A stretch of DNA of 64,000 bases from assembly GCA_963814875.1 (NCBI GenBank), contig CAWFFJ010000016.1:85003-149002 (forward strand), in the 5' to 3' direction. Of this stretch, positions 1-64,000 are shown in pieces. A program made the position numbers and the translations under genes. The notes beneath the pieces are model-generated. The model made no database searches, was not told where the DNA came from, and was given only the letters and a program-made list of their open reading frames with translations. Positions within the stretch are counted from its first letter, which is position 1; each line of letters opens with the position of its first letter. Origin of the DNA: an uncultured Acidobacteriota bacterium. GTDB taxonomy: Bacteria > Acidobacteriota > Thermoanaerobaculia > Thermoanaerobaculales > Sulfomarinibacteraceae.

Positions 1-191
1 CGACCCTCGGAGCACCGCAGGCGCAGCGCGTGCCCGGCCGACATGAGCCGCTGCGCCGCGTCGTCGAACAGAGTGTTGACCTCACGGTCCCGCGCCGCGA
101 GGCGGGTCGCGGCACCCGCTTGAAGCCGCGCGCGGACCGGTCCGAGATCGTGGACCGGGATCTTGAGCTCGCTCTCCACGGGTGTCGTCAT
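1..191 (-). CDS. CYTH-domain protein / class IV adenylate cyclase (CyaB-like), N-terminal part, truncated by the window edge
   Basis: Not in the ORF track. Manual translation from ATG at 191 gives MTTPVESELKIPVHDLGPVRARLQAGAATRLAARDREVNTLFDDAAQRLMSAGHALRLR, with the ExExK, ExNxLFD and LRLR signatures of CYTH proteins. Confidence 0.8.
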   Translation of the reverse strand, partial: MTTPVESELKIPVHDLGPVRARLQAGAATRLAARDREVNTLFDDAAQRLMSAGHALRLRCSEG

Positions 192-255
192 GGCATGAGC
201 CTACCGCGACCCCGACCCCGCGCCAAGCGCCGCGGGGGAGACACCCAGGACCATG

Positions 256-400
256 AACCACAGAGGCACGGAGACACAAAGCGACACAGAGCCCCACCCG
301 TCCAGGGCTGCGAAGGTCCGCCCTCTTCCCGGCCGCGTGAGCCAAGCGTCGGTGCCTCGGGTTGGCGCGGGCTCATCAGTATCTCTGAGCCTTTGTGGTG
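256..400. repeat. Inverted pair of octamer-repeat tracts (CACAGAGG/CACGGAGA type)
   Basis: AACCACAGAGGCACGGAGACACAAAG starts at 256. A reverse-complement tract, TCTCTGAGCCTTTGTGGTG, lies at 382-400. Confidence 0.6.
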
Positions 401-436
401 AGCAACTGCCGTCCGCGGGCGCGGTACCATGGCGCC

Positions 437-2362
437 ATGCGCCACGTCGTCTACGGGACCGCCGGCCATATCGACCACGGCAAGACCACTCTCGTGAGGG
501 CCCTGACCGGCATCGACTGCGACCGGCTGCCCGAGGAGCAGAGCCGCGGCATCACCATTGAGCTCGGCTTCGCCCACCTCGAGACTGATGACCTCCAGAT
601 CCACTTCGTCGACGTCCCCGGACACGAGCGACTGGTCCACACCATGATTGCCGGCGCGGCTGGGATCGACCTCGCGCTGCTGGTGGTGGCGGCCGACGAG
701 GGCGTGATGCCCCAGACCCGCGAGCACCTCGAGGTGATCCGCCTCATGGGCGTCCCCGGCGGCGCGGTCGCGGTCACCAAGACCGACCTCGTCGATCAGG
801 ATATGGTCGAGCTGGCGGTCGAGGAGATCCGGGAGCTGATGGCCGGAACCCCGTTCGCCGGGGTCCCGATGGTGCCGGTGTCCGCATCCACCGGCGAGGG
901 TGTGGAGGCGCTGCGGGCCGTCCTGGTTCAGCAGGCCGCACAGGTGCGACCACGCCAGATCGAAGGGCGCCCCTTCCGGCAGGCAGTCGACCGGGTCTTC
1001 ACTCTGCCCGGCGCTGGAACCGTCGTGACCGGGACCTCCCTGTGGGGGACCCTGCGCGTCGGCGCCGAGGTGGTCGTCCTCCCGCGCGGCGTCGTCTCGC
1101 GAGCGCGACGCCTCCACGTGCACGGCGCCGAGCGCGAGACGGTCGAGGCCGGCGAGCGCGTCGCGCTGAACCTCGCTGGGCTCTCTTGCAGCGACCTCGA
1201 GCGCGGCGACCAGGTTCTGGCGCCTGGACCGTGGCGCGCCACCCGCCTGGTCACCGTGCGCCTCGAGCTGCTGCGCTCCGCGCCGCAGGCGCTCGACGAG
1301 GGCGACGAGGTCGAGGTCCACGCCCTGGCCGCGCGGACGTCGGCCCGGATCGACCGCCTCTCGACCAGGCCCCTTGCGCCCGGTGAGAGCGCGGTTGCGC
1401 AGCTGTCCCTCCGCGAGCCGGCGGTGCTGTTCCCGGGCGACCGCCTGGTGCTGCGGCGTCCGGCACCGGTCAACACCTTTGCCGGCGGTCTGGTGCTCGA
1501 TCCCCACCTCGCCAGGGTTCGGCGCCGCGACAGCGCAACACTGGCCGATCTCCCACCGGTCGAGCGCCGTGACTGGCCGCAGCTGCTCGAGGCCTGGATC
1601 GACCGCGCGGGCCTCGCCGCGGTCGCTCTCGACGAGCTGGCCGGCCGGCTCGGAGCCACTACTGATGCTGTCGAAGCGCCCCTGGGCCGGCTCGTCGAGG
1701 CGAGCTCGATCCGCGTCCTGGCCACCCAGCCGCGACGGCTGGTCGCAGCGCGCCACCTGGACGGGCTCGCCGCTGCTGCGACCGAGACCCTCGCCCGGCG
1801 CCTCGCCGGCCAAGAGGTCTCCGCAGGCATCCCGGCCCGCGACTTCGCCGCAGAGCTCCTCCCCAGGAACGCCTCCGGGCTTGCTGATCTCTATCTCGAG
1901 GAGCTGAGACAGCGTGGCGTCATCGAGGTCGCCGACGGGCGCGTGCTGCCCCCCGGCAGTCGCCACCACATGACCGAGCTCGGCGAGGAGCTGACCCGTC
2001 AGATCGAGCGCGTATACCACGAGGCGGGACTAGAACCGCCATCGCCGCCCGAGACCGCAGCCCGGCTCGGCGCGAGACCCGCCACGGTCGAGGGCATCTG
2101 CCGCTTCCTGGTCCAGCGCGGCCACCTGGTCCGCCTCGACGGCAAGTTCCTCATCCACCGCGCCACGCTCGACGCGATTGTGCGCGGCCTGTACGAGTGG
2201 GGCGTCGAAGGCTTCGGGGTCGGGGAGTTCAAGGAGCGGTTCGGGCTCACCCGAAAGCTCGCGATCCCGATCCTCCAATGGCTCGACTCCGAGCGCGTGA
2301 CGCTCAGGTCGGGGGACCGACGGAAGGTGTTGGCGCCGCGTCGGACGTCCCCCCAGGGCTGA
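437..2362 (+). CDS. selB: Selenocysteine-specific elongation factor
   Basis: [28 protein letters not shown] and TKTD GTPase motifs; C-terminal winged-helix motif [14 protein letters not shown]. Confidence 0.95.
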
Positions 2363-3197
2363 AGCCTCTATCCCGCAGGACCTTCACGTCACCCGACTTG
2401 ATTGTGCTCAGGTCGAGGCCCAGGCGCGCAGTCCAAACCACCCAGGTCGCCACCGGCTGGCTACCGTTGCGACCCGGATCGAGACGCCAGGTGGCGAGGT
2501 ACGCGGCGACCCACGACGTCAGCCCCCCGTCGAGCTCGAGCGGAACGAAGCGGTCGCAACGGCCCTCGGGCGTAACGTGCACCAGCAGTCGGACCCCGAC
2601 CTCCGCCTGATGATGGGGAACCCGGACCTTGACTCGGCGCGGAACTGCCAGCGAGGTGAGTGTCGACGGCGCCGTCGCGGGCAGCTCTGCCAGGCGGCCC
2701 GGTGGCGCCGAGGCGAGCGGGGTGGCCGGCGCCGGGGGTGCGGACGGGTCGGGCATCTGGAGAACCTGGTCGAGAACAGTGGCCGTGCGCACCTCGGTCT
2801 CGAAACCCACCTCCAGCACGGCCCATGTGGGTTGGGCCTGCGTTCCCACCCGCGCAGGTTCGAAGCGGCTGTCCTTGAGCTCGGCGACCAGCGGCGTCAC
2901 CAACCCGGGGAACGGCTGCTCGAGCACGACCGCCTCGCGGCACTGGCCGTCGACGTCGACCCACGCCGCCACGACGGCTCGTCCGGTCGCGTCGAGGCGC
3001 TCGGGGACGGTGGCCTGGAGCAGGGACGGCGGCACCTCGACACTGGAGGCAAAAGGGTTCACGGGCTCGAGAGCGACGTAGGGCAGCACGGTCGGCATCG
3101 CGATCGCCAGGCGCTGCTGCCACGCTCGTGCACTCCGGTCCTGGGCGACCGCGGAGGCAGCGAAGCCGATCAGCATGAGAACGATCCATCGACGCAC
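2304..3197 (-). CDS. Exported protein with two TonB C-terminal-like domains
   Basis: Signal peptide; two repeats of the V-x-V-x-x-x-G...F/L-x-P-x-R-x-G-x-Q-x-x-x-T-W pattern. Confidence 0.6.
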   Translation of the reverse strand: MRRWIVLMLIGFAASAVAQDRSARAWQQRLAIAMPTVLPYVALEPVNPFASSVEVPPSLLQATVPERLDATGRAVVAAWVDVDGQCREAVVLEQPFPGLVTPLVAELKDSRFEPARVGTQAQPTWAVLEVGFETEVRTATVLDQVLQMPDPSAPPAPATPLASAPPGRLAELPATAPSTLTSLAVPRRVKVRVPHHQAEVGVRLLVHVTPEGRCDRFVPLELDGGLTSWVAAYLATWRLDPGRNGSQPVATWVVWTARLGLDLSTIKSGDVKVLRDRGFSPGGTSDAAPTPSVGPPT

Positions 3198-3413
3198 GGC
3201 GGCATGCTATCACGCGGCTCGGAAGCTCCCGCCTCACTCGCAGGGCATGGTCCGCATCGGGCGGTCTCACCGCTGAACGAGGCGAGCCTCGGCAGATGCC
3301 GGGACTGGCGCAGCGAATCCAAAGCAGCGCGTCCCGCAGAGCCCCAGGAAAGCAGCGAGGTGTGTCGGGTGCTGCCGAGGAACTCCACGGTACGCGCTGC
3401 TAGACTGTCGCGG

Positions 3414-4490
3414 ATGCCGCAGCGCGTCGTCGCCGTCTTTATCTCGCCCCACGGGTTCGGCCACGCCGCGCGCGCGTCGGCGGTCATCGACGCCATGGCC
3501 GAGCGCGAGCCGACACTCCGGTTCGAGATCTTCACCACCGTGCCGGCGTGGTTCTTCGCCGATTCGCTGCGCGCGCACTGGCGACGCCACGACGAGATCA
3601 CCGACCTCGGTCTGGTGCAGCGTTCGGCGATGGACGAGAACCTGGTCGCGACCGCGCAGCGGCTGCGCGATTTCATTCCGCCGCCCGAAGATCAGGTCGC
3701 GCGTCTGGCGCGTCGCGTCACCGAGCTTGGCTGTGCTGCGGTGGTCTGCGACATTTCGCCGCTCGGCATTGCGGTCGCGTCGCGGGCCGGGCTGCCCTCG
3801 GTCCTGATCGAGAACTTCACCTGGGATCTGATCTACGCCGCCTACGGACCGCCCCTCGACGCCTTCGTCGAGCCGGCTCGGCAGAGCCTCGGCAGCATCG
3901 ACCTGCACCTCCAGACCGATCCGGTGTGCCGGCCGACCGCCGCCGCCTTTCGAGTGGCGCCGGTGAGCCGCCCCGCCCAGTCCTCTCCGGCCACCGTCCG
4001 ACGGCGCCTGGGGATCCCCGAGGGTGCCTCGCTCGTCCTGCTCACGATGGGCGGAGTGGGCTGGACGTACACCACCCTCGAGCCGCTCGAGTCCCGTCAC
4101 GACGCGTGGTTCGTGGTCCCCGGAGGCAGCCGGGACCTAGCCCGGCGCGGACGCCTCGTCAGTCTGCCCCAGCGCTCCGGCTTCCACCACCCGGACCTCG
4201 TCGCCGCCGCCGACGTGGTGGTCGGCAAGCTCGGCTACTCGACGGTCGCGGAGGTCGTCCACGCGGGAAGTGCGTTCCTCTACCTGCCGCGCGCTCGGTT
4301 TCCGGAGTCCCCGTTCCTCGAGGCCTTCGTCCGCGCTCACGTCGCGTCGGCGGCGACTGATCCCGAGGCGCTCGGCGACGGACAGTGGCTGGATCAGCTC
4401 GGGCCCCTGCTCGCCGCACCCCGCGCAGCCGTGGTGCCGGACAACGGCCGCATCGCGGCCGCCACGCACATCCTCGACCTGCTCTCCTGA
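3414..4490 (+). CDS. GT-B glycosyltransferase-like protein (similar to the L-arabinokinase N-terminal domain)
   Basis: ISPHGFGHAAR, NFTWD, DLVAAADVVVGKLGYSTVAE and RARFPE motifs. Start reassigned to ATG 3414. Confidence 0.8.
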   Translation: MPQRVVAVFISPHGFGHAARASAVIDAMAEREPTLRFEIFTTVPAWFFADSLRAHWRRHDEITDLGLVQRSAMDENLVATAQRLRDFIPPPEDQVARLARRVTELGCAAVVCDISPLGIAVASRAGLPSVLIENFTWDLIYAAYGPPLDAFVEPARQSLGSIDLHLQTDPVCRPTAAAFRVAPVSRPAQSSPATVRRRLGIPEGASLVLLTMGGVGWTYTTLEPLESRHDAWFVVPGGSRDLARRGRLVSLPQRSGFHHPDLVAAADVVVGKLGYSTVAEVVHAGSAFLYLPRARFPESPFLEAFVRAHVASAATDPEALGDGQWLDQLGPLLAAPRAAVVPDNGRIAAATHILDLLS

Positions 4491-4734
4491 AAGGCCCTCG
4501 CCTGCATGTCTCACCAGGTGGCGAAGCGAGGGACGAGAGAGGCCGTGAGGTGTGGTGATTTCGCAGGACGAGCGAGTGAGGCGTAGCCCAGCTACGTCGA
4601 TCGAGCGAGTTCAAGAAAGCGCCGCGGATAGGGACCCATTGCGGGACACTCGTCGTCCCGCAATGGGCAACGGTCTCTCTCGGTCCGTAGCCGTCAGCCT
4701 GGTGAGATATGCAGGCCAAGGCTATAGTCGCGTG

Positions 4735-5586
4735 ATGACGCCCCCGCAAGAGCGAACGCTCGACCTTGTCGACCGGCACATGGCCGCACTGGAGTGGGGT
4801 CCGCCTTCGGGCCTCCCCACTCTCGCGCTGCATGGGTGGCTCGACAACGCCGCCTCCTTCGCCCGGCTCGCACCAATGCTGGCCGGCCTCCACCTGGTCG
4901 CCCCCGACCTCAGCGGCCACGGCCGCTCCGACCACCACCCCCTCGGATGCGCCCACCACTTCGTCGACTGGGTCGGGGAGGTCCTGTCCGTCGCCGACAC
5001 CCTCGGGTGGCACCGCTTCCGGGTCGTCGGCCACTCCATGGGCGCCGGCATCGCCACCCTGCTCGCCGCGACCGCGCCCGAACGGATCGCGCGCGTCGCG
5101 CTCCTCGAGGGCTTCGGACCCCTGTCCGCGCCCCCGGAAGGTGTCGCCGAGCGCCTCGCCCGAGCCCTGGCCGACGAGAAGCGGGTGGCCGCTGCGTCAC
5201 GCCGGGTGTTTGCCGGTCTCGAGGAAGCGGTCGAGGCCCGGCGTCGCGGAACCGACCTCGATTTTGACGCCGCCCGCCTACTCGTCGAGCGCGGGGTCGA
5301 GCCCGCCGAGGGCGGGGTCCGCTTCCGCCACGACCCGAGGCTCAAGGCCCGCTCACGCGTGCGGCTCACAGAGTCCCAGGTGCTTGCCTTCCTGGCAGCG
5401 ATCGAGTGCCCGGTGCTCGCCGTGCGTGCGCGGAGCGGGTGGCCGTTTCCAGCCGAGCTGGTCCAGGCTCGGGTGAAGGCGGTGCGGCGAGTGGAGCTGG
5501 TCGAGGTCGACGGCGGACACCACGTCCACCTCACCCACCCGGAGAGGGTTGCAGCCCTGCTCGAGCGCTTTCTCGCCGACGGTTGA
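4735..5586 (+). CDS. Alpha/beta hydrolase
   Basis: LHGWLDNA, GHGRS, GHSMG nucleophile elbow, GGHHVH. Confidence 0.9.
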   Translation: MTPPQERTLDLVDRHMAALEWGPPSGLPTLALHGWLDNAASFARLAPMLAGLHLVAPDLSGHGRSDHHPLGCAHHFVDWVGEVLSVADTLGWHRFRVVGHSMGAGIATLLAATAPERIARVALLEGFGPLSAPPEGVAERLARALADEKRVAAASRRVFAGLEEAVEARRRGTDLDFDAARLLVERGVEPAEGGVRFRHDPRLKARSRVRLTESQVLAFLAAIECPVLAVRARSGWPFPAELVQARVKAVRRVELVEVDGGHHVHLTHPERVAALLERFLADG

Positions 5587-5626
5587 CGCGAGTCCCGATC
5601 GCTACCCACCGCTGATCGGCCCTTCG

Positions 5627-5660
5627 AAAAACAGAGCGACCCCGGGGTCGGCCCGGGGTC
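5627..5660 (-). terminator. Intrinsic terminator downstream of hsp20
   Basis: GACCCCGGG-N5-CCCGGGGTC stem, followed on the minus strand by GCTCTGTTTTT. Confidence 0.65.
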
Positions 5661-5687
5661 ATTGTCATTCGCCTGCGTGGTGGCGCG

Positions 5688-6149
5688 CTACACGCTCTGG
5701 ATGTCGACCTTGATCGAGCGGGGCTTGGCCTCTTCGCGCTTCGGCACGGTCAGCGTCAACACCCCGTTGCCGGCCGTGGCGACGATGTCCTCGCCGCGGA
5801 ATGAGGGCGGCAGCCGGAACGTACGCTCAAAGCTGCCATAGGCCCGCTCGACGCGGTGGTACGTCTCACCCTCGACCGCCTGCTCGAAGCTGCGCTCGCC
5901 GCTGATCGAGAGGATGTTGTTCTCGACCGAGACCTGGACGTTCTTCGGATCGATCCCGGGGAGCTCGAACGCCAGCACCAGGTTGTCCTTGGTCTCTCGA
6001 ATGTCGACCGCCGGCGTCCAAGCGGCGGAGATCGAGCCTTCGTCGGTGAGACGACCGCTGCGACTCGCAATCCGGTCGAACAGTTGGTTCATGCGATCGT
6101 TCATCGAAGCAACCTCACGCTGCGGATCCCAATGTGTCATTCCGTTCAT
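5688..6149 (-). CDS. Hsp20/alpha-crystallin small heat-shock protein
   Basis: WTPAVDIRE, ELPG, ERAYGSFERTF, NGVLTLTVPK. Confidence 0.93.
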   Translation of the reverse strand: MNGMTHWDPQREVASMNDRMNQLFDRIASRSGRLTDEGSISAAWTPAVDIRETKDNLVLAFELPGIDPKNVQVSVENNILSISGERSFEQAVEGETYHRVERAYGSFERTFRLPPSFRGEDIVATAGNGVLTLTVPKREEAKPRSIKVDIQSV

Positions 6150-6199
6150 GATGTACCTCCATGGAGTTGTCAGTGGAGCCCCTACGACTCCTAGGGCTC

Positions 6200-6228
6200 A
6201 ATATAGAACATGAGTCTTGTATTGTCAA
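6200..6228 (-). promoter_or_regulatory. Sigma70 promoter of hsp20
   Basis: Minus strand reads TTGACA-17 bp-TATATT within an AT-rich patch. Confidence 0.8.
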
Positions 6229-6273
6229 GTCGTAACATAATGAAAAATAAAACTTGAGTTATACACGCTAAGA
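6209..6273. promoter_or_regulatory. Two HAIR-like (HspR) operator sites
   Basis: CATGAGT-N7-TGTCAAG (6209-6229) and a CTTGAGT half-site with weak partner (6253-6273), versus the consensus CTTGAGT-N7-ACTCAAG. Confidence 0.6.
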
Positions 6274-6511
6274 TATTTCCTGTTCAGTGACCGGGCGCTG
6301 TTCGAACAGGTCCGCTCCCCACCCACGGCGCGAGCATCACGCGCCCAATGCTATGATGTTGGATCGGTGTCGGTTGATGGGCGCGGCACCCGCAACCAGC
6401 CGGAGCCGGGTCCGTACCACAACTGGACGAGGAGAGAATCCGAGTGCACACCCTGCGTCACTCCCACCGACGCCCCGGACCGTGAGTTTGATCGGAGCGA
6501 TCCGGGCAGCG

Positions 6512-7258
6512 ATGCAGCGCTTCACCGGCCGCAAGGTCGACGGCGCTCGCGACGACGAGGGCAAGCCCAGTCGGCAGGTCCTGGTCATCGCGCGCGACGC
6601 CGCGCTCACCCAGCGACTTGCCGATCTCGTTCGCGAGCGCGGGCTCGATCCGCTTGTCGTCACCAGCGCCCGGTTCGGTCTCGAGCAGGCCCAGCGGACC
6701 GAGTTTCCACTCGTCGTTGTCGATGCTCCTTTCCCCGACCTCGAGGTCGCGGAGTTTGTCCGCGAGCTCCGCTCACCGAGGCGCTCCCGGCGGCAGGGCT
6801 CACTGCTGGTGCTGACCGCTCCGGATCTTCGCGGCGAGATCCAAAAGACCCTCGGAAGCAGCGCCACGACCGTGCTCGTGCGCCACGCTCCGGACGAGCT
6901 CCTTCGGCCCGTGATGGAACGCCTGCTGTCGGTGGCTCCGCGCAAGCGTCCATCAGGCCCGGTCATCGCCCGGATTGTGCCCGAAGTCAACTCGAGCCCG
7001 CTGGCCTGTCCGGTCGTCAACATTTCGGCGACCGGTGTCCTGGTGATCACCCAACACCTGCTGCCGATCGGAACCCGATGCCAGGTCGAGCTCACCTCGG
7101 ACGCCTCGGACGAGTCTCTGATCGCCAGCGGTTGGGTGGTACGGCATCAGCCGTCGCGGTCCGGCACGGACCCTTTCCACGATCGGATGGCGGTCCGGTT
7201 CCTGGACGGCGGCAGTCCGGGGCGGGATCGGCTGGTCCGCTTTCTCGCGGCAGTCTAG
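6512..7258 (+). CDS. Receiver-like domain plus PilZ domain protein
   Basis: VLVI...LVVVDAPFPD receiver fold; VNISATG PilZ motif; MAVRF. Confidence 0.7.
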   Translation: MQRFTGRKVDGARDDEGKPSRQVLVIARDAALTQRLADLVRERGLDPLVVTSARFGLEQAQRTEFPLVVVDAPFPDLEVAEFVRELRSPRRSRRQGSLLVLTAPDLRGEIQKTLGSSATTVLVRHAPDELLRPVMERLLSVAPRKRPSGPVIARIVPEVNSSPLACPVVNISATGVLVITQHLLPIGTRCQVELTSDASDESLIASGWVVRHQPSRSGTDPFHDRMAVRFLDGGSPGRDRLVRFLAAV

Positions 7259-8142
7259 ATCAGGCTCCCCTCGCTGCGGCCGAGTCGGACGAGGTGGATC
7301 CGCTCGGTTGACGCATTCCCGAGCCCGTAGCGACGCTCCGCGGCGAGGATGTGGGTGAGCGGCGGGCTGATCGGCCGGTCCTCCCCGAAGTGCTCCTTGC
7401 GCCTGGCCTGCATGATGCGCGCTCCGGTGGCGTCTACGGCCACCGGGTCGATGCCGACCACCAGCCCCGCGTAAGGCCAGGTGAACTCGCGCGCGAAGGC
7501 GTGAGGTCCGACGCCGTGGAACAGCGGTTGCAGCATGACCAGGACGTTGAGGCGGGTCTTGCCTTCCACCTCGGGCAGGCGCCAGATGGCGCCGAGGCTC
7601 TCGCAGCCGTTGTCGTGATAGTCCGCCGGACGGGGGACGAACATGATGTAGTTCTTCAGGCAGGTACCGAGACCGGCCCAGTAGTGGATGCGCGACGGCC
7701 GCGCGTTGATGAGCGCCGTTGCCTGCTGAAACACGGGGTTGGTCCGGATTCCGTGATCGTCAACCGAGACGCTCGCGTCCGCCACCCCGACCTCGCGCAC
7801 ACGCTGAACGATCGCGTGCTCGAGTGCGGGAGGCGTCGGCAGGTTGCGCCACACGTTGGTCTTGACCCCGACGACGTCGTCGGGCCGCACCAGGCGGCTC
7901 CAGGCGCGGCTCGGCTCGCGCTCGTCGAGCAGGGCCATGACCGCGTCGTCGAGCATCCGCGCGAGGATTTTCGCGTCGATGGCGCCGTCCGAACCCAAGA
8001 CCGCGGGGTCCCGAACCAGCACCACCCTGCTCGTCCCGTCGACCGCCGCGGCGGCCGCCTCCGGCAGGCCGAGCAGGCCCGCCATCGCGGCGCCGGATCC
8101 GGTGCGAAGAAAGTCGCGTCGGGTCAGGCCGTCGTCGCTCAT
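7255..8142 (-). CDS. Tat-exported DUF362 family protein
   Basis: TRRDFL Tat signal; DVVGVKTN, CLKNY, DPVAVDATG. Confidence 0.8.
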   Translation of the reverse strand: MSDDGLTRRDFLRTGSGAAMAGLLGLPEAAAAAVDGTSRVVLVRDPAVLGSDGAIDAKILARMLDDAVMALLDEREPSRAWSRLVRPDDVVGVKTNVWRNLPTPPALEHAIVQRVREVGVADASVSVDDHGIRTNPVFQQATALINARPSRIHYWAGLGTCLKNYIMFVPRPADYHDNGCESLGAIWRLPEVEGKTRLNVLVMLQPLFHGVGPHAFAREFTWPYAGLVVGIDPVAVDATGARIMQARRKEHFGEDRPISPPLTHILAAERRYGLGNASTERIHLVRLGRSEGSLI

Positions 8143-9062
8143 CTCGAACCTCCTGCCGGCGGGGCCGTCTCCGCCACCAGCTCGGCCGCGACCGCAGGCG
8201 CCGTCGCCGCCGCCACCAGGACGAGACGCCTCTCGTCGGACCGGACCGCCCACCAGGTCCCGTCCTCGGCGGCCGCCGGTCCGCCCTCCTGCGCCCGCGG
8301 CGGCAGCCTGGCGACCACGGCATCCCGAGCGGCTGCCGCGCGGTCAGGTATCGGATAGTCCACCAGTACCAGCACGGCGTCGCCCGAAGGACGGTGGTAG
8401 TGCGCGAGACCGACGGCGGCGTCACGGCCCAGGCCAAGGAGGTCATCGCCAGCGAGCGGCACCTCCGCGCTGAGCAGCACGCTGCCGCGCACAAACCGCA
8501 CGCTGGCTTCGTCGCGGCCCGGCACCGGAAGAGCCGTGACCAGCTCCGGCGTCGCGCCCGCCTCGGCGATCCCCGCCAGGGCGTTGCGGGCGACGGCGAC
8601 CAGCAGCTCGCTGTCGGCTGCTCCCGAATCGGCCCACAGCGAGAGCAGGAACGCCCCCTTGCGGGCGGACAGCCAGCCCGGCCGCAGGCGACCCTCGTCC
8701 CCGACCTCGACCGGTTGACCGTCCGCGTCGTGTCGAAACGCGCCCCAGGCATCCTCCGGCGACCCGAGTCGGAAGACGTCGAGCACCAGCTCGCCCCGAC
8801 CGTCCGGCGCCACCCAGCGCCGCGACAGGCAGCCGGTCATACCGTAGGCGAGGTAGACCTCGGCGTGACCGTCGATGTAGCCGTAGATGGACTCCGGGTC
8901 GTACAGCCCGTCGTCTTCGGGGTTCGCCGCCCAACCGCCGACCTCGGCGGGCAGCCCGGCGCGGATCGTCTGGAGCGTGTTGGAGGCTGTGGCCGGCCGA
9001 CGCGCGCAGGCTGCGGCGCCAAGCAGCAGGACCGCGAGCAGGACGATTGTGGGGCCGCGCAT
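8139..9062 (-). CDS. Lipoprotein, DUF6599-like
   Basis: Lipobox-like AAAC; YDPESIYGYIDGHAEVYLAYG motif; overlaps the start of the DUF362 gene. Confidence 0.65.
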   Translation of the reverse strand: MRGPTIVLLAVLLLGAAACARRPATASNTLQTIRAGLPAEVGGWAANPEDDGLYDPESIYGYIDGHAEVYLAYGMTGCLSRRWVAPDGRGELVLDVFRLGSPEDAWGAFRHDADGQPVEVGDEGRLRPGWLSARKGAFLLSLWADSGAADSELLVAVARNALAGIAEAGATPELVTALPVPGRDEASVRFVRGSVLLSAEVPLAGDDLLGLGRDAAVGLAHYHRPSGDAVLVLVDYPIPDRAAAARDAVVARLPPRAQEGGPAAAEDGTWWAVRSDERRLVLVAAATAPAVAAELVAETAPPAGGSR

Positions 9063-9111
9063 GGCCACCTCCCGGAATGTGACCATGGTAGCCTGCCCCG
9101 CTCCGATCGCC

Positions 9112-10122
9112 TCACGGTGAGAGCGCAACGATCCTGTCCACCAGGGCCCGCCCCTCGGGGGTATCCGGCACCACGCCCGGCCGGATCAGGCGCCGGGTCA
9201 GCTCGACCCACCCCGGATCGGCGGCGAAGACCTTCCGGAACAAGGGCACGGCCTCCGCTTCGCGTCCGTTGGTCGCCAAGGTCACGGCGTGCCAGTAGGT
9301 GATCTCCAGGTTGTCCGGGGCGATCGCCGCCGCGGCGCCGTACTCGGCCAGGGCGCCCTCGAGGTCGCCGTGCTCGACCGCGACGTCGCCGCGGTTCATA
9401 TGCTCGTAGGCCCGGTGCAGGTCCACCAGCCGCCGCAGCTCCGCCACCGGCCGCGGATTGTCCTCGACCCGGAGATCGACCAGGCGGTCCGCCCACGGCT
9501 GCCCGCCGCGCTGCCCGCGGACCACCAGGATCGCCGCTGACTGCCGGCCGCGGATATCGCCGCCCTCGCCCTGCGCGGCCTCGAGGGCAGTGAGCAGGCG
9601 GTCCGTGAGGTCCCCGGTCGCGGACTCGTAGGCCCGGGCCATCGCCGGAACCACCGTGTCGTGGGCCATCATGTTGGCCTGCACCGAGTAGCCGTCACCG
9701 ACCCGGTGCGCCGCCGACTCGATGCAGCGCGCTCCGGTGTGGGCGGCCACCCGGCCGAGCGCGTCCACCACCCCGACCTGACGGACGTCGCGACCGGAGT
9801 CTGCCCCGACCAGCGCGGCGAGCGCGTCCGGCGCCGCCATCCCGCTGTCGAGCAGGGCGAGCAGGCGAGGACCATAGGCCGGGTCGACGAACGACTGGGT
9901 CGCCACCGCACCGATCCCGGCCCGGGCCCAGACCACCGTGGTGCCGACGGAGAACCAGTGCGACTGGACCGCGACCCCGAGCTGGCCGGTGGCCGCATCC
10001 CGGGCCACGATCGAGTAGGTGGTCACCGGGCGGCGGGGTGACGGCGCTGCGGCGGTCGCCGGCAGCACGCCGCTCAGGACGAGAACGGTGAGGATCATGG
10101 CGGCTCGACGTAACATGGGCAC
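9112..10122 (-). CDS. DUF1028 family Ntn-hydrolase-like protein with C-terminal TPR
   Basis: TYSIVARD...GVAVQS, GAVATQ, GGDIRGRQSAA, DLRVED. Confidence 0.88.
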   Translation of the reverse strand: MPMLRRAAMILTVLVLSGVLPATAAAPSPRRPVTTYSIVARDAATGQLGVAVQSHWFSVGTTVVWARAGIGAVATQSFVDPAYGPRLLALLDSGMAAPDALAALVGADSGRDVRQVGVVDALGRVAAHTGARCIESAAHRVGDGYSVQANMMAHDTVVPAMARAYESATGDLTDRLLTALEAAQGEGGDIRGRQSAAILVVRGQRGGQPWADRLVDLRVEDNPRPVAELRRLVDLHRAYEHMNRGDVAVEHGDLEGALAEYGAAAAIAPDNLEITYWHAVTLATNGREAEAVPLFRKVFAADPGWVELTRRLIRPGVVPDTPEGRALVDRIVALSP

Positions 10123-10301
10123 CTCCGGTGTGCTCAGCTCGAGGTGACTGTAGCCGAGAAACCGTGCGGCGTCCCGCGGGCTGAAGGAGAGTCAGCACCT
10201 GCCGCGTGAGCTCTCCGACCGACCGCTCTTGACCCGGATCAAGGCGGGAGCACCGGTCAGGCCTTATAGTGATGGCATCGCTTTCGCTCGAGGAGCTGAC
10301 C

Positions 10302-10859
10302 ATGGATCCGATCGAAACGCTGTCCAACGAGCACGGCCTCATCCGCCAGTACCTCGACAACCTGGCGCTGGCCGCCACCCACCTCGAGGAGGGTCGCCGC
10401 CCGTCGCGGGCCTTCTTCGAGAAGGGCATCGACTTCGCCCGGACCTTCGCCGACCGCTTCCACCACTTCAAGGAGGAGCACGTCCTGTTCGTCCGCCTGG
10501 CACAGCGCAAGCAGGGCGAGATCGACGCCCAGCTCGAGGCCCTCCGCCATCAGCACGAGCGTGGCCGCGAGCTGATCTCCGCGGTTGCCGCCGCGCTCGA
10601 CGGCTACGAGGCGCAGGATGCCGGCCACACGGCCGCCCTGGTGGAGAACCTGGCAGCGCACATCGCCCTGCTGCGCCACCACATCCACCTTGAGGACCAC
10701 GTCTTCTACCCGATGGCGCGCAAGACCCTACGTGCCGACGAGATCTCCGAGCTCGAGGCCGAGTTCGCGCGCCAGCGCGACAAGGAGGGCGCCGAGACCT
10801 TCGAGCGCAGCCACAAGACGGTCGTCGACATGGGCTCGATCATCACCCACCTGCACTGA
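10302..10859 (+). CDS. Hemerythrin/HHE domain protein
   Basis: EH, HHFKEE, HERGR, HIHLED...FYP; AGGAG RBS upstream of ATG 10302. Confidence 0.88.
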   Translation: MDPIETLSNEHGLIRQYLDNLALAATHLEEGRRPSRAFFEKGIDFARTFADRFHHFKEEHVLFVRLAQRKQGEIDAQLEALRHQHERGRELISAVAAALDGYEAQDAGHTAALVENLAAHIALLRHHIHLEDHVFYPMARKTLRADEISELEAEFARQRDKEGAETFERSHKTVVDMGSIITHLH

Positions 10860-11018
10860 GGCGGGGAGAGTGCCGCCGTCGACCCTCCGGCCGACTGCGC
10901 GCGGCCCTCTCGCCCCCTCTGCAGAGGCGATGGCCTCCGGGCCTTCCCTCTGGCTGGAGACGCCGCGATGTCGCCGTGCTCGGCGCCGCGCTCTCCCGGC
11001 GCAGGGTAGAATCCGCGT

Positions 11019-11870
11019 GTGCCCGGCGCCACCTCGATAAAGCGCTTCGCGGTACCCACGTTCGCATTCCTGCTGCTGGCGGCGATCGCCTGGGCGGACG
11101 TCGAGCTGTGGCCGGTCGACCTGGCGACCGGCCTGCTCTACCTCATCCCCGTGGCGGTGACCGCATGGTGGGGGCCGAGGTGGTCGCCGTGGGTGGTCCT
11201 GCCGGCCTCTCTCGCAGTCCTGCACCTCGTCGACCTCGACACCACGCCGATGCTGCGACCCGCCATCGCCTACTGGAACCTGGCGATCCGCTTCGTTTTC
11301 TTCGGGACCGCCGTTGCCTTCCTGCGGCTCACCCGCACCGAGCTCTCGCGCGAGACCCGCCTCGCCGCCACCGACCCCCTCACCGGCGCGCTCAACGTAC
11401 GCCGGCTGCACGAGGAGCTCGGGCGCGAGATCGGGCGTCTCGCCCGCGGCGGCGCCGGGTTCGCTCTCGGCTACCTCGACCTCGACGACTTCAAGCAGGT
11501 CAACGACCGGCTCGGGCACCTCGCGGGCGACCGCCTGCTGCGCGAGATCGTGTCGACCCTCCGCGCCGCCGTACGACGCGCCGACCTGGTCGCCCGGGTC
11601 GGCGGCGACGAGTTCGCCCTGCTCCTGCCGGCGACGGACGAGGCCGGCGCCCGGAGCGTGCTGGAGGATCTGCGCACACGGCTACGTACGGCCCTCGCCG
11701 CCCACGACCCGCCGGTGCGTTTCTCCGCCGGGGCGGTCGTCGTGACCGACCCGGCGACCAACGCCGAGTCGGTGCTCCGCCGGGCCGACGACCTGATGTA
11801 TGCGGCCAAACGGGGCGGCAAGAACACTGTGGTGGTCGCGGCCATGGAGCCTGCCGGCGACCGCGGCTGA
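11019..11870 (+). CDS. Membrane-bound diguanylate cyclase (GGDEF)
   Basis: N-terminal TM helices; DPLTG, DLDDFKQVND, RRAD I-site, GGDEF. Confidence 0.92.
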   Translation: MPGATSIKRFAVPTFAFLLLAAIAWADVELWPVDLATGLLYLIPVAVTAWWGPRWSPWVVLPASLAVLHLVDLDTTPMLRPAIAYWNLAIRFVFFGTAVAFLRLTRTELSRETRLAATDPLTGALNVRRLHEELGREIGRLARGGAGFALGYLDLDDFKQVNDRLGHLAGDRLLREIVSTLRAAVRRADLVARVGGDEFALLLPATDEAGARSVLEDLRTRLRTALAAHDPPVRFSAGAVVVTDPATNAESVLRRADDLMYAAKRGGKNTVVVAAMEPAGDRG

Positions 11871-11923
11871 GGACGGGTCCGCGGGCCACCACGGCCCAGA
11901 GAACGGTAGCCGTGCTCACTCCA

Positions 11924-11954
11924 GAAACACAACAGCCTCCCGAGATGGGAGGCT
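11924..11954 (-). terminator. Terminator of the tRNA cluster
   Basis: AGCCTCCC-N5-GGGAGGCT stem followed on the minus strand by GTTGTGTTTC. Confidence 0.6.
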
Positions 11955-11981
11955 AAGTCGATTGATTCCGGGACGCAAGAA

Positions 11982-12058
11982 TGGTGCGCCCGGCGAGATT
12001 CGAACTCACGACCTTCAGATCCGGAGTCTGACGCTCTATCCAACTGAGCTACGGGCGC
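11982..12058 (-). tRNA. tRNA-Arg(CCG)
   Basis: Cloverleaf; anticodon arm TCAGA-CTCCGGA-TCTGA; encoded CCA. Confidence 0.96.
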
Positions 12059-12072
12059 GACACGCTAACGGG

Positions 12073-12150
12073 TGGGGTGAGCGGAGGGATTCGAACCCTC
12101 GGCCTCCAGGGCCACAACCTGGCGCTCTAACCAACTGAGCTACGCCCACC
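12073..12150 (-). tRNA. tRNA-His(GTG)
   Basis: Cloverleaf with G-1 and C73; anticodon GTG; encoded CCA. Confidence 0.96.
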
Positions 12151-12164
12151 GCAAGACAGTGCTC

Positions 12165-12241
<77 letters not shown>

Positions 12242-12456
12242 ATTCCTAGTCACGGGGCAGGTCCTGGCCCGCATGATTCATCGGGGGTCGTCGCGAGGCC
12301 GGCGAGACGGCCTGCGCGGTGGGGATTTCGAGCCGAGGAGCGCGGAGGCGTATTTGACAATACGTCGAGCACTCCGAGGTGAGAAAGCACCGCTGCGCAC
12401 GTCGTATCGCCGGTCGCAGGAGACCTCTGGTGAATCGTGCGGGCTCAGGTCGGGAG

Positions 12457-12533
<77 letters not shown>

Positions 12534-12586
12534 ACGCATCAGTCCTCTACTGGTTGCCAAAGATCCGCCGCCGCCGGCGAACGCCG

Positions 12587-12616
12587 AGTATAGTGAGCCG
12601 CCGCGCGCGAAGTCAA
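12587..12616 (-). promoter_or_regulatory. Sigma70 promoter of the tRNA cluster
   Basis: TTGACT-18 bp-TATACT on the minus strand. Confidence 0.65.
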
Positions 12617-12754
12617 GGAAACTCCCGGGGTTGGAGGCCGATCCAGCAGGCACTTCCCACCCGACCGGGAACGCCCGCCACGACGCGCCAACGGGCCGAA
12701 CCGGGGGCTCTCTCGCTCGCAGCGAACGGCGCCGCCCGGGTTCGGATCCTGCCG

Positions 12755-13528
12755 TCAGCTCCTGACAGCCGGGGCCGGTACTGGCGGCAACGCGAGGCCG
12801 ATGGCCTCGAGGCGCGGCGCGACCACCGCGCGCTGCGCGGCCATGACCTGGCGCGCGCCCTCCCAGCCCGCCGCGACCACGGCCGCGAGCGCATCCGCTG
12901 AGAACGGCTCGCCCTCGGCCGTCCCCTGGACCTCGACCAGGCGGCCGTCGCCGGTGAAGACGAGGTTGCAGTCGACGTCGCAGTCGAGGTCCTCACCGTA
13001 GTCGAGGTCGACCCGGACCTCGCCGCGCACCAACCCGACCGCAACCCCCGCGATCTGGTGGACCAGCGGCCAGTCGGTGAGCACGCCCTGCTCCCACATC
13101 CGGGCCAAGGCGAGCACCAGCGAGACCCACGCGCCCGAGATCCCCGCCGTGCGGGTCGAGCCGTCGGCCTGGAGCACATCGCAGTCGGCGAGCAGAGAGC
13201 GCTCGCCGAGCAGCTCGCGGCGCACCGCAGCGCGCAGGGCACGGCCAATCAAGCGCTGGATCTCCTGTGAGCGGCCGCTCTGGCGCCCGCGCGCCACCTC
13301 GCGCTCGCTGCGGGTGTCGGTCGCGCGAGGCAGCATCGCGTACTCGGCGGTCACCCAGCCCTCCCCGGTGCCGCGCAGGAACGGCGCGGTGCGGTCGGTG
13401 AGCGACACACTGCACAGCACGACCGTGTTGCCGGCGCGGTAGAGGACGTTGCCCTCGGGGTAGCGGATGAAGCCGGGCTCGATGGTGATCGGCCGGATCT
13501 CATGCTGCTGGCGTCCGTCAGGTCGCAT
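12755..13528 (-). CDS. rph: Ribonuclease PH
   Basis: MRPDGR, GWVTAEYAMLPRAT, EIQRLIGR, QADGSTRTA. Confidence 0.96.
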   Translation of the reverse strand: MRPDGRQQHEIRPITIEPGFIRYPEGNVLYRAGNTVVLCSVSLTDRTAPFLRGTGEGWVTAEYAMLPRATDTRSEREVARGRQSGRSQEIQRLIGRALRAAVRRELLGERSLLADCDVLQADGSTRTAGISGAWVSLVLALARMWEQGVLTDWPLVHQIAGVAVGLVRGEVRVDLDYGEDLDCDVDCNLVFTGDGRLVEVQGTAEGEPFSADALAAVVAAGWEGARQVMAAQRAVVAPRLEAIGLALPPVPAPAVRS

Positions 13529-13620
13529 CAGGCCTCCTCGTGGGCGCGCAGTATAGCGCCGCCGCGGTTGAACAGACGCTGATGGCGATCCCTGGTCGGG
13601 AGTGACGCATCATCGATCCC

Positions 13621-13920
13621 CACCACCAAGACACCAAGACACCAAGAGGACGTTCAAGGCCAGGAGCGCGCTCCCAATCACGGCTCGAAGGGGGTTCCAC
13701 CAGGGGGGCACGCGATCGGGCAGAACTCAAGCCGTACCCGGAGCACCGCCGCGCGCACGGCGCGCGGCCCTGACGGGAGAAGCGGGTGGACGAAAGAACC
13801 CCTCTCTCGTCCGCACGCTCCTCCTGTCAAGGGCGGCTGCTGGAGCCAGCCGTCGGGGCCTGCGAGACCGCTGCCTCGCGCTTGCGATTGCTTTGTGACG
13901 TCTTGGTGTCTTGGTGGTTC
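13621..13920. repeat. Element bounded by inverted CACCAAGA tandem repeats with internal long hairpin
   Basis: (CACCAAGA)x3 at 13624-13647 and inverted copies at 13901-13920. Internal stem GCCCTGACGGGAGAAGCGGGTGGACGA / TCGTCCGCACGCTCCTCCTGTCAAGGGC. Confidence 0.75.
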
Positions 13921-13924
13921 TGCC

Positions 13925-14737
13925 CTACCCGCCGGCGTCGACGTCGACCAGCTCGAGGTGCTCCGGGTCACGGCCGAGGATGGCGCGGGCGACGTTGCGG
14001 AAGTGCTCGGAGCCGTCGGTGAGCTCGACGACGACCTGACCGCTCCCCCTTCCGGCGAGCAGCCCGGCGTGGTCGGCCTCGACCGCCGCGGCGACGCTCA
14101 AGGCGGAGTCCACCAGGCGCACGCCAGGGCCGACCACACGCTCGAGCGACGGCACGAGCAGCGGGTAGTGGGTGCAGCCGAGCACGATCGCCTCGACGCC
14201 CCACTCCAGAAGCGGTGCCAGGTAGTGGGTCGCGACCGCGTCGGTCACCGGGTGGTCGCCCCAGCCCTCCTCGGCCAGCGGCACGAACAGCGGGCAGGCG
14301 GCCGCACGGACGGCGATGCCGCCGTTGCGCCGAGCGAGCTCACGCTGGTAGGACTCGGAACGGATCGTCCCTTCGGTGCCGATCACACCGACCCGGAGCG
14401 CCCCGGTGGCGAGCACCGCTCGTACCCCGGGCTCGACCACCCCGACCACGGGCACCGGGCACGCGTCCCGGACCGCTTCGAGGGCGTAGGACGACGCGGT
14501 GTTGCACGCCACGACCAGAAGCGAGATTCCCTGGCCGACCAGGTGGCGGGCAGCGTTGACCGCGTAGCGCTGGACGGTACCGGCCGACTTGGTCCCGTAC
14601 GGCAGCCGGGCGGTGTCGCCGAGGTAGAGGAAGTCCTCGCGCGGCAGCTTCTCGACCAGCGCGCGCAGCACGGTCAGGCCCCCCACCCCGGAGTCGAAGA
14701 TCCCGATTGGACCCGCACCACCTGACGTCGCGCTCAT
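13925..14737 (-). CDS. murI: Glutamate racemase
   Basis: FDSGVGG, PYGTK, ACNTAS, LGCTHYP. Confidence 0.96.
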   Translation of the reverse strand: MSATSGGAGPIGIFDSGVGGLTVLRALVEKLPREDFLYLGDTARLPYGTKSAGTVQRYAVNAARHLVGQGISLLVVACNTASSYALEAVRDACPVPVVGVVEPGVRAVLATGALRVGVIGTEGTIRSESYQRELARRNGGIAVRAAACPLFVPLAEEGWGDHPVTDAVATHYLAPLLEWGVEAIVLGCTHYPLLVPSLERVVGPGVRLVDSALSVAAAVEADHAGLLAGRGSGQVVVELTDGSEHFRNVARAILGRDPEHLELVDVDAGG

Positions 14738-15294
14738 GAGGTGCCGATGAACGCCTTGTTCAGCGCCAGCGGGCGCGACAGGTCGAGGTGCCCGGTCAGC
14801 GTCTGCACCTCGCGGCCGCCGAACAGCAGCTGGACGCCGTTGAGCTCGGGGCAGTTGAACAGCACCGAGTCGACCACGGCGTACGCGAACAGAAGCTCGG
14901 TCTGCGCTCCGCCCAGAGGCGTCGGCGGCGGGGAGAGATCGACAAACGCGTGCCCTGCCTGGTCGACGTAGACCCCGAGCAGCTCCGCCGGGTACGGGAC
15001 CGGCGACGGGCGCTGCTCCGAAGAGCCCGCAAGGAGCTCCCGGACCACCACCCGGACGCGCTCCTGGACCTCAGCCGGCAGGGGCACTGAACGCAGCTCC
15101 GGATGCAGCAGGCCGTCGTTCGCTGTGAACAGGAGGAGGATCCGCTGCTCAGGGGCCGGCGTCGGGGTCGGGGGCTCGACCGCGATCACCGCGGCGGGCG
15201 GTCTGGGAGTGCCGCCGCCACCGAGGAGCAGCCACGCCAGAAGCGCGGCGACGGCCGCCGCTGCAACGGCGATCCAGACCACGCGGCGGTTCAT
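14734..15294 (-). CDS. GerMN domain protein
   Basis: N-terminal TM anchor; AFVDLS...TLTGHLDLSRPL; located between the amidase and murI. Confidence 0.85.
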   Translation of the reverse strand: MNRRVVWIAVAAAAVAALLAWLLLGGGGTPRPPAAVIAVEPPTPTPAPEQRILLLFTANDGLLHPELRSVPLPAEVQERVRVVVRELLAGSSEQRPSPVPYPAELLGVYVDQAGHAFVDLSPPPTPLGGAQTELLFAYAVVDSVLFNCPELNGVQLLFGGREVQTLTGHLDLSRPLALNKAFIGTS

Positions 15295-16736
15295 GGCGAG
15301 CCTACGAAGTCCGCCACCCCGAGCGCGATCGCGTCGGCGATGCGCTGCTGGTAGTCAGCATCGGAGAGCAGCCGGTTCTCCTGCGGATTGGAGAGGAATC
15401 CGACCTCGACCAGCACCGCCGGCATGGTGGCGCCGGTGAGCACGACGAACGGGGCCTGCTTGACGCCGCGGTCCTTGGCGCCGAGCAGCGCGTCGAGACG
15501 CGACTGGACCGAGACCGCAAGGTGTGCGCTCTCGTTGAGCACCTCGGCCTGGGCGAGGTCCCACAGGATGAGGTCGAGCTGGGAGTGCTGCGGGCTGCCG
15601 GCCCCGGCCCGGTTCTCCAACTCGGCGGTCGCGGCGGCGGCGGCATCGGTGGACGACTGGTCGAGGCTCATGTAGTAGGTCTCGGCACCTCGTACGGCGG
15701 CGACCGTCGACGCATTCGCGTGCAGGGAGACGAACGCCCGAGCGTTGAGCCGGTTGGCCAACGCGGTGCGATCGGTGAGGGCCCGGGTCTCGTCCCCGTT
15801 GCGGGTCAGCCTTACGGTGTAGCCGCGCGCCTCGAGCGCTGCGGCCAGGCGACGAGCGAGGGCGAGCACGACGACCTTCTCGGCCGCGCCGCCCGCGGTC
15901 ACGGCGCCGGTGTCGTCGCCGCCGTGGCCGGGATCAATGACGATCGGAGCCGGGCCTTCGCTCTCGGTCCCGACGCCGACCGGTGCCGGGGTCGGCATGA
16001 CCTTCCCCAGCTCGAGGATGACTCGTGCCGGGTTGTCGAGACGATGCCAGGCGCGCAGCCCGACATCCGGCGCCAGATCGACCCGCACCTCGGAACCCTC
16101 AGCGGTGAGCGAACGCACTCGCCGCGAGCGCATCGGCCCGGGGGCCTCGACCCGAGGAGTCGCGTCGGCGAAGCGCACGACCACGGTTCCGTCGGCGTTG
16201 GTGACGACCTCGGACTCGGCGTCACGCCCGAGGGTCAGGACGAGAGTCGTGGTAGCGGCGAAGTCGGCCACGGCCGAACGGATCACGACCGGCTCGGCAA
16301 AGCGAGCGCCGACCGCGATCCGGTACCCCCACTCGGAGCGCTCCAGACGCAGCCCGAAGGCGCGCAGAACATAGCGGTCGAGGAAATCCGGCGAGGCTGC
16401 GACACCGCCCTGGGAAGCGATCGGTGCTTCGCCGGTGTCGACGAGCTTGTCATCGACCAGCACGATCTTCCGATCGGGCGCGAGCTGGACCGAATGGTCG
16501 CCAAGCACGATGCGATAGGTGCCCGCAGCGGGCGAGAACCCGGCCTCGGCGCCGATCAGCTGCAACACCGGCAGCAGCTCGACACGTCCGGCGAAGGAAG
16601 GCACGTCGACGGTTCGGCCGAGGTAGGCGAAGGTGACCGGGCCTTCCGCCGCGACCGGCGAGCCCGAGAGCACCACTGCGACGAGGATCAGAACAGTGGT
16701 CAACGCGGGCGCCAACGGCAACCGTGGTCTACGCAT
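15291..16736 (-). CDS. N-acetylmuramoyl-L-alanine amidase (Amidase_3, AmiC-like)
   Basis: IDPGHGG, SLHANAS, MPAVLVEVGFLSN. Confidence 0.92.
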   Translation of the reverse strand: MRRPRLPLAPALTTVLILVAVVLSGSPVAAEGPVTFAYLGRTVDVPSFAGRVELLPVLQLIGAEAGFSPAAGTYRIVLGDHSVQLAPDRKIVLVDDKLVDTGEAPIASQGGVAASPDFLDRYVLRAFGLRLERSEWGYRIAVGARFAEPVVIRSAVADFAATTTLVLTLGRDAESEVVTNADGTVVVRFADATPRVEAPGPMRSRRVRSLTAEGSEVRVDLAPDVGLRAWHRLDNPARVILELGKVMPTPAPVGVGTESEGPAPIVIDPGHGGDDTGAVTAGGAAEKVVVLALARRLAAALEARGYTVRLTRNGDETRALTDRTALANRLNARAFVSLHANASTVAAVRGAETYYMSLDQSSTDAAAAATAELENRAGAGSPQHSQLDLILWDLAQAEVLNESAHLAVSVQSRLDALLGAKDRGVKQAPFVVLTGATMPAVLVEVGFLSNPQENRLLSDADYQQRIADAIALGVADFVGSP

Positions 16737-16896
16737 TGCCACCGCTGCGCGTGCGCACGAGACGAACGCCCCGAGACGAGGCCGGTGGTCGGGACCGGAG
16801 GTCCCGTGTGATCGTGCCTTGCTTGCCGGACCCAGCGGTCCGCTCGCTCGTGCTCATGACGGCGCCACCTCCGCGGCAGGTCCGGAAGGCGATAGA

Positions 16897-17247
16897 TGGT
16901 GGAGGCGGTGGGAATCGAACCCACGTCCGAGGAACCCCGGCTCTAGGTGTCTCCGTGTGCAGCCTGCCGGGTAAATCTCGCCCCGTGGTCTGTCAGCAGG
17001 CACCCGCACCACGGGGCCAGCCCGTTAGATCTCGGTCACCGCTTCCGGGCGGCACGGCGACCCAGCCTGCCTGAATGACGTCGACCCCAGGCCGGCAGGC
17101 GGAACCTCGGGACCAACGTGGCTACCTAGGCAGCCAGTGCGTATTCAGCGTTGGCAGCTGTAAAGACCCACCTGTTTTACGAGGGGGTGGACCTCGACAC
17201 GCTGCCCAGAGCCGGAAACCGTTCCCCGTCGAACCCAGTACGCCCCC
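16897..17247 (-). ncRNA. ssrA: tmRNA; tag peptide (A)ANAEYALAA*
   Basis: 5' GGGGGCG pairs with 3' CGCCTCC-ACCA including G3.U; T-arm GGGTTCGATTCCC; tag reads GCC AAC GCT GAA TAC GCA CTG GCT GCC TAG. Confidence 0.95.
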
Positions 17248-17360
17248 GGATCCAACAGTCGCGCCCAGTGTAGCACCGCCCTGCCTCTGTACTCCTCCCC
17301 GATCAGAAGTTGCTCCGGTTTGACAACTTCATCATCCGCACGGCGCGAGAGCCCGAAGTT

Positions 17361-17550
17361 GAAACGCAAAGACGCCAAGACGCCAAGCCATCGCAGGGGC
17401 AGGAAGGCGGGCGCGCGGCGGGACCCCACACGGTCGACGTCGGTTCTCCGCATCCGGAGCCCACCGCTGAACGAGACCGGCCGATCCACAGAGCGCCGCC
17501 ACTTCTTGGGACCCACCACGGCCCTCTTCGTGTCTTGGTGTCTTGCTGGT
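17361..17550. repeat. Inverted octamer-repeat pair (CGCCAAGA/CACCAAGA)
   Basis: AAACGCAAAGACGCCAAGACGCCAAG on the left; TCTTCGTGTCTTGGTGTCTTGCTGGT on the right. Confidence 0.65.
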
Positions 17551-17600
17551 CAAAGGTCCTTGCGCCCGGCCCGCCACGAATCGGGAACGCTCTCGCTGGC

Positions 17601-17669
17601 CTCCTCACCTTCTTACCTCCTCACCTTCTAACCTTCTTACCTCCCCACGTCTCGCATCTTGCCTCTTGC
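17601..17669. repeat. Six CTYCTHAC-like octamers followed by three heptamers
   Basis: CTCCTCAC CTTCTTAC CTCCTCAC CTTCTAAC CTTCTTAC CTCCCCAC GTCTCGC ATCTTGC CTCTTGC. Confidence 0.75.
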
Positions 17670-17762
17670 GTCCCGCGGCGCTGGGCTGCGACCACGCTTG
17701 ACTTCGGCGTGCGCCCGTGGCACGGTTGAACTGTTCCACGCTGCACAGCACGGGAGAAAACC

Positions 17763-19322
17763 ATGCTGGCGAAAGCCTTCAGTGCAACGCCCCGCGGCGT
17801 GGGAGCCCTATTTGTTACCGTCGAGGTCGACCGCATCCGGGCCCAGCTGCCCTCGGTGACCGTGGTCGGCCTGCCCGACACTGCCGTGCGCGAGGCGCGC
17901 GAGCGCGTGATGGCAGCGATCCGACACCTCGGCCGTCCGGCCGAGCCCGCCAATATTGTCATCAACCTGGCGCCGGCCGACGAGCGCAAAGAGGGCGCCG
18001 CCCTCGACCTGCCGATTGCGGTCGGCCTGCTCGCTGCCGCCGGAGAGGTGCCGCTGACCCGGCTCGAAGGACGCCTGATGCTCGGCGAGCTGTCGCTCGA
18101 AGGCGACCTGCAGCCTGTCCGCGGGGTGCTGCCAATCACGCTCGCAGCCCGCGACGCCGGCTTCACCGAGGTGGTGGTCCCCGCAGAGAACCGTCCCGAG
18201 GCCGAGGTTGTCGCAGGTCTCACGGTGATCGCCGCCGCGACCTTGGGCGAGGTCGTGCGCTACCTTCGCGACGGCGTACCGCCGCCCGATCGTCCCGACC
18301 GCACGCAGCACACGCGACGGCACGATGCTCGCCGGACGCCCAATCTCTCGGACGTGGTCGGCCAGGAGGTCGCCCGGCGCGCTCTCGAGGTGGCGGCCGC
18401 CGGCGGCCACCACCTCCTGCTGATGGGGCCGCCAGGCAGCGGCAAGTCGATGCTCGCACGCCGACTGTCCGGAATCCTGCCGCCGCTCGACATCGATGAG
18501 GCCCTCGAGACGACCTCCGTGTACTCGGTGTCGACGCGGGTTCCCCGTCCCCGCGGGCTGGTCGCCGAGCGCCCCTTCAGGGCTCCCCACCACACCATCT
18601 CCTCCGCCGCGCTGATCGGTGGCGGCGCGGTTCCGCAGCCGGGCGAGGCCTCGCTCGCCCACCACGGAGTGCTCTTCCTCGACGAGCTCACCGAGTTTCG
18701 GCGCGACGTGCTCGAGGCCCTGCGGCAGCCGCTCGAGGACCGCACCGTCACCGTCGCCCGTGCGCACTCGTCGTTGGTCTTCCCGGCCAGCTTCCAGCTC
18801 GTTGCGGCGGCCAACCCGTGCCCGTGCGGCTACCTCGGCGACCCCCGGCGCAGCTGTACGTGCACGCCAACCCAGGTCGGCCGCTACCAGAGCCGGCTCT
18901 CGGGACCGCTGGTCGATCGCATCGACCTCCAGGTGGCGGTCGCGCCGGTGCCGTGGCGTGAGCTGACCTCCGACCGCCGCGGTGAGCCCACCGCTTCGGT
19001 CGCCGAACGCGTGCGTCGCGCTCGCGAGCGCCAACGGGAGCGACTCGCCGGCATCGGAATGCGGACCAACGCCGATCTGGGCCCCGAGGAGATCGCCCGA
19101 TTCTGCGGCCCGACTCCCGACGGACGAAGACTGCTCGAGCGCGCCACCCGCACCCTCGCCCTGTCGGCGCGGGCCTTCCACCGCATCCTCCGGGTCGCGA
19201 GGACCCTGGCCGACCTCGCCGATGCCGAGCGCGTTGACGCCGCACACATCGCTGAAGCGGTGGCCTACCGCGCGCTGGACCGCGCCACGGGAGCCGGCGG
19301 AGCGATCCGTGCTGCCGGATGA
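17763..19322 (+). CDS. comM: ComM/YifB family AAA+ ATPase (Mg-chelatase-like)
   Basis: VGLPDTAVREARERV, GPPGSGKS, PFRAPHHT, GVLFLDE, NPCPCG, SGPLVDRID. Confidence 0.93.
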   Translation: MLAKAFSATPRGVGALFVTVEVDRIRAQLPSVTVVGLPDTAVREARERVMAAIRHLGRPAEPANIVINLAPADERKEGAALDLPIAVGLLAAAGEVPLTRLEGRLMLGELSLEGDLQPVRGVLPITLAARDAGFTEVVVPAENRPEAEVVAGLTVIAAATLGEVVRYLRDGVPPPDRPDRTQHTRRHDARRTPNLSDVVGQEVARRALEVAAAGGHHLLLMGPPGSGKSMLARRLSGILPPLDIDEALETTSVYSVSTRVPRPRGLVAERPFRAPHHTISSAALIGGGAVPQPGEASLAHHGVLFLDELTEFRRDVLEALRQPLEDRTVTVARAHSSLVFPASFQLVAAANPCPCGYLGDPRRSCTCTPTQVGRYQSRLSGPLVDRIDLQVAVAPVPWRELTSDRRGEPTASVAERVRRARERQRERLAGIGMRTNADLGPEEIARFCGPTPDGRRLLERATRTLALSARAFHRILRVARTLADLADAERVDAAHIAEAVAYRALDRATGAGGAIRAAG

Positions 19323-19444
19323 GCCGCGAACGCTCGGGAGTTAATACAATGGGCCCGTGGTGGTGCACGCGACCGGAACGGAGCTTCTCCAGCGGGTGCT
19401 CGGACGTGACCTGCGGCAGCCGCTATGGCTGACGCGCGAGGAGG
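19163..19444 (+). repeat. 282-bp direct repeat, copy 1 (comM 3' end, promoter and first 29 codons of the next gene)
   Basis: Matches 22754-23035 with two substitutions seen by eye. Confidence 0.95.
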
Positions 19445-19733
19445 AAGGGAGCCGCCCGCGTCAGAACCTGGACACCGATCGCCACACCGCTGCCCTCGCC
19501 CGGTAGTGAGGGCGATCCAGAGTCCCGGGACGTGCGCGCGCCGTCCCAGGCCGCTCGAGGAATCGGCGGCAACCAACGCATCCCCTGCGCGAGAAGACCA
19601 AGGAAGACCAGTGATCAAAATCACGTTAGGCAGAAGTTCTACTTAGGATTGTAATTCAGATCACCACTCTCTCACCCTTCAACGCATAGTTTCAGCAGGG
19701 AGTGTATAGATCGAACGACTAGGGAGGTGTCTC

Positions 19734-21089
19734 GTGATCCAGGATCGGAAACTCTGCGTGAGGACCGTCGGTCTCGTTGTGTTCTGCCTCGCCTACTTCG
19801 TGGGTGCCGCGCCGGTGATGGCCCAGCAACTGAAGCTGTTTCCTGCGCAGGGTCCACAGAGCGGCGCGCCAACGCCCTTCCTTGATGCCTGCTTCAACCT
19901 CAGCCAATGGGCCTATCCGAGGGCGTACACCACCCACCTGGGAGTGTACGACCGCATCCTCGCAGACTATGCGGACTCTCATCCGACGCAAGTGTCGAGC
20001 TGCTTCAGCCAGCTGGATACAGCCGGAATCCAGTTCGCGATGGGCACCGGGGCATTGAAGGAGTGGTGTACCACTGCCCAGGACTGTTTCAACGCCGAGG
20101 AGCCTGACTGGGACAGCCTGACCACGCTGGGCGGCACGATCGCCATGATGGAGTTGGATGAGCCTCTGACCGCCGTATTGATGAACCCGGATTGGCCACT
20201 CAGCCGGGACTACAACTACGCGGTTGCCCAGACGGCTGAGTTTATCCGACTGGTTCGGCAGAAGTACCCGAACGTTACCATTGTCGAGCAGGAAGCCTAC
20301 CCAGCCATTTCGGCCTCGGTCCTCGAATCATGGGTGCGAGACCTGAAATCGCGGTGCATCGCCATCGGCACGAGGCCGCCTGACTACTTCGAACTCGATC
20401 ACGACTGGCACGCACCGTACGGCTCCGGGACGTTTCGCTGGAACTGGTACGACATCAGCAACATGAAATCCGTGTGCCACGGCATAGGCGTCGGCTTCTC
20501 GGTGATCTTCTGGGCCGCGGACGCTTCCAACTCCAACAGCGACTCCGATTGGTACAACGGCGTCATGTACCAAGGGGCCATGTACCAGATACACGGCATC
20601 ATGCCCGACTACTACTCGCTCAATAGCTGGCTGAACATCCCGCACGTGACGGTACCTGGAACAACCTGTTCGTCAAGCTTCATGGGCACTGCGTATTCGT
20701 TTCTGACCTGGTCGTACTTCCCCCACTGCGCAAGCGGCGGCCCCGACTGCATGAGCCCAGGACAAGTGTTGGAGCCCTACGAGTCCGTAGAGTCGGCGGA
20801 CGGGCGGTTCGTCTTCGTCTATCAGGGAGACGGCAATCTCGTCCTGTACGACCAGTCGTGGACACCCCACTGGGCAAGCAACACTGCCGGTACCAGCCTG
20901 GGAGTCGTTGAGATGCAAGGAGACGGCAACCTCGTCTTGTACGATGCGAGCTGGACGCCCAGGTGGAGTTCACACACTCACGGGAACCTCGGGAGCCACC
21001 TGGCGGTCCAGAACGACGGGAACGTGGTGGTGTACAGCCCAGGCGGCCCGCCGCTGTGGGAAACCGACACGGACGGCCATTGCCCCTGA
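19734..21089 (+). CDS. Secreted protein: uncharacterised N-terminal domain plus C-terminal bulb-type (GNA) lectin domain
   Basis: GGAGG RBS; signal peptide; three QxDxNxVxY motifs (QGDGNLVLY twice, QNDGNVVVY). Confidence 0.85.
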   Translation: MIQDRKLCVRTVGLVVFCLAYFVGAAPVMAQQLKLFPAQGPQSGAPTPFLDACFNLSQWAYPRAYTTHLGVYDRILADYADSHPTQVSSCFSQLDTAGIQFAMGTGALKEWCTTAQDCFNAEEPDWDSLTTLGGTIAMMELDEPLTAVLMNPDWPLSRDYNYAVAQTAEFIRLVRQKYPNVTIVEQEAYPAISASVLESWVRDLKSRCIAIGTRPPDYFELDHDWHAPYGSGTFRWNWYDISNMKSVCHGIGVGFSVIFWAADASNSNSDSDWYNGVMYQGAMYQIHGIMPDYYSLNSWLNIPHVTVPGTTCSSSFMGTAYSFLTWSYFPHCASGGPDCMSPGQVLEPYESVESADGRFVFVYQGDGNLVLYDQSWTPHWASNTAGTSLGVVEMQGDGNLVLYDASWTPRWSSHTHGNLGSHLAVQNDGNVVVYSPGGPPLWETDTDGHCP

Positions 21090-21415
21090 TCCTCGACGGT
21101 TTTGGCGGAACGCGGCCGGGGATGGTTCGCCAGCCGATGGGGCGTAGCGGCCGCGCTGCGAAATCGAAGTTGCGCCAAAATGGGCAGAGAAGCCTCGCAT
21201 TCCGCTTGAGGGGGCTCGGCGATTCGAGGCGACGGCGTTGGAGTTCGGCAACGTCGGTATCGGCAGCCTTCGACGTGGGCGCCTGTCCCGGCTCGTGTAA
21301 GCTCTCGCGGCACGGCGTTCAGGTAGTATAGAGAACTGTCGTCGCCCGCGCGTTGGGAGGTTATGTGGGAACGTCATCGAGCAACTCCGAGATCCGCGCC
21401 GCTGGGCTGAGCACC

Positions 21416-22516
21416 ATGCCCGCGTTGCGGGACTGGGCTGCTCACCTCCTTCGTTGTCCTGCCTGTGGAAAACGCGGGCCCTCCGCATCAGCGAGCCCAG
21501 ACGAGGTGCGGTGTGCCTCTTGCGGCAGGGCGTTCTCGACCTCAGAGGGCTTGGTTGATCTGCTCGTGGAGCCGCACCCGGTCGTCGCGCGCGAGCGAGC
21601 AGCTGTGTTGCAGCTCGACGAAGGGGACAAGTCAAGGGAAACACGGTTGGCGCCTCGGCTCCGACGCCTCCAAACAGGGGGCCTGAGTGATGCCGATCTT
21701 GCGGAGTTCCCGTGCTTGCGGCACGCCTCAGAGTCCTTGGCGCAAATTCGGGAGGTCCTCCAGCGTTTCCCGCTCGCGCCTGGCGATGTGGTGGTCGAAC
21801 TCGGAGCGGACCACTGCTGGGCAAGCGGACTTTTCCTCGATGCAGGGTGTAAGGTCCTTGCTCTCGACATTACGAACCACCTCGCGTTGGCGCCCCGAGG
21901 TGACGATCCGGATCTTTGCCGCATCGTTGCCGACATGAATGACATTCCAGTCCAGGACGGCCACGTCGACATCGTTTGGGCCACCGCTGCTGCTCACCAT
22001 TCATGGAGTCTCCAGCGGACGTTGGCTGAGGCGTCCCGCGTTCTTCGGCCCGGAGGGCGGCTGTATCTCTGCTGTGAGCCGATGCCGTCGTGGTTGCGTT
22101 ACCCTCTCGGGCGGTCGTTCGGCCGGGCACAGCGCGATCTCGGGATCAACGAGACGTGGCTGTCGCGGCGAACGTGGCTCCGCGCCGCCACACGCGCCGG
22201 CTTCGCGGCGCGTATCGTCTTTCCCACACTTGACAGACACGCCGTCCAAGAGAAGCTCCTGTCCCGGCGGATCCCTGCCGCAGTCGCGCCGATAGCAGCT
22301 CGCTTCCTCAGACTCCTCCAGGTGTCTGTGCACCTCATAGCAACAAAGCGGTCTGAGGGTTTCGCCGATCACGCCCGTGAGACTGGTTGTGCATGGCGCC
22401 TCGCCACGTCCACACCTCGACGCTACGCACCGCGGAGCTGTGAAGAACATGCGTCCGCTGTCCTGCTGGCGGGGAACAGATTGGCCGCTACCGGGTCGGG
22501 TGATGGCACGGCGTAG
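21416..22516 (+). CDS. Class I SAM-dependent methyltransferase with N-terminal Zn-ribbon
   Basis: LRCPACG...CASCG; VVELGAD; LDI; RVLRPGG. Confidence 0.8.
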   Translation: MPALRDWAAHLLRCPACGKRGPSASASPDEVRCASCGRAFSTSEGLVDLLVEPHPVVARERAAVLQLDEGDKSRETRLAPRLRRLQTGGLSDADLAEFPCLRHASESLAQIREVLQRFPLAPGDVVVELGADHCWASGLFLDAGCKVLALDITNHLALAPRGDDPDLCRIVADMNDIPVQDGHVDIVWATAAAHHSWSLQRTLAEASRVLRPGGRLYLCCEPMPSWLRYPLGRSFGRAQRDLGINETWLSRRTWLRAATRAGFAARIVFPTLDRHAVQEKLLSRRIPAAVAPIAARFLRLLQVSVHLIATKRSEGFADHARETGCAWRLATSTPRRYAPRSCEEHASAVLLAGNRLAATGSGDGTA

Positions 22517-22753
22517 CGAAAACGATCTAGACCCCTTCGTCCAGAGGATGCTTCGTGATCCCTCTCACGACCTTGGAGGCGGCGCTCCGCGGCGTCGCGC
22601 TTGTGGGCGCAGTTGTCGCTGCCTTCCTGTCGGGTCCAGCCGCGGCGGCGCAGGCGCTTATTTCGGTCGAGGCGCTAGGGAGACGCCGGGGGCGTTCGCC
22701 TGTGAGCAGCCGCTGTCTTCAGTCTGGCGGAGGCTGAGCGCGAAGAGGCGTGC

Positions 22754-23035
22754 GTCGGCGCGGGCCTTCCACCGCATCCTCCGGGTCGCGAGGACCCTGG
22801 CCGACCTCGCCGATGCCGAGCGCGTTGACGCCGCACACATCGCTGAAGCGGTGGCCTACCGCGCGCTGGACCGCGCCACGGGAGCCGGTGGAGCGATCCG
22901 TGCTGCCGGATGACCCGCGAACGCTCGGGAGTTAATACAATGGGCCCGTGGTGGTGCACGCGACCGGAACGGAGCTTCTCCAGCGGGTGCTCGGACGTGA
23001 CCTGCGGCAGCCGCTATGGCTGACGCGCGAGGAGG
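22754..23035 (+). repeat. 282-bp direct repeat, copy 2
   Basis: Matches 19163-19444. Carries an orphan comM C-terminus (SARAFHRILRVARTLADL...AAG*) and the real start of the 773-aa gene. Confidence 0.95.
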
Positions 23036-25269
23036 CTGCCGGAGCGTGGATCTCCGTGCTTCCCGAGCTCGCGCGCCTCCCGGCGCCGTACCCGATCTAC
23101 GGCCAGGACGAGGAGACGGTCCTGACCTACGGTTACCCCGTGCTGGTCCCCCCGGCCCTCGAACAGCTCCGTCGCGAGCTCGAAAGACATCTCGTGGTCG
23201 AGGTCGACTTCCGCCTTGCCGACAACGCCAACGAGGCGGAGGGCAAGCGCGAGGTGATGGTCCACCGCGAGCACAGCCTGCGCTCGCTGACGGCGATCTT
23301 CGAAAACGTCCTGCTCAACGACTACGGCCGCGGCCTGACCGAGGTCCTGCTCCTGTTCCTGTCGGGTGAGTTTTCGCGCCTGCTGCAGCGCGTTCCCGCC
23401 GTGGCGAGAGCGCGGGACACGGCGCCCGGCGGTCCCCAACAGGGCGAGGTGATCCGCTGGGCGGTCGCAGCGGCCTTCGCCGACCTCCTGCAGCGAGCCT
23501 TCTTCGCTGCCGGCGACGAGCTCAAAAGGCTCGCGTCGGTGGCGGCTCCGGCCCCGCCGGCGCTGCTACCGGCCGTGTGCCAGGACCAGCTGCTGCTCGT
23601 CGAATCCGTTGTCCCACCGGACATCGAGCCCCTGGCCGAGTACGTTCGCACCAGACTGCGCTGCGATTGCAGCGCACTGGTCGCCGCCCGCGACACCGCC
23701 TTCGCCCGCCTCCGCGAGGTGCTCGATCGTGTGCCCTCCTTCGCGGGCGTCGTGCACATGGCGCTCGGCGCTTCCGTGGCCCTCGACCGCCCCCAGGTGC
23801 TGCACGACTCCCGCGTGATCGAGGCCCTGCGCCGGGCGGGTCTGACCGAACGGATCGGCCTGTCAAACCGCGACGCCCAGATTCTCGGGGAGCTCGGCCA
23901 GCGGCTCAAGCGCTTCGAAGTGCTCGCAGCGCTGCGCCGACGGGTGCTGACGGTGCTAACTGACGGGCCCGACCTCCGCCTCGTCTCCCGCACGGGAAAG
24001 GTCACCATCTCGCACTCCCTGCGCCCGTTCGACTTCACCCGCCCCGGGGTCGTCGACACCGCGGTGAAGCGCTTCGGGATGATCTACGACCTGACCAACT
24101 TCACCGCCCTGCTCGAGGAGGTACGCAAGCGCGGCCAGTCTGCTGAGGAGAAGGCGCTACGCTTCATGTTCGCGTTCTTGAGCCGGCTCGACGAGATCCG
24201 CCGGCTGCGGCGGCTGACCTTCGAGAAGTTCCTCGGCGACGGCGCCTTCTACTCCTCTCGCCGTGCGCTGCGGATGATCGCGGCGGCGTGCGAGATGCAG
24301 CAGGTCTACGACCAGCTGCGCAGTCGGGGCTTCCCCTTCGACCAGGGCATCCGCTGCGCCATGAACTTCGGCTCCTACCGACTGCTGCCGCTGCCCGGGG
24401 ACGACGAGACCTCGCGGTTCGAGTTCTTCGGCCACTCGGTGGTCGAGCTGGTCCGGCTGACGACCGGCAAGAGCGTGCGCGAGGTCGACGAGATCGCCGA
24501 GTTCCTGGTCCACTCCGGTTTTGACCCCGCCCAGGTTGACGCCTTCCTGGCACCCCTGGCCACGGCTCGCAGCGGGCGCCGGGAGCTCGTCGGTCAGCCG
24601 TACCCGGCCTGGATCGACGCCCACGGCGTGCTCGTCAACGAGGGCATCGTGCTCAGCGTTCCGTTCCTCGACGAGCTCAGTACGGAGCTTCGCGAGCACA
24701 GCCCGAAGGTGATTGAGGCCTGGGACCAGCCGTGGGCGGTCTTCCCGACCGACCCGGGCAAGAGCGACACCCTGTGGTTCGGTTTGCGCTACCTCGGCGT
24801 CGCTCGCCTCAAGGGACTCCCGCCGCTCGAGCTGGTGGCGGCAGTCACCTGGCCGGAGCTCCCCGCGGGGGCCCGTCCTGCGCCCCAAGAGCGGAACCTG
24901 CTTGAGCTGCTGCGCCGGCTCGACGCCCAGCGCGTGTCGGAACCGTCGGCGCCGTCGGCCACGGTTCCCGACGACCTGGTCGTGGTCACCTCCTTCGACG
25001 ACGCCGGCCGCCGAACCTGGATCTTCGGGGAGTACCGGAACCACGACGACGTGCTGCTGCACTCGATCCAGATCCCCCTGCGACCTCCGGACCTCGAGCG
25101 TGGGGAGCCGCTCGAGATGTGGCTCTTCCGCCATCGCGGTGAGCTCGCACAGCTTTACGATACCCTGCGGCGCGAGACCTCCGGACGCACCCAGCCGCTC
25201 GAGAGTTTGCGCCACCGCAACAGTTACCTCGGCTGCTACCTTGCCGCCCCCCACCGCTCCCCGGGGTAG
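22948..25269 (+). CDS. Large protein with central class III nucleotide cyclase-like domain
   Basis: IYDLTNFT, EKFLGDG, GIRCAMNFG, FFGHSVVELVRL. Confidence 0.65.
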   Translation: MVVHATGTELLQRVLGRDLRQPLWLTREEAAGAWISVLPELARLPAPYPIYGQDEETVLTYGYPVLVPPALEQLRRELERHLVVEVDFRLADNANEAEGKREVMVHREHSLRSLTAIFENVLLNDYGRGLTEVLLLFLSGEFSRLLQRVPAVARARDTAPGGPQQGEVIRWAVAAAFADLLQRAFFAAGDELKRLASVAAPAPPALLPAVCQDQLLLVESVVPPDIEPLAEYVRTRLRCDCSALVAARDTAFARLREVLDRVPSFAGVVHMALGASVALDRPQVLHDSRVIEALRRAGLTERIGLSNRDAQILGELGQRLKRFEVLAALRRRVLTVLTDGPDLRLVSRTGKVTISHSLRPFDFTRPGVVDTAVKRFGMIYDLTNFTALLEEVRKRGQSAEEKALRFMFAFLSRLDEIRRLRRLTFEKFLGDGAFYSSRRALRMIAAACEMQQVYDQLRSRGFPFDQGIRCAMNFGSYRLLPLPGDDETSRFEFFGHSVVELVRLTTGKSVREVDEIAEFLVHSGFDPAQVDAFLAPLATARSGRRELVGQPYPAWIDAHGVLVNEGIVLSVPFLDELSTELREHSPKVIEAWDQPWAVFPTDPGKSDTLWFGLRYLGVARLKGLPPLELVAAVTWPELPAGARPAPQERNLLELLRRLDAQRVSEPSAPSATVPDDLVVVTSFDDAGRRTWIFGEYRNHDDVLLHSIQIPLRPPDLERGEPLEMWLFRHRGELAQLYDTLRRETSGRTQPLESLRHRNSYLGCYLAAPHRSPG

Positions 25270-25273
25270 GGAC

Positions 25274-25444
25274 AAACCACAGAGACACGAACGCGGGCTT
25301 CGCCCGCCTCGCAAGAGGCAAGACGAGCATCGGGCACGGCTTGGTGCGAGCGCGCTCGTAGGACGGTTTGAATCGAGCCGCCCTGCGGACACGATGCCGG
25401 ACGTCTCGCGTCTCGCGTCTTGCGTCTCGGGTCTCGCGTCTCGT
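25274..25444. repeat. Octamer tract plus inverted heptamer repeats between convergent genes
   Basis: AAACCACAGAGACACGAA; GCAAGAG GCAAGAC at 25311-25324; six GTCT(C/T)G(C/G/T) heptamers at 25403-25444. Confidence 0.75.
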
Positions 25445-25455
25445 GCCCGTGTGGC

Positions 25456-27432
25456 TCAGTCCTGCCGAACGGCGTAGACGGTGACCTCGCCGAAGCGCGC
25501 GACCGGGGTGCAGGCCTCGGCGAGGAAGCGTTTGAAGAGCTCGCGCCGCGCGGCGGACCAGGAGTAGAGACCCGCTTCGTGCTCGCGCCGCCACTCGGCG
25601 GCGTCGAACGCCACGTGGCTGATGCCCAGGGCCGTCACCGTGCGCGCCACCTCCGCCACCGAGCCCGCACCGGCGACCACACGCTCGGCGACCGGGGGAT
25701 CGCAGCAGCTCGAGAACACCGCCGGCCGCTCGAGGTAGAACGGCCCATGCAGGCCGACCAGCAGCACGCCTCGAACTGCGGCCTCGGCGTCGAGCCAGTC
25801 GTACACGTCCTGAGCGCGAGCTGAGCGCCGCAGGTAGTCCGTCGTACCCTGGGTGCCGATCAGGTATCGGACCGGATCGAACGTGACGAACGCCGTCACG
25901 GAGATGATCACGAGGTTCGCCGCGACCGCCCCTGCCAGCAGCACGAGAAAGGCCCGCCTGAGCCGGGGCGAGCGCAGCACGTACACCTCGGCAGCGGCAG
26001 CTCCAACCACCGCGAGCACCGCCAGGCACGTGAGCAGCGAACGGACCTCGGTCTGGATGGCCAGCCATGCCGCCACCGAGCCGAGGAGAAAGACCTTGAG
26101 CGGCGCCGTCCCGCGTGAGAGGCCTCGAACGAAGGCGAGAGGGATCAGCAGCAGCGGCACCATGCCGGTGTGGACATCCATGATCCGCGGCTTGAGCGCG
26201 ATCCGGAACGGGAACAAAAGGTAGGTCGTCCAGGTCCAGTCGGGCATCTCGAACCGCGTCAGGGTGCCCCGGAAGTAGTGCTCAGCGGCCGGGTTCCACA
26301 ACGGGCTCGCGAAGAACCCGTTGAGGAACGGAAACACCGGGTTGCCGGTGAAGGCCCAGTTCTTGGCCAGCCACAGCGTCGAAATCGCCCCGACCGGCAC
26401 TGCGAAGGCGACCAGGTGCCGCACACGCCAGCGCCAGCGCAGCACGCCGGCAACGGCCACCGGGACCAGAGCCAGGGCCACCATCACGAAGGTGTACTTG
26501 GTCCACGAGGCGAGCCCCGCCATCACGCCGGCCTGCACGAGGACGGCGGCGCGGCGCGCGGCCGGGTCCTCGAGGTGGTAGTCGACGATCCCGTGGAACA
26601 TGAGCACGAGCAGGAGGACGAAGGTCGCGTCGTTCCACGCCCAACCGAGGACTAGCGCGGCGACCGGCATCGAGATGTAGAGCGCGGGAGCGAGCACGCG
26701 GCTGCCCTCGGGCGCGACCCGGGCGGCGAGCCTGGCGATGGCCACCAGGAGGGCGAGCCCGAACCAGAAGTGCAGCGCCTTGCACGCCACCGGCCCGGCG
26801 ATGGGGAGCACCAGCATGAAGAGGTACTCCATCAGGCCCGGGTAGTTCGACTCGACGAAGCCTGGCAGGACCTCGATGCGGCCCAGTGCGAGGTATGCCT
26901 TGGGCACCAGCAGGTGGAACTCGAGCGCGTCGGTGGTGGTCGCCGGAGCCGCCAGCATCGGGACGACCGCGGCGAGGCTCAGGGCGATCACAACCAGTGC
27001 GGCAATGCCGACCCAGCCGGAGGGTGCGGCGGGCAGTCGCGGTGGACGACGCACGAGCTCGACGGCGGCGAGGGCCAGCCCGAGCCCCAGCCACGCAGCG
27101 GCCGCCGGCCGGCTCATGACCCCGGCGAGGCCGAGGACGAACACCATCACGGCGCTCAGCCCGGCGCCCACGGCGATGGCAGCCAGGCGCTCGTCGGTCC
27201 GCGAGGTCTGGGGCATGAGGCGCCGCACGAGAGGCGCTCCGAGCCCCAGGAAAGCGACCACCACCAACCCGGCGAGACCTACCGGGGCGAGCCGCAGCAG
27301 GGCCGTGTGCAGTGGCGGGTTCCAGGCAAGGTAGAACCCGAGGGCGAGGGCGAAGGCGGCCAGCCAGACGACCGGGAGCAGCGGCCCGAGCGGACCGCTC
27401 CGCGCCGGGTGCTGGCCGGCAGGCTCGATCAT
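25456..27432 (-). CDS. Polytopic membrane protein, GT-C glycosyltransferase-like
   Basis: Many TM helices; DALEFHLLVPK, SNYP, WTKYT, NWAFTGNPVFPF. Start overlaps the radA stop. Confidence 0.75.
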   Translation of the reverse strand: MIEPAGQHPARSGPLGPLLPVVWLAAFALALGFYLAWNPPLHTALLRLAPVGLAGLVVVAFLGLGAPLVRRLMPQTSRTDERLAAIAVGAGLSAVMVFVLGLAGVMSRPAAAAWLGLGLALAAVELVRRPPRLPAAPSGWVGIAALVVIALSLAAVVPMLAAPATTTDALEFHLLVPKAYLALGRIEVLPGFVESNYPGLMEYLFMLVLPIAGPVACKALHFWFGLALLVAIARLAARVAPEGSRVLAPALYISMPVAALVLGWAWNDATFVLLLVLMFHGIVDYHLEDPAARRAAVLVQAGVMAGLASWTKYTFVMVALALVPVAVAGVLRWRWRVRHLVAFAVPVGAISTLWLAKNWAFTGNPVFPFLNGFFASPLWNPAAEHYFRGTLTRFEMPDWTWTTYLLFPFRIALKPRIMDVHTGMVPLLLIPLAFVRGLSRGTAPLKVFLLGSVAAWLAIQTEVRSLLTCLAVLAVVGAAAAEVYVLRSPRLRRAFLVLLAGAVAANLVIISVTAFVTFDPVRYLIGTQGTTDYLRRSARAQDVYDWLDAEAAVRGVLLVGLHGPFYLERPAVFSSCCDPPVAERVVAGAGSVAEVARTVTALGISHVAFDAAEWRREHEAGLYSWSAARRELFKRFLAEACTPVARFGEVTVYAVRQD

Positions 27433-28785
27433 GCGCCCTCCCGCGAAACGAGACGACCGAGGTCGCTCACGCGCCGGATCGGCTCGGCCGGGAGCACGAG
27501 CTGGGCCGCGGCGTCCCGTCCGGCGACGGCGACTCTGCGGAAGCCCAGTGCAGCCGCCTCCCGCACGCGCTCGGCGGCGCGGCTCACGCCCCGAACCTCG
27601 CCGAGCAAGCCGATCTCTCCGAAGACCGCGAGGTCCGCCGGCAGGGGCCTGTCGGAGGCCGAGGACACGAGGGCGGCGGCGACCGCAAGGTCGAGGGCGG
27701 GCTCGGACAGGGCGATCCCTCCAACCAGGTTGACGTAGACGTCGCGGTCCGCAAAGCCGAGGCCGGCGTGGCGCTCGAGCACGGCGAGCAGGAGGGACAG
27801 ACGCGAGCCCTCGAACCCCTGGGCGACGCGGCGCGGCGTGCCGAGGGCGGACGGTGCAACCAGAGCCTGGACCTCGACCAGCAGCGGCGCCGTACCCTCG
27901 AGCGCCACCGCCACTGCCGAGCCCGGTGCGCCGGCCTGCCGATCCTCGAGCAGCCACGCGGACGGGTTGAGAACTCCCTCGAGCCCGTGCTCGCCCATCG
28001 CGAACAGCGCCAGCTCGGCGACCGTGCCAAAACGATTCTTGGCGGCGCGCAGCAGCCTCAGGTCGTGACCCGGCTCGCCCTCGAGCGACACCACCACGTC
28101 GACCAGGTGCTCGAGCAGCTTCGGGCCGGCGATGGTGCCCTCCTTGGTCACGTGGCCGACCAGCACCACCGGAACGCCGCCGGTCTTGGCCCAGGCCTGG
28201 AAGCGCGCCGCCACCTGCCGCACCTGGGCGACCGAACCGGCGAGCGCGTCGAGCTCGTCCACCACCATGGTCTGGATCGAGTCGACCACGACCACAGCGG
28301 ACGAGATCGTGCGCAGCTGCTCGAGCACGGCCTCGCATGAGGTCTCGGCGAGCAGGAGCACGTCCGGGCCCACACTCCCGGTTCGCCGTGCACGCAACGC
28401 CACCTGCTGGGCCGACTCCTCGCCGGTCACGTAGACCGCCGGCGCGCCCGGACGCGCCATCGCGGCGGCGACCTGGAGGAAGAGGGTCGACTTGCCGATC
28501 CCCGGCTCGCCGGCGAGCAGCACCAGCGAGCCGGCGACGAGCCCGCCACCGAGGACCCGGTCGACGCCGTCGATCCCGGTCGCCGCGCGCGCCGCCGGGG
28601 AGACCGCGGCCTCGCTGACCGGGACCAGCGCCGCCCGCGGTCTCAGGTCCGTAGCCTGCGCGGGATCTCGGCGCCCGCGGCTGCTCGGCGAAGCTGTTCC
28701 ACGCCCCACAGCCCGGACACTGGCCGATCCACTTCTTCGACTCATGGCCGCACGAGGTGCAGTAGAACAGGACCTCGCGCTTCAC
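27429..28785 (-). pseudogene. radA: DNA repair protein RadA/Sms with one frameshift (real or sequencing error)
   Basis: The Zn finger CTSCG..WIGQCPGCGAW lies in one frame; GEPGIGKST, DSIQT and KNRFG lie in another. The switch falls near 28640-28690. Confidence 0.85.
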
Positions 28786-28790
28786 CGGGG

Positions 28791-30275
28791 CTAGGGCCTT
28801 ACCCCGCTGAGCAGGCCGAGGCTGTACTTGAGGTCCTCGTCGACCCAGCGCACTCCACCGCCGATCAGCACCGAGGAGCGCTCGGAGAACAAGGGGTCGT
28901 CCCATCCTGCCATGAGGAACAGGTTCTGGGTCACGAAGTAGCGACCCTCGAGCCGGAGGTGGGGCGAGCTGTCGACGTCGCGGCTGAAGTCGTAGGCCTC
29001 CAGCGACAGCCGCAGGGGCCGATGGGCGAGCTCGAAGGCCTGGTCAACGCCAAACCCGCCGCGGGACTCGAAGACCCCGGCGCGCAGGGTGGTCGAGGGC
29101 AGCAGCTGGTAGCCGATCTGGGCGTTGAAGCCGATCTTGTCCTGGGTTTTGGACGTGGTCTGGGTGATCGAGCTCTGGGAGCCGTCCGGGTAGGTGGTCG
29201 TGATGACCTCGGTCGTGGTCCGGGTCGGGCCGAACGGCGAGTCGACGCCCTCGAGGCGCCAGAACCTCTTCGGCGTCATCCACAGGTCGAAGCCGAACGA
29301 CGTGCGGCTGTCACTGACGCCGGGGAGGGCCTCGCCGCGGATGTTCATCTCGAGGCGGAAGCGCTCGAAGCGCCCGATGGTGTTCTTGAGGGTGTCCACT
29401 CCGGACTCGACCGAGTCCAGGGTCGCGTTGAACTTGTCGACCGTGGTGTCGTCGTTGATCAGCTTGCCGACCGAGCCCTCACCGGAGGCGATCTTGCTCG
29501 TGATCTCGTTGAGGTTGTTGGCGGAGACCTTGAGTCGTTCGGAGAGGTCGCGGATGTTGGCCAGCGAGTCGTGGAGGTCCTCGCGGTTCTCGCCAACGAC
29601 CCCCTGGAGCTGGTCGGCGAGAGCGTTGATCTTCTCAGCGATGCGCGGCAGCTCGTCACGCAGGGTCGTCGAGAAGTCGCGGAAGTTCGCGGTGGTGGCG
29701 TTGACATTGGCCTGGTTGGCGGCAATCAGCTCCTTGAGCTCGGCGGTAGTCTCGCGGATGTTGGTGACGATGTCCGAGATCGCCTCGGCCCCTTTCTCCC
29801 CGCCGAGGGAATCGCTCAGCGCGCTGGTGACGCGCTTGACGTCGGCGCCGATGTCGGTCGCGACCTTGAGCACGTCGTCGAAGGAGGGCGGCGTGCCGCC
29901 CTCGAGCACCGTTCCCGGCGCGAGCAGCGGTGCGTTCGGATCGCCGGGGTAGATCTCGATGTACTTGTCGCCGAGCATGCCGAGATTCGCGACCTGGGCG
30001 CGGGCGCCGGTGTGCAGGGTCACCCCGGGCTCGAGGGAGAGCGAGCACAGGGCGCGGGCGCCGTCGAGCCGGATCCCTTCCACCTTGCCGACCCGGACCC
30101 CGGCGATGCGCACCGCCGCCTGGCGGTCGAGTCCGGCGACCGACGGAAACGACGCGTCCACCAGGAGCCGCTCACCGCGTTCGCCCACCGGGATGTCCTC
30201 GATCTTGATGATGAACGCACCGAGGATGATCAGCCCGACGAGCATGAACAGACCGATCTTGGCGGCTGGGGTCAT
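28791..30275 (-). CDS. mlaD: MlaD/MCE family protein with coiled-coil and C-terminal beta-rich domain
   Basis: GL...VRIAGVRVGKV, GMLGDKYIEIYPG, GEGSVGKLI. Confidence 0.88.
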   Translation of the reverse strand: MTPAAKIGLFMLVGLIILGAFIIKIEDIPVGERGERLLVDASFPSVAGLDRQAAVRIAGVRVGKVEGIRLDGARALCSLSLEPGVTLHTGARAQVANLGMLGDKYIEIYPGDPNAPLLAPGTVLEGGTPPSFDDVLKVATDIGADVKRVTSALSDSLGGEKGAEAISDIVTNIRETTAELKELIAANQANVNATTANFRDFSTTLRDELPRIAEKINALADQLQGVVGENREDLHDSLANIRDLSERLKVSANNLNEITSKIASGEGSVGKLINDDTTVDKFNATLDSVESGVDTLKNTIGRFERFRLEMNIRGEALPGVSDSRTSFGFDLWMTPKRFWRLEGVDSPFGPTRTTTEVITTTYPDGSQSSITQTTSKTQDKIGFNAQIGYQLLPSTTLRAGVFESRGGFGVDQAFELAHRPLRLSLEAYDFSRDVDSSPHLRLEGRYFVTQNLFLMAGWDDPLFSERSSVLIGGGVRWVDEDLKYSLGLLSGVRP

Positions 30276-31042
30276 GGTGTCTCCTCCTCGTCCTGGGGCA
30301 CCTCACCGTTCAGAAACGCCTGCACGTAGGGGTCGGGAAGCCTGGCGAACTCGTCCGGAGGGGCGAACGCGATGATGCGACCGTACCGGAGCATGGCGAT
30401 CCTGTCGGCGATCCGCATGGCGAGGCTCATGTCGTGGGTAATGGTCACCGCAGTGACCTCGAGCTGCCGTCGCATGGCGTTGATGACCGCGGCGATGCGT
30501 GCGGTGTTGATGGGGTCGAGACCGGTGGTCGGCTCGTCGAAGAGCAGGATCTGGGGCTCCAGCGCGATCGCGCGGGCGAAGCCAACTCGACGCCGCATCC
30601 CGCCTGAGAGCTCGGCAGGCATCCTGGTCTCGACGTCGTTGAGGCCGACCTGCCGCAGGCACTCTCGCACGCGCTCGGAGATCGCCGGTCGACTGCGCCG
30701 GGTGTGCCGCCGCAGCGGGAACGCGATGTTGTCGAACACCGTCATCGAGTCAAACAGCGCGCCCTCCTGGAAGCTCATGCCGAAGCGCTTTCGCAGATTG
30801 AGCGCGATCTCCGGGGCGGCCGCGGTGAGGTCGACGCCATCGACCACCACGTGGCCCTCGTCGGGCAGGTAGAGCCCGATCAGGTGCTTGATGAGGACGG
30901 TCTTGCCGGCGCCCGAGCCGCCGACCACCACGACCGACTCACCGGACAGGACCTCCAAATCAACACCGTCCAGCACACGGTTGGAACCGAACGACTTGAC
31001 CAGTGAGATGACGCTGATCTTGGGCTGCGTGAGGGTTTCCAT
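30272..31042 (-). CDS. mlaF: MlaF-type ABC ATPase
   Basis: GGSGAGKT, FQEGALFDS, LSGGM, DEPTTGLDP. Confidence 0.9.
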   Translation of the reverse strand: METLTQPKISVISLVKSFGSNRVLDGVDLEVLSGESVVVVGGSGAGKTVLIKHLIGLYLPDEGHVVVDGVDLTAAAPEIALNLRKRFGMSFQEGALFDSMTVFDNIAFPLRRHTRRSRPAISERVRECLRQVGLNDVETRMPAELSGGMRRRVGFARAIALEPQILLFDEPTTGLDPINTARIAAVINAMRRQLEVTAVTITHDMSLAMRIADRIAMLRYGRIIAFAPPDEFARLPDPYVQAFLNGEVPQDEEETP

Positions 31043-31049
31043 CGCCGCC

Positions 31050-31826
31050 TCAGAACAGGATCTTGGTGAGGAAGAAGTCGGACAGCAAGATGGACAGCGA
31101 ACCCATCACCACCGCAGCCGTGGTCGCCCGACCGACGCCCTCGGCCCCGCCCGACGTGTAGAACCCCTTGGAGCAGCCGGTGACCGCGAGGATGAAGCCG
31201 AAGAACGCCGCCTTGATCAGCCCCGACGTGACGTCGTTGACCTCCATGTACTGGAAGGTTCTGCGCCAGTAGACATAGCCGTTGGCGCCGAAGAGACCCA
31301 CCGCGATGGCGTAGCCGCCGAGAATGCCAACGGCGTCACCGACCAGGGTGAGCAGCGGCAGCATGAGCACCGAGGAGCCGACCCGCGGGACGACCAGGTA
31401 CTGGATGGGCTCGGTCGCCATCGCGTAGAGCGCGTCGATCTGCTCGGTGACGCGCATGGTACCGAGCTCCGCGGCCATCGAGGACCCGACCCTTCCCGCA
31501 ACCATCAGTGCGGTCAGCACCGGCGCCAGCTCGCGGGTCAATGACAGCGCCACGACCGAGGCGACGAAGCCCTCGGCATGGAAGCGCTCGAAGCCGCGGT
31601 AGGTCTGCAGGGCCAGGACCATGCCGGTGAACATCGTGGTCAGGAAGACCACGGGGATCGAGTCGTAGCCGACGCGCACCATCTGCTTGAGCCACTCGCG
31701 CGGCTCGAACGGGGGCCGGACCAACCACAGGAAGGACTGGGCCGCGATGTAGAAGAAACGGCCCAGCTCCTCGAGGACGTGCAGGACCAGCAGGCCGAAG
31801 CTCTCCAGCCAGGCAACCACCCGCAC
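31050..31826 (-). CDS. mlaE: MlaE-type ABC permease
   Basis: RELAPV...AGRVGS..AAELGTMRVTEQIDAL. Confidence 0.93.
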   Translation of the reverse strand: MRVVAWLESFGLLVLHVLEELGRFFYIAAQSFLWLVRPPFEPREWLKQMVRVGYDSIPVVFLTTMFTGMVLALQTYRGFERFHAEGFVASVVALSLTRELAPVLTALMVAGRVGSSMAAELGTMRVTEQIDALYAMATEPIQYLVVPRVGSSVLMLPLLTLVGDAVGILGGYAIAVGLFGANGYVYWRRTFQYMEVNDVTSGLIKAAFFGFILAVTGCSKGFYTSGGAEGVGRATTAAVVMGSLSILLSDFFLTKILF

Positions 31827-31831
31827 CTCCC

Positions 31832-33205
31832 CTACCAGGGTGCCTCGCCCTCGTCGCGCGCGAGGTCGGCGTTTTCGAACCGTGTGTACTCGTGCTGGAA
31901 AACCAGGTCGATCTGGCCGGTGGGGCCGTTGCGCTGCTTGGCGATGATGAGCTCGGCCAGGCGCCGGTCGTCGACCTCGGGATCGTACATCGCGGGGCGG
32001 ATGATGAACAGGACCACGTCGGCGTCCTGCTCGATCGAGCCGGACTCGCGCAGATCGCTGAGCTGCGGTCGGTGGTCGCCGCCACGGCGGTCCGGCTGGC
32101 GGCTGAGCTGGGACAGGACCAGCATCGGCACGTCGAGCTCCTTGGCGACCGCCTTGAGCCCGCGCGAGATCGCCGACACCTCCTCGTTGCGGCTCGAAAA
32201 GCGGGCGCCACCGGACATCAGCTGGAGATAGTCGACCATGACCAGGTCGATGGCGTGCTCCTGCTTGAGCCGCCGAGCCTTGGCAGAGAGCTCGAGAACC
32301 GACATCCCAGGGGTGTCGTCGATCCAGATGTCCGCCTCCTCGAGGGTCTGCGCGGCCATCGTCAGGCGCGGCCAGTCCGCCTTGGCGAGATAGCCGGTGG
32401 CGAAGCGCTTCTGGTCGACGCGCGCTTCGGAGGAAAGAACCCGGCGCACCAGCGCGTCCGCCGACATCTCGAGCGAGAAGATGGCGACCTTGGCGCCGCC
32501 GCGCAGAGCGACATGGGTACAGATGTTGAGGGCGAGCGAGGTCTTGCCCATCGAGGGGCGGGCGGCCAGGATCACGAGGTCCTTGCGCTGCAGCCCGGAG
32601 GTGAACTCGTTGAGCCGGGTGTAGCCGGTGTCGAGCCCGGTGAGGGTCGAGTGGGAGTCGCGGGCGGCCTCGAGGTTGGCGACCTCGCGCCGAGTCAACT
32701 CACGGATGTGGACCAAGCCCCCGGAGAGGGTGTCCTCGGCGATCCGGTAGACGTCGGCCTGGGCCTGCTCCACTGCCTCCTTGGCAAGGCCCTGGTCGAG
32801 CGTGCACGTCGTCAGCATCCGCTGCGCGGCACCGATGAGCTGCCGTTTGACCGCCTTGTCGTGGACGATCTCAGCGTAGAAAGCGACGTGGGCGACGTCC
32901 GGCAGCGCATCGACCAGCGACGCCAGATAGCTTGCTCCGCCGACCCGTTCGAGCTGGCCCTGCTCGCGCAGGTAGTTGGTCACGGTCAGGAGGTCGGCCC
33001 CCTGACCCCGCTCTTGGAGCTCGAGACAGGCCTGGTAAACGAGGCGGTGGCTGTCGAGGTAGAACTCCTCGGCGCGCAGGACCTCGATCACGCGCAGCAG
33101 CGATCCAGGGTCGAGCAGCACGGCGCCGAGCACCGCCCGCTCTGCCTCGGGCTCATGGGGCAGCCGCTGCGGCAGCGCCTCCGTCCGCTCCACCGTGCTC
33201 GCCAT
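31832..33205 (-). CDS. dnaB: Replicative DNA helicase
   Basis: AARPSMGKT, DYLQLM, LSQLSR, DLRESGSIEQDAD, KQRNGP; no intein seen. Confidence 0.97.
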   Translation of the reverse strand: MASTVERTEALPQRLPHEPEAERAVLGAVLLDPGSLLRVIEVLRAEEFYLDSHRLVYQACLELQERGQGADLLTVTNYLREQGQLERVGGASYLASLVDALPDVAHVAFYAEIVHDKAVKRQLIGAAQRMLTTCTLDQGLAKEAVEQAQADVYRIAEDTLSGGLVHIRELTRREVANLEAARDSHSTLTGLDTGYTRLNEFTSGLQRKDLVILAARPSMGKTSLALNICTHVALRGGAKVAIFSLEMSADALVRRVLSSEARVDQKRFATGYLAKADWPRLTMAAQTLEEADIWIDDTPGMSVLELSAKARRLKQEHAIDLVMVDYLQLMSGGARFSSRNEEVSAISRGLKAVAKELDVPMLVLSQLSRQPDRRGGDHRPQLSDLRESGSIEQDADVVLFIIRPAMYDPEVDDRRLAELIIAKQRNGPTGQIDLVFQHEYTRFENADLARDEGEAPW

Positions 33206-33268
33206 CAGACGCCTATCCTACCTCGACCCGAAACGAAAACGCAGTGCCGAGGCCACCTCCCACCCATA

Positions 33269-33442
33269 CACCACCAAGACACCAAGAGAGGGCCTGTGAT
33301 TCGAGTCCCGAGCCTCATTCCCCAGTCGACCCCGGAACTGCCGAGAGACCGCTTGAACGCACGAGAGGATCCTTCACTTCTCCAACACTCTCCACCAGCT
33401 GTCTCGATGCGATGACTTGGTGTCTTGGTGTCTTGGTGGTTC
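33269..33442. repeat. Inverted CACCAAGA tandem-repeat pair
   Basis: CACCACCAAGACACCAAGAG on the left; CTTGGTGTCTTGGTGTCTTGGTGGTTC on the right, abutting the aroB stop. Confidence 0.75.
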
Positions 33443-34531
33443 TCACGGTCGGCTGCGGCCGAGGGTGGCGAGCACGTCGCGGAGCTCGGCGGTGGCCACG
33501 CGCTGGCCGAGGACCACGCCGTCGTCGGTGGGGAGCACCCAGGCAACGCCACCGTCGTCACGTTTCTTGTCCCGTGCGAGGTGGTCGAGGATGCCCTCGA
33601 CGGAGAGGTCGGTGACCGGCGGCAGCGGTCCCAGCGCGGTCACCGCGGAGCGCAGGCGGTCGGCGGAGGACTCCGACAACAGGCCGCGCCGGTTGGACAG
33701 CTCGGCGACCGCGAGCAGGCCCCACGCCACCGCCTCGCCGTGCACAAAGCGGCGGTAGCCGGTGGCGGCCTCGAGCGCGTGTCCGACGGTGTGCCCAAGG
33801 TTCAGTGCGGCGCGACGGCCGGCCTCGCGCTCGTCGGCCTCGACCAACTCGGCCTTGACGGCCACCGCCCGAGCGACCAGCTCGCGCCAGCGCTCGGACG
33901 ACAGCGACGAGGGGGCGTCGATCGGCCGGTCGAGCAGCTCGAGCAGGCCGCGGTCGGCGATCCAGGCGTGCTTGACGACCTCGGCGAGCCCGGCTCGCAG
34001 CTCGCGAGGCGGGAGCGTGGCGAGGGTCGCGACGTCGGCGACCACCAGCCGCGGCGGCCAGAAGGCGCCGGCGAGGTTCTTGCCCGCCCCGAGGTTGATC
34101 CCGGTCTTGCCCCCGACCGCTGCATCGACCATGGCGAGCAGCGTTGTCGGGACCGCGATCCAGTCGATCCCGCGCAGGTAGACCGCTGCGGCGAAGCCGA
34201 TCAGGTCGGTCACCACGCCGCCGCCGACCGCCGCCACCGTGTCGCCGCGGTGCAGACCGCGCGCGAGGAGGGTCGCGAGCACGGTCTCGATCTGCGACCA
34301 GCACTTGCTCGCCTCCCCGTCGGGCAGCTCCAGCGGCGCGCCAGCACCGAGCGCCTCGGCCGCCGCGCGGGCCCACAGCGGGCCTACGGTGACATCCGAA
34401 CCCACGGCTCGCGGGCGCGGAACGCCTTCCGCCGCGGCGAGCTCGCCGAGCCGCGCGAGCAGTCCCTCCCCAACCAGCACCGTGTAGGCGCCGCGCTCGC
34501 TTCGGATGCTGCGCCGGATCGGGTGGTCCAC
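33443..34531 (-). CDS. aroB: 3-dehydroquinate synthase
   Basis: GGGVVTD, PTTLLAMVDAAVGGKTG, LNLGHTVGHALE, HGEAV. Confidence 0.95.
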   Translation of the reverse strand: MDHPIRRSIRSERGAYTVLVGEGLLARLGELAAAEGVPRPRAVGSDVTVGPLWARAAAEALGAGAPLELPDGEASKCWSQIETVLATLLARGLHRGDTVAAVGGGVVTDLIGFAAAVYLRGIDWIAVPTTLLAMVDAAVGGKTGINLGAGKNLAGAFWPPRLVVADVATLATLPPRELRAGLAEVVKHAWIADRGLLELLDRPIDAPSSLSSERWRELVARAVAVKAELVEADEREAGRRAALNLGHTVGHALEAATGYRRFVHGEAVAWGLLAVAELSNRRGLLSESSADRLRSAVTALGPLPPVTDLSVEGILDHLARDKKRDDGGVAWVLPTDDGVVLGQRVATAELRDVLATLGRSRP

Positions 34532-34625
34532 GTTCCCGTGTCCCCTCTCGTTGCGATCGGGCCCGCACACCACCTCAGTCTACTGCCTCCACGCCATCGA
34601 CCCGGGCTCTTCACGACAGGCGACG

Positions 34626-34656
34626 AAAAGGCCCGGGCGGGAGACCCACCCGGGCC
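34626..34656 (-). terminator. Intrinsic terminator of the TonB-dependent receptor gene
   Basis: GGCCCGGGTGGG-TCT-CCCGCCCGGGCC-TTTT on the minus strand. Confidence 0.75.
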
Positions 34657-34678
34657 GAGAGAACGCGTCCGCGACGCC

Positions 34679-37600
34679 CTAGAAGGTGTAGCGGAGTCCG
34701 AGCTTCGCGCGCCAGCGGGAGCGCAGGTTGTCGAGCACGAACAGCGGGTTCTGGTCGGGGTCAGTGACCTGGTTGTAGATCTGATAAATCGGTTTGCCGG
34801 TGGCCTGATCGATGCCGAGGTACTTGGCCGGGGTAATGGTGCCGAAGTTGACATAGGTGACGTGCCCGGCCTTGGCGTCGATCAGGTTGAGGAAGTTGAG
34901 GATGTCGCCGGTGAGCTCGAGCTCGCCGTAGGGCACCGGGATGTTCTGGCCGATGTGGAGGTCGAGGCTCTGGGTCCAGGGACCGTACTGGGCGTTGCGC
35001 GGCGCGATCTTGCCCAGGTACTTGTCGTAGCCGGTCGCCTGGAGGAAGGACAGCATCTGGTCCCAGGTGCCGCCCTGCATGATGACGTCATCCGGGCCCG
35101 AGGGGACGTAGAACAGGTCGTTGCCGGTGGTGGTGTCGCCGTTGACGCTCGGGAAGTTGGAGGCGAAGATCAGGGAGAACGGGCGCCCGCTCTGGCGGTT
35201 GAAGTAGGCCGACAGGGTGGTCGACCACCGGGTCTCGGCGTTGAAGGTGTAGGCGACCGAGGCTGACAGGCGGTGCTTGACCTCGAAGTCCGAGGTGCTC
35301 TCGCCCGGGTTGTTGGGGTCGACCGCCTCGTTGTACTGCCAGTTCGAGACCGCGCGGCTGGAGCTGCCCTCGTTGACGGTCGTGGCCCTGGCCCAGGTGT
35401 AGGCAAGGTAGCCGTAGGCGCCGCCGCTGTAGGGCCGCTCGAGCTTGAAAGTGACGTTCTTCTGCTCGCCCTTGTCGGTGTTGGTGAGCAGGTAGGCGCC
35501 GGTGAAGGTGCTGTCGATGGATGAGAAGTAGGGACGGCCGTCCCACATCGTCCCGGTCTGCTGCAGGTTGATGTTCTGGTACAGGATGTCCTTCTGGACC
35601 TTGGCGTAGAGACCCTCGACCGTGGCGACCATGTTCCACCACGGCAGCCGCTGGTCGTAGGCGAGGTTCATGCGCCACACCTGCGGGAACTCGAAGTTCG
35701 GGTCGACCAGGTTGACCTCCTGGCTGGAGCCCTGCACACCGGGCAGGTCGGCCAGTGTCGGCTGATTGAACGGGTCGGGGTTAAAGGGGATCGAGCCAGT
35801 GGCGCGCAGCGTAGTCTGCTCGATGCCGTTGCGGCCGTAGTTGTTGGAGATCCAGACGTAGGGGCTGCGGCCGGCGAAGAGGCCGAGGCCGCCGCGCAGC
35901 TGGGACATGCCGTCGCCCTTGATGTCCCAGTTGAAGCCGACGCGGGGCGACCACAGGATGTTGCCGCTCGGCATCTCGCTGTTCTTGTAGCCGAAGATCT
36001 CCTGGACCAGCGGGTTGTCCTGGGGCTTGTCGGGGAACAGCGGGATGTCGGCGCGGAGGCCGAACACCATGCTCACGTTGGAGCGTGCCCGCCAGGTGTC
36101 GCCGGCGTAGAAACCGAGCTGCTGGACGCTGAACTCGTCGTAGGGCTGGGCGTCGTTGGAGTAGGTGTAGTCGTACTGCTTCGCGTTGCCGGCGTAGAAG
36201 TCCGTCAGGCTGTTGAACTGGTAGGCGCCGAAGGCCTGCTGGATGAAGAGGTTCTTGAAGCTGAACAGCTCGTTGTGGGTGCCGAGGACGATCTCGTGGT
36301 CACCGGCGAAGAAGGTGAAGTCGTCGGTGATCTCGGTGATGTCCTGGTCGAGCGAGTTTGCGGTCGAGTAGTCCTCGGAGCCGACCTTGAAGTCGGCCGA
36401 GCTGTTGGTCAGGTTCTGGATCGTGATCGACGGGAAGGGGTCGCCGACGTAATTGCGGCGGTCCTTGATCGTCTGGTAGACCAGGCGGCCCTGGTTGAAC
36501 TTGGTGTCGCCGAACACGCTGTCGAGCTGGGCCACGGTCGAGTTGGTCTCGTCGTGGAAGGTGTAGGCGTAGTTCGGGAAGGGATAGCTGTAGGACGACG
36601 GGAACAGGATCAGGTTGTCGGCCTTGACGTAGTTGTGGCGGAAGGTGAGGTTGTGGGCGTCGGAGATGTTCCAGTCGAGGCGGCCGAAGTAGAGGTCGCT
36701 GTCGATGGGCTTGGTGACCTGGCCGAAACCGCCGGTGTCGTAGCCGTAGGTCGTCTTCAGGAAGCTGCTGAACGTCTGCGCATCGTCGAGCGCGGTGCAG
36801 CCCGAGTAGCAGTTGCCGGCGCTGCCGTCGAGGGACCAGCCGGAGGGCGAGTCCTTGCGCGAGATCTCGGCGTTGACGAAGAAGAACAGCTTGTCCTTCA
36901 TGACCGGGCCGCCGAGGCGGAAGCCGTACTGCTTCTCCTTGAAGGTGCCGAGGGCGGGGAAGTCATACGGGCCCTTGCCGACGTAGCCGTCGTCGAAGAA
37001 GTAGCCGAAGACCGATCCGGCGAAGGTGTTCGAGCCGCTGCGGGTCACCAGGTTGATGCCGCCGCCGGAGAACATGCCCTGGCGGACGTCATAGGGCGAG
37101 ACCAGGAGCTGGAGCTCCTTGACCGCCTCGAGGCTGATCGGCTGGGTCGCGGCCTGGCCGCCGGGGGTGCCGGAGTCGGCGAGCCCGAACAGGTCGTTGT
37201 TGACCGCGCCGTCGATCTGGATGTTGTTGTAGCGGTTGTTGCGGCCGGCGACGGAGAGCACGGTCTGGCCGTCGTTGATCGCGCCCGCGTTGAACAGCGG
37301 GTTGATCCGGGCCAGATCGGTCAGGCTGCGCTCGATCTTGGGCAGCGACTCGACGAGCTGGACCGGGACGTTGGATGTCTGGCCCATCTTGGTCGGGTTG
37401 ATGAGCGGGTCGGACTGGGCGAAGACCTCGACTTCGCCGGTCGCGGCCTCGAGCCGGAGCTTGAGCTCGAGGTTGGTGTCCTCACCGAGGCGGACGGCGA
37501 CGTTGCCCTGCTGCAGGGTCGTGAACCCGGTCAGCGACGCCTCCACCTGGTACATCCCGGGTCGCAGGTTGCGCAGGCGGAACCGACCCTGGTCATCGGT

Positions 37601-37783
37601 CACCGAGGTGTAGCGGGTGCCGGTATCAGCCAGCACCGCCACGATGGACACGCCGGGGAGCACGTCCCCGTTGGGGTCGGTGATCACGCCGCTCAGCGCG
37701 CCGGTGGTCACGCCCTGGGCGTACACCGACCCCGCCGCCAGCGCAAGCGCCAGGCCGACAAGCAAGACTCTCCTCAACAACAT
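34679..37783 (-). CDS. TonB-dependent receptor (Oar-like, N-terminal carboxypeptidase-regulatory-like domain)
   Basis: Signal peptide; IDGAVNND, GGGINLVTRSGSN; C-terminal LRYTF. Confidence 0.93.
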   Translation of the reverse strand: MLLRRVLLVGLALALAAGSVYAQGVTTGALSGVITDPNGDVLPGVSIVAVLADTGTRYTSVTDDQGRFRLRNLRPGMYQVEASLTGFTTLQQGNVAVRLGEDTNLELKLRLEAATGEVEVFAQSDPLINPTKMGQTSNVPVQLVESLPKIERSLTDLARINPLFNAGAINDGQTVLSVAGRNNRYNNIQIDGAVNNDLFGLADSGTPGGQAATQPISLEAVKELQLLVSPYDVRQGMFSGGGINLVTRSGSNTFAGSVFGYFFDDGYVGKGPYDFPALGTFKEKQYGFRLGGPVMKDKLFFFVNAEISRKDSPSGWSLDGSAGNCYSGCTALDDAQTFSSFLKTTYGYDTGGFGQVTKPIDSDLYFGRLDWNISDAHNLTFRHNYVKADNLILFPSSYSYPFPNYAYTFHDETNSTVAQLDSVFGDTKFNQGRLVYQTIKDRRNYVGDPFPSITIQNLTNSSADFKVGSEDYSTANSLDQDITEITDDFTFFAGDHEIVLGTHNELFSFKNLFIQQAFGAYQFNSLTDFYAGNAKQYDYTYSNDAQPYDEFSVQQLGFYAGDTWRARSNVSMVFGLRADIPLFPDKPQDNPLVQEIFGYKNSEMPSGNILWSPRVGFNWDIKGDGMSQLRGGLGLFAGRSPYVWISNNYGRNGIEQTTLRATGSIPFNPDPFNQPTLADLPGVQGSSQEVNLVDPNFEFPQVWRMNLAYDQRLPWWNMVATVEGLYAKVQKDILYQNINLQQTGTMWDGRPYFSSIDSTFTGAYLLTNTDKGEQKNVTFKLERPYSGGAYGYLAYTWARATTVNEGSSSRAVSNWQYNEAVDPNNPGESTSDFEVKHRLSASVAYTFNAETRWSTTLSAYFNRQSGRPFSLIFASNFPSVNGDTTTGNDLFYVPSGPDDVIMQGGTWDQMLSFLQATGYDKYLGKIAPRNAQYGPWTQSLDLHIGQNIPVPYGELELTGDILNFLNLIDAKAGHVTYVNFGTITPAKYLGIDQATGKPIYQIYNQVTDPDQNPLFVLDNLRSRWRAKLGLRYTF

Positions 37784-37985
37784 CTGAACCTCCTTATGTG
37801 TCGCACCGGTCCGACAGCGTCGAGCTGCTCACAACCGGAGCCGCGATAATAATCTCCCATAGCGCTCGAATCGAGAAGCCCCCGTAAGAAATCCGTGAAG
37901 ATTGCCCGGAACAGTTTCCCAAGGCCCATCCCGGGACCTCCCGTCGTGGTCTCTCTACGCCGCCACGACCGGCCTCCACCCAGTC

Positions 37986-39668
37986 TCACGGCGCTTCCGA
38001 TCCCCGCGCGGGGCGCTCGCCCACGACCACCGGGGCGAGGCTCCAGTTCGCGTCCACACGCGGCGTCCACGCGCCGGCGTGCTCGAGGTGCTCGGCGATC
38101 AGGTCGGTGATCGACCGGTCGATGGTGCGCACCCGCTCGGCGGTCGCGAGGTGGGGGAAGCCGCCACCTCCGGCGGCGCGGTAGCTGTTGACTGCGACAG
38201 TCAAAGTTCGATCGGGGTTGAGCGGACGCCCGTGCCACACGATATCGTGGACTCGATGCCCCTCGGGCTGGCGCGAGTCGATGCCGTAGCTCAGACCGGC
38301 CATCGTGTCGACGTTGTACGGCGCGACCCGCGGGTCCGACAGCACGACGCAGCCCTCCGGGGCGCACTCGAGCCCGTCGTACCAGCGCGCGGCGTGCTCG
38401 AGGACATCCGCGACCTCCGCTCCTTTCAGCCGAACCACGACGAGACTGTTTGCGAACACGTACAGCGACTCGACCCAGCGCCGGGTCACCGGCCCAGGGT
38501 CGAGGGTCGGCGTGTGCGGGTCGAGCAGCGAGGCGAGCGAGAGCTCGGCACCGGTGGCCTCGAGCTGGGTTGCATGGATGAGGTCGACGGCGGTGCAGTC
38601 GGCGAGGCGGCACCGGGCCACATCGACCGCGGCCGTCGTCGTCGCCACGACCTGGTCGAGCGCGGCGACGACGCGGGCGTGGAGCCCGGCGAAGGTGCGT
38701 TCGAGGTCCGGGTCCGGCGAGACGTCCGCAGTCGAGAGGTTCTCGCCGTGCCACGCAACCCGCTTCCACCCGTCGGCCCCGCGCTCGAGCTCGAGGTCGA
38801 CTCGGGTGACGAACCGCGCCCTCGAGCCGGGCTGGGCGACGATGACCCCGCCGAGTGAGAACGGAGCGATGTCACGGTGGGTGTGGCCGGTGAGGAGGAC
38901 GTCGATTCCCGGCACTGCAGCGAGGCGCCGGCCCCAGTTCTCGAGCTCGTCCGAGGCGTCACCGGAGCCTTCGAGCCCGGTATGGGCGAGCACCACCACC
39001 AGATCGCAGCGCTCCGCGCCGCGCAGCCGCTCCACCCAGCGCCGCGCGGCAGCGTCCATGGGCTCGAAGCGCAGCCCCTGGTAGTGCGCCGGGATCTCCC
39101 ATCCGGGGACGTTCGGCGTGGTCAGTCCGAGCACCCCGACACGGACCAGGCCCGCCGTGACGATCAGATAGGGAGGGAACGCGGGCTCGCCGGTCGCGGT
39201 GTCGATCACATTGGCGGACAGGAACGGGAAGTTGGCCGCGCGCTCAGCAGCGCGCAGCGGGCCGAGCCCGAAGTTGAACTCGTGGTTGCCGACCGCCATC
39301 GCCAGGTAGCCGATGCGCGACATCGCCTCGATCGTCGGGCTCGCTTCCCCCCAGCGCACATGCGCGTACTCCTCGAGCGGGGTGCCCTGGATGCTGTCCC
39401 CCGAGTCGAACAGAAGCACCGGGTGGTCGGTCGATTCCCGGATGCCGCGAACGAGAGTGGCAACCTCGGTCAACGAGCCGCGCGCGGGACGTTGGTCGAG
39501 GTCGTTGAACGCGAGCACCCGACCGTGGAGGTCCGAGGTGTGGAGAAGAGTGACGCGCTGACGCGGAAGCTCTGCCGCAGACAGGGACCCCGGCGCGGCG
39601 ATGACGACGAGCGTCAGGCAAAGGAGCAGACGACGTGGAGTCAGCACGAGCATCCTGGCTGCCGGCAT
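37986..39668 (-). CDS. 5'-nucleotidase / 2',3'-cyclic-nucleotide phosphodiesterase (CpdB-like)
   Basis: TSDLHG, DSGD..QG, GNHEFN, HTG, GHTH, NSYRAAGGGGF. Confidence 0.9.
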   Translation of the reverse strand: MPAARMLVLTPRRLLLCLTLVVIAAPGSLSAAELPRQRVTLLHTSDLHGRVLAFNDLDQRPARGSLTEVATLVRGIRESTDHPVLLFDSGDSIQGTPLEEYAHVRWGEASPTIEAMSRIGYLAMAVGNHEFNFGLGPLRAAERAANFPFLSANVIDTATGEPAFPPYLIVTAGLVRVGVLGLTTPNVPGWEIPAHYQGLRFEPMDAAARRWVERLRGAERCDLVVVLAHTGLEGSGDASDELENWGRRLAAVPGIDVLLTGHTHRDIAPFSLGGVIVAQPGSRARFVTRVDLELERGADGWKRVAWHGENLSTADVSPDPDLERTFAGLHARVVAALDQVVATTTAAVDVARCRLADCTAVDLIHATQLEATGAELSLASLLDPHTPTLDPGPVTRRWVESLYVFANSLVVVRLKGAEVADVLEHAARWYDGLECAPEGCVVLSDPRVAPYNVDTMAGLSYGIDSRQPEGHRVHDIVWHGRPLNPDRTLTVAVNSYRAAGGGGFPHLATAERVRTIDRSITDLIAEHLEHAGAWTPRVDANWSLAPVVVGERPARGSEAP

Positions 39669-39868
39669 TCTACCTCCGCCCGTCGTACACTGGCTCAGGT
39701 TTCGGACGATCCGTCCAGAGTAGATTCCAGCCGTCGGTCTGGAGGCCGCGCCGGTGAACTCTCAACCCGTTCTCCTCGGAAGACATCACGTTGCGGCCGG
39801 TGAAGCCGCGGAATGCCGCCTCACGGGCGGTGGTTGAGCGTGGCGGTGTCGATCCGCGAGGCTGCGCC

Positions 39869-41086
39869 ATGAGGCGCCTGCGACTGCTCACCGGCGGCGA
39901 GTCCCACGGTCCCGGGTTGACCGCGGTGCTCGAGGGACTGCCGGCAGGTCTCGCGCTCGACCGGGCCGACATCGACCGCTGGCTCGCCCGCCGTCAGCAC
40001 GGCTACGGCCGCGGCGGCCGGCAGCGCATCGAGCGCGACCGGGTCGAGGTCACCGGCGGCCTGCGCAACGGCGTCACCCTCGGCTCCCCGCTGGTGCTCC
40101 AGGTCGCCAACCTCGACTGGAAGAACTGGGCGGCAGCCATGGACCCGTGGGCGGTCGACCCCGCGGCCGCCGCCGGCCGCGCCGTGACGGCGCCCCGCCC
40201 GGGCCACGCGGACCTTGCCGGCGGCCTCGGCACCGACCAGCTCGACGACCTGCGCAATGTGCTGGAGCGCGCCTCGGCCCGCGAGACCGCGGCCCGGGTC
40301 GCGGCCGGCGCGGTCTGCGCCCAGCTCCTCGGACGCTACGGCATCGCCTTCCGCTCCGCGGTTCTCCAGCTCGGCCCTCACGTCGTCCGTACCGGCCCGC
40401 CGAGCTGGGAGGACCTCGCCGGTGTGCGCCCGGACTCGCCCCTGGTCACGCCCGACCCGGACCGGGAGGACGCGCTGGTGGAGGCGGTCCGCACTGCCCG
40501 TGAAACCGGCGAGACCCTCGGCGGGGTGGTTGGCGCCGTGGTCCGGGGTCTCCCTCCGGGGCTCGGCTCCTACGTCCACTGGGACCGCAAGCTCGACGGC
40601 CGAGTGGTGCAGGCCCTGGTCGCGATCCCCTCGGTGAAGGCGGCCGCAATCGGCGCCGGCCTCGAGGTCGCGGCCGTGGTCGGCTCCGAGGCCCACGACG
40701 CGATCGTCGCCGGTCCGCACGGTCTCGAGCGCCCGACCAATCGTGCCGGCGGCCTCGAGGGCGGCGTGACCAACGGCGCCGACCTCGTGGTGCGGGCGTA
40801 CTTCAAGCCGATCGCCACACTGCGTCGCGGCCTGCCCTCGGTCGACCTCGCGAACGGAGAGGCGCGCACCACCACCTGGGAGCGCTCCGACGTGACCGCG
40901 ATCGGCGCCGCGCCGGTGATCGTCGAAGCGATGCTCGCCCTCGTGCTCGCCGACGCCCTGCTCGAGAAGCTCGGAGGCGACGCCGTCGCCGACCTCGACG
41001 CAGGATGGCGGGCTTACTGCGAACGGCTCTCCCGATGGTGGCGCCCGGCAGACGCGGGGAATCACGGCTCAGCCGCAGGCGATTGA
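39869..41086 (+). CDS. aroC: Chorismate synthase
   Basis: GESHG, PRPGHADL, ERASARET, GGLEGG, KPIAT, ERSD. Confidence 0.96.
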   Translation: MRRLRLLTGGESHGPGLTAVLEGLPAGLALDRADIDRWLARRQHGYGRGGRQRIERDRVEVTGGLRNGVTLGSPLVLQVANLDWKNWAAAMDPWAVDPAAAAGRAVTAPRPGHADLAGGLGTDQLDDLRNVLERASARETAARVAAGAVCAQLLGRYGIAFRSAVLQLGPHVVRTGPPSWEDLAGVRPDSPLVTPDPDREDALVEAVRTARETGETLGGVVGAVVRGLPPGLGSYVHWDRKLDGRVVQALVAIPSVKAAAIGAGLEVAAVVGSEAHDAIVAGPHGLERPTNRAGGLEGGVTNGADLVVRAYFKPIATLRRGLPSVDLANGEARTTTWERSDVTAIGAAPVIVEAMLALVLADALLEKLGGDAVADLDAGWRAYCERLSRWWRPADAGNHGSAAGD

Positions 41087-41142
41087 ACTCAGATGACCCC
41101 GGGGACGCGTCCACAGCGTCTCGCGAACGGGAGGTGGACGCA

Positions 41143-42012
41143 GTGATTCGAGTCAAGCGGGCAGCCAAGTACGGCTTCTGCTCCGGCGTGCGGGTCGCCG
41201 ACATCAAGGTCCGGCGCTTCGCGGCCTCCGGTCAGAGCGGGTCGATTCTCGGCCAGGTGGTCCACAACGAGCGCGTGGTCGCCGAGATGGAGGGGCTCGG
41301 GATGCGCACCGTCCACCAGCTCGAGGAGGTCGCCGAGCCGACCATCGTATTCTCCGCCCACGGCGTGCCCCCCTCCTACCACCAGCGCGCCCACGACCTC
41401 GGCCTTAAGATCCTCGACACCACCTGCAAGTTCGTCTACGACATTCACCGCGAGTCGCGTACGGCGCTTGAGGCGGGCTGTCACCTGGTCTTCATTGGCG
41501 ACCCCGAGCACCGGGAGGTGACCGGCTACACCCACGACCTCGACCCGGCGACCTACCACATCGTCTCCACCATGGCGGCAGCGCGCGCGGTGGACTGGTC
41601 GATCTACTCGAGGATCAAGGTCTTCTACCAGACCACCCTCAACGCCGAGGAGTTCGACGCCGTCGTTCGCCACATCGAGACGGTCAACCGCGCCACCAGC
41701 CGCGCCGACACCATCTGCTATGCGACCAAGGAAAATCAGGAGGCGGCCCGCCAACTCGCCGCCGACCCCGAGGTCGAAATGGTGCTCGTGATCGGCGGCA
41801 AACGCTCCGCCAACACCCACCACCTGTGGGAGATCACGACCCGCCTCAAGCCGTCCCACCACATCCAGGGCCCGGCCGAAATCCGGTCCGAGTGGCTCGA
41901 GGGGGTGTCCTGCGTGGGCATCACTGCAGGAGCCTCGACCCCCGACACCCTGGTCCAGGAGGTCGAGGCCTTCGTGACCGGCTTCGCTGCCGACCGAACC
42001 GCCACGGGCTGA
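41143..42012 (+). CDS. ispH: 4-hydroxy-3-methylbut-2-enyl diphosphate reductase
   Basis: GFCSGV, VHN, SAHG, DTTC, HREV, TIC, GITAGASTP; GGAGG RBS. Confidence 0.93.
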   Translation: MIRVKRAAKYGFCSGVRVADIKVRRFAASGQSGSILGQVVHNERVVAEMEGLGMRTVHQLEEVAEPTIVFSAHGVPPSYHQRAHDLGLKILDTTCKFVYDIHRESRTALEAGCHLVFIGDPEHREVTGYTHDLDPATYHIVSTMAAARAVDWSIYSRIKVFYQTTLNAEEFDAVVRHIETVNRATSRADTICYATKENQEAARQLAADPEVEMVLVIGGKRSANTHHLWEITTRLKPSHHIQGPAEIRSEWLEGVSCVGITAGASTPDTLVQEVEAFVTGFAADRTATG

Positions 42013-42053
42013 ACCACGGAGCAGTCTGAACCACAGAGCACAGAGGCACGGAG
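42011..42053 (+). repeat. Octamer-type tract starting at the ispH stop
   Basis: GAACCACGGAG...GAACCACAGAGCACAGAGGCACGGAG. Confidence 0.65.
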
Positions 42054-42114
42054 CCGCCCACCCACCCAGAGGGTCGGTTGAGGATTTCGCCAATGCCGGC
42101 TAGGCTGTGTTGCC

Positions 42115-43011
42115 ATGACTGTTGACACCGACACCTGCGGTGCGTGCGGTGCGGCGATGCCGGCCTCCGGCAGCCTGTGTCCGGTGTGCGGGTGGGACGC
42201 CCGCGTCGCCGTAGTCGATCGGCCACGCCGCCCGTTGGCCGCGGTTCTCGCCGGCGGTGCCTGGCGAACGCTGATGTACGGCACCTTGGTCGCACTCCCC
42301 CTGCTCGGCCTCTACCGGTTCGAGCGGGTGGGCCCCGGCCCCGACCTCGCCACCACGCTGCGCTGGATCGTGCTCGGGGACGGCGGCCGGTCGGCCGAGC
42401 TGGTGACCCTGCACCGCGCCTACGAGACTGGCTCCGCCGCTGCCCGCTACGCGCTCCACGAGGTCGCGGCGCCGCCGTTCGACGACGGATGGGCCGACGT
42501 TCTCGCGCCGTACTCCACGATACGCGTCCGAGGATGGATACCACTGCTGTTCTACGGCGCCGACACCGACCTCGCGCCGGCAGCCGTGCGGGAGTTCTAC
42601 GACATCCGAGCGACCGACGGCTGGGGGCGTCCATTCCGCGTCACCACGCGCCTGATCGTTCGGGGCGACGGCTGGCGCAACGACCCCGAGGTCATAGACG
42701 ACCTCGCGCGCGGGCTCAACGCCACCCTGTTCTCCGCCGGCCGGCCCGACTTCACCGCGGCCGAGACCCTGCGGCTCGTCATGGTCTCGGCCGGGCCCGA
42801 CGGACAGTTTGGCACCGATGACGACCTGTCGATGGTCAGCTACGTACCGATCGGAATGACGCTGCGCCTGTCGGAGCCAGGGGAGGATGTCCGCCGCGCC
42901 CTCGACCGCGCGATCGTGACCGGTCGCCACTGGTTCCGGTTCGAGGGCAACCGCTGGGACCTGATCGACGCCCGCCTCCTGGCCGAGGTCCGCCTCGAGA
43001 TCCTGTCGTAG
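42115..43011 (+). CDS. Zn-ribbon membrane protein with GspG C-terminal-like motif
   Basis: CGACG...CPVCG; TM helix; DGWGRPF...SAGPDGQFGTDDDL. Confidence 0.6.
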   Translation: MTVDTDTCGACGAAMPASGSLCPVCGWDARVAVVDRPRRPLAAVLAGGAWRTLMYGTLVALPLLGLYRFERVGPGPDLATTLRWIVLGDGGRSAELVTLHRAYETGSAAARYALHEVAAPPFDDGWADVLAPYSTIRVRGWIPLLFYGADTDLAPAAVREFYDIRATDGWGRPFRVTTRLIVRGDGWRNDPEVIDDLARGLNATLFSAGRPDFTAAETLRLVMVSAGPDGQFGTDDDLSMVSYVPIGMTLRLSEPGEDVRRALDRAIVTGRHWFRFEGNRWDLIDARLLAEVRLEILS

Positions 43012-43110
43012 CAGCCCGCGGGACCGAGGCCTTCGGCAGCGGTCGGGGGAGCGCAGGGTCATCCCGGGCCTGTGGGCGAAGCCGGCGATGGGTCTGGGAG
43101 GTCGCGTCGG

Positions 43111-46343
<3,233 letters not shown>

Positions 46344-46347
<4 letters not shown>

Positions 46348-47507
46348 GGCGAGCCTCCGCGGCAGCGCGCCGCGAAGCGGACGAAGAGCCCGGTCGCGTC
46401 GTTGGGGCCCGGTGAAGCTTCGGGGTGGAACTGCACCGCCTCGATCCCGAGCCGGGCGTGGGCGAGACCCTCGACGGTCCCGTCGGTGAGGTTGATGTGC
46501 GTGACCTCGATCTCGCGCGGCAGCGAGGCCTCCTCGACCGCGTAGTTGTGGTTCTGGGCGGTGATCAGGACCCGTCCGGTGGCGAGCTCGCGCACCGGAT
46601 GATTGCCGCCATGGTGTCCGAACGGCAACTTCACCGTGCGGCCGCCGAGGGCGAGGCCGAGCAGCTGGTGGCCCATGCAGATGCCGAGCATCGGCACCCG
46701 CCCGGCGAGGGCGGTGAGCAGCTGCGGCGCACCGGCAACCGCCGCCGGGTCGCCGGGCCCGTTGGACAGGACGACCCCAGCGTAGCCGTCGCCGAGCAGC
46801 GAGGCCGCAGCGGTACCGGGCGGCACGACCTCGACCTCGAGCCCCTCGCCGACCAGGCGACGAAGGATCGAGCGCTTGACACCGTAGTCGACCACTGCGA
46901 CCCGCGGCCCTTCCTCGGCTGGGGATGTCGACACGCCGGAGGGGCTGCGCCAGGGGCCCTCGCTCCACCGGTAGCGCTCGCGGCAGGCGACCTCGGCGGT
47001 GAGGTTGCACCCATCGGTGCCGCGCGCAGAGCGGGCGCGGGCGAACAACTCGTTGGGCTCGGTGCCGTCGGTCGCCAGCACGCCGGGGACCGCCCCTGCC
47101 GCGCGCACGTGGCGGACGATGGCCCGGGTGTCGAAACCCCACCCGACCGCGATGCCTTGCGCTTCGAGCCAGCTCTCGACGCCCTGTTCGGAGCGCCAGG
47201 ACGACGGCTCGAGCTCGAGGTCCTGAACCACCAGCGCGCGCGCCCAGACCCGGTCGGACTCGAGGTCCTCGCGGTTGACTCCGACCTCGCCGACGTGGGA
47301 GGTCGACAGCACCAGCACCTGGCCGTGGTACGAGGGGTCCGAGAGCATCTCTTGGTAGCCGGTCATCGAGGTGTTGAAGACGACCTCGCCCTCGATGACG
47401 GTGGCAGCGCCTGCGGCGAAGCCGCGGAACACTGTGCCGTCGGCGAGCACCAGGTGGGCGGGCCGGCGGCTCGCGACCATCCGGGACGGTGGGAGGCGGG
47501 TGGTCAT
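46344..47507 (-). CDS. carA: Carbamoyl-phosphate synthase small subunit
   Basis: [38 protein letters not shown]. Confidence 0.96.
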
Positions 47508-47666
47508 TGCGCGCGAGAGAATACCATCGCTCGGTGGCTCCCCGCTGATCGTGACCTCGGCCCGGTCGTACCTTCACCCGCTGCCTCGGATACGCCACGA
47601 CATCCCGGCCGCCGCCATGTGTGTGCCCTGCGGGCTGCTAGGATGTCCGCGAAGAGGGAGGTCCCT

Positions 47667-49724
47667 ATGCGTCGTTCTGCGCTCGTTGTCATGATCGCCC
47701 TGGTGGTCGCACCCGCATTCGCGGCTACGCGCCCGTTCACCGCCGAGGACCTCGTCGCGATGGAGAGAATCTCCGACCCGCAGCCGTCCCCCGGCGGGAC
47801 TCGGGTCGCGTTCGTGGTCACCACCATGGACCTCGAAAAGAACGGCGGCCGCAAGGACATCTGGATGTCCGACCTCGACGGCGGGCACCTCACCCGGCTC
47901 ACCACAGATCCGGCCAACGACTGGGCCCCCCGGTGGGCCGACGACGCCACCCTCTACTTCCTGTCCAGCCGGTCCGGCTCGGACCAGGTGTGGCGGCTGA
48001 AGCTGGCCGGCGGCGAGGCGGTCCGGATCACCGACCTTCCCCTCGACGTCGGTGCGCTGGTGGTGGAACCCACCCACACCGCGCTTTACCTCGGCCTGAC
48101 CGTCTTCCCCGACTGTGACGAGCCGATCCCGTGCACGATCGACCGGCTCGATCACCGGGCACGGTCGAAGACGAGCGGACTGATCTTCGACCGCCTCTTC
48201 GTGCGCCACTGGGACACCTGGGAGGACGGCCGCCGCAACCACGTCTTCCGCCTCCCGCTCGAGGCGGACGGACGCGCCGCCGGCGATCCCGTCGACCTCA
48301 TGCCGGGAGTCGACGCCAACTGCCCGACCGCACCGTGGGGCGACGAGAGCGACTTCTCGGTGTCCCCCGACGGCCGCTGGTTGGTCTACACCGCCAAGGT
48401 CGTCCCCGGCTCCGAGCAGGCATGGTCGACGAACTTCGACCTCTGGGCCGTGCCGACGGACGGCTCCGCGGCGGCCCGCTGCTTGACCCAGGCCAACCCC
48501 GCGTGGGACGGCTCGCCGCGGTTCTCGCCCGACGGCCGCACCCTGGCATGGCTGGCGATGGCCCGGCCCGGCTACGAATCGGACCGCTTCCGCGTCACCA
48601 CGATGCACTGGCCCGACGGCCCCGCAACCACCATCACCGAAGCCTGGGACCGCTCGCCGGCATCGCTGGTCTGGACCTCCGACGGGCGCTCGCTGCTGGC
48701 CACGGCCGACAACGTCGGCAACCACTCACTGTTCCGTATCGACCCTGCAACCGGCAATGTCGCCGCCCTGGTCACCCGGCACTCCAACACCGACCCCCGA
48801 GTGCTGCCGTCCGGAGGCGTGGTGTTTCTGCAGGACAGCCTGATCTCGCCGGCAGAGGTGATGGTGCTGCCTGCCGCCGGCGAGGAGGCGCACCGCATCA
48901 CCAACTTCAACGGCAACCGTTTGGCCGGCTTGGAGTTCGGTGACTACCGACAGTTCTCGTTCACCGGCGCCCACGGCGACGAGGTCTGGGGCTATCTGAT
49001 CCAGCCGGTCGGCTTCAACCCCAAGGGGTCCTATCCCCTGGCGTTCCTGATCCACGGCGGCCCCCAGGGGACCTTCGACGACCACTGGCACTACCGGTGG
49101 AATCCGGAGATCTACGCCGCCCACGGTTACGCGGTGGCGACCATCGACTTCCACGGCTCGACCGGCTACGGCCAGGACTTTACCGACGCCATCAACGGCG
49201 ACTGGGGCGGTGCACCGTACGAGGACCTCATGAAGGGTCTCGACAAGGTCCTGGCCTCGAACCCGTGGATCGATCCCCAGCGCATGGCGGCTGCGGGCGC
49301 GAGCTTTGGCGGCTACATGATCAACTGGATCCAGGGTCACACCGATCGGTTCAAGGCCCTCGTCTGCCACGACGGGAACCTCGACGAGCTGATGGCGTAC
49401 TATGATACCGAGGAACTTTGGTTCCCCGAGTGGGAGCACGGCGGACCGCCGTGGGTGAACCCAGAGGGGTATCGGAAGGACTCCCCGGTCAACTTCGTGG
49501 GCAGCTGGAAGACCCCCGAGCTGGTGATTCATGGTGCCCGCGACTACCGGGTGGTTGACACGCAGGGGATGGGCACGTTCAACGCCTTGCAGCGGCTCGG
49601 AATACCGTCCCGGCTGCTGTACTTTCCCGATGAGAGCCACTGGGTGTTGAAGCCTCAGAACTCGCTCCAGTGGCATCAGGTGGTGCTCGACTGGATGGAC
49701 CGCTGGACCAGAGGTGGTTCCTAG
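47667..49724 (+). CDS. Exported S9 family prolyl oligopeptidase/aminoacyl peptidase
   Basis: Signal peptide; PD40-like repeats; HGGPQG, GASFGG, DYRV, ESHWV. Confidence 0.93.
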   Translation: MRRSALVVMIALVVAPAFAATRPFTAEDLVAMERISDPQPSPGGTRVAFVVTTMDLEKNGGRKDIWMSDLDGGHLTRLTTDPANDWAPRWADDATLYFLSSRSGSDQVWRLKLAGGEAVRITDLPLDVGALVVEPTHTALYLGLTVFPDCDEPIPCTIDRLDHRARSKTSGLIFDRLFVRHWDTWEDGRRNHVFRLPLEADGRAAGDPVDLMPGVDANCPTAPWGDESDFSVSPDGRWLVYTAKVVPGSEQAWSTNFDLWAVPTDGSAAARCLTQANPAWDGSPRFSPDGRTLAWLAMARPGYESDRFRVTTMHWPDGPATTITEAWDRSPASLVWTSDGRSLLATADNVGNHSLFRIDPATGNVAALVTRHSNTDPRVLPSGGVVFLQDSLISPAEVMVLPAAGEEAHRITNFNGNRLAGLEFGDYRQFSFTGAHGDEVWGYLIQPVGFNPKGSYPLAFLIHGGPQGTFDDHWHYRWNPEIYAAHGYAVATIDFHGSTGYGQDFTDAINGDWGGAPYEDLMKGLDKVLASNPWIDPQRMAAAGASFGGYMINWIQGHTDRFKALVCHDGNLDELMAYYDTEELWFPEWEHGGPPWVNPEGYRKDSPVNFVGSWKTPELVIHGARDYRVVDTQGMGTFNALQRLGIPSRLLYFPDESHWVLKPQNSLQWHQVVLDWMDRWTRGGS

Positions 49725-50123
49725 CCTGCATTTCTCACCGCGTCACGTCGCGAGGGCGTCGAGATGGCTGTCAGCGCGGAGCAATCGAGCAGCGAGACGC
49801 CGAGTCGTATGGAGACATACGTCGCAGGCGGTGAGCTGCGAGTGCGTCCGCACTGGTTGGCAGATCGGCGCCCGCAGTAGGGAGGCGGTAAGAAGTGCAG
49901 GCGAGGCGCATCGCAGCGTGCGCACGAGATTCGTGGTATAAGGAGACGAGCCCCGGTCCGCCCGCGGCCGGCCGGCGGCGGCTGATGGTCAGCCGCCGCA
50001 CTCCACCGCGATCGGCGTGACCCGCGTGAGCGGGTCGAGCCCGGCGACCGGAGCTGACCCGTCCGAGCGTCAGCGGCGCGTGCGACCACCGAGTGGTCAC
50101 TCCTGCGCACACGAGGACAGGGA

Positions 50124-51329
50124 ATGACTGAAGAGCGCGATCAGAAGCCGAAGAAGGAACACAGCGGCGGTGGACGGCGGAGACGCCGGCGCCCGCGACG
50201 CAAGTCACAGGCGTCCAACGCCCAGCCGATACCGGTCCAGGGCTACCTCTGGGTCCGCGATCAGGGTCAGGCGGTGCTTGTCGACGCGAGCAACAGCTTC
50301 GTAGCCGAACGCAACGCCACGACGGTGCCCGCGGAGCTGATCCGGCCGCTCCACCTCGACAGCGGGCTCCTGATCGAAGGTCTGGCGGTGCCCGGCGACC
50401 GCCCGCGCCTGGTCGAGATCACGACCATCGAGGGGATGGCGCCGCAGGATTACCGAAGCCGAGCGCTTCCTTTCTCTGAGCTGATCAGCATCGATCCCGA
50501 CCAGCGCTTCCGGCTCGAGACGGATCCCGCCATCGTCGAGCCGCGCGTGTCGGAGCTGATCGCCCCGCTCGGCAAGGGCCAGCGGTGCCTGATCGTGTCG
50601 CCGCCGAAAGCCGGCAAGACGACGCTGCTCCAGCAGATGGCTCATGCCATTGGCGAAAACCACCCGGATACCGTCATCTTCGTCCTGTTGGTCGACGAGC
50701 GTCCGGAGGAGGTCACCGACTGGCGCCGTTCGATCCGCCGCGGCGACGTCTACGCGTCGTCCTCCGATCAGTCGCTCGAGTCGCACATCCAGCTCAGCGA
50801 GATGGTGATGGAGCGCGCCCGCCGGCTCGTCGAGCTCAACCAGGACGTCGTGGTCTTCATGGACTCCCTGACCCGCATGTCACGGGCCTACAACAACGCC
50901 CAGAAGGGGTCGGGGCGGATCATGTCGGGCGGGATCGACGCCCGGACCATGGAGAAGCCGCGGCGGTTCTTCGGTTCGGCGCGTAAAGTCGAGGGCGGCG
51001 GCAGCCTCACCATCGTCGCCACCTGTCTGATCGACACCGGCTCTCGGATGGACGAGGTGATCTTCCAGGAGTTCAAGGGCACTGGGAACATGGAGATCGT
51101 CCTCGACCGCAGGTTGTTCGAGAAGCGGATCTTCCCGTGCATCAACATCCCCCAGTCCGGGACCCGGAAAGAGGAGAAGCTGTATCCGCGCGAGCAGACG
51201 GAGAAGCTCCACCTCATGCGGCGCGCCCTGTCCGCGCTCTCGCCCGAGGCCGCGATGGAGCTGCTGCTGCAGAAGGTCCGGGAGTTCTCAAGCAACGAAC
51301 ACTTCCTGGCTTCGCTCCAGCTCCGCTAG
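50124..51329 (+). CDS. rho: Transcription termination factor Rho (divergent RNA-binding domain)
   Basis: GKGQR..IVSPPKAGKT, DERPEEVT, DSLTR, EFKGTGNME, SGTRKEE. Confidence 0.93.
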   Translation: MTEERDQKPKKEHSGGGRRRRRRPRRKSQASNAQPIPVQGYLWVRDQGQAVLVDASNSFVAERNATTVPAELIRPLHLDSGLLIEGLAVPGDRPRLVEITTIEGMAPQDYRSRALPFSELISIDPDQRFRLETDPAIVEPRVSELIAPLGKGQRCLIVSPPKAGKTTLLQQMAHAIGENHPDTVIFVLLVDERPEEVTDWRRSIRRGDVYASSSDQSLESHIQLSEMVMERARRLVELNQDVVVFMDSLTRMSRAYNNAQKGSGRIMSGGIDARTMEKPRRFFGSARKVEGGGSLTIVATCLIDTGSRMDEVIFQEFKGTGNMEIVLDRRLFEKRIFPCINIPQSGTRKEEKLYPREQTEKLHLMRRALSALSPEAAMELLLQKVREFSSNEHFLASLQLR

Positions 51330-51381
51330 CCGACGTTTTGTATCGAGCCCCGATCTCAGCTATGCTGAACGCGGAGGGCGC

Positions 51382-52494
51382 ATGACGGACATCGACGAGC
51401 TCCGGCTTTTCGATTCGCGGCTCGAGCCTGTCGCCGCGAAGGTTCTCGCGGGCGTGCGGCTCGACCGCGAGGACGGCCTGATCCTGGCGACCTCAGACGA
51501 CCTGCTCGGCATCGGACGGCTCGCGAACCTCATCCGCGAGCGGCTCCACGGCGACGTCACCTACTACAACATCAACCGGCACCTCAACCCGACCAATGTG
51601 TGCGTCGCCTCGTGCAAGCTGTGCGCGTTCTATGTTCCTTTCCGCGATCGCGACCGCGGCTGGACGTGGTCGGTGGACGAGGCGGTGCGGGTCGCCGAGC
51701 GCGACCTCGACGAGTCGGTCAGCGAGCTGCACATCGTCGGCGGCCTCCATCCGAAGCTCCGGATCGAGTACTACGAGGAGCTCTTCATCGCGCTCAAGGC
51801 GCGCTTCCCGTGGGTCCACCTCAAGGCGCTCACGATGGTTGAGCTTGACTTCCTCGCCTCGCTCGGCCGGACCACCGTCGAGGAGGTTGTCGCGCGGCTC
51901 AAAGCGGCCGGACTCGGTTCGTGTCCGGGAGGCGGCGCCGAGATCTTCGCCGAGCGCGTCCGGCGGGAGATCTGCGACCACAAGACCGACGGCGCTCGCT
52001 GGCTCGAGGTCGCACGCACAGTCCACCAGGCCGGGCTGAAGTCGAACTGCACCATGCTCTACGGTCACGTCGAGCGGCCCGAGGAGCGCGTCGACCACCT
52101 GATCGCCCTGCGCACCCTGCAGGACGAGACCGGCGGTTTTCAGTGCTTCATCCCGCTCGCCTTCCACCCCGCCAACACGGCGCTCGACGACCTGCCGCCC
52201 ACCGGCGGCCGTCTCGACCTGCAGACCATCGCCATGGCCCGGCTGCTGCTCGACAACGTGCCCCACATCAAGGCCTACTGGATCATGCTCGGGACCAAGA
52301 CCGCGCAGGTGGCGCAGCACTTCGGCGCCAACGACCTCGACGGCACGGTGATCGACGAGCGCATCACGTGGGCTGCCGGAGGCACCGCGGGCAAGGGCAT
52401 GTCCAGCGACCGCATCGAGCACCTCATCCGCGAGGCGCGCCGCACGCCGGTCCTGCGCGACACCCTCTACCGCCCCCTCACCGCCGTGGCGTAG
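51382..52494 (+). CDS. mqnE: Aminofutalosine synthase (radical SAM)
   Basis: NRHLNPTNVCVASCKLCAF, PGGGAEIF, HIKAYW, GANDLDGT. Confidence 0.88.
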   Translation: MTDIDELRLFDSRLEPVAAKVLAGVRLDREDGLILATSDDLLGIGRLANLIRERLHGDVTYYNINRHLNPTNVCVASCKLCAFYVPFRDRDRGWTWSVDEAVRVAERDLDESVSELHIVGGLHPKLRIEYYEELFIALKARFPWVHLKALTMVELDFLASLGRTTVEEVVARLKAAGLGSCPGGGAEIFAERVRREICDHKTDGARWLEVARTVHQAGLKSNCTMLYGHVERPEERVDHLIALRTLQDETGGFQCFIPLAFHPANTALDDLPPTGGRLDLQTIAMARLLLDNVPHIKAYWIMLGTKTAQVAQHFGANDLDGTVIDERITWAAGGTAGKGMSSDRIEHLIREARRTPVLRDTLYRPLTAVA

Positions 52495-52501
52495 GACATA
52501 C

Positions 52502-52526
52502 AAACCACAGAGGCACGGAGACTCAG
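52502..52526 (+). repeat. Octamer tract after the mqnE stop (left boundary of module)
   Basis: AAACCACAGAGGCACGGAGACTCAG. Confidence 0.65.
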
Positions 52527-52614
52527 CGCGGGCGCCGCCCGCAGCCCAAGAGCGCTCCAGGGGCGGGCCTGAGAGCCGGTGCTGCCGGCTGTGAACCCGA
52601 CGCATCGGGCGCCC

Positions 52615-53022
52615 GAATCCGGGGGACTGGCGGCAGGCAGCCGGCGGCGGGGTCGGGATCGGCATTCCGGCCGGCAACGCCGTGGCCTCCCGACTCCGGC
52701 TCCCCGCGCCCTGCCGCCCGCAGCCTGATCCCGGTCTCGAACGGTGGAACGGGAGTAGCTGGGCCGACCGGGTGTGGGTGGTGGGCGGAATCCGGGTTCG
52801 GGCGGCGGGCCGCAGGCAGCAGGTGGCGGGGTCGGGTTCGGCATTTGGGTCGGAAACGCCGCGGCCTCCCGACCCCGGCTCCCCGCGCCCTGCCGCCCGC
52901 AGCCTGATCCCGGACCCGAGCGCTAGGGAGCGGAGCAGCTGGGCCGACCCGCAAGGGGTCTGGGGCCGAATCCGGGGGGTCGGGCAGCCGGCCGCAGGCA
53001 GCCGGCGGCAGGGTTGGGATCG
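52615..53022. repeat. About 2.3 tandem copies of a ~179-bp unit, each a long imperfect hairpin
   Basis: Core 52684-52734 equals 52863-52913 with one mismatch. Units begin GAATCCGGG at 52615, 52788 and 52968. Confidence 0.85.
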
Positions 53023-53103
53023 AGGTCCCGCGGGTGGCCGGGCTGTCTGGACGGAGAGTGTGCTGGCTCAGCTGGAGTGAGTAGGCGACCGGCAGTCGGC
53101 TGT

Positions 53104-55082
53104 GTCGAGTAGCCGGGGGAGGTTGCCCTCCCCCAGCTCTCACAGAACCGGACTTGTGGACCTCACATCCGGCTCTTCAGGTTGGTATCTCGAGGCCAGC
53201 CAGGAAGGGCTGGCTCGGGGCCGTCGGTCCGGCCGTCTGGCTCTTGAGAGACTTCACGAGGCTGTACAAACGGGCGTGAAACCACGCATTCGGGTACGCC
53301 CGCGTCATGCCAGCGTGATTGCTCTTGTACCAGGTGCCGCGGTCGCACCATGCGCACCGCGCTGCCGTCCGGACCGTCACACCGCGCTTGACGAGATGGC
53401 GGAAGAGATAGCGGGGCCGCTTCCTCTGGCGCACGACGATGGCACGCAGCCGTCGCCGGGTGTGCGCGTCGAGATTGCCGAAGCTGCGCTGAGCTGCGAG
53501 GGTGCACAGCCGGAAATGGCCGTACCAACCCTCCAGGTACTCGTTGATGCGCTCGATGCAGACCTTGAGCGGACGACCGAGGGTCCGGGGCGTCAGCTCC
53601 CGGATCTTCGCGTCGATCCGCTTTCGGCTGCGTCTGGATAGAAAGACCTCGATCGAGCCGTCAGTCCCGCGATGCAGGCTGAAGCCCAAGAAGTGGAGGT
53701 CCTCCGGTCGGGTGACAGCGCTCTTGTCATCATTCACCCGCAGGCGCAAGCGCCTGGTAATGAATCCGATCAGGTTCGCCATCACCCGCTCCCCGGCACG
53801 CTTCGAGCCCACGAAGACATTGAAGTCATCCGCGTATCGCACGAAACGCAGACCCCGTCGCTGAAGCTCCCAGTCGAGCTCGTCCAAGACGATGTTCGAC
53901 AGGAGCGGCGACAGCGGCCCACCCTGGGGTGTCCCCTCGTCCGAGGACACCCGGGTACCGTCTGGCATCACGACCTTCGCCTTCAGCATCCGGTGGATGA
54001 GCCGCAGGATCATCGGGTCTTTGACCCTCTGGCCCACTCGGGCCAGCAGACGTTGGTGGTGGACTCTGTCGAAGAACTTCGACAGATCGACGCTCACCAC
54101 CGTCGTCAATCCCGCGGCGACACACTCCTTCGCCTCCGCGATGGCCGTCGCTGCTCCGCGGTGCGGACGGAATCCGTGACTGCTCCGGTGGAAGGTCGGC
54201 TCGAACAGCGGCATCAGCACCTGATGCACCGCCTGTTGCACCCACCTGTCCACGACGTTTGGTATGCCGAGGCCGCGCTGGCCTCCGCCAGGCTTGGGTA
54301 TCCAAACCCGCCGCACATCGCCCGGTTCATACCGGCCCTCGAGCAGATCTCGGCGTAGTCGAGGCAGCAGTCGGTGTGACGCCGACACCACCTCGTCTAC
54401 GCTCTTCCCGTCCACACCGCCCGCGCCCTTCTTGCGCGCGACGTGGAGGAGCGCCCTCACCAAGTTCTGCGGGGACGCTACCTCCTCCAGCAGCTCCGAG
54501 GCTGCCGTGGTGGTGGAACCGGTCGCGGTCCTTGTGCTCGCCGTTTGCAGCAGAAACTCCCGTCCCTCGGGTCCGCCCGAGCTCTGGTCCTCCCCGCCCC
54601 CTTCCGGGCTGTCGGCGAATGCGAGACACAGTTGGCGTGGCTCCACACTTCTCAACCTGTCACCCCCTTTGCTCCGCCGGCGTTACCCGGCTTCATCGCT
54701 CGTATGGGGTGATCCGACTTCTCCACCAGCATCGTCCCCACATCTCTGCGGGACCTACCGCTCTCCGCGGACTGATGGAGATCTCCCAGGGTAAGGCCAC
54801 GAGACTTCCCGCCGCTCCCGCTCCCAATACCGTCCTGCCTCGACTGGATACCGGGCGTCGCGTTCCTTGGCACGCTCACCCAGACAGGCCGGCCTGCTCC
54901 GGAGTTCACTCTCGTTCGGTGCTGCGGTTCGTTACGAGCTTCCATCCCACACCCCCTCACGGGTACGGTCTCCGCCGGATCGCTCCAACTCGGACTGGTG
55001 CAGTTGCTCCTCACGTTCGATTCCCTCCAGTAGGGGCTCTCTTGGGGACTCTCACCCCCGTCTCGCGCCATGCCTGGCGCAC
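53104..55082 (-). mobile_element. Complete group II intron, class C-like
   Basis: 5' end GTGCGCCAGGCATGGCGC; domain V GAGCCGGATGTGAGGTCCACAAGTCCGGTTC; domain VI ending CTACTCGAC; internal RT ORF. Confidence 0.92.
53177..54655 (-). CDS. ltrA: Group II intron reverse transcriptase/maturase, no endonuclease domain
   Basis: GVDG, IPKPGGGQRGLGIP, GFRP, DLSKFFD, GTPQGGPLSPLLSNI, RYADD, FLGF; domain X. Confidence 0.95.
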   Translation of the reverse strand: MRSVEPRQLCLAFADSPEGGGEDQSSGGPEGREFLLQTASTRTATGSTTTAASELLEEVASPQNLVRALLHVARKKGAGGVDGKSVDEVVSASHRLLPRLRRDLLEGRYEPGDVRRVWIPKPGGGQRGLGIPNVVDRWVQQAVHQVLMPLFEPTFHRSSHGFRPHRGAATAIAEAKECVAAGLTTVVSVDLSKFFDRVHHQRLLARVGQRVKDPMILRLIHRMLKAKVVMPDGTRVSSDEGTPQGGPLSPLLSNIVLDELDWELQRRGLRFVRYADDFNVFVGSKRAGERVMANLIGFITRRLRLRVNDDKSAVTRPEDLHFLGFSLHRGTDGSIEVFLSRRSRKRIDAKIRELTPRTLGRPLKVCIERINEYLEGWYGHFRLCTLAAQRSFGNLDAHTRRRLRAIVVRQRKRPRYLFRHLVKRGVTVRTAARCAWCDRGTWYKSNHAGMTRAYPNAWFHARLYSLVKSLKSQTAGPTAPSQPFLAGLEIPT

Positions 55083-55156
55083 CAAGGGCAGGTTCGCTTC
55101 GCTCACGGCCTGCGGCCGCCCTTGACAGCCGACTGCCGGCCGCCTTGGGGGCAGGT

Positions 55157-55555
55157 ATGAGCCAGCACACTCCCCCGTCCAGCCAGCCACGAACCTCCCA
55201 CCGCAGTCTGCCTCGGGGCCGGGCCAAGCTGCTCGCGCTCTCAGTCGCCGTAGAGCTTGCCGCGACCCTCGCCGAGCTGTCATTGCGTCGCGGGCTCTCA
55301 CATCTGAGAGACCACCTCGTACGGGCAGCCGACAACACCGCGCTGCGGCTGTCAGAGGCGAGCGGGCGGACGCTGGGCAACCGGTACCAGCATCTCGAGG
55401 CCGCCTATGCAGAGAACCAGGAAGTGCAAAGCGATCTCGTCCTGATGCGAGCTCGCGGGGTCGAGATCCCCGCAGCGGTCCTCCATCACGCAGATCGGTT
55501 GGGTGGTCTGATCTACGGGCTGCTGCGCGCAGAGCTGCGGGATGCAGGCAGGTGA
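55157..55555 (+). CDS. Four-helix-bundle protein (23S rRNA IVP / Avd-like family)
   Basis: L.A...A.EL...LRDHLVRAADNTALRLSEASGR...RYQHLEAAYAENQEV...L...DRLGGLIYGL pattern. Confidence 0.75.
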   Translation: MSQHTPPSSQPRTSHRSLPRGRAKLLALSVAVELAATLAELSLRRGLSHLRDHLVRAADNTALRLSEASGRTLGNRYQHLEAAYAENQEVQSDLVLMRARGVEIPAAVLHHADRLGGLIYGLLRAELRDAGR

Positions 55556-55576
55556 GGGCCACTACCCAGGTGATGG

Positions 55577-55796
55577 CTTGGTGTCTTGGTGGTTCAAGAC
55601 GCGGTATCCACTGAACAGCCTTGTACTTCCGAGTGCTTACTCCTCGGAATGTCGCCACACCGGAGGGACTTCTGACGCGGGAGTAGCACAGAGAGACACA
55701 GAGGATCTTGCGTGCAGTGAGCTTGCCGAGCCGGGAGCTCGGCGAGCTCACTGCAGACGAGATCTGTGCGCCTCTGTGCCTCCGTGTCTCTGTGGT
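55577..55796. repeat. Octamer tracts at the right boundary of the module
   Basis: CTTGGTGTCTTGGTGGTTC (55577-55595); AGCACAGAGAGACACAGAGG (~55685); CTCTGTGCCTCCGTGTCTCTGTGGT ending at 55796. Confidence 0.7.
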
Positions 55797-55806
55797 ATTC
55801 CCCCTG

Positions 55807-56301
55807 TCAGCCTTCGGGATTGGGAACCGGGAGTTCGGCCTGCTGGGCTTTGCCGAGAACCAGGTCGAGCCCCGACACGAGCCACGGCGTCAGCCGCGAG
55901 TCCCGGCACACCGCCGCGGCACCGGGCGAGAATCGCGAGGCCGTCACGATCAGCACGGCGAGCAGAAGCGCGGCCGCGACTCCCGCGAGGGTCGCCCCGA
56001 GGAGACGGTTCAGCCATCCGAGGTGCAGCGCCTGGAGCGTGTTCTCGAATCCCCAGCCCGCAGCCCAGGCGAGCAGCGTGCAGAGCACGAGCGGGAGCAG
56101 GCGGCCAAGCACGGCGGCAAGCCAACCCGGGCCGATGATCGTGTCGAGCTGGGCCGCAATGTCCTCGCCGGCAACCACCGCGAGCCACAGCCCGGCCACT
56201 CCCCCGCCGATACCGAGCACGAGCCGTACCGCGCCACGCCAGAATCCAGCCAGGGTGACCCCGGCCCACACGACCACCAGAGCCCAGTCGAGGAGCGTCA
56301 T
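55807..56301 (-). CDS. cvpA: CvpA family membrane protein
   Basis: MTLLDW...GFWRG...LGWLNRLLGATLA...SRLTP. Confidence 0.85.
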   Translation of the reverse strand: MTLLDWALVVVWAGVTLAGFWRGAVRLVLGIGGGVAGLWLAVVAGEDIAAQLDTIIGPGWLAAVLGRLLPLVLCTLLAWAAGWGFENTLQALHLGWLNRLLGATLAGVAAALLLAVLIVTASRFSPGAAAVCRDSRLTPWLVSGLDLVLGKAQQAELPVPNPEG

Positions 56302-56720
56302 GGCAGCAGCCGGACCGTGAGGCGCAAGAAGTCCGCCTCGGTGAGGATCCCGAGCAGCTCGCGCGAAGGACCGACCACCGGCAGGCACCCATACTTGTTC
56401 TTCATCAGAATGCGCGCTGCCTGTGGGATCGGGAAATCCGGCGTGACGGTGACCACGTCCCGGTGCATGAGCTCCTTGACCGGCACTGTCGCGAACACGC
56501 GGCGCTGCTCGCCGGGGTCGACCTCGGCGAAGATCGAAAACGAGGCAGCAAGAAGGTCGCGGTGAGTGAGCAAGCCGACCAGAACACCGTCGCACACCAC
56601 CGGGAGGTGTCGGATCCTGCCCCGCTCCATACAACGCTCGGCGTGGGCGAGGGTCTCGTCCTCCGTGAGGGTCACGAGCTCGGTCGACATCAACTCCCGC
56701 ACCTTCATTCGGCGCGGCAT
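56298..56720 (-). CDS. CBS-pair protein
   Basis: IRHLPVV...VGLLT.RD; GCLPVV..LGILTEAD. Confidence 0.9.
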   Translation of the reverse strand: MPRRMKVRELMSTELVTLTEDETLAHAERCMERGRIRHLPVVCDGVLVGLLTHRDLLAASFSIFAEVDPGEQRRVFATVPVKELMHRDVVTVTPDFPIPQAARILMKNKYGCLPVVGPSRELLGILTEADFLRLTVRLLP

Positions 56721-56757
56721 CGCAATCCTCCGGCGCCCAGTGTAGCCTAACGACAGC

Positions 56758-57120
56758 ATGAGCCGGCGACCGTCTCCCGTGCCTGATCAGGAGCCGAGGC
56801 TCCTCCTCGACCTGCCCGCGCACCCTGCGTTCTGTGCGGTCGCAGCGATCGCGGCCGAGGTCCTGCTCGCCGGTCAGCTCGACGAGCCTGGGCCCATGGT
56901 CGCTGCCGTCCGCGGCGCCACTGCGGCAGTCATCGCCGAGCATGTCCCGGGCGGTCGAGTCGAGCTCGAGCTGTTACGCACAGGAGCGACACTGACCGTC
57001 TCGACCTCGGTCCCGAGGGCCCGCGTCCGCGCCACTCGGGCCGCGCTCGGCGCCCTGGCGGACAACCTCACGGTCGTGGGTGATCGCTTCGAGCTGACCT
57101 GGAGTCTCTCTCAGAAGTAA
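56758..57120 (+). CDS. Hypothetical protein (possible degenerate anti-sigma/HATPase-like fold)
   Basis: Fills the gap between the CBS gene and fabG; plausible composition only. Confidence 0.4.
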   Translation: MSRRPSPVPDQEPRLLLDLPAHPAFCAVAAIAAEVLLAGQLDEPGPMVAAVRGATAAVIAEHVPGGRVELELLRTGATLTVSTSVPRARVRATRAALGALADNLTVVGDRFELTWSLSQK

Positions 57121-57143
57121 AGACCGCGCGCCGAGCGCGGGAT

Positions 57144-57887
57144 TTACATATAAAGCCCGCCTGAGACGTTGACCACGGTGCCGGTGATGTAGGACGAACC
57201 GGGTCCGGCGAGAAACGCCACCGCCTCGGCGACGTCTGCGGGCTCTCCGAGGCGTGGAATGGCGAGGGCGCCGACCAGCGCCTCGCGCTGGGCATCGCTG
57301 AGACCGGCGGTCATCTCGGTCTTGATGTATCCAGGAGCCACCGCATTGGCCGTGACGCCGCGGCTGCCCAGCTCGCGCGCGAGGCTCTTCGTGAAGCCGA
57401 CCAGTGCCGCCTTGGCGGCCGCGTAGTTCGACTGGCCGGGGTTGCCCATCAGGCCGACCACCGAGGTCACGGTGATGATCCGGCCCGAGCGCTGCCGCAG
57501 CATGATCTTGGCGACCGGTTGGGTGACGTGGAAGACGCCGTCGAGGTCCGCGTCCATCACCGACCGCCAATCCTCTGGACGCATCCGCACGATGAGCTGG
57601 TCACGGGTGATTCCGGCATTGTTGACCAGAATGTCGAGCCGGCCGTGACGGGCGTGCAGCTCACGAACCGCGTTGCCGGCGCTCGCAGCGTCGGTGACGT
57701 CGAACACGATGGCCTCCGCTTGACCGCCCGCAGCCGCGATCTCGGTCACTGTTTCGTCGAGCGCGGCCCGATCGCGTCCGGCACAGGTCACCAGCGCGCC
57801 GTCCGCGGCCAGCCTGACAGCGATCGCACGGCCAATGCCTCGGCTCGCGCCGGTCACCAGAGCCACCTGGGCTTCGAGCACCGCCAT
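57144..57887 (-). CDS. fabG: 3-oxoacyl-ACP reductase
   Basis: TGASRGIG, NNAGITRD, YAAAK. Confidence 0.95.
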   Translation of the reverse strand: MAVLEAQVALVTGASRGIGRAIAVRLAADGALVTCAGRDRAALDETVTEIAAAGGQAEAIVFDVTDAASAGNAVRELHARHGRLDILVNNAGITRDQLIVRMRPEDWRSVMDADLDGVFHVTQPVAKIMLRQRSGRIITVTSVVGLMGNPGQSNYAAAKAALVGFTKSLARELGSRGVTANAVAPGYIKTEMTAGLSDAQREALVGALAIPRLGEPADVAEAVAFLAGPGSSYITGTVVNVSGGLYM

Positions 57888-57901
57888 GTCGGCTCCCTTC
57901 C

Positions 57902-58840
57902 TCACGCCAAGCGGGCGAGGGCCTCACGGACATCGACCTCGGTGCCCGCCGCGTAGCAGACCGCGTCGCGCTGGATCCGTCGCACCAGCCCTCCGAGCAC
58001 CGAGCCCGTCCCAACCTCGACGAAGGTGTCAAACCCGTCGGCCCACATCCGGCGGATGGTTCGGGACCACAGGACCGGCGCATCCACTTGGCGGATGAGA
58101 CCTTCGCGCAGGGCCTCGGCGTCGGCGATCGGCTCGGCATCGACGTTGCGGTACAGGGGGACCGCGGGATCGGCGAGCGTGAGCGCACGCAGCGTCGGCT
58201 CGAGACCGGTCCGAGCCGGCGCCATCAGCGGAGAATGGAATGGTGCCGACACCGGCAGCAGCAGCACCCGACGGGCGCCGCGCTCGCGGCAGCGCGCACC
58301 AGCTCGCTCCACCGCACCGGCGCTCCCGGCAATCACCACCTGGCCCGGGGCGTTGAAGTTGGCGGCCACCACCGGCTCGCCGGAGACCGCGGTCTCCTCG
58401 GCGCAGGCGGTCGCCACCGCCTCGTCGTCAAGCCCGATCACCGCCGCCATCGCGCCCTCGCCAACCGGCACCGCCTGCTGCATGAGGCGGCCGCGCTGCC
58501 GCACGGTGCGAAAAGCGTCGCAGAGGTCCATCGCTCCCGCCGCGACCGCGGCCGAGTACTCGCCGAGGCTGTGTCCCGCGACCGCCCCCACCCGGAGACC
58601 GCCAGCCATCAGCACCCGCCATGCCGCGATCGAGTGCGCGAGCAAGGCCGGTTGGGTGTTTTCGGTCAGACGAAGGGTGTCCTCGGGGCCCTCCCAGCAC
58701 AGCCGGGAAAGGTCGCTGCCGAGGGCGGCGTCGGCGGCGGCGAAGACCTCGCCCGCCGCTTGCCACGACTCCGCGAGGTCGCACCCCATGCCGGCAGCCT
58801 GGCTGCCCTGTCCTGGAAACAGTGCCGCGATCCGAGCCAT
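57902..58840 (-). CDS. fabD: Malonyl-CoA:ACP transacylase
   Basis: FPGQGSQ, GHSLGEY, VSAPFHS. Confidence 0.96.
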   Translation of the reverse strand: MARIAALFPGQGSQAAGMGCDLAESWQAAGEVFAAADAALGSDLSRLCWEGPEDTLRLTENTQPALLAHSIAAWRVLMAGGLRVGAVAGHSLGEYSAAVAAGAMDLCDAFRTVRQRGRLMQQAVPVGEGAMAAVIGLDDEAVATACAEETAVSGEPVVAANFNAPGQVVIAGSAGAVERAGARCRERGARRVLLLPVSAPFHSPLMAPARTGLEPTLRALTLADPAVPLYRNVDAEPIADAEALREGLIRQVDAPVLWSRTIRRMWADGFDTFVEVGTGSVLGGLVRRIQRDAVCYAAGTEVDVREALARLA

Positions 58841-58850
58841 CTCGCCCCCC

Positions 58851-59849
58851 TCAGTAACGGAAGAGCATCGACGCGCAGGTCAGGCCACCACCGAACGCCG
58901 ACGCGAGCACGAGGTCACCGCGCTTGAGCCGTCCCTCGTCCACCGCGTCGGCCATGGCGAGCGGAATCGAGGCCGCCGAGGTGTTTCCGGTGTGCTGCAC
59001 GTTGACGAAGACCTTGTCCTCGCCGAGCCCCAACCGGCTGGCCACCGCCTGCAGAATGCGGATGTTCGCCTGATGGGGAATGAAGAGGTCGAGGTCTTCG
59101 GGCGCCATCCCGGCGCTTTCGAGGACCGACAGGCTGAGCTCGGTGAGGGCGCGGACCGCGACCTTGAAGGTCTCGTTGCCGCGCATCTTGATGAACGGGA
59201 GCCGCTGGTCGATGGAATCGTGGCTCGACGGGGGGTAGCGGCAGCCACCGCCGGGCATGCAGATCATGTCGGCGTAGGTTCCGTCGGTCCGCCAATCGAC
59301 CTGGAGGATGCCTTCGCCGGCCGGTGCCGGCTCGAGCACGACCGCTCCGGCGCCGTCGCCGAACAGGACGCAGGTTGTCCGGTCGGTCCAGTCGGTGAAC
59401 CGGGTCAGGCACTCTGCGCCAATGACCAGCACCCGGCGGGAGGTCCCGGTCGCAATGAACTGGCGGGCGACATTGACCGCGTACACGAACCCAGAGCAGG
59501 CCGCCGAGAGGTCGAAACAAGCCGCATTGACAACTCCCAGGCGCGGCTGGAGGATCGCCGACGAGGCTGGGATCGGCTGCTCGGGGGTCGCCGTCGCGAG
59601 GATCACCAGATCGACCGACTTCGGATCGACCCCCGCGTCAGCCATCGCCGCCTTTCCGGCGCGCTCGGCGAGGTCGACAACCCCTTCACCGTCGGCCACG
59701 ACCCGCCGTTCCCTGATGCCGGTGCGGGTGGTGATCCACTCGTCGGAGGTGTCGACCATCGCCTCGAGGTCGTGGTTTGTCAGCACCTTTTCGGGCCGAA
59801 ACGCCCCGATACCGGTCATCTTCGCCGTCTGCGCGAAGGCATCGTGCAT
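58851..59849 (-). CDS. fabH: 3-oxoacyl-ACP synthase III
   Basis: DTSDEWI, AACSGF, PHQAN, GNTSAAS. Confidence 0.96.
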   Translation of the reverse strand: MHDAFAQTAKMTGIGAFRPEKVLTNHDLEAMVDTSDEWITTRTGIRERRVVADGEGVVDLAERAGKAAMADAGVDPKSVDLVILATATPEQPIPASSAILQPRLGVVNAACFDLSAACSGFVYAVNVARQFIATGTSRRVLVIGAECLTRFTDWTDRTTCVLFGDGAGAVVLEPAPAGEGILQVDWRTDGTYADMICMPGGGCRYPPSSHDSIDQRLPFIKMRGNETFKVAVRALTELSLSVLESAGMAPEDLDLFIPHQANIRILQAVASRLGLGEDKVFVNVQHTGNTSAASIPLAMADAVDEGRLKRGDLVLASAFGGGLTCASMLFRY

Positions 59850-59850
59850 G

Positions 59851-60888
59851 TCAGTCGCTCCCCGTGTCCTCGCTCTCCGTCAGCACCTCGAGGGCCTTCT
59901 CGCGGATGCGCTCGATGACCCCGCTGGAGGCGTAGGAGGCGGCGAACCTGATCGCATTGCGGATCGCCCGAGCCGATGAGCGGCCATGCCCGATCAGACA
60001 CGCACCGTTCACGCCCAGCAGAGGCGCCCCCCCGTACTCCGTATAGTCTACCTTCTGACGAAGGTTGAGGAACGCGCCTTTGGCCATCAGAAGACCCGCC
60101 CCGTAGACCGGCGACTGCCGCGCCTCGTCCTTGAGCGCGCCGATGACCAGCTCCCCCAAGCCCTCTGCCGTCTTCAGAATGACATTGCCGGTGAACCCGT
60201 CGCAGACCACCACGTCGACGCCGCCGGCGAAAATGTCTCGCCCCTCCACGTTGCCGATGAAGTTGATGCCTGTCGCCGCGATGTGACGGTACTGCTCGCG
60301 GACGCGACGACCGCCCTTGCCCTCCTCCTCGCCGACCGACATCAACCCCACACGGGGTTCGGGCACGCCGAGAACGGCCTCGGCGTAGAACGAGCCCATC
60401 ACTGCGAACTGGACCAGGTGAATCGGCTTGCACTCGATGTTGGCGCCGACGTCGAGGAGCAGGGTGTGACCGTTGACGCGCGGCAGCAGGGCTGCCAGCG
60501 CCGGCCGCTCGATGCCCTCAATCATCCCGAGAACCGAGCGCGCCGCTAGCCACGCCGCGCCCGTGTTGCCCGCGGTGACCATCGCCGAGGCCTGACCATC
60601 GCGCACCAGGCGGGCGCAGACCGTCAGCGACGACTGGCGCTTGGAGCGCAGCACGACGGATGGGGCCTCCGCCATGCCGACGACGTCGGGCGCATCGATC
60701 ACTTCCAGCGTCTCGGGTAGAGTGCGGAACAGCCCCAGCACTCGGTGGATTCGCCGCGTCGGTCCGACCAGGCGCACGGCGATCCCGAGCTCCTTGACCG
60801 CACGGAGAGCGCCCTCGATGATCGCACGGGGTGCATGATCCCCGCCCATGGCATCGACAGCGATGACGGCCGAGGCTGGAGTGGTCAC
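59851..60888 (-). CDS. plsX: Phosphate acyltransferase
   Basis: DAMGGD, AGNTGA, DGFTGN, GGAPLLG, HGRS. Confidence 0.96.
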   Translation of the reverse strand: MTTPASAVIAVDAMGGDHAPRAIIEGALRAVKELGIAVRLVGPTRRIHRVLGLFRTLPETLEVIDAPDVVGMAEAPSVVLRSKRQSSLTVCARLVRDGQASAMVTAGNTGAAWLAARSVLGMIEGIERPALAALLPRVNGHTLLLDVGANIECKPIHLVQFAVMGSFYAEAVLGVPEPRVGLMSVGEEEGKGGRRVREQYRHIAATGINFIGNVEGRDIFAGGVDVVVCDGFTGNVILKTAEGLGELVIGALKDEARQSPVYGAGLLMAKGAFLNLRQKVDYTEYGGAPLLGVNGACLIGHGRSSARAIRNAIRFAASYASSGVIERIREKALEVLTESEDTGSD

Positions 60889-61117
60889 GCCTCAGCCTCT
60901 CGGCTCGAGCGACGGGACACGACCTGCATGGAGTCGGCGGCGCGGAGCCCTGGGAAGAGGGAGCGGGTCACGGCGACTCGGCGCACGCCGAGCCGCCCGG
61001 AGGCCGGCCCGTAGCCGGGCGCGACATGGACGCACGAGCTCGCCCCGCCGACACCCTCGCCGGCGGCGTCGCCTTGCCGCTGTGTCCGCGTCGCCCGCAG
61101 CTCATGCCGGGGGCGCC

Positions 61118-61303
61118 TCAGTCGAGGTCCTCGACCTCGACGACCTGACGGCCCTTGTAGCTCCCGCAGTGCGGGCAGACCTGGTGCGGCGGCTTGGGTT
61201 CGAAGCAGGAGGTGCACAGGCTCCAGCCTGCCGGCACCAGAGCGTGGTGGGACCGACGCTGCCTGCGGCGGGTCCTCGAGATACGGTTCTTCGGGTTCGG
61301 CAT
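61118..61303 (-). CDS. rpmF: 50S ribosomal protein L32
   Basis: MPNPKNRISRTRRRQRRSH...CTSC..PHQVCPHCGSYKG. Confidence 0.95.
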   Translation of the reverse strand: MPNPKNRISRTRRRQRRSHHALVPAGWSLCTSCFEPKPPHQVCPHCGSYKGRQVVEVEDLD

Positions 61304-61328
61304 CGTCTCGCTCCGTTCGTCGTTGTAC

Positions 61329-61853
61329 TCAGGAAGGGCGCTCCGAGAGATCGCGCAGGGCCGCCCAGCGCGGGTCAGGCTCCGGCGTGCACTGGCAGGC
61401 GCCCTCGAGATTCCGGTTTTCGCCGCAGGTGGGACACAGGCCTGCGCAGTCGTCGCGACACACCACCCGCATCGGCAGGGCGAGCAGGATCTGCTCGGCC
61501 GCGACCTCGCCAAGGTCGAGCTCGTCATCGACGAGCTGCACCCGGTCGAGGTCACCGTCGCCGAGCTCAACCTCGTCGACCCCGTCACTGGCGATCACTC
61601 GGCACAGCTCGAACGCGAAAGTCTCCCGAGCCTGCCAGGGGACCGCCGTGAGGCAGCGGACGCAGGTCAGGGAGCCGCTCGCCTCGAGTGTGCCGGCGAC
61701 CGCGTACCCTCCGCCGACTGGGCGCACCTCACCCGACAGGCGAGCGTGCACCGGCGCCGCCACTTCGCTGGCGTCGAGCCGCTCCGGCGCAACCTCCAGC
61801 TCCTCGACGAAGCCCACGGGCTCCGTGGTAACTCGGGACAGATTGATCCTCAC
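61329..61853 (-). CDS. yceD: DUF177/YceD protein
   Basis: CVRCL, CRDDCAGLCPTCG, DPRWAAL. Confidence 0.92.
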   Translation of the reverse strand: MRINLSRVTTEPVGFVEELEVAPERLDASEVAAPVHARLSGEVRPVGGGYAVAGTLEASGSLTCVRCLTAVPWQARETFAFELCRVIASDGVDEVELGDGDLDRVQLVDDELDLGEVAAEQILLALPMRVVCRDDCAGLCPTCGENRNLEGACQCTPEPDPRWAALRDLSERPS

Positions 61854-61877
61854 GCGCCCCTCCCGGGACGATTGGGA

Positions 61878-61886
61878 AGTATAGCA
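61878..61886 (-). promoter_or_regulatory. Extended -10 promoter for the yceD-rpmF-plsX-fab cluster
   Basis: TGCTATACT on the minus strand, about 25 bp upstream of yceD. Confidence 0.5.
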
Positions 61887-61901
61887 TCGAGCCGGGGGCC
61901 G

Positions 61902-62744
61902 TCAACGACGCGCGGGGCCGCCGAGACGGAGGATGCCGAGCACCGGCTCCGAGGACACCGCGAGAGCGGCTGCGAAGGTCCCTGACCCCAGGGCGACGAG
62001 GGACACCGCGGTCCACGCCGCATCGCCGATCCAGGGCAGGAAACGCAGACACAGCAGCAGCGCGACGCCGATGAAGACCTCGAAGGAGGGCGGCAGGATC
62101 CGGCCCACCAGAGAGCGCAGGGCCCGAGCGCCGATCGCGGTGCCGAGGACGGCGAGCCCGATCGCCTTGCCGGCGAAAAAGACCAGCCACAGACCAGTGG
62201 CGAGCGGGACTCCGGCGGCGGGACCCAGGCCGAGGGCCGCGAGCAGGGCGGCGATCAGAGTCACGAAGGCCAGCGCTCCGAGCACCACAACTCGCAGGCC
62301 GAGCCGCGGCAGCAGGTCGCCGTTCGCCCGCACCCAGGTGGGAAACAGAAAGGCGAGCGCGGTCGTCACCAGCAACCAACCTCCGGCGGTGAGCGCCCGC
62401 ACTGCGACGTCGATCCCGCGCGGCGCCCCTGCGCCGTCCGGGTGGACAGTGAGGCTGGCGAGCGAGCGGATCGCGATGATCCGGCCCTCGATCACGGCGC
62501 CGGGATCGGCAACGACGCGACCGAAGACTGCGATCACATGCCCATGTACGCGGGCATGCGGACCCAGGTGGACGTCGCCGCCGAGCGCGACCACATCACC
62601 GGCAACCTCTTCGTCGACTTGCAGATCGGACACGATGGCAGCGCGGCCCGGTGCGACCGAGGCGGCGGTCACCGGGGCCGATGCCCCGAGCAGGCAGAGG
62701 AGCAGGATCAGTCGTCGCGCCGCCATGCCACTCCCGGACGCCAT
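61902..62744 (-). CDS. Membrane protein with bactofilin-like beta-helix N-terminus
   Basis: V.GDVVALGGDV...V.G.VIAVFG.V repeats followed by TM helices. Confidence 0.7.
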   Translation of the reverse strand: MASGSGMAARRLILLLCLLGASAPVTAASVAPGRAAIVSDLQVDEEVAGDVVALGGDVHLGPHARVHGHVIAVFGRVVADPGAVIEGRIIAIRSLASLTVHPDGAGAPRGIDVAVRALTAGGWLLVTTALAFLFPTWVRANGDLLPRLGLRVVVLGALAFVTLIAALLAALGLGPAAGVPLATGLWLVFFAGKAIGLAVLGTAIGARALRSLVGRILPPSFEVFIGVALLLCLRFLPWIGDAAWTAVSLVALGSGTFAAALAVSSEPVLGILRLGGPARR

Positions 62745-63247
62745 CGCCTCACGGCGAGGACGACCGACGCGAGCCCGAGCACGGCAACGGCGGAGCCCGC
62801 CAGCGGCATGATGGCGGGCAGGGCGGAGCCGACCGTGCGGGTGACCGCGAGCAGGGCGACGCTCCAGTCAGAGGCCGCCCCGAGCAGGTGCAACCAGCCG
62901 TGGCCCGCGACCATCGGCACCTGGCCGAGCAGGCGGCCGCCCGGCAGCCCACCGGCGAGCACGCCGCCCGCCGTGATCACGGCAAGCGAGGCGGCAACCG
63001 GCACTGCCGCGAGCAACGACCGTCGGAGGCTGTGCGTCGGCAGATGGTCGAGGACGAGCTGCTCGAGATCCGGGTCGGTTGGTGGAAGTGCGGACTCGAC
63101 AACCGACGCGAGCCGGCGTTCGAAGGCGGCCGTCTCAGCGCAGGCGGAGCAGGAGGCGACGTGGCGGCGAGCCTCGGGCGGCAGCTGGTCGAGGGTTCCT
63201 CGCGCCTCCACCAGAAGCTCTGCGACCTCATGACACGGACTCTCCAC
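62708..63247 (-). CDS. Zinc-binding anti-sigma factor-like membrane protein
   Basis: C...HVASCSAC (HxxxCxxC); TM helices; directly downstream of an ECF sigma. Confidence 0.75.
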   Translation of the reverse strand: MESPCHEVAELLVEARGTLDQLPPEARRHVASCSACAETAAFERRLASVVESALPPTDPDLEQLVLDHLPTHSLRRSLLAAVPVAASLAVITAGGVLAGGLPGGRLLGQVPMVAGHGWLHLLGAASDWSVALLAVTRTVGSALPAIMPLAGSAVAVLGLASVVLAVRRWRPGVAWRRDD

Positions 63248-63269
63248 GGGGCGCCTCCTCTCCGTCAGC

Positions 63270-63857
63270 TTACAGGAAGCTGACCAGCGCTCTCCGTAAT
63301 ACGGTGTGAGCGCGGAAAAGTTTGTTCTTGACCGTACCGATCGGCATGCTCTTGAAGTCCGCGATCTCCTGGTAGCTCAGGCCCGCGAAGTGGCGCAGCA
63401 GGACCAGCTCGCGATACTCCGGCCGGAGCTCGTTGATTGCACCCCGCAGCTCCCGGGCGAGCTCGCGGTTTTCGAAGTGCTCGAGGGGATCCTTGCCGAG
63501 GTCCGCAACGGCCACCTCAATCTCCTCGCCGTCCGCGTCCTCGCGAACCAGCGGAACGGTCGAGATCCGACGGCGCCGGAGGTGGTCGATGCCGAGGTTA
63601 TGCCCGATCCGGAACAGCCAGGTGGAGAACTTGTAGCGCGGGTCGAAGCGGTCGAGGGCTGACCAGGCGCGCAGGAAGGTCTCCTGGGCGAGCTCACGCG
63701 CGAGCTCGAGGTCACCGACGAGCTGGGCCAGAAAGGCCGTCAGCCGGCGCTGGTAGCGACGGACGAGACGCGTAAACGCCGCCTGGTCGCCCTCGACGGC
63801 CAGCGCCACGAGACTCTCGTCGCTCGGTCGAACCACCGCCCCTCCCGGTCGCGACAT
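63270..63857 (-). CDS. ECF sigma-70 factor
   Basis: QETFLRAW, FSTWLFRI, LSYQEIA..MPIGTVKNKLFRA. Confidence 0.93.
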   Translation of the reverse strand: MSRPGGAVVRPSDESLVALAVEGDQAAFTRLVRRYQRRLTAFLAQLVGDLELARELAQETFLRAWSALDRFDPRYKFSTWLFRIGHNLGIDHLRRRRISTVPLVREDADGEEIEVAVADLGKDPLEHFENRELARELRGAINELRPEYRELVLLRHFAGLSYQEIADFKSMPIGTVKNKLFRAHTVLRRALVSFL

Positions 63858-63957
63858 GTTAGCGCCATCGGGCCACCATGACGGCGGCCCGATGACACTC
63901 GGATCGACCGCCGACGCCGTGCTGTTCGGCGATCACCCAAGACGGTCGACGTCGTGC

Positions 63958-64000
63958 TCAGCCCTTCGCGTAGCCGAGCATCTCCTTCGCGACCGCGGCG
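63958..64000 (-). CDS. C-terminal fragment of an upstream gene
   Basis: Open frame AAVAKEMLGYAKG* entering from the window edge. Confidence 0.35.
   Translation of the reverse strand, partial: AAVAKEMLGYAKG

Follow-up and report, generated by a model that had tools for sequence, protein, structure and literature searches.

A multi-copy intergenic cassette of Thermoanaerobaculia in which a conserved hairpin covers the start codon of a four-helix-bundle gene

Avd, the four-helix-bundle protein of DGRs, works with structured RNA. The IVS-protein/Avd family to which it belongs is large, and we know of no function for its members outside DGRs. The closest described systems are the intervening sequences (IVSs) of 23S rRNA, in which, as passages of PMC4990558 describe, complementary borders form a stem, RNase III cleaves the transcript and the ORF lies in transcript sense. 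The same passages treat IVS elements as selfish, with an unknown mechanism of movement, and present their origin and movement as an open question since the early 1990s. A paper on CPR rRNA also describes 23S_rRNA_IVP ORFs in rRNA insertions. A limited literature search found no paper on such cassettes outside rRNA.

The locus studied here lies in a 64-kb stretch of contig CAWFFJ010000016.1 from an uncultured Acidobacteriota bacterium, hereafter the window. All features that a first-pass annotation had listed are present where it placed them, and the intergenic length after intron removal, put at about 1.3 kb, is 1333 nt (3312 - 1979). The names given to the two neighbouring genes fared less well. 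The one called mqnE can be placed no more closely here than as a radical-SAM gene of the CofH/MqnC type, and the one called cvpA (55807-56302) matched no Pfam or NCBIfam model. The inverted octamer tracts said to bracket the module do pair (52504-52526 with 55774-55796, 23 nt, 87%), but the right side consists of two separate items, a CCAAGA-type tract and a small hairpin that is complete, lacks a gene and has 28-nt arms of its own. The right tract of that hairpin also pairs with the outer left arm of the cassette. The features are as follows.

52504-52526, plus strand: outer left arm, a tandem octamer tract (ACCAC + CAGAG-type units); terminus common to about 20 copies
52527-52628, plus strand: conserved cassette leader, a small GCGGGC...GCCCGC hairpin and the following sequence, defined from 24 aligned left ends and a BLAST map; kept in ORF-less derivatives
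52629-53022, plus strand: 179-nt tandem repeats (period 179, 2.2 copies, 82% matches), each an imperfect inverted repeat; a genus-level addition
53053-53070, plus strand: left arm of the outer helix, the complement of the start codon region; conserved and covarying
53081-53103, plus strand: GTAG foot and left arm of the inner helix, ending at the intron insertion point
53104-55082, minus strand: group II intron, 1979 nt (RT/maturase ORF 53177-54655; D1-D4 54797-54966; D5/D6 53104-53177)
55083-55145, plus strand: apex (CAAGGGC), 28-nt loop with a mini-hairpin, and right arm of the inner helix
55146-55156, plus strand: G-rich, Shine-Dalgarno-like spacer of 11 nt inside the internal loop; layout the same in all clades
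55157-55555, plus strand: four-helix-bundle gene, 132 codons, the first six of which (55158-55175) form the right arm of the outer helix
55565-55598, plus strand: small terminator-like hairpin running into the CCAAGA-type octamer tract (55576-55593); right end of the short cassette form, with an equivalent site in copy L015
55599-55681, plus strand: spacer ("tail2"), which also occurs alone and of which some copies have a repeat following the cassette
55682-55796 (left limit approximate), no strand assigned: separate gene-less octamer hairpin (left tract 55686-55704, 28-nt arms 55704-55764, right tract 55771-55796)

The protein encoded at 55157-55555 is predicted to be an up-down four-helix bundle of the size of the solved members of the family (about 110-130 residues), with helices at residues 20-39, 48-69, 76-99 and 106-131 (AF2 model, pLDDT 86.3). 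The top Foldseek matches in the PDB are 2gsc and 2rld (TMt 0.71-0.74, with weak E-values of 2e-3 to 7e-3), followed by the DGR Avd chains 8ub7_B, 8ub8_C and 4dwl_D (TM 0.56-0.76). The sequence falls below the curated cut-offs of the family models (18 versus 33.8 bits for PF05635, 21.2 versus 24 bits for TIGR02436), and a PDB sequence search with the protein profile returned no hits. Among the 361 homologues found, some are named "four helix bundle protein", and a few of the close ones carry a precomputed PF05635 match. The gene is a divergent member of the 23S-rRNA-IVS-protein/Avd superfamily. A Xanthomonas member of the family is a pentamer, according to a passage of PMC4990558. Judged from their codon substitutions, the paralogues are under purifying selection, with a dN/dS of 0.134 among nine copies of the window genome (dS 0.44). 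Here and below G000 denotes the window genome, G001 and G002 its sister genomes, and G007 and G021 further relatives; the corresponding ratios are 0.162 in G002 and 0.217 in G021.

Directly 5' of the gene and covering its start codon lies a bipartite hairpin of about 145 nt. In the window copy this palindrome is formed on intron removal (53053-53103 joined to 55083-55175). Its inner arms pair over 21 nt at 95% and, together with the 7-bp CAAGGGC/GCCCTTG apex, make up the 28-bp stem described earlier, whereas the outer arms pair over 18 nt at 94%, the ATG included. The gene starts 11 nt past the end of the inner stem (55145), as had been noted. Across copies, the inner helix is 26-28 bp long, with an invariant apex (GTCAAGGG/CCCTTGAC, also given as GUCAAGGG/CCCUUGAC), an invariant base and a freely covarying middle, and a complementary segment upstream forms the outer helix with the start codon and the first five or six codons. 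We have observed changes on both sides in 18 of 53 pairs, compared with 6.1 +/- 1.6 in shuffles (reached in 0 of 500) and 0-9 in slid controls, and the palindrome is therefore beyond chance. Complementarity of the palindrome arms can, in principle, also persist via arm-to-arm copying, without selection on structure.

The association of hairpin and gene extends well beyond the window. Enrichment of such hairpins upstream of homologues, which had been suggested as a check, is evident: of 25 distant homologue loci (32-43% protein identity), 20 have a GT[CA]AAGGG hairpin in the upstream flank and none has one in the downstream flank. An exact complement of at least 8 nt to the start-codon window is present in 15 of 20 distant loci, versus 3 of 280 control windows. 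This outer-helix complement co-varies with the N-terminus and follows four different N-termini. Six of the 20 distant loci have cUUCGg loops in sense orientation. A covariance model built from the hairpin without any coding sequence matches 25 of 41 related genomes, among them all 23 gene carriers. Thus both hairpin and gene are present in 23 genomes, the hairpin only in two, the gene only in none and neither in 16, and the co-occurrence on which the proposed module depended holds. Rfam gave nothing above gathering score for the hairpin, with only sub-threshold microRNA-precursor look-alikes. The TTGACA in the arm was considered as a -35 box and was left without support, as a sigma-70 promoter scan of one intron-less copy found no sites.

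The module is not a one-off. In line with the mobile cassette that the first-pass annotation had offered as one possibility, it is repeated in many copies. In the window genome, the ORF is present at 16 loci and missing from about 18 derivatives, and the copies are spread across at least 12 contigs. In that genome, tblastn gave 20 matches in the 16 loci, with full open frames in nine, and the left 602 nt of the cassette gave 51 matches. Decay or truncation affects about half of the loci, and the ORF-less derivatives keep both cassette ends but have lost the start-codon hairpin. In seven of nine copies, the stop of a long open frame on the same strand falls between -37 and +13 nt relative to the left end. 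Gene relatives were found in 23 of 41 related genomes, and the copy number across them ranges from 0 to 47 protein matches (26 in G001 and 18 in G002). An exact-pattern search across the phylum matched 17 of 301 genomes, versus 12 genomes with the reversed control, and a family ORF followed the match in none of the 16 loci outside the window genome, which gives no evidence for the unit outside Thermoanaerobaculia relatives. All of the cassettes found belong to one class of Acidobacteria.

The copies have both an old and a recent history. G000 and G002 copies are interleaved in the gene tree, and several copy lineages are older than the split between the two genomes. The window copy is sister to copy C11 (support 0.992) and then to C14, the flanks of which are orthologous to those of a G002 copy. 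At orthologous sites, the presence or absence of the cassette is variable. The junction at the window site, of which an empty form was to be sought in relatives, is gene-less in G001 and empty in G007. Same-site junction sequences differ between species, so that simple insertion is not demonstrated. No target-site duplication was found at the cassette ends and no transposase within the cassette.

Two of the parts first assigned to the module do not belong to the conserved unit. The 179-nt unit, with a 13-mer repeated at 52534, 52713 and 52892, occurs in all eight same-genus loci but in none of 31 distant loci, and the repeats are a genus-level addition. As a structured RNA, the unit was rejected (MFE z-scores of only -1.6 and -1.8, compensatory change in 1 of 29 predicted pairs), as were two units as a TR/VR pair of a DGR, which differ at 19 of 131 positions, only five of these 19 at A and with no adenine bias. 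Similarly, the octamer repeats are not specific to the module. Across the genome, about 70 other short elements lie between such repeats, and the arms belong to a genome-wide foldback family. Comparison of the sister species indicates that the octamer arms remain in place at a site even as the cargo they enclose changes. One armed site holds the module in G002 and DarT-DarG-TIR-NACHT/WD40 (DarTG + TIR/NLR) in G000. Among the G000 counterparts of seven G002 module sites, two contain recognised defence systems, namely this one and GajA/GajB. Both Xer-like recombinase genes are followed by an octamer hairpin.

The intron spans exactly 53104-55082 on the minus strand, with boundaries set by its four copies, each 1979 nt long and 99.95-100% identical to one another, and by the continuity of intron-less copies across the junction. 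It has Rfam matches to D1-D4 and D5/D6 (RF02001, 74.2 bits; RF00029, 43.2 bits), an RT/maturase (TIGR04416, 350.7 bits) and a GIIM domain. As in a group II intron, its EBS1, CAAGG at position 214 of the intron, pairs with CCTTG at the end of the exon. This is a single 5-nt EBS1; a possible EBS2 (GCAGG) was recognised by eye only. All four copies have homed into the same site of the cassette hairpin, on the antisense strand of the inner stem relative to the gene, and the intron was not found in G001, G002 or G007. It is a recent secondary parasite, in keeping with the parasitism that had been proposed. The further suggestion that its RT acts on the module gained nothing: no observation links them, and the RT was not found in G001 or G002 despite their 26 and 18 gene matches. 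In G021, a second group II intron is present in four copies (about 99% identical), and at three of these four loci a fragment of the four-helix-bundle gene family lies at a distance of 90-200 nt.

We propose that the region is a copy of an intergenic cassette of the kind described for 23S rRNA IVSs, here confined to one lineage and present in many copies, and that its hairpin is a translational gate, a reading that we would give roughly an even chance. The anatomy, the conservation and covariation, the purifying selection, the copy history and the homing of the intron are shown, and translational gating and selfish status are inferred. The transcript would enter from an upstream host gene of the same orientation, and the hairpin in the sense transcript would keep the gene closed until it is opened. 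Speculatively, RNase III might open the gate by cutting the long inner duplex, as it does in rRNA IVSs, or a protein that binds the invariant apex might do so, perhaps the four-helix-bundle protein. The unit would ride as a selfish element between tandem-octamer arms that stay at the site while the cargo is exchanged, and any enzyme that might move the cargo is likewise a matter of speculation. The window copy is a recent intragenomic copy placed in an older armed site, and the group II intron came later, homing into the antisense strand of the inner stem. The self-contained structure plus binding-protein unit first envisaged stands in part: the hairpin-gene unit is real and conserved, but the 179-nt repeats and the octamers are not part of it. 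A broader proposal, which we consider unlikely, is that hairpin and gene are the self-regulating core of an undescribed class of foldback cassettes. The protein would recognise its own hairpin and promote copying of cargo between octamer-armed sites, these sites would act as exchange points and also capture anti-phage systems, among them DarTG, TIR-NLR and Gabija, and the rRNA IVS would be a special case.

The strand asymmetry of the hairpin has to be weighed against the gating proposal. The inner stem shows 24 A-C mismatches against 3 G-U pairs, and for 34 of 38 hairpins the fold of the antisense strand is the more stable one, counts that come from related, not independent, sequences; a structure of antisense-strand RNA or ssDNA accounts for this pattern better than a helix in sense mRNA does. 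The asymmetry would be expected if the antisense-strand hairpin were a folded ssDNA site for recombination or capture, attC-like, with cargo (the gene or defence genes) exchanged via the hairpin or the octamer arms by a recombinase encoded elsewhere. Changes in the inner helix are almost all from one Watson-Crick pair to another (nine pairs two-sided, one one-sided only), the group II intron inserts in the same strand, and IIC introns are reported, in PMC1702495 and PMC3001079, 3' of inverted repeats and in attC sites. The exchanged cargo within the same arms in G002 and G000 and the octamer hairpins after the Xer-like genes are also in line with such a site. However, the hairpin is tied to the gene and not to the cassette borders, as its loss from ORF-less derivatives indicates. 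Its outer helix always ends on the first codons and the Shine-Dalgarno-like spacer always lies in a loop, which is sensible for translation and has no obvious meaning for DNA. The cUUCGg loops are on the sense strand, and none of four matches to the integron integrase model TIGR02249 exceeds the cut-off. We regard an ssDNA site as improbable overall.

Selection on the protein raises a different question, that is, whether the unit is not selfish but serves the host as a small nucleic-acid-binding regulator or a defence-linked factor, many copies of which are maintained at variable hot spots. Every full copy is under purifying selection with old divergence, several copy lineages predate the G000/G002 split, and defence systems stand at two of the seven counterpart sites. 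Yet the protein has no match in PADLOC or PHROGs, copy number swings from 0 to 47 among related genomes, about half of the loci are decayed and presence is variable at orthologous sites, all of which is more typical of a selfish repeat, and we think a host-serving role quite unlikely. The resemblance to Avd chains, together with the RT inside four cassette copies, might further suggest that protein and structured repeats form an RNP with an RT, the intron's or another, as a retroelement accessory. This seems very improbable, as the RT is a canonical group II RT/maturase that comes with intron RNA domains, was not found in the two sister genomes with many gene copies, and is accompanied by repeat units that are not a TR/VR pair. 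The IVS-like cassette with a gated gene is the reading that we favour.

The cassette offers three handles on the question of how IVS elements arise and move. A conserved, covarying cis-element is physically tied to the gene and is testable; old inheritance and recent copying are evident within one genome; and armed sites hold cargo that differs between sister species, recognised defence systems included. It is also a natural example of group II intron homing into a structured repeat.

Compared with known systems, the cassette resembles an IS or MITE in its TIR-like octamer arms and internally deleted derivatives, but no duplication is seen at its ends and it has no ORF other than the four-helix bundle. 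REPs have a GTAG head at the 5' end, and the inner stem of the cassette has a GTAG-like 5' foot; like REP/REPIN-RAYT elements, the cassettes are dispersed intergenic hairpins just 3' of genes. Unlike them, the cassette encodes an all-helical bundle and not an HUH protein, each hairpin is tied to one gene and is not amplified alone, and the three Y1_Tnp genes of the window genome are flanked by unrelated inverted repeats. The fold is common to the cassette protein and DGR Avd, whereas the cassette has no DGR-type RT (its only RT being the group II RT/maturase) and no adenine-specific template/variable pair, and the gene occurs in many dispersed copies. Integron attC sites likewise place an imperfect palindrome with a conserved core and variable middle by each gene. 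They share with the cassette, in the case of IIC-attC introns, a group II intron in the palindrome antisense to the gene and cargo that differs at a fixed site. The cassettes, however, are dispersed and not arrayed, and their hairpin overlaps the start codon. The likeness is closest to the ORF-containing 23S rRNA IVSs of Coxiella and Leptospira (S23p), which also combine complementary borders with a gene of the same superfamily in host-transcript sense; here the borders are the 23-nt arms and an upstream frame is co-oriented in the seven of nine copies described above. Where those IVSs lie in helices of 23S rRNA, the window copy lies between radical-SAM and membrane-protein genes and other copies also follow protein genes, and the cassette differs further in being multi-copy and intergenic, in its octamer-array arms, in its extra start-codon hairpin and in its lineage-specific 179-nt repeats.

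In the source genome (G000; 4.38 Mb in 42 contigs, the window being on contig C16), the cassette sits between two convergent genes, and all the features that the first-pass annotation listed between them were found there. Its name mqnE for the first gene holds as far as a radical-SAM gene of the CofH/MqnC type on the plus strand, and its name cvpA for the second is not borne out by any Pfam or NCBIfam match at the thresholds used. The product of the second gene looks like a multi-pass membrane protein, and the gene adjoins the radical-SAM gene in a sister species (G001) and in a genome of another genus (G007) as well.

Features of the window copy and its neighbors
ends at 52494, plus strand: radical-SAM gene, CofH/MqnC type
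52504-52526 and 55774-55796: octamer tracts, complementary at 87% over 23 nt (arm pair I6)
52629-53022: tandem array of 179-nt units, 2.2 copies, 82% matches
53104-55082, minus strand: group II intron, ends set by four copies, exactly 1979 nt
53177-54655: group II RT/maturase ORF (TIGR04416, 350.7 bits; RVT_1 and GIIM domains)
55157-55555: four-helix-bundle ORF, 132 codons
55807-56302, minus strand: membrane-protein gene, no Pfam or NCBIfam model matched

Once the intron is removed, 53053-53103 is joined to 55083-55175 and a bipartite palindrome forms. Its inner stem of 28 bp comprises 21 nt at 95% (arm pair I7) and a CAAGGGC/GCCCTTG apex. Its outer stem of 18 bp (I13, 94%) has as right arm the start codon and first six codons of the four-helix-bundle ORF, which starts 11 nt past the end of the inner stem.

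Comparison among loci shows the hairpin to be a conserved partner of the four-helix-bundle gene. The consensus fold of 18 intron-less loci from five genomes has 53 pairs, and pairing is kept through two-sided changes in 18 of them, as against 6.1 ± 1.6 in column shuffles (0/500) and 0-9 with slid partners. Five further genomes carry homologs at no more than 32-43% protein identity, and the layout recurs there. A reverse complement of the gene's first codons comes first and is followed by some 10 nt with (G)TA[GA] at their end; next come the left arm, then GT[CA]AAGGG, a loop containing one mini-hairpin or two, the complement of the core and the right arm, after which a G-rich spacer (about 12 nt) leads to the ATG. 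The upstream association of hairpin and homologs envisaged in the first-pass annotation is evident: 20 of 25 distant loci have the apex motif 50-75 nt before the expected start, and none of the 25 downstream flanks has it. The outer helix is just as general. In 15 of 20 loci, compared with 3 of 280 control windows, the sequence 5′ of the left arm includes an exact complement of at least 8 nt to the 17-nt start-codon window, and this complement tracks at least four different N-terminal sequences. Among 41 related genomes, a covariance model of the inner hairpin alone, with the coding sequence excluded, matches 25 and the protein search 23; hairpin and gene occur together in 23, the hairpin only in two, the gene only in none and neither in 16, a tally that describes co-occurrence and is not a statistical test since the genomes are mutually related. 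The motif pair is found at eight loci in G000, seven of which are module copies, besides four copies split by the intron. Across 301 sampled genomes from the phylum, the pattern in its exact form was no commoner than a reversed control, and no gene of the family followed any match.

The (G)TA[GA] at the 5′ foot of the inner stem is nearly invariant among 38 hairpins (53081-53084 in the window). In a related genome (G012), four of five loci have a mini-ORF of six codons that begins at the mirror image of the gene's ATG and ends with this tetranucleotide. It could serve as a stop codon to ribosomes coming from upstream, or else as a recognition sequence.

The 179-nt unit, which had been counted as part of the module, falls outside the conserved unit. 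It is present in all eight same-genus loci, leaves only 43-106-nt traces in two other genera and occurs in 0 of 31 distant loci. Compensatory change was seen in 1 of its 29 predicted pairs (26 units compared), and its folding energies lie within two standard deviations of shuffles.

The four-helix-bundle gene is real and constrained, with dN/dS of 0.134 at dS 0.44 among the nine full copies of G000, 0.162 in the second sister species (G002) and 0.217 in a related genome (G021). HMM scores are below the curated cut-offs (18 vs. 33.8 bits for PF05635; 21.2 vs. 24 bits for TIGR02436). A confident AlphaFold model from 34 homologs (pLDDT 86.3) has four long helices, and the best PDB folds are the structural-genomics family members 2gsc and 2rld, followed by DGR Avd chains, at weak Foldseek E values of 2e-3 and above. 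The protein is classed as a divergent member of the superfamily, by predicted fold and not by HMM threshold. A database search returned 361 homologs, most of which lie on short contigs; some bear the name "four helix bundle protein". By the records that carry names, the clade belongs to uncultured Thermoanaerobaculia.

In G000, tblastn with the ORF gave 20 matches in 16 loci: nine full open frames (80-98% identity), five disrupted or truncated and two small fragments. The left 602 nt of the cassette gave 51 matches, and about 18 ORF-less derivatives in the BLAST map keep the left leader and right end but lack the palindrome and gene, with varying deletion end points. At the left end stands ACCAC, with one, two or three octamer units after it. 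A CCAAGA-type tract closes the short form on the right; some copies, including that in the window, go on through a spacer of 85-95 nt to a separate gene-less octamer hairpin. The cassette ends show no target-site duplication. At least six contig ends fall inside cassette copies, several of them at the palindrome (C11:1, C14:55604, C13:8-56, C16:1-1143, C1:1 and C10:17), so the family breaks the assembly and the copy counts are lower bounds. In the copy at C1:1-3138, the palindrome reaches into two whole ORFs that lie head to head on the two sides of the intron, and one of these ORFs contains a stop codon as well as a frameshift.

Arms of this octamer type form a family spread over the whole of G000, where tracts of at least two units number 81 on the plus and 83 on the minus strand and form 99 nearest inverted pairs within 6 kb, 70 of them under 400 bp. 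One pair surrounds the single GxxExxY (TIGR04256) gene; the two canonical TIGR02436 genes lack the palindrome and are immediately preceded by short tandem arrays of other kinds. Both Xer-like tyrosine recombinase genes of G000 have a gene-less octamer hairpin about 30-60 nt past their stop codons.

Octamer hairpins 3′ of Xer-like genes
G000:C34:54822-54971 (locus L167)
G000:C15:270938-271058 (locus L168)

The intron is a recent secondary parasite; its parasitism of the module was proposed in the first-pass annotation. Rfam detects its D1-D4 and D5/D6 domains, and its four copies, 99.95-100% identical over their length, occupy the same position antisense to the gene. Intron-less copies continue unbroken over the 53104/55082 junction. 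CAAGG, in a loop of D1, base-pairs with the exon end CCTTG, and uninvaded G000 hairpins retain the identical target sequence. Searches of G001 (89% complete), G002 (79%) and G007 (98%) found no copy of the intron. A different group II intron, about 1.85 kb in four copies of about 99% identity (L100, L102-L104), is present in G021, where it lies 90-200 nt from fragments of the four-helix-bundle family in three of four loci with flanks full of other repeats.

For the empty junction in relatives that the first-pass annotation proposed to search for, one relative gives a gene-less site and another an empty one. In G001 the junction is taken up by a gene-less hairpin, about 190 nt long, whose octamer arms are of the CAAAG type and whose interior is unrelated, and in G007 the radical-SAM and membrane-protein genes abut. 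Two other G000 module sites correspond in G001 and G002 to gene-less hairpins that differ in arm type, in interior and even in the bases at the junction. Seven G002 module sites were compared with G000, and four of them were classified. For two, G000 has an ortholog of the module copy (C14 and C22). At C22, the module and the flank-side octamer arm are separated by about 7 kb containing GajA, GajB (Gabija) and further genes, among them one of FGE-sulfatase type and a weak NACHT match (L145, G000:C22:273900-282500); in G002 the module lies directly against the flank. The G000 counterpart of the third is a 6.7-kb stretch with DarT, DarG, a TIR protein and a NACHT/WD40 protein (L144, G000:C15:151500-158700), enclosed by octamer arms of the CAGAG and CCAAGA types, one pair nested in the other (50 nt at 80%, 55 nt at 73%); the G002 module appears to be inside the same outer arms as these defense genes. 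At the fourth, G000 has an unrelated 4.3-kb gene without arms. In the coding-sequence tree G000 and G002 copies are interleaved (e.g., C22 with its G002 ortholog, support 0.999), and the window copy adjoins C11 (0.992) and C14. By these site comparisons and the interleaved tree, several copy lineages predate the species split, cargo at armed sites has been exchanged, and the copy in the window arose recently from within the genome and was placed at an armed site that is older.

The best-supported account, which has about an even chance of being correct, is an IVS-like cassette in which a start-codon-sequestering hairpin in the sense transcript would gate the four-helix-bundle gene. Sense RNA is favored by the outer helix always ending on the first codons, the Shine-Dalgarno-like spacer always inside the internal loop, the G-U pairs in the outer helix and the sense-strand cUUCGg loops in 6 of 20 distant loci. 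The leading rival is a recombination site formed by the antisense strand as ssDNA, which we regard as unlikely. Its main support is that, among 38 hairpins of related sequences, inner-stem A-C mismatches outnumber G-U pairs by 24 to 3 and the antisense fold is the stabler in 34; inner-stem pairs also switch almost only from Watson-Crick to Watson-Crick, and the intron is inserted into the antisense strand. The A-C excess and the stabler antisense fold, together with the start-codon pairing, are accounted for by none of the adopted explanations.

That the module, with defense genes at some of its sites, has a host or defense-linked function is somewhat less likely again. An RT-linked, Avd-like RNP is very improbable, and the earlier suggestion that the intron RT acts on the module is not supported, as nothing connects the RT with the module's biology. 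A literature search by family names and IVS terms found no account of such cassettes outside rRNA. For the IVS-like cassette with a gated gene, the closest known system is the ORF-bearing IVS of 23S rRNA, in which complementary borders flank an S23p ORF of unknown function and excision is by RNase III (PMC4990558).
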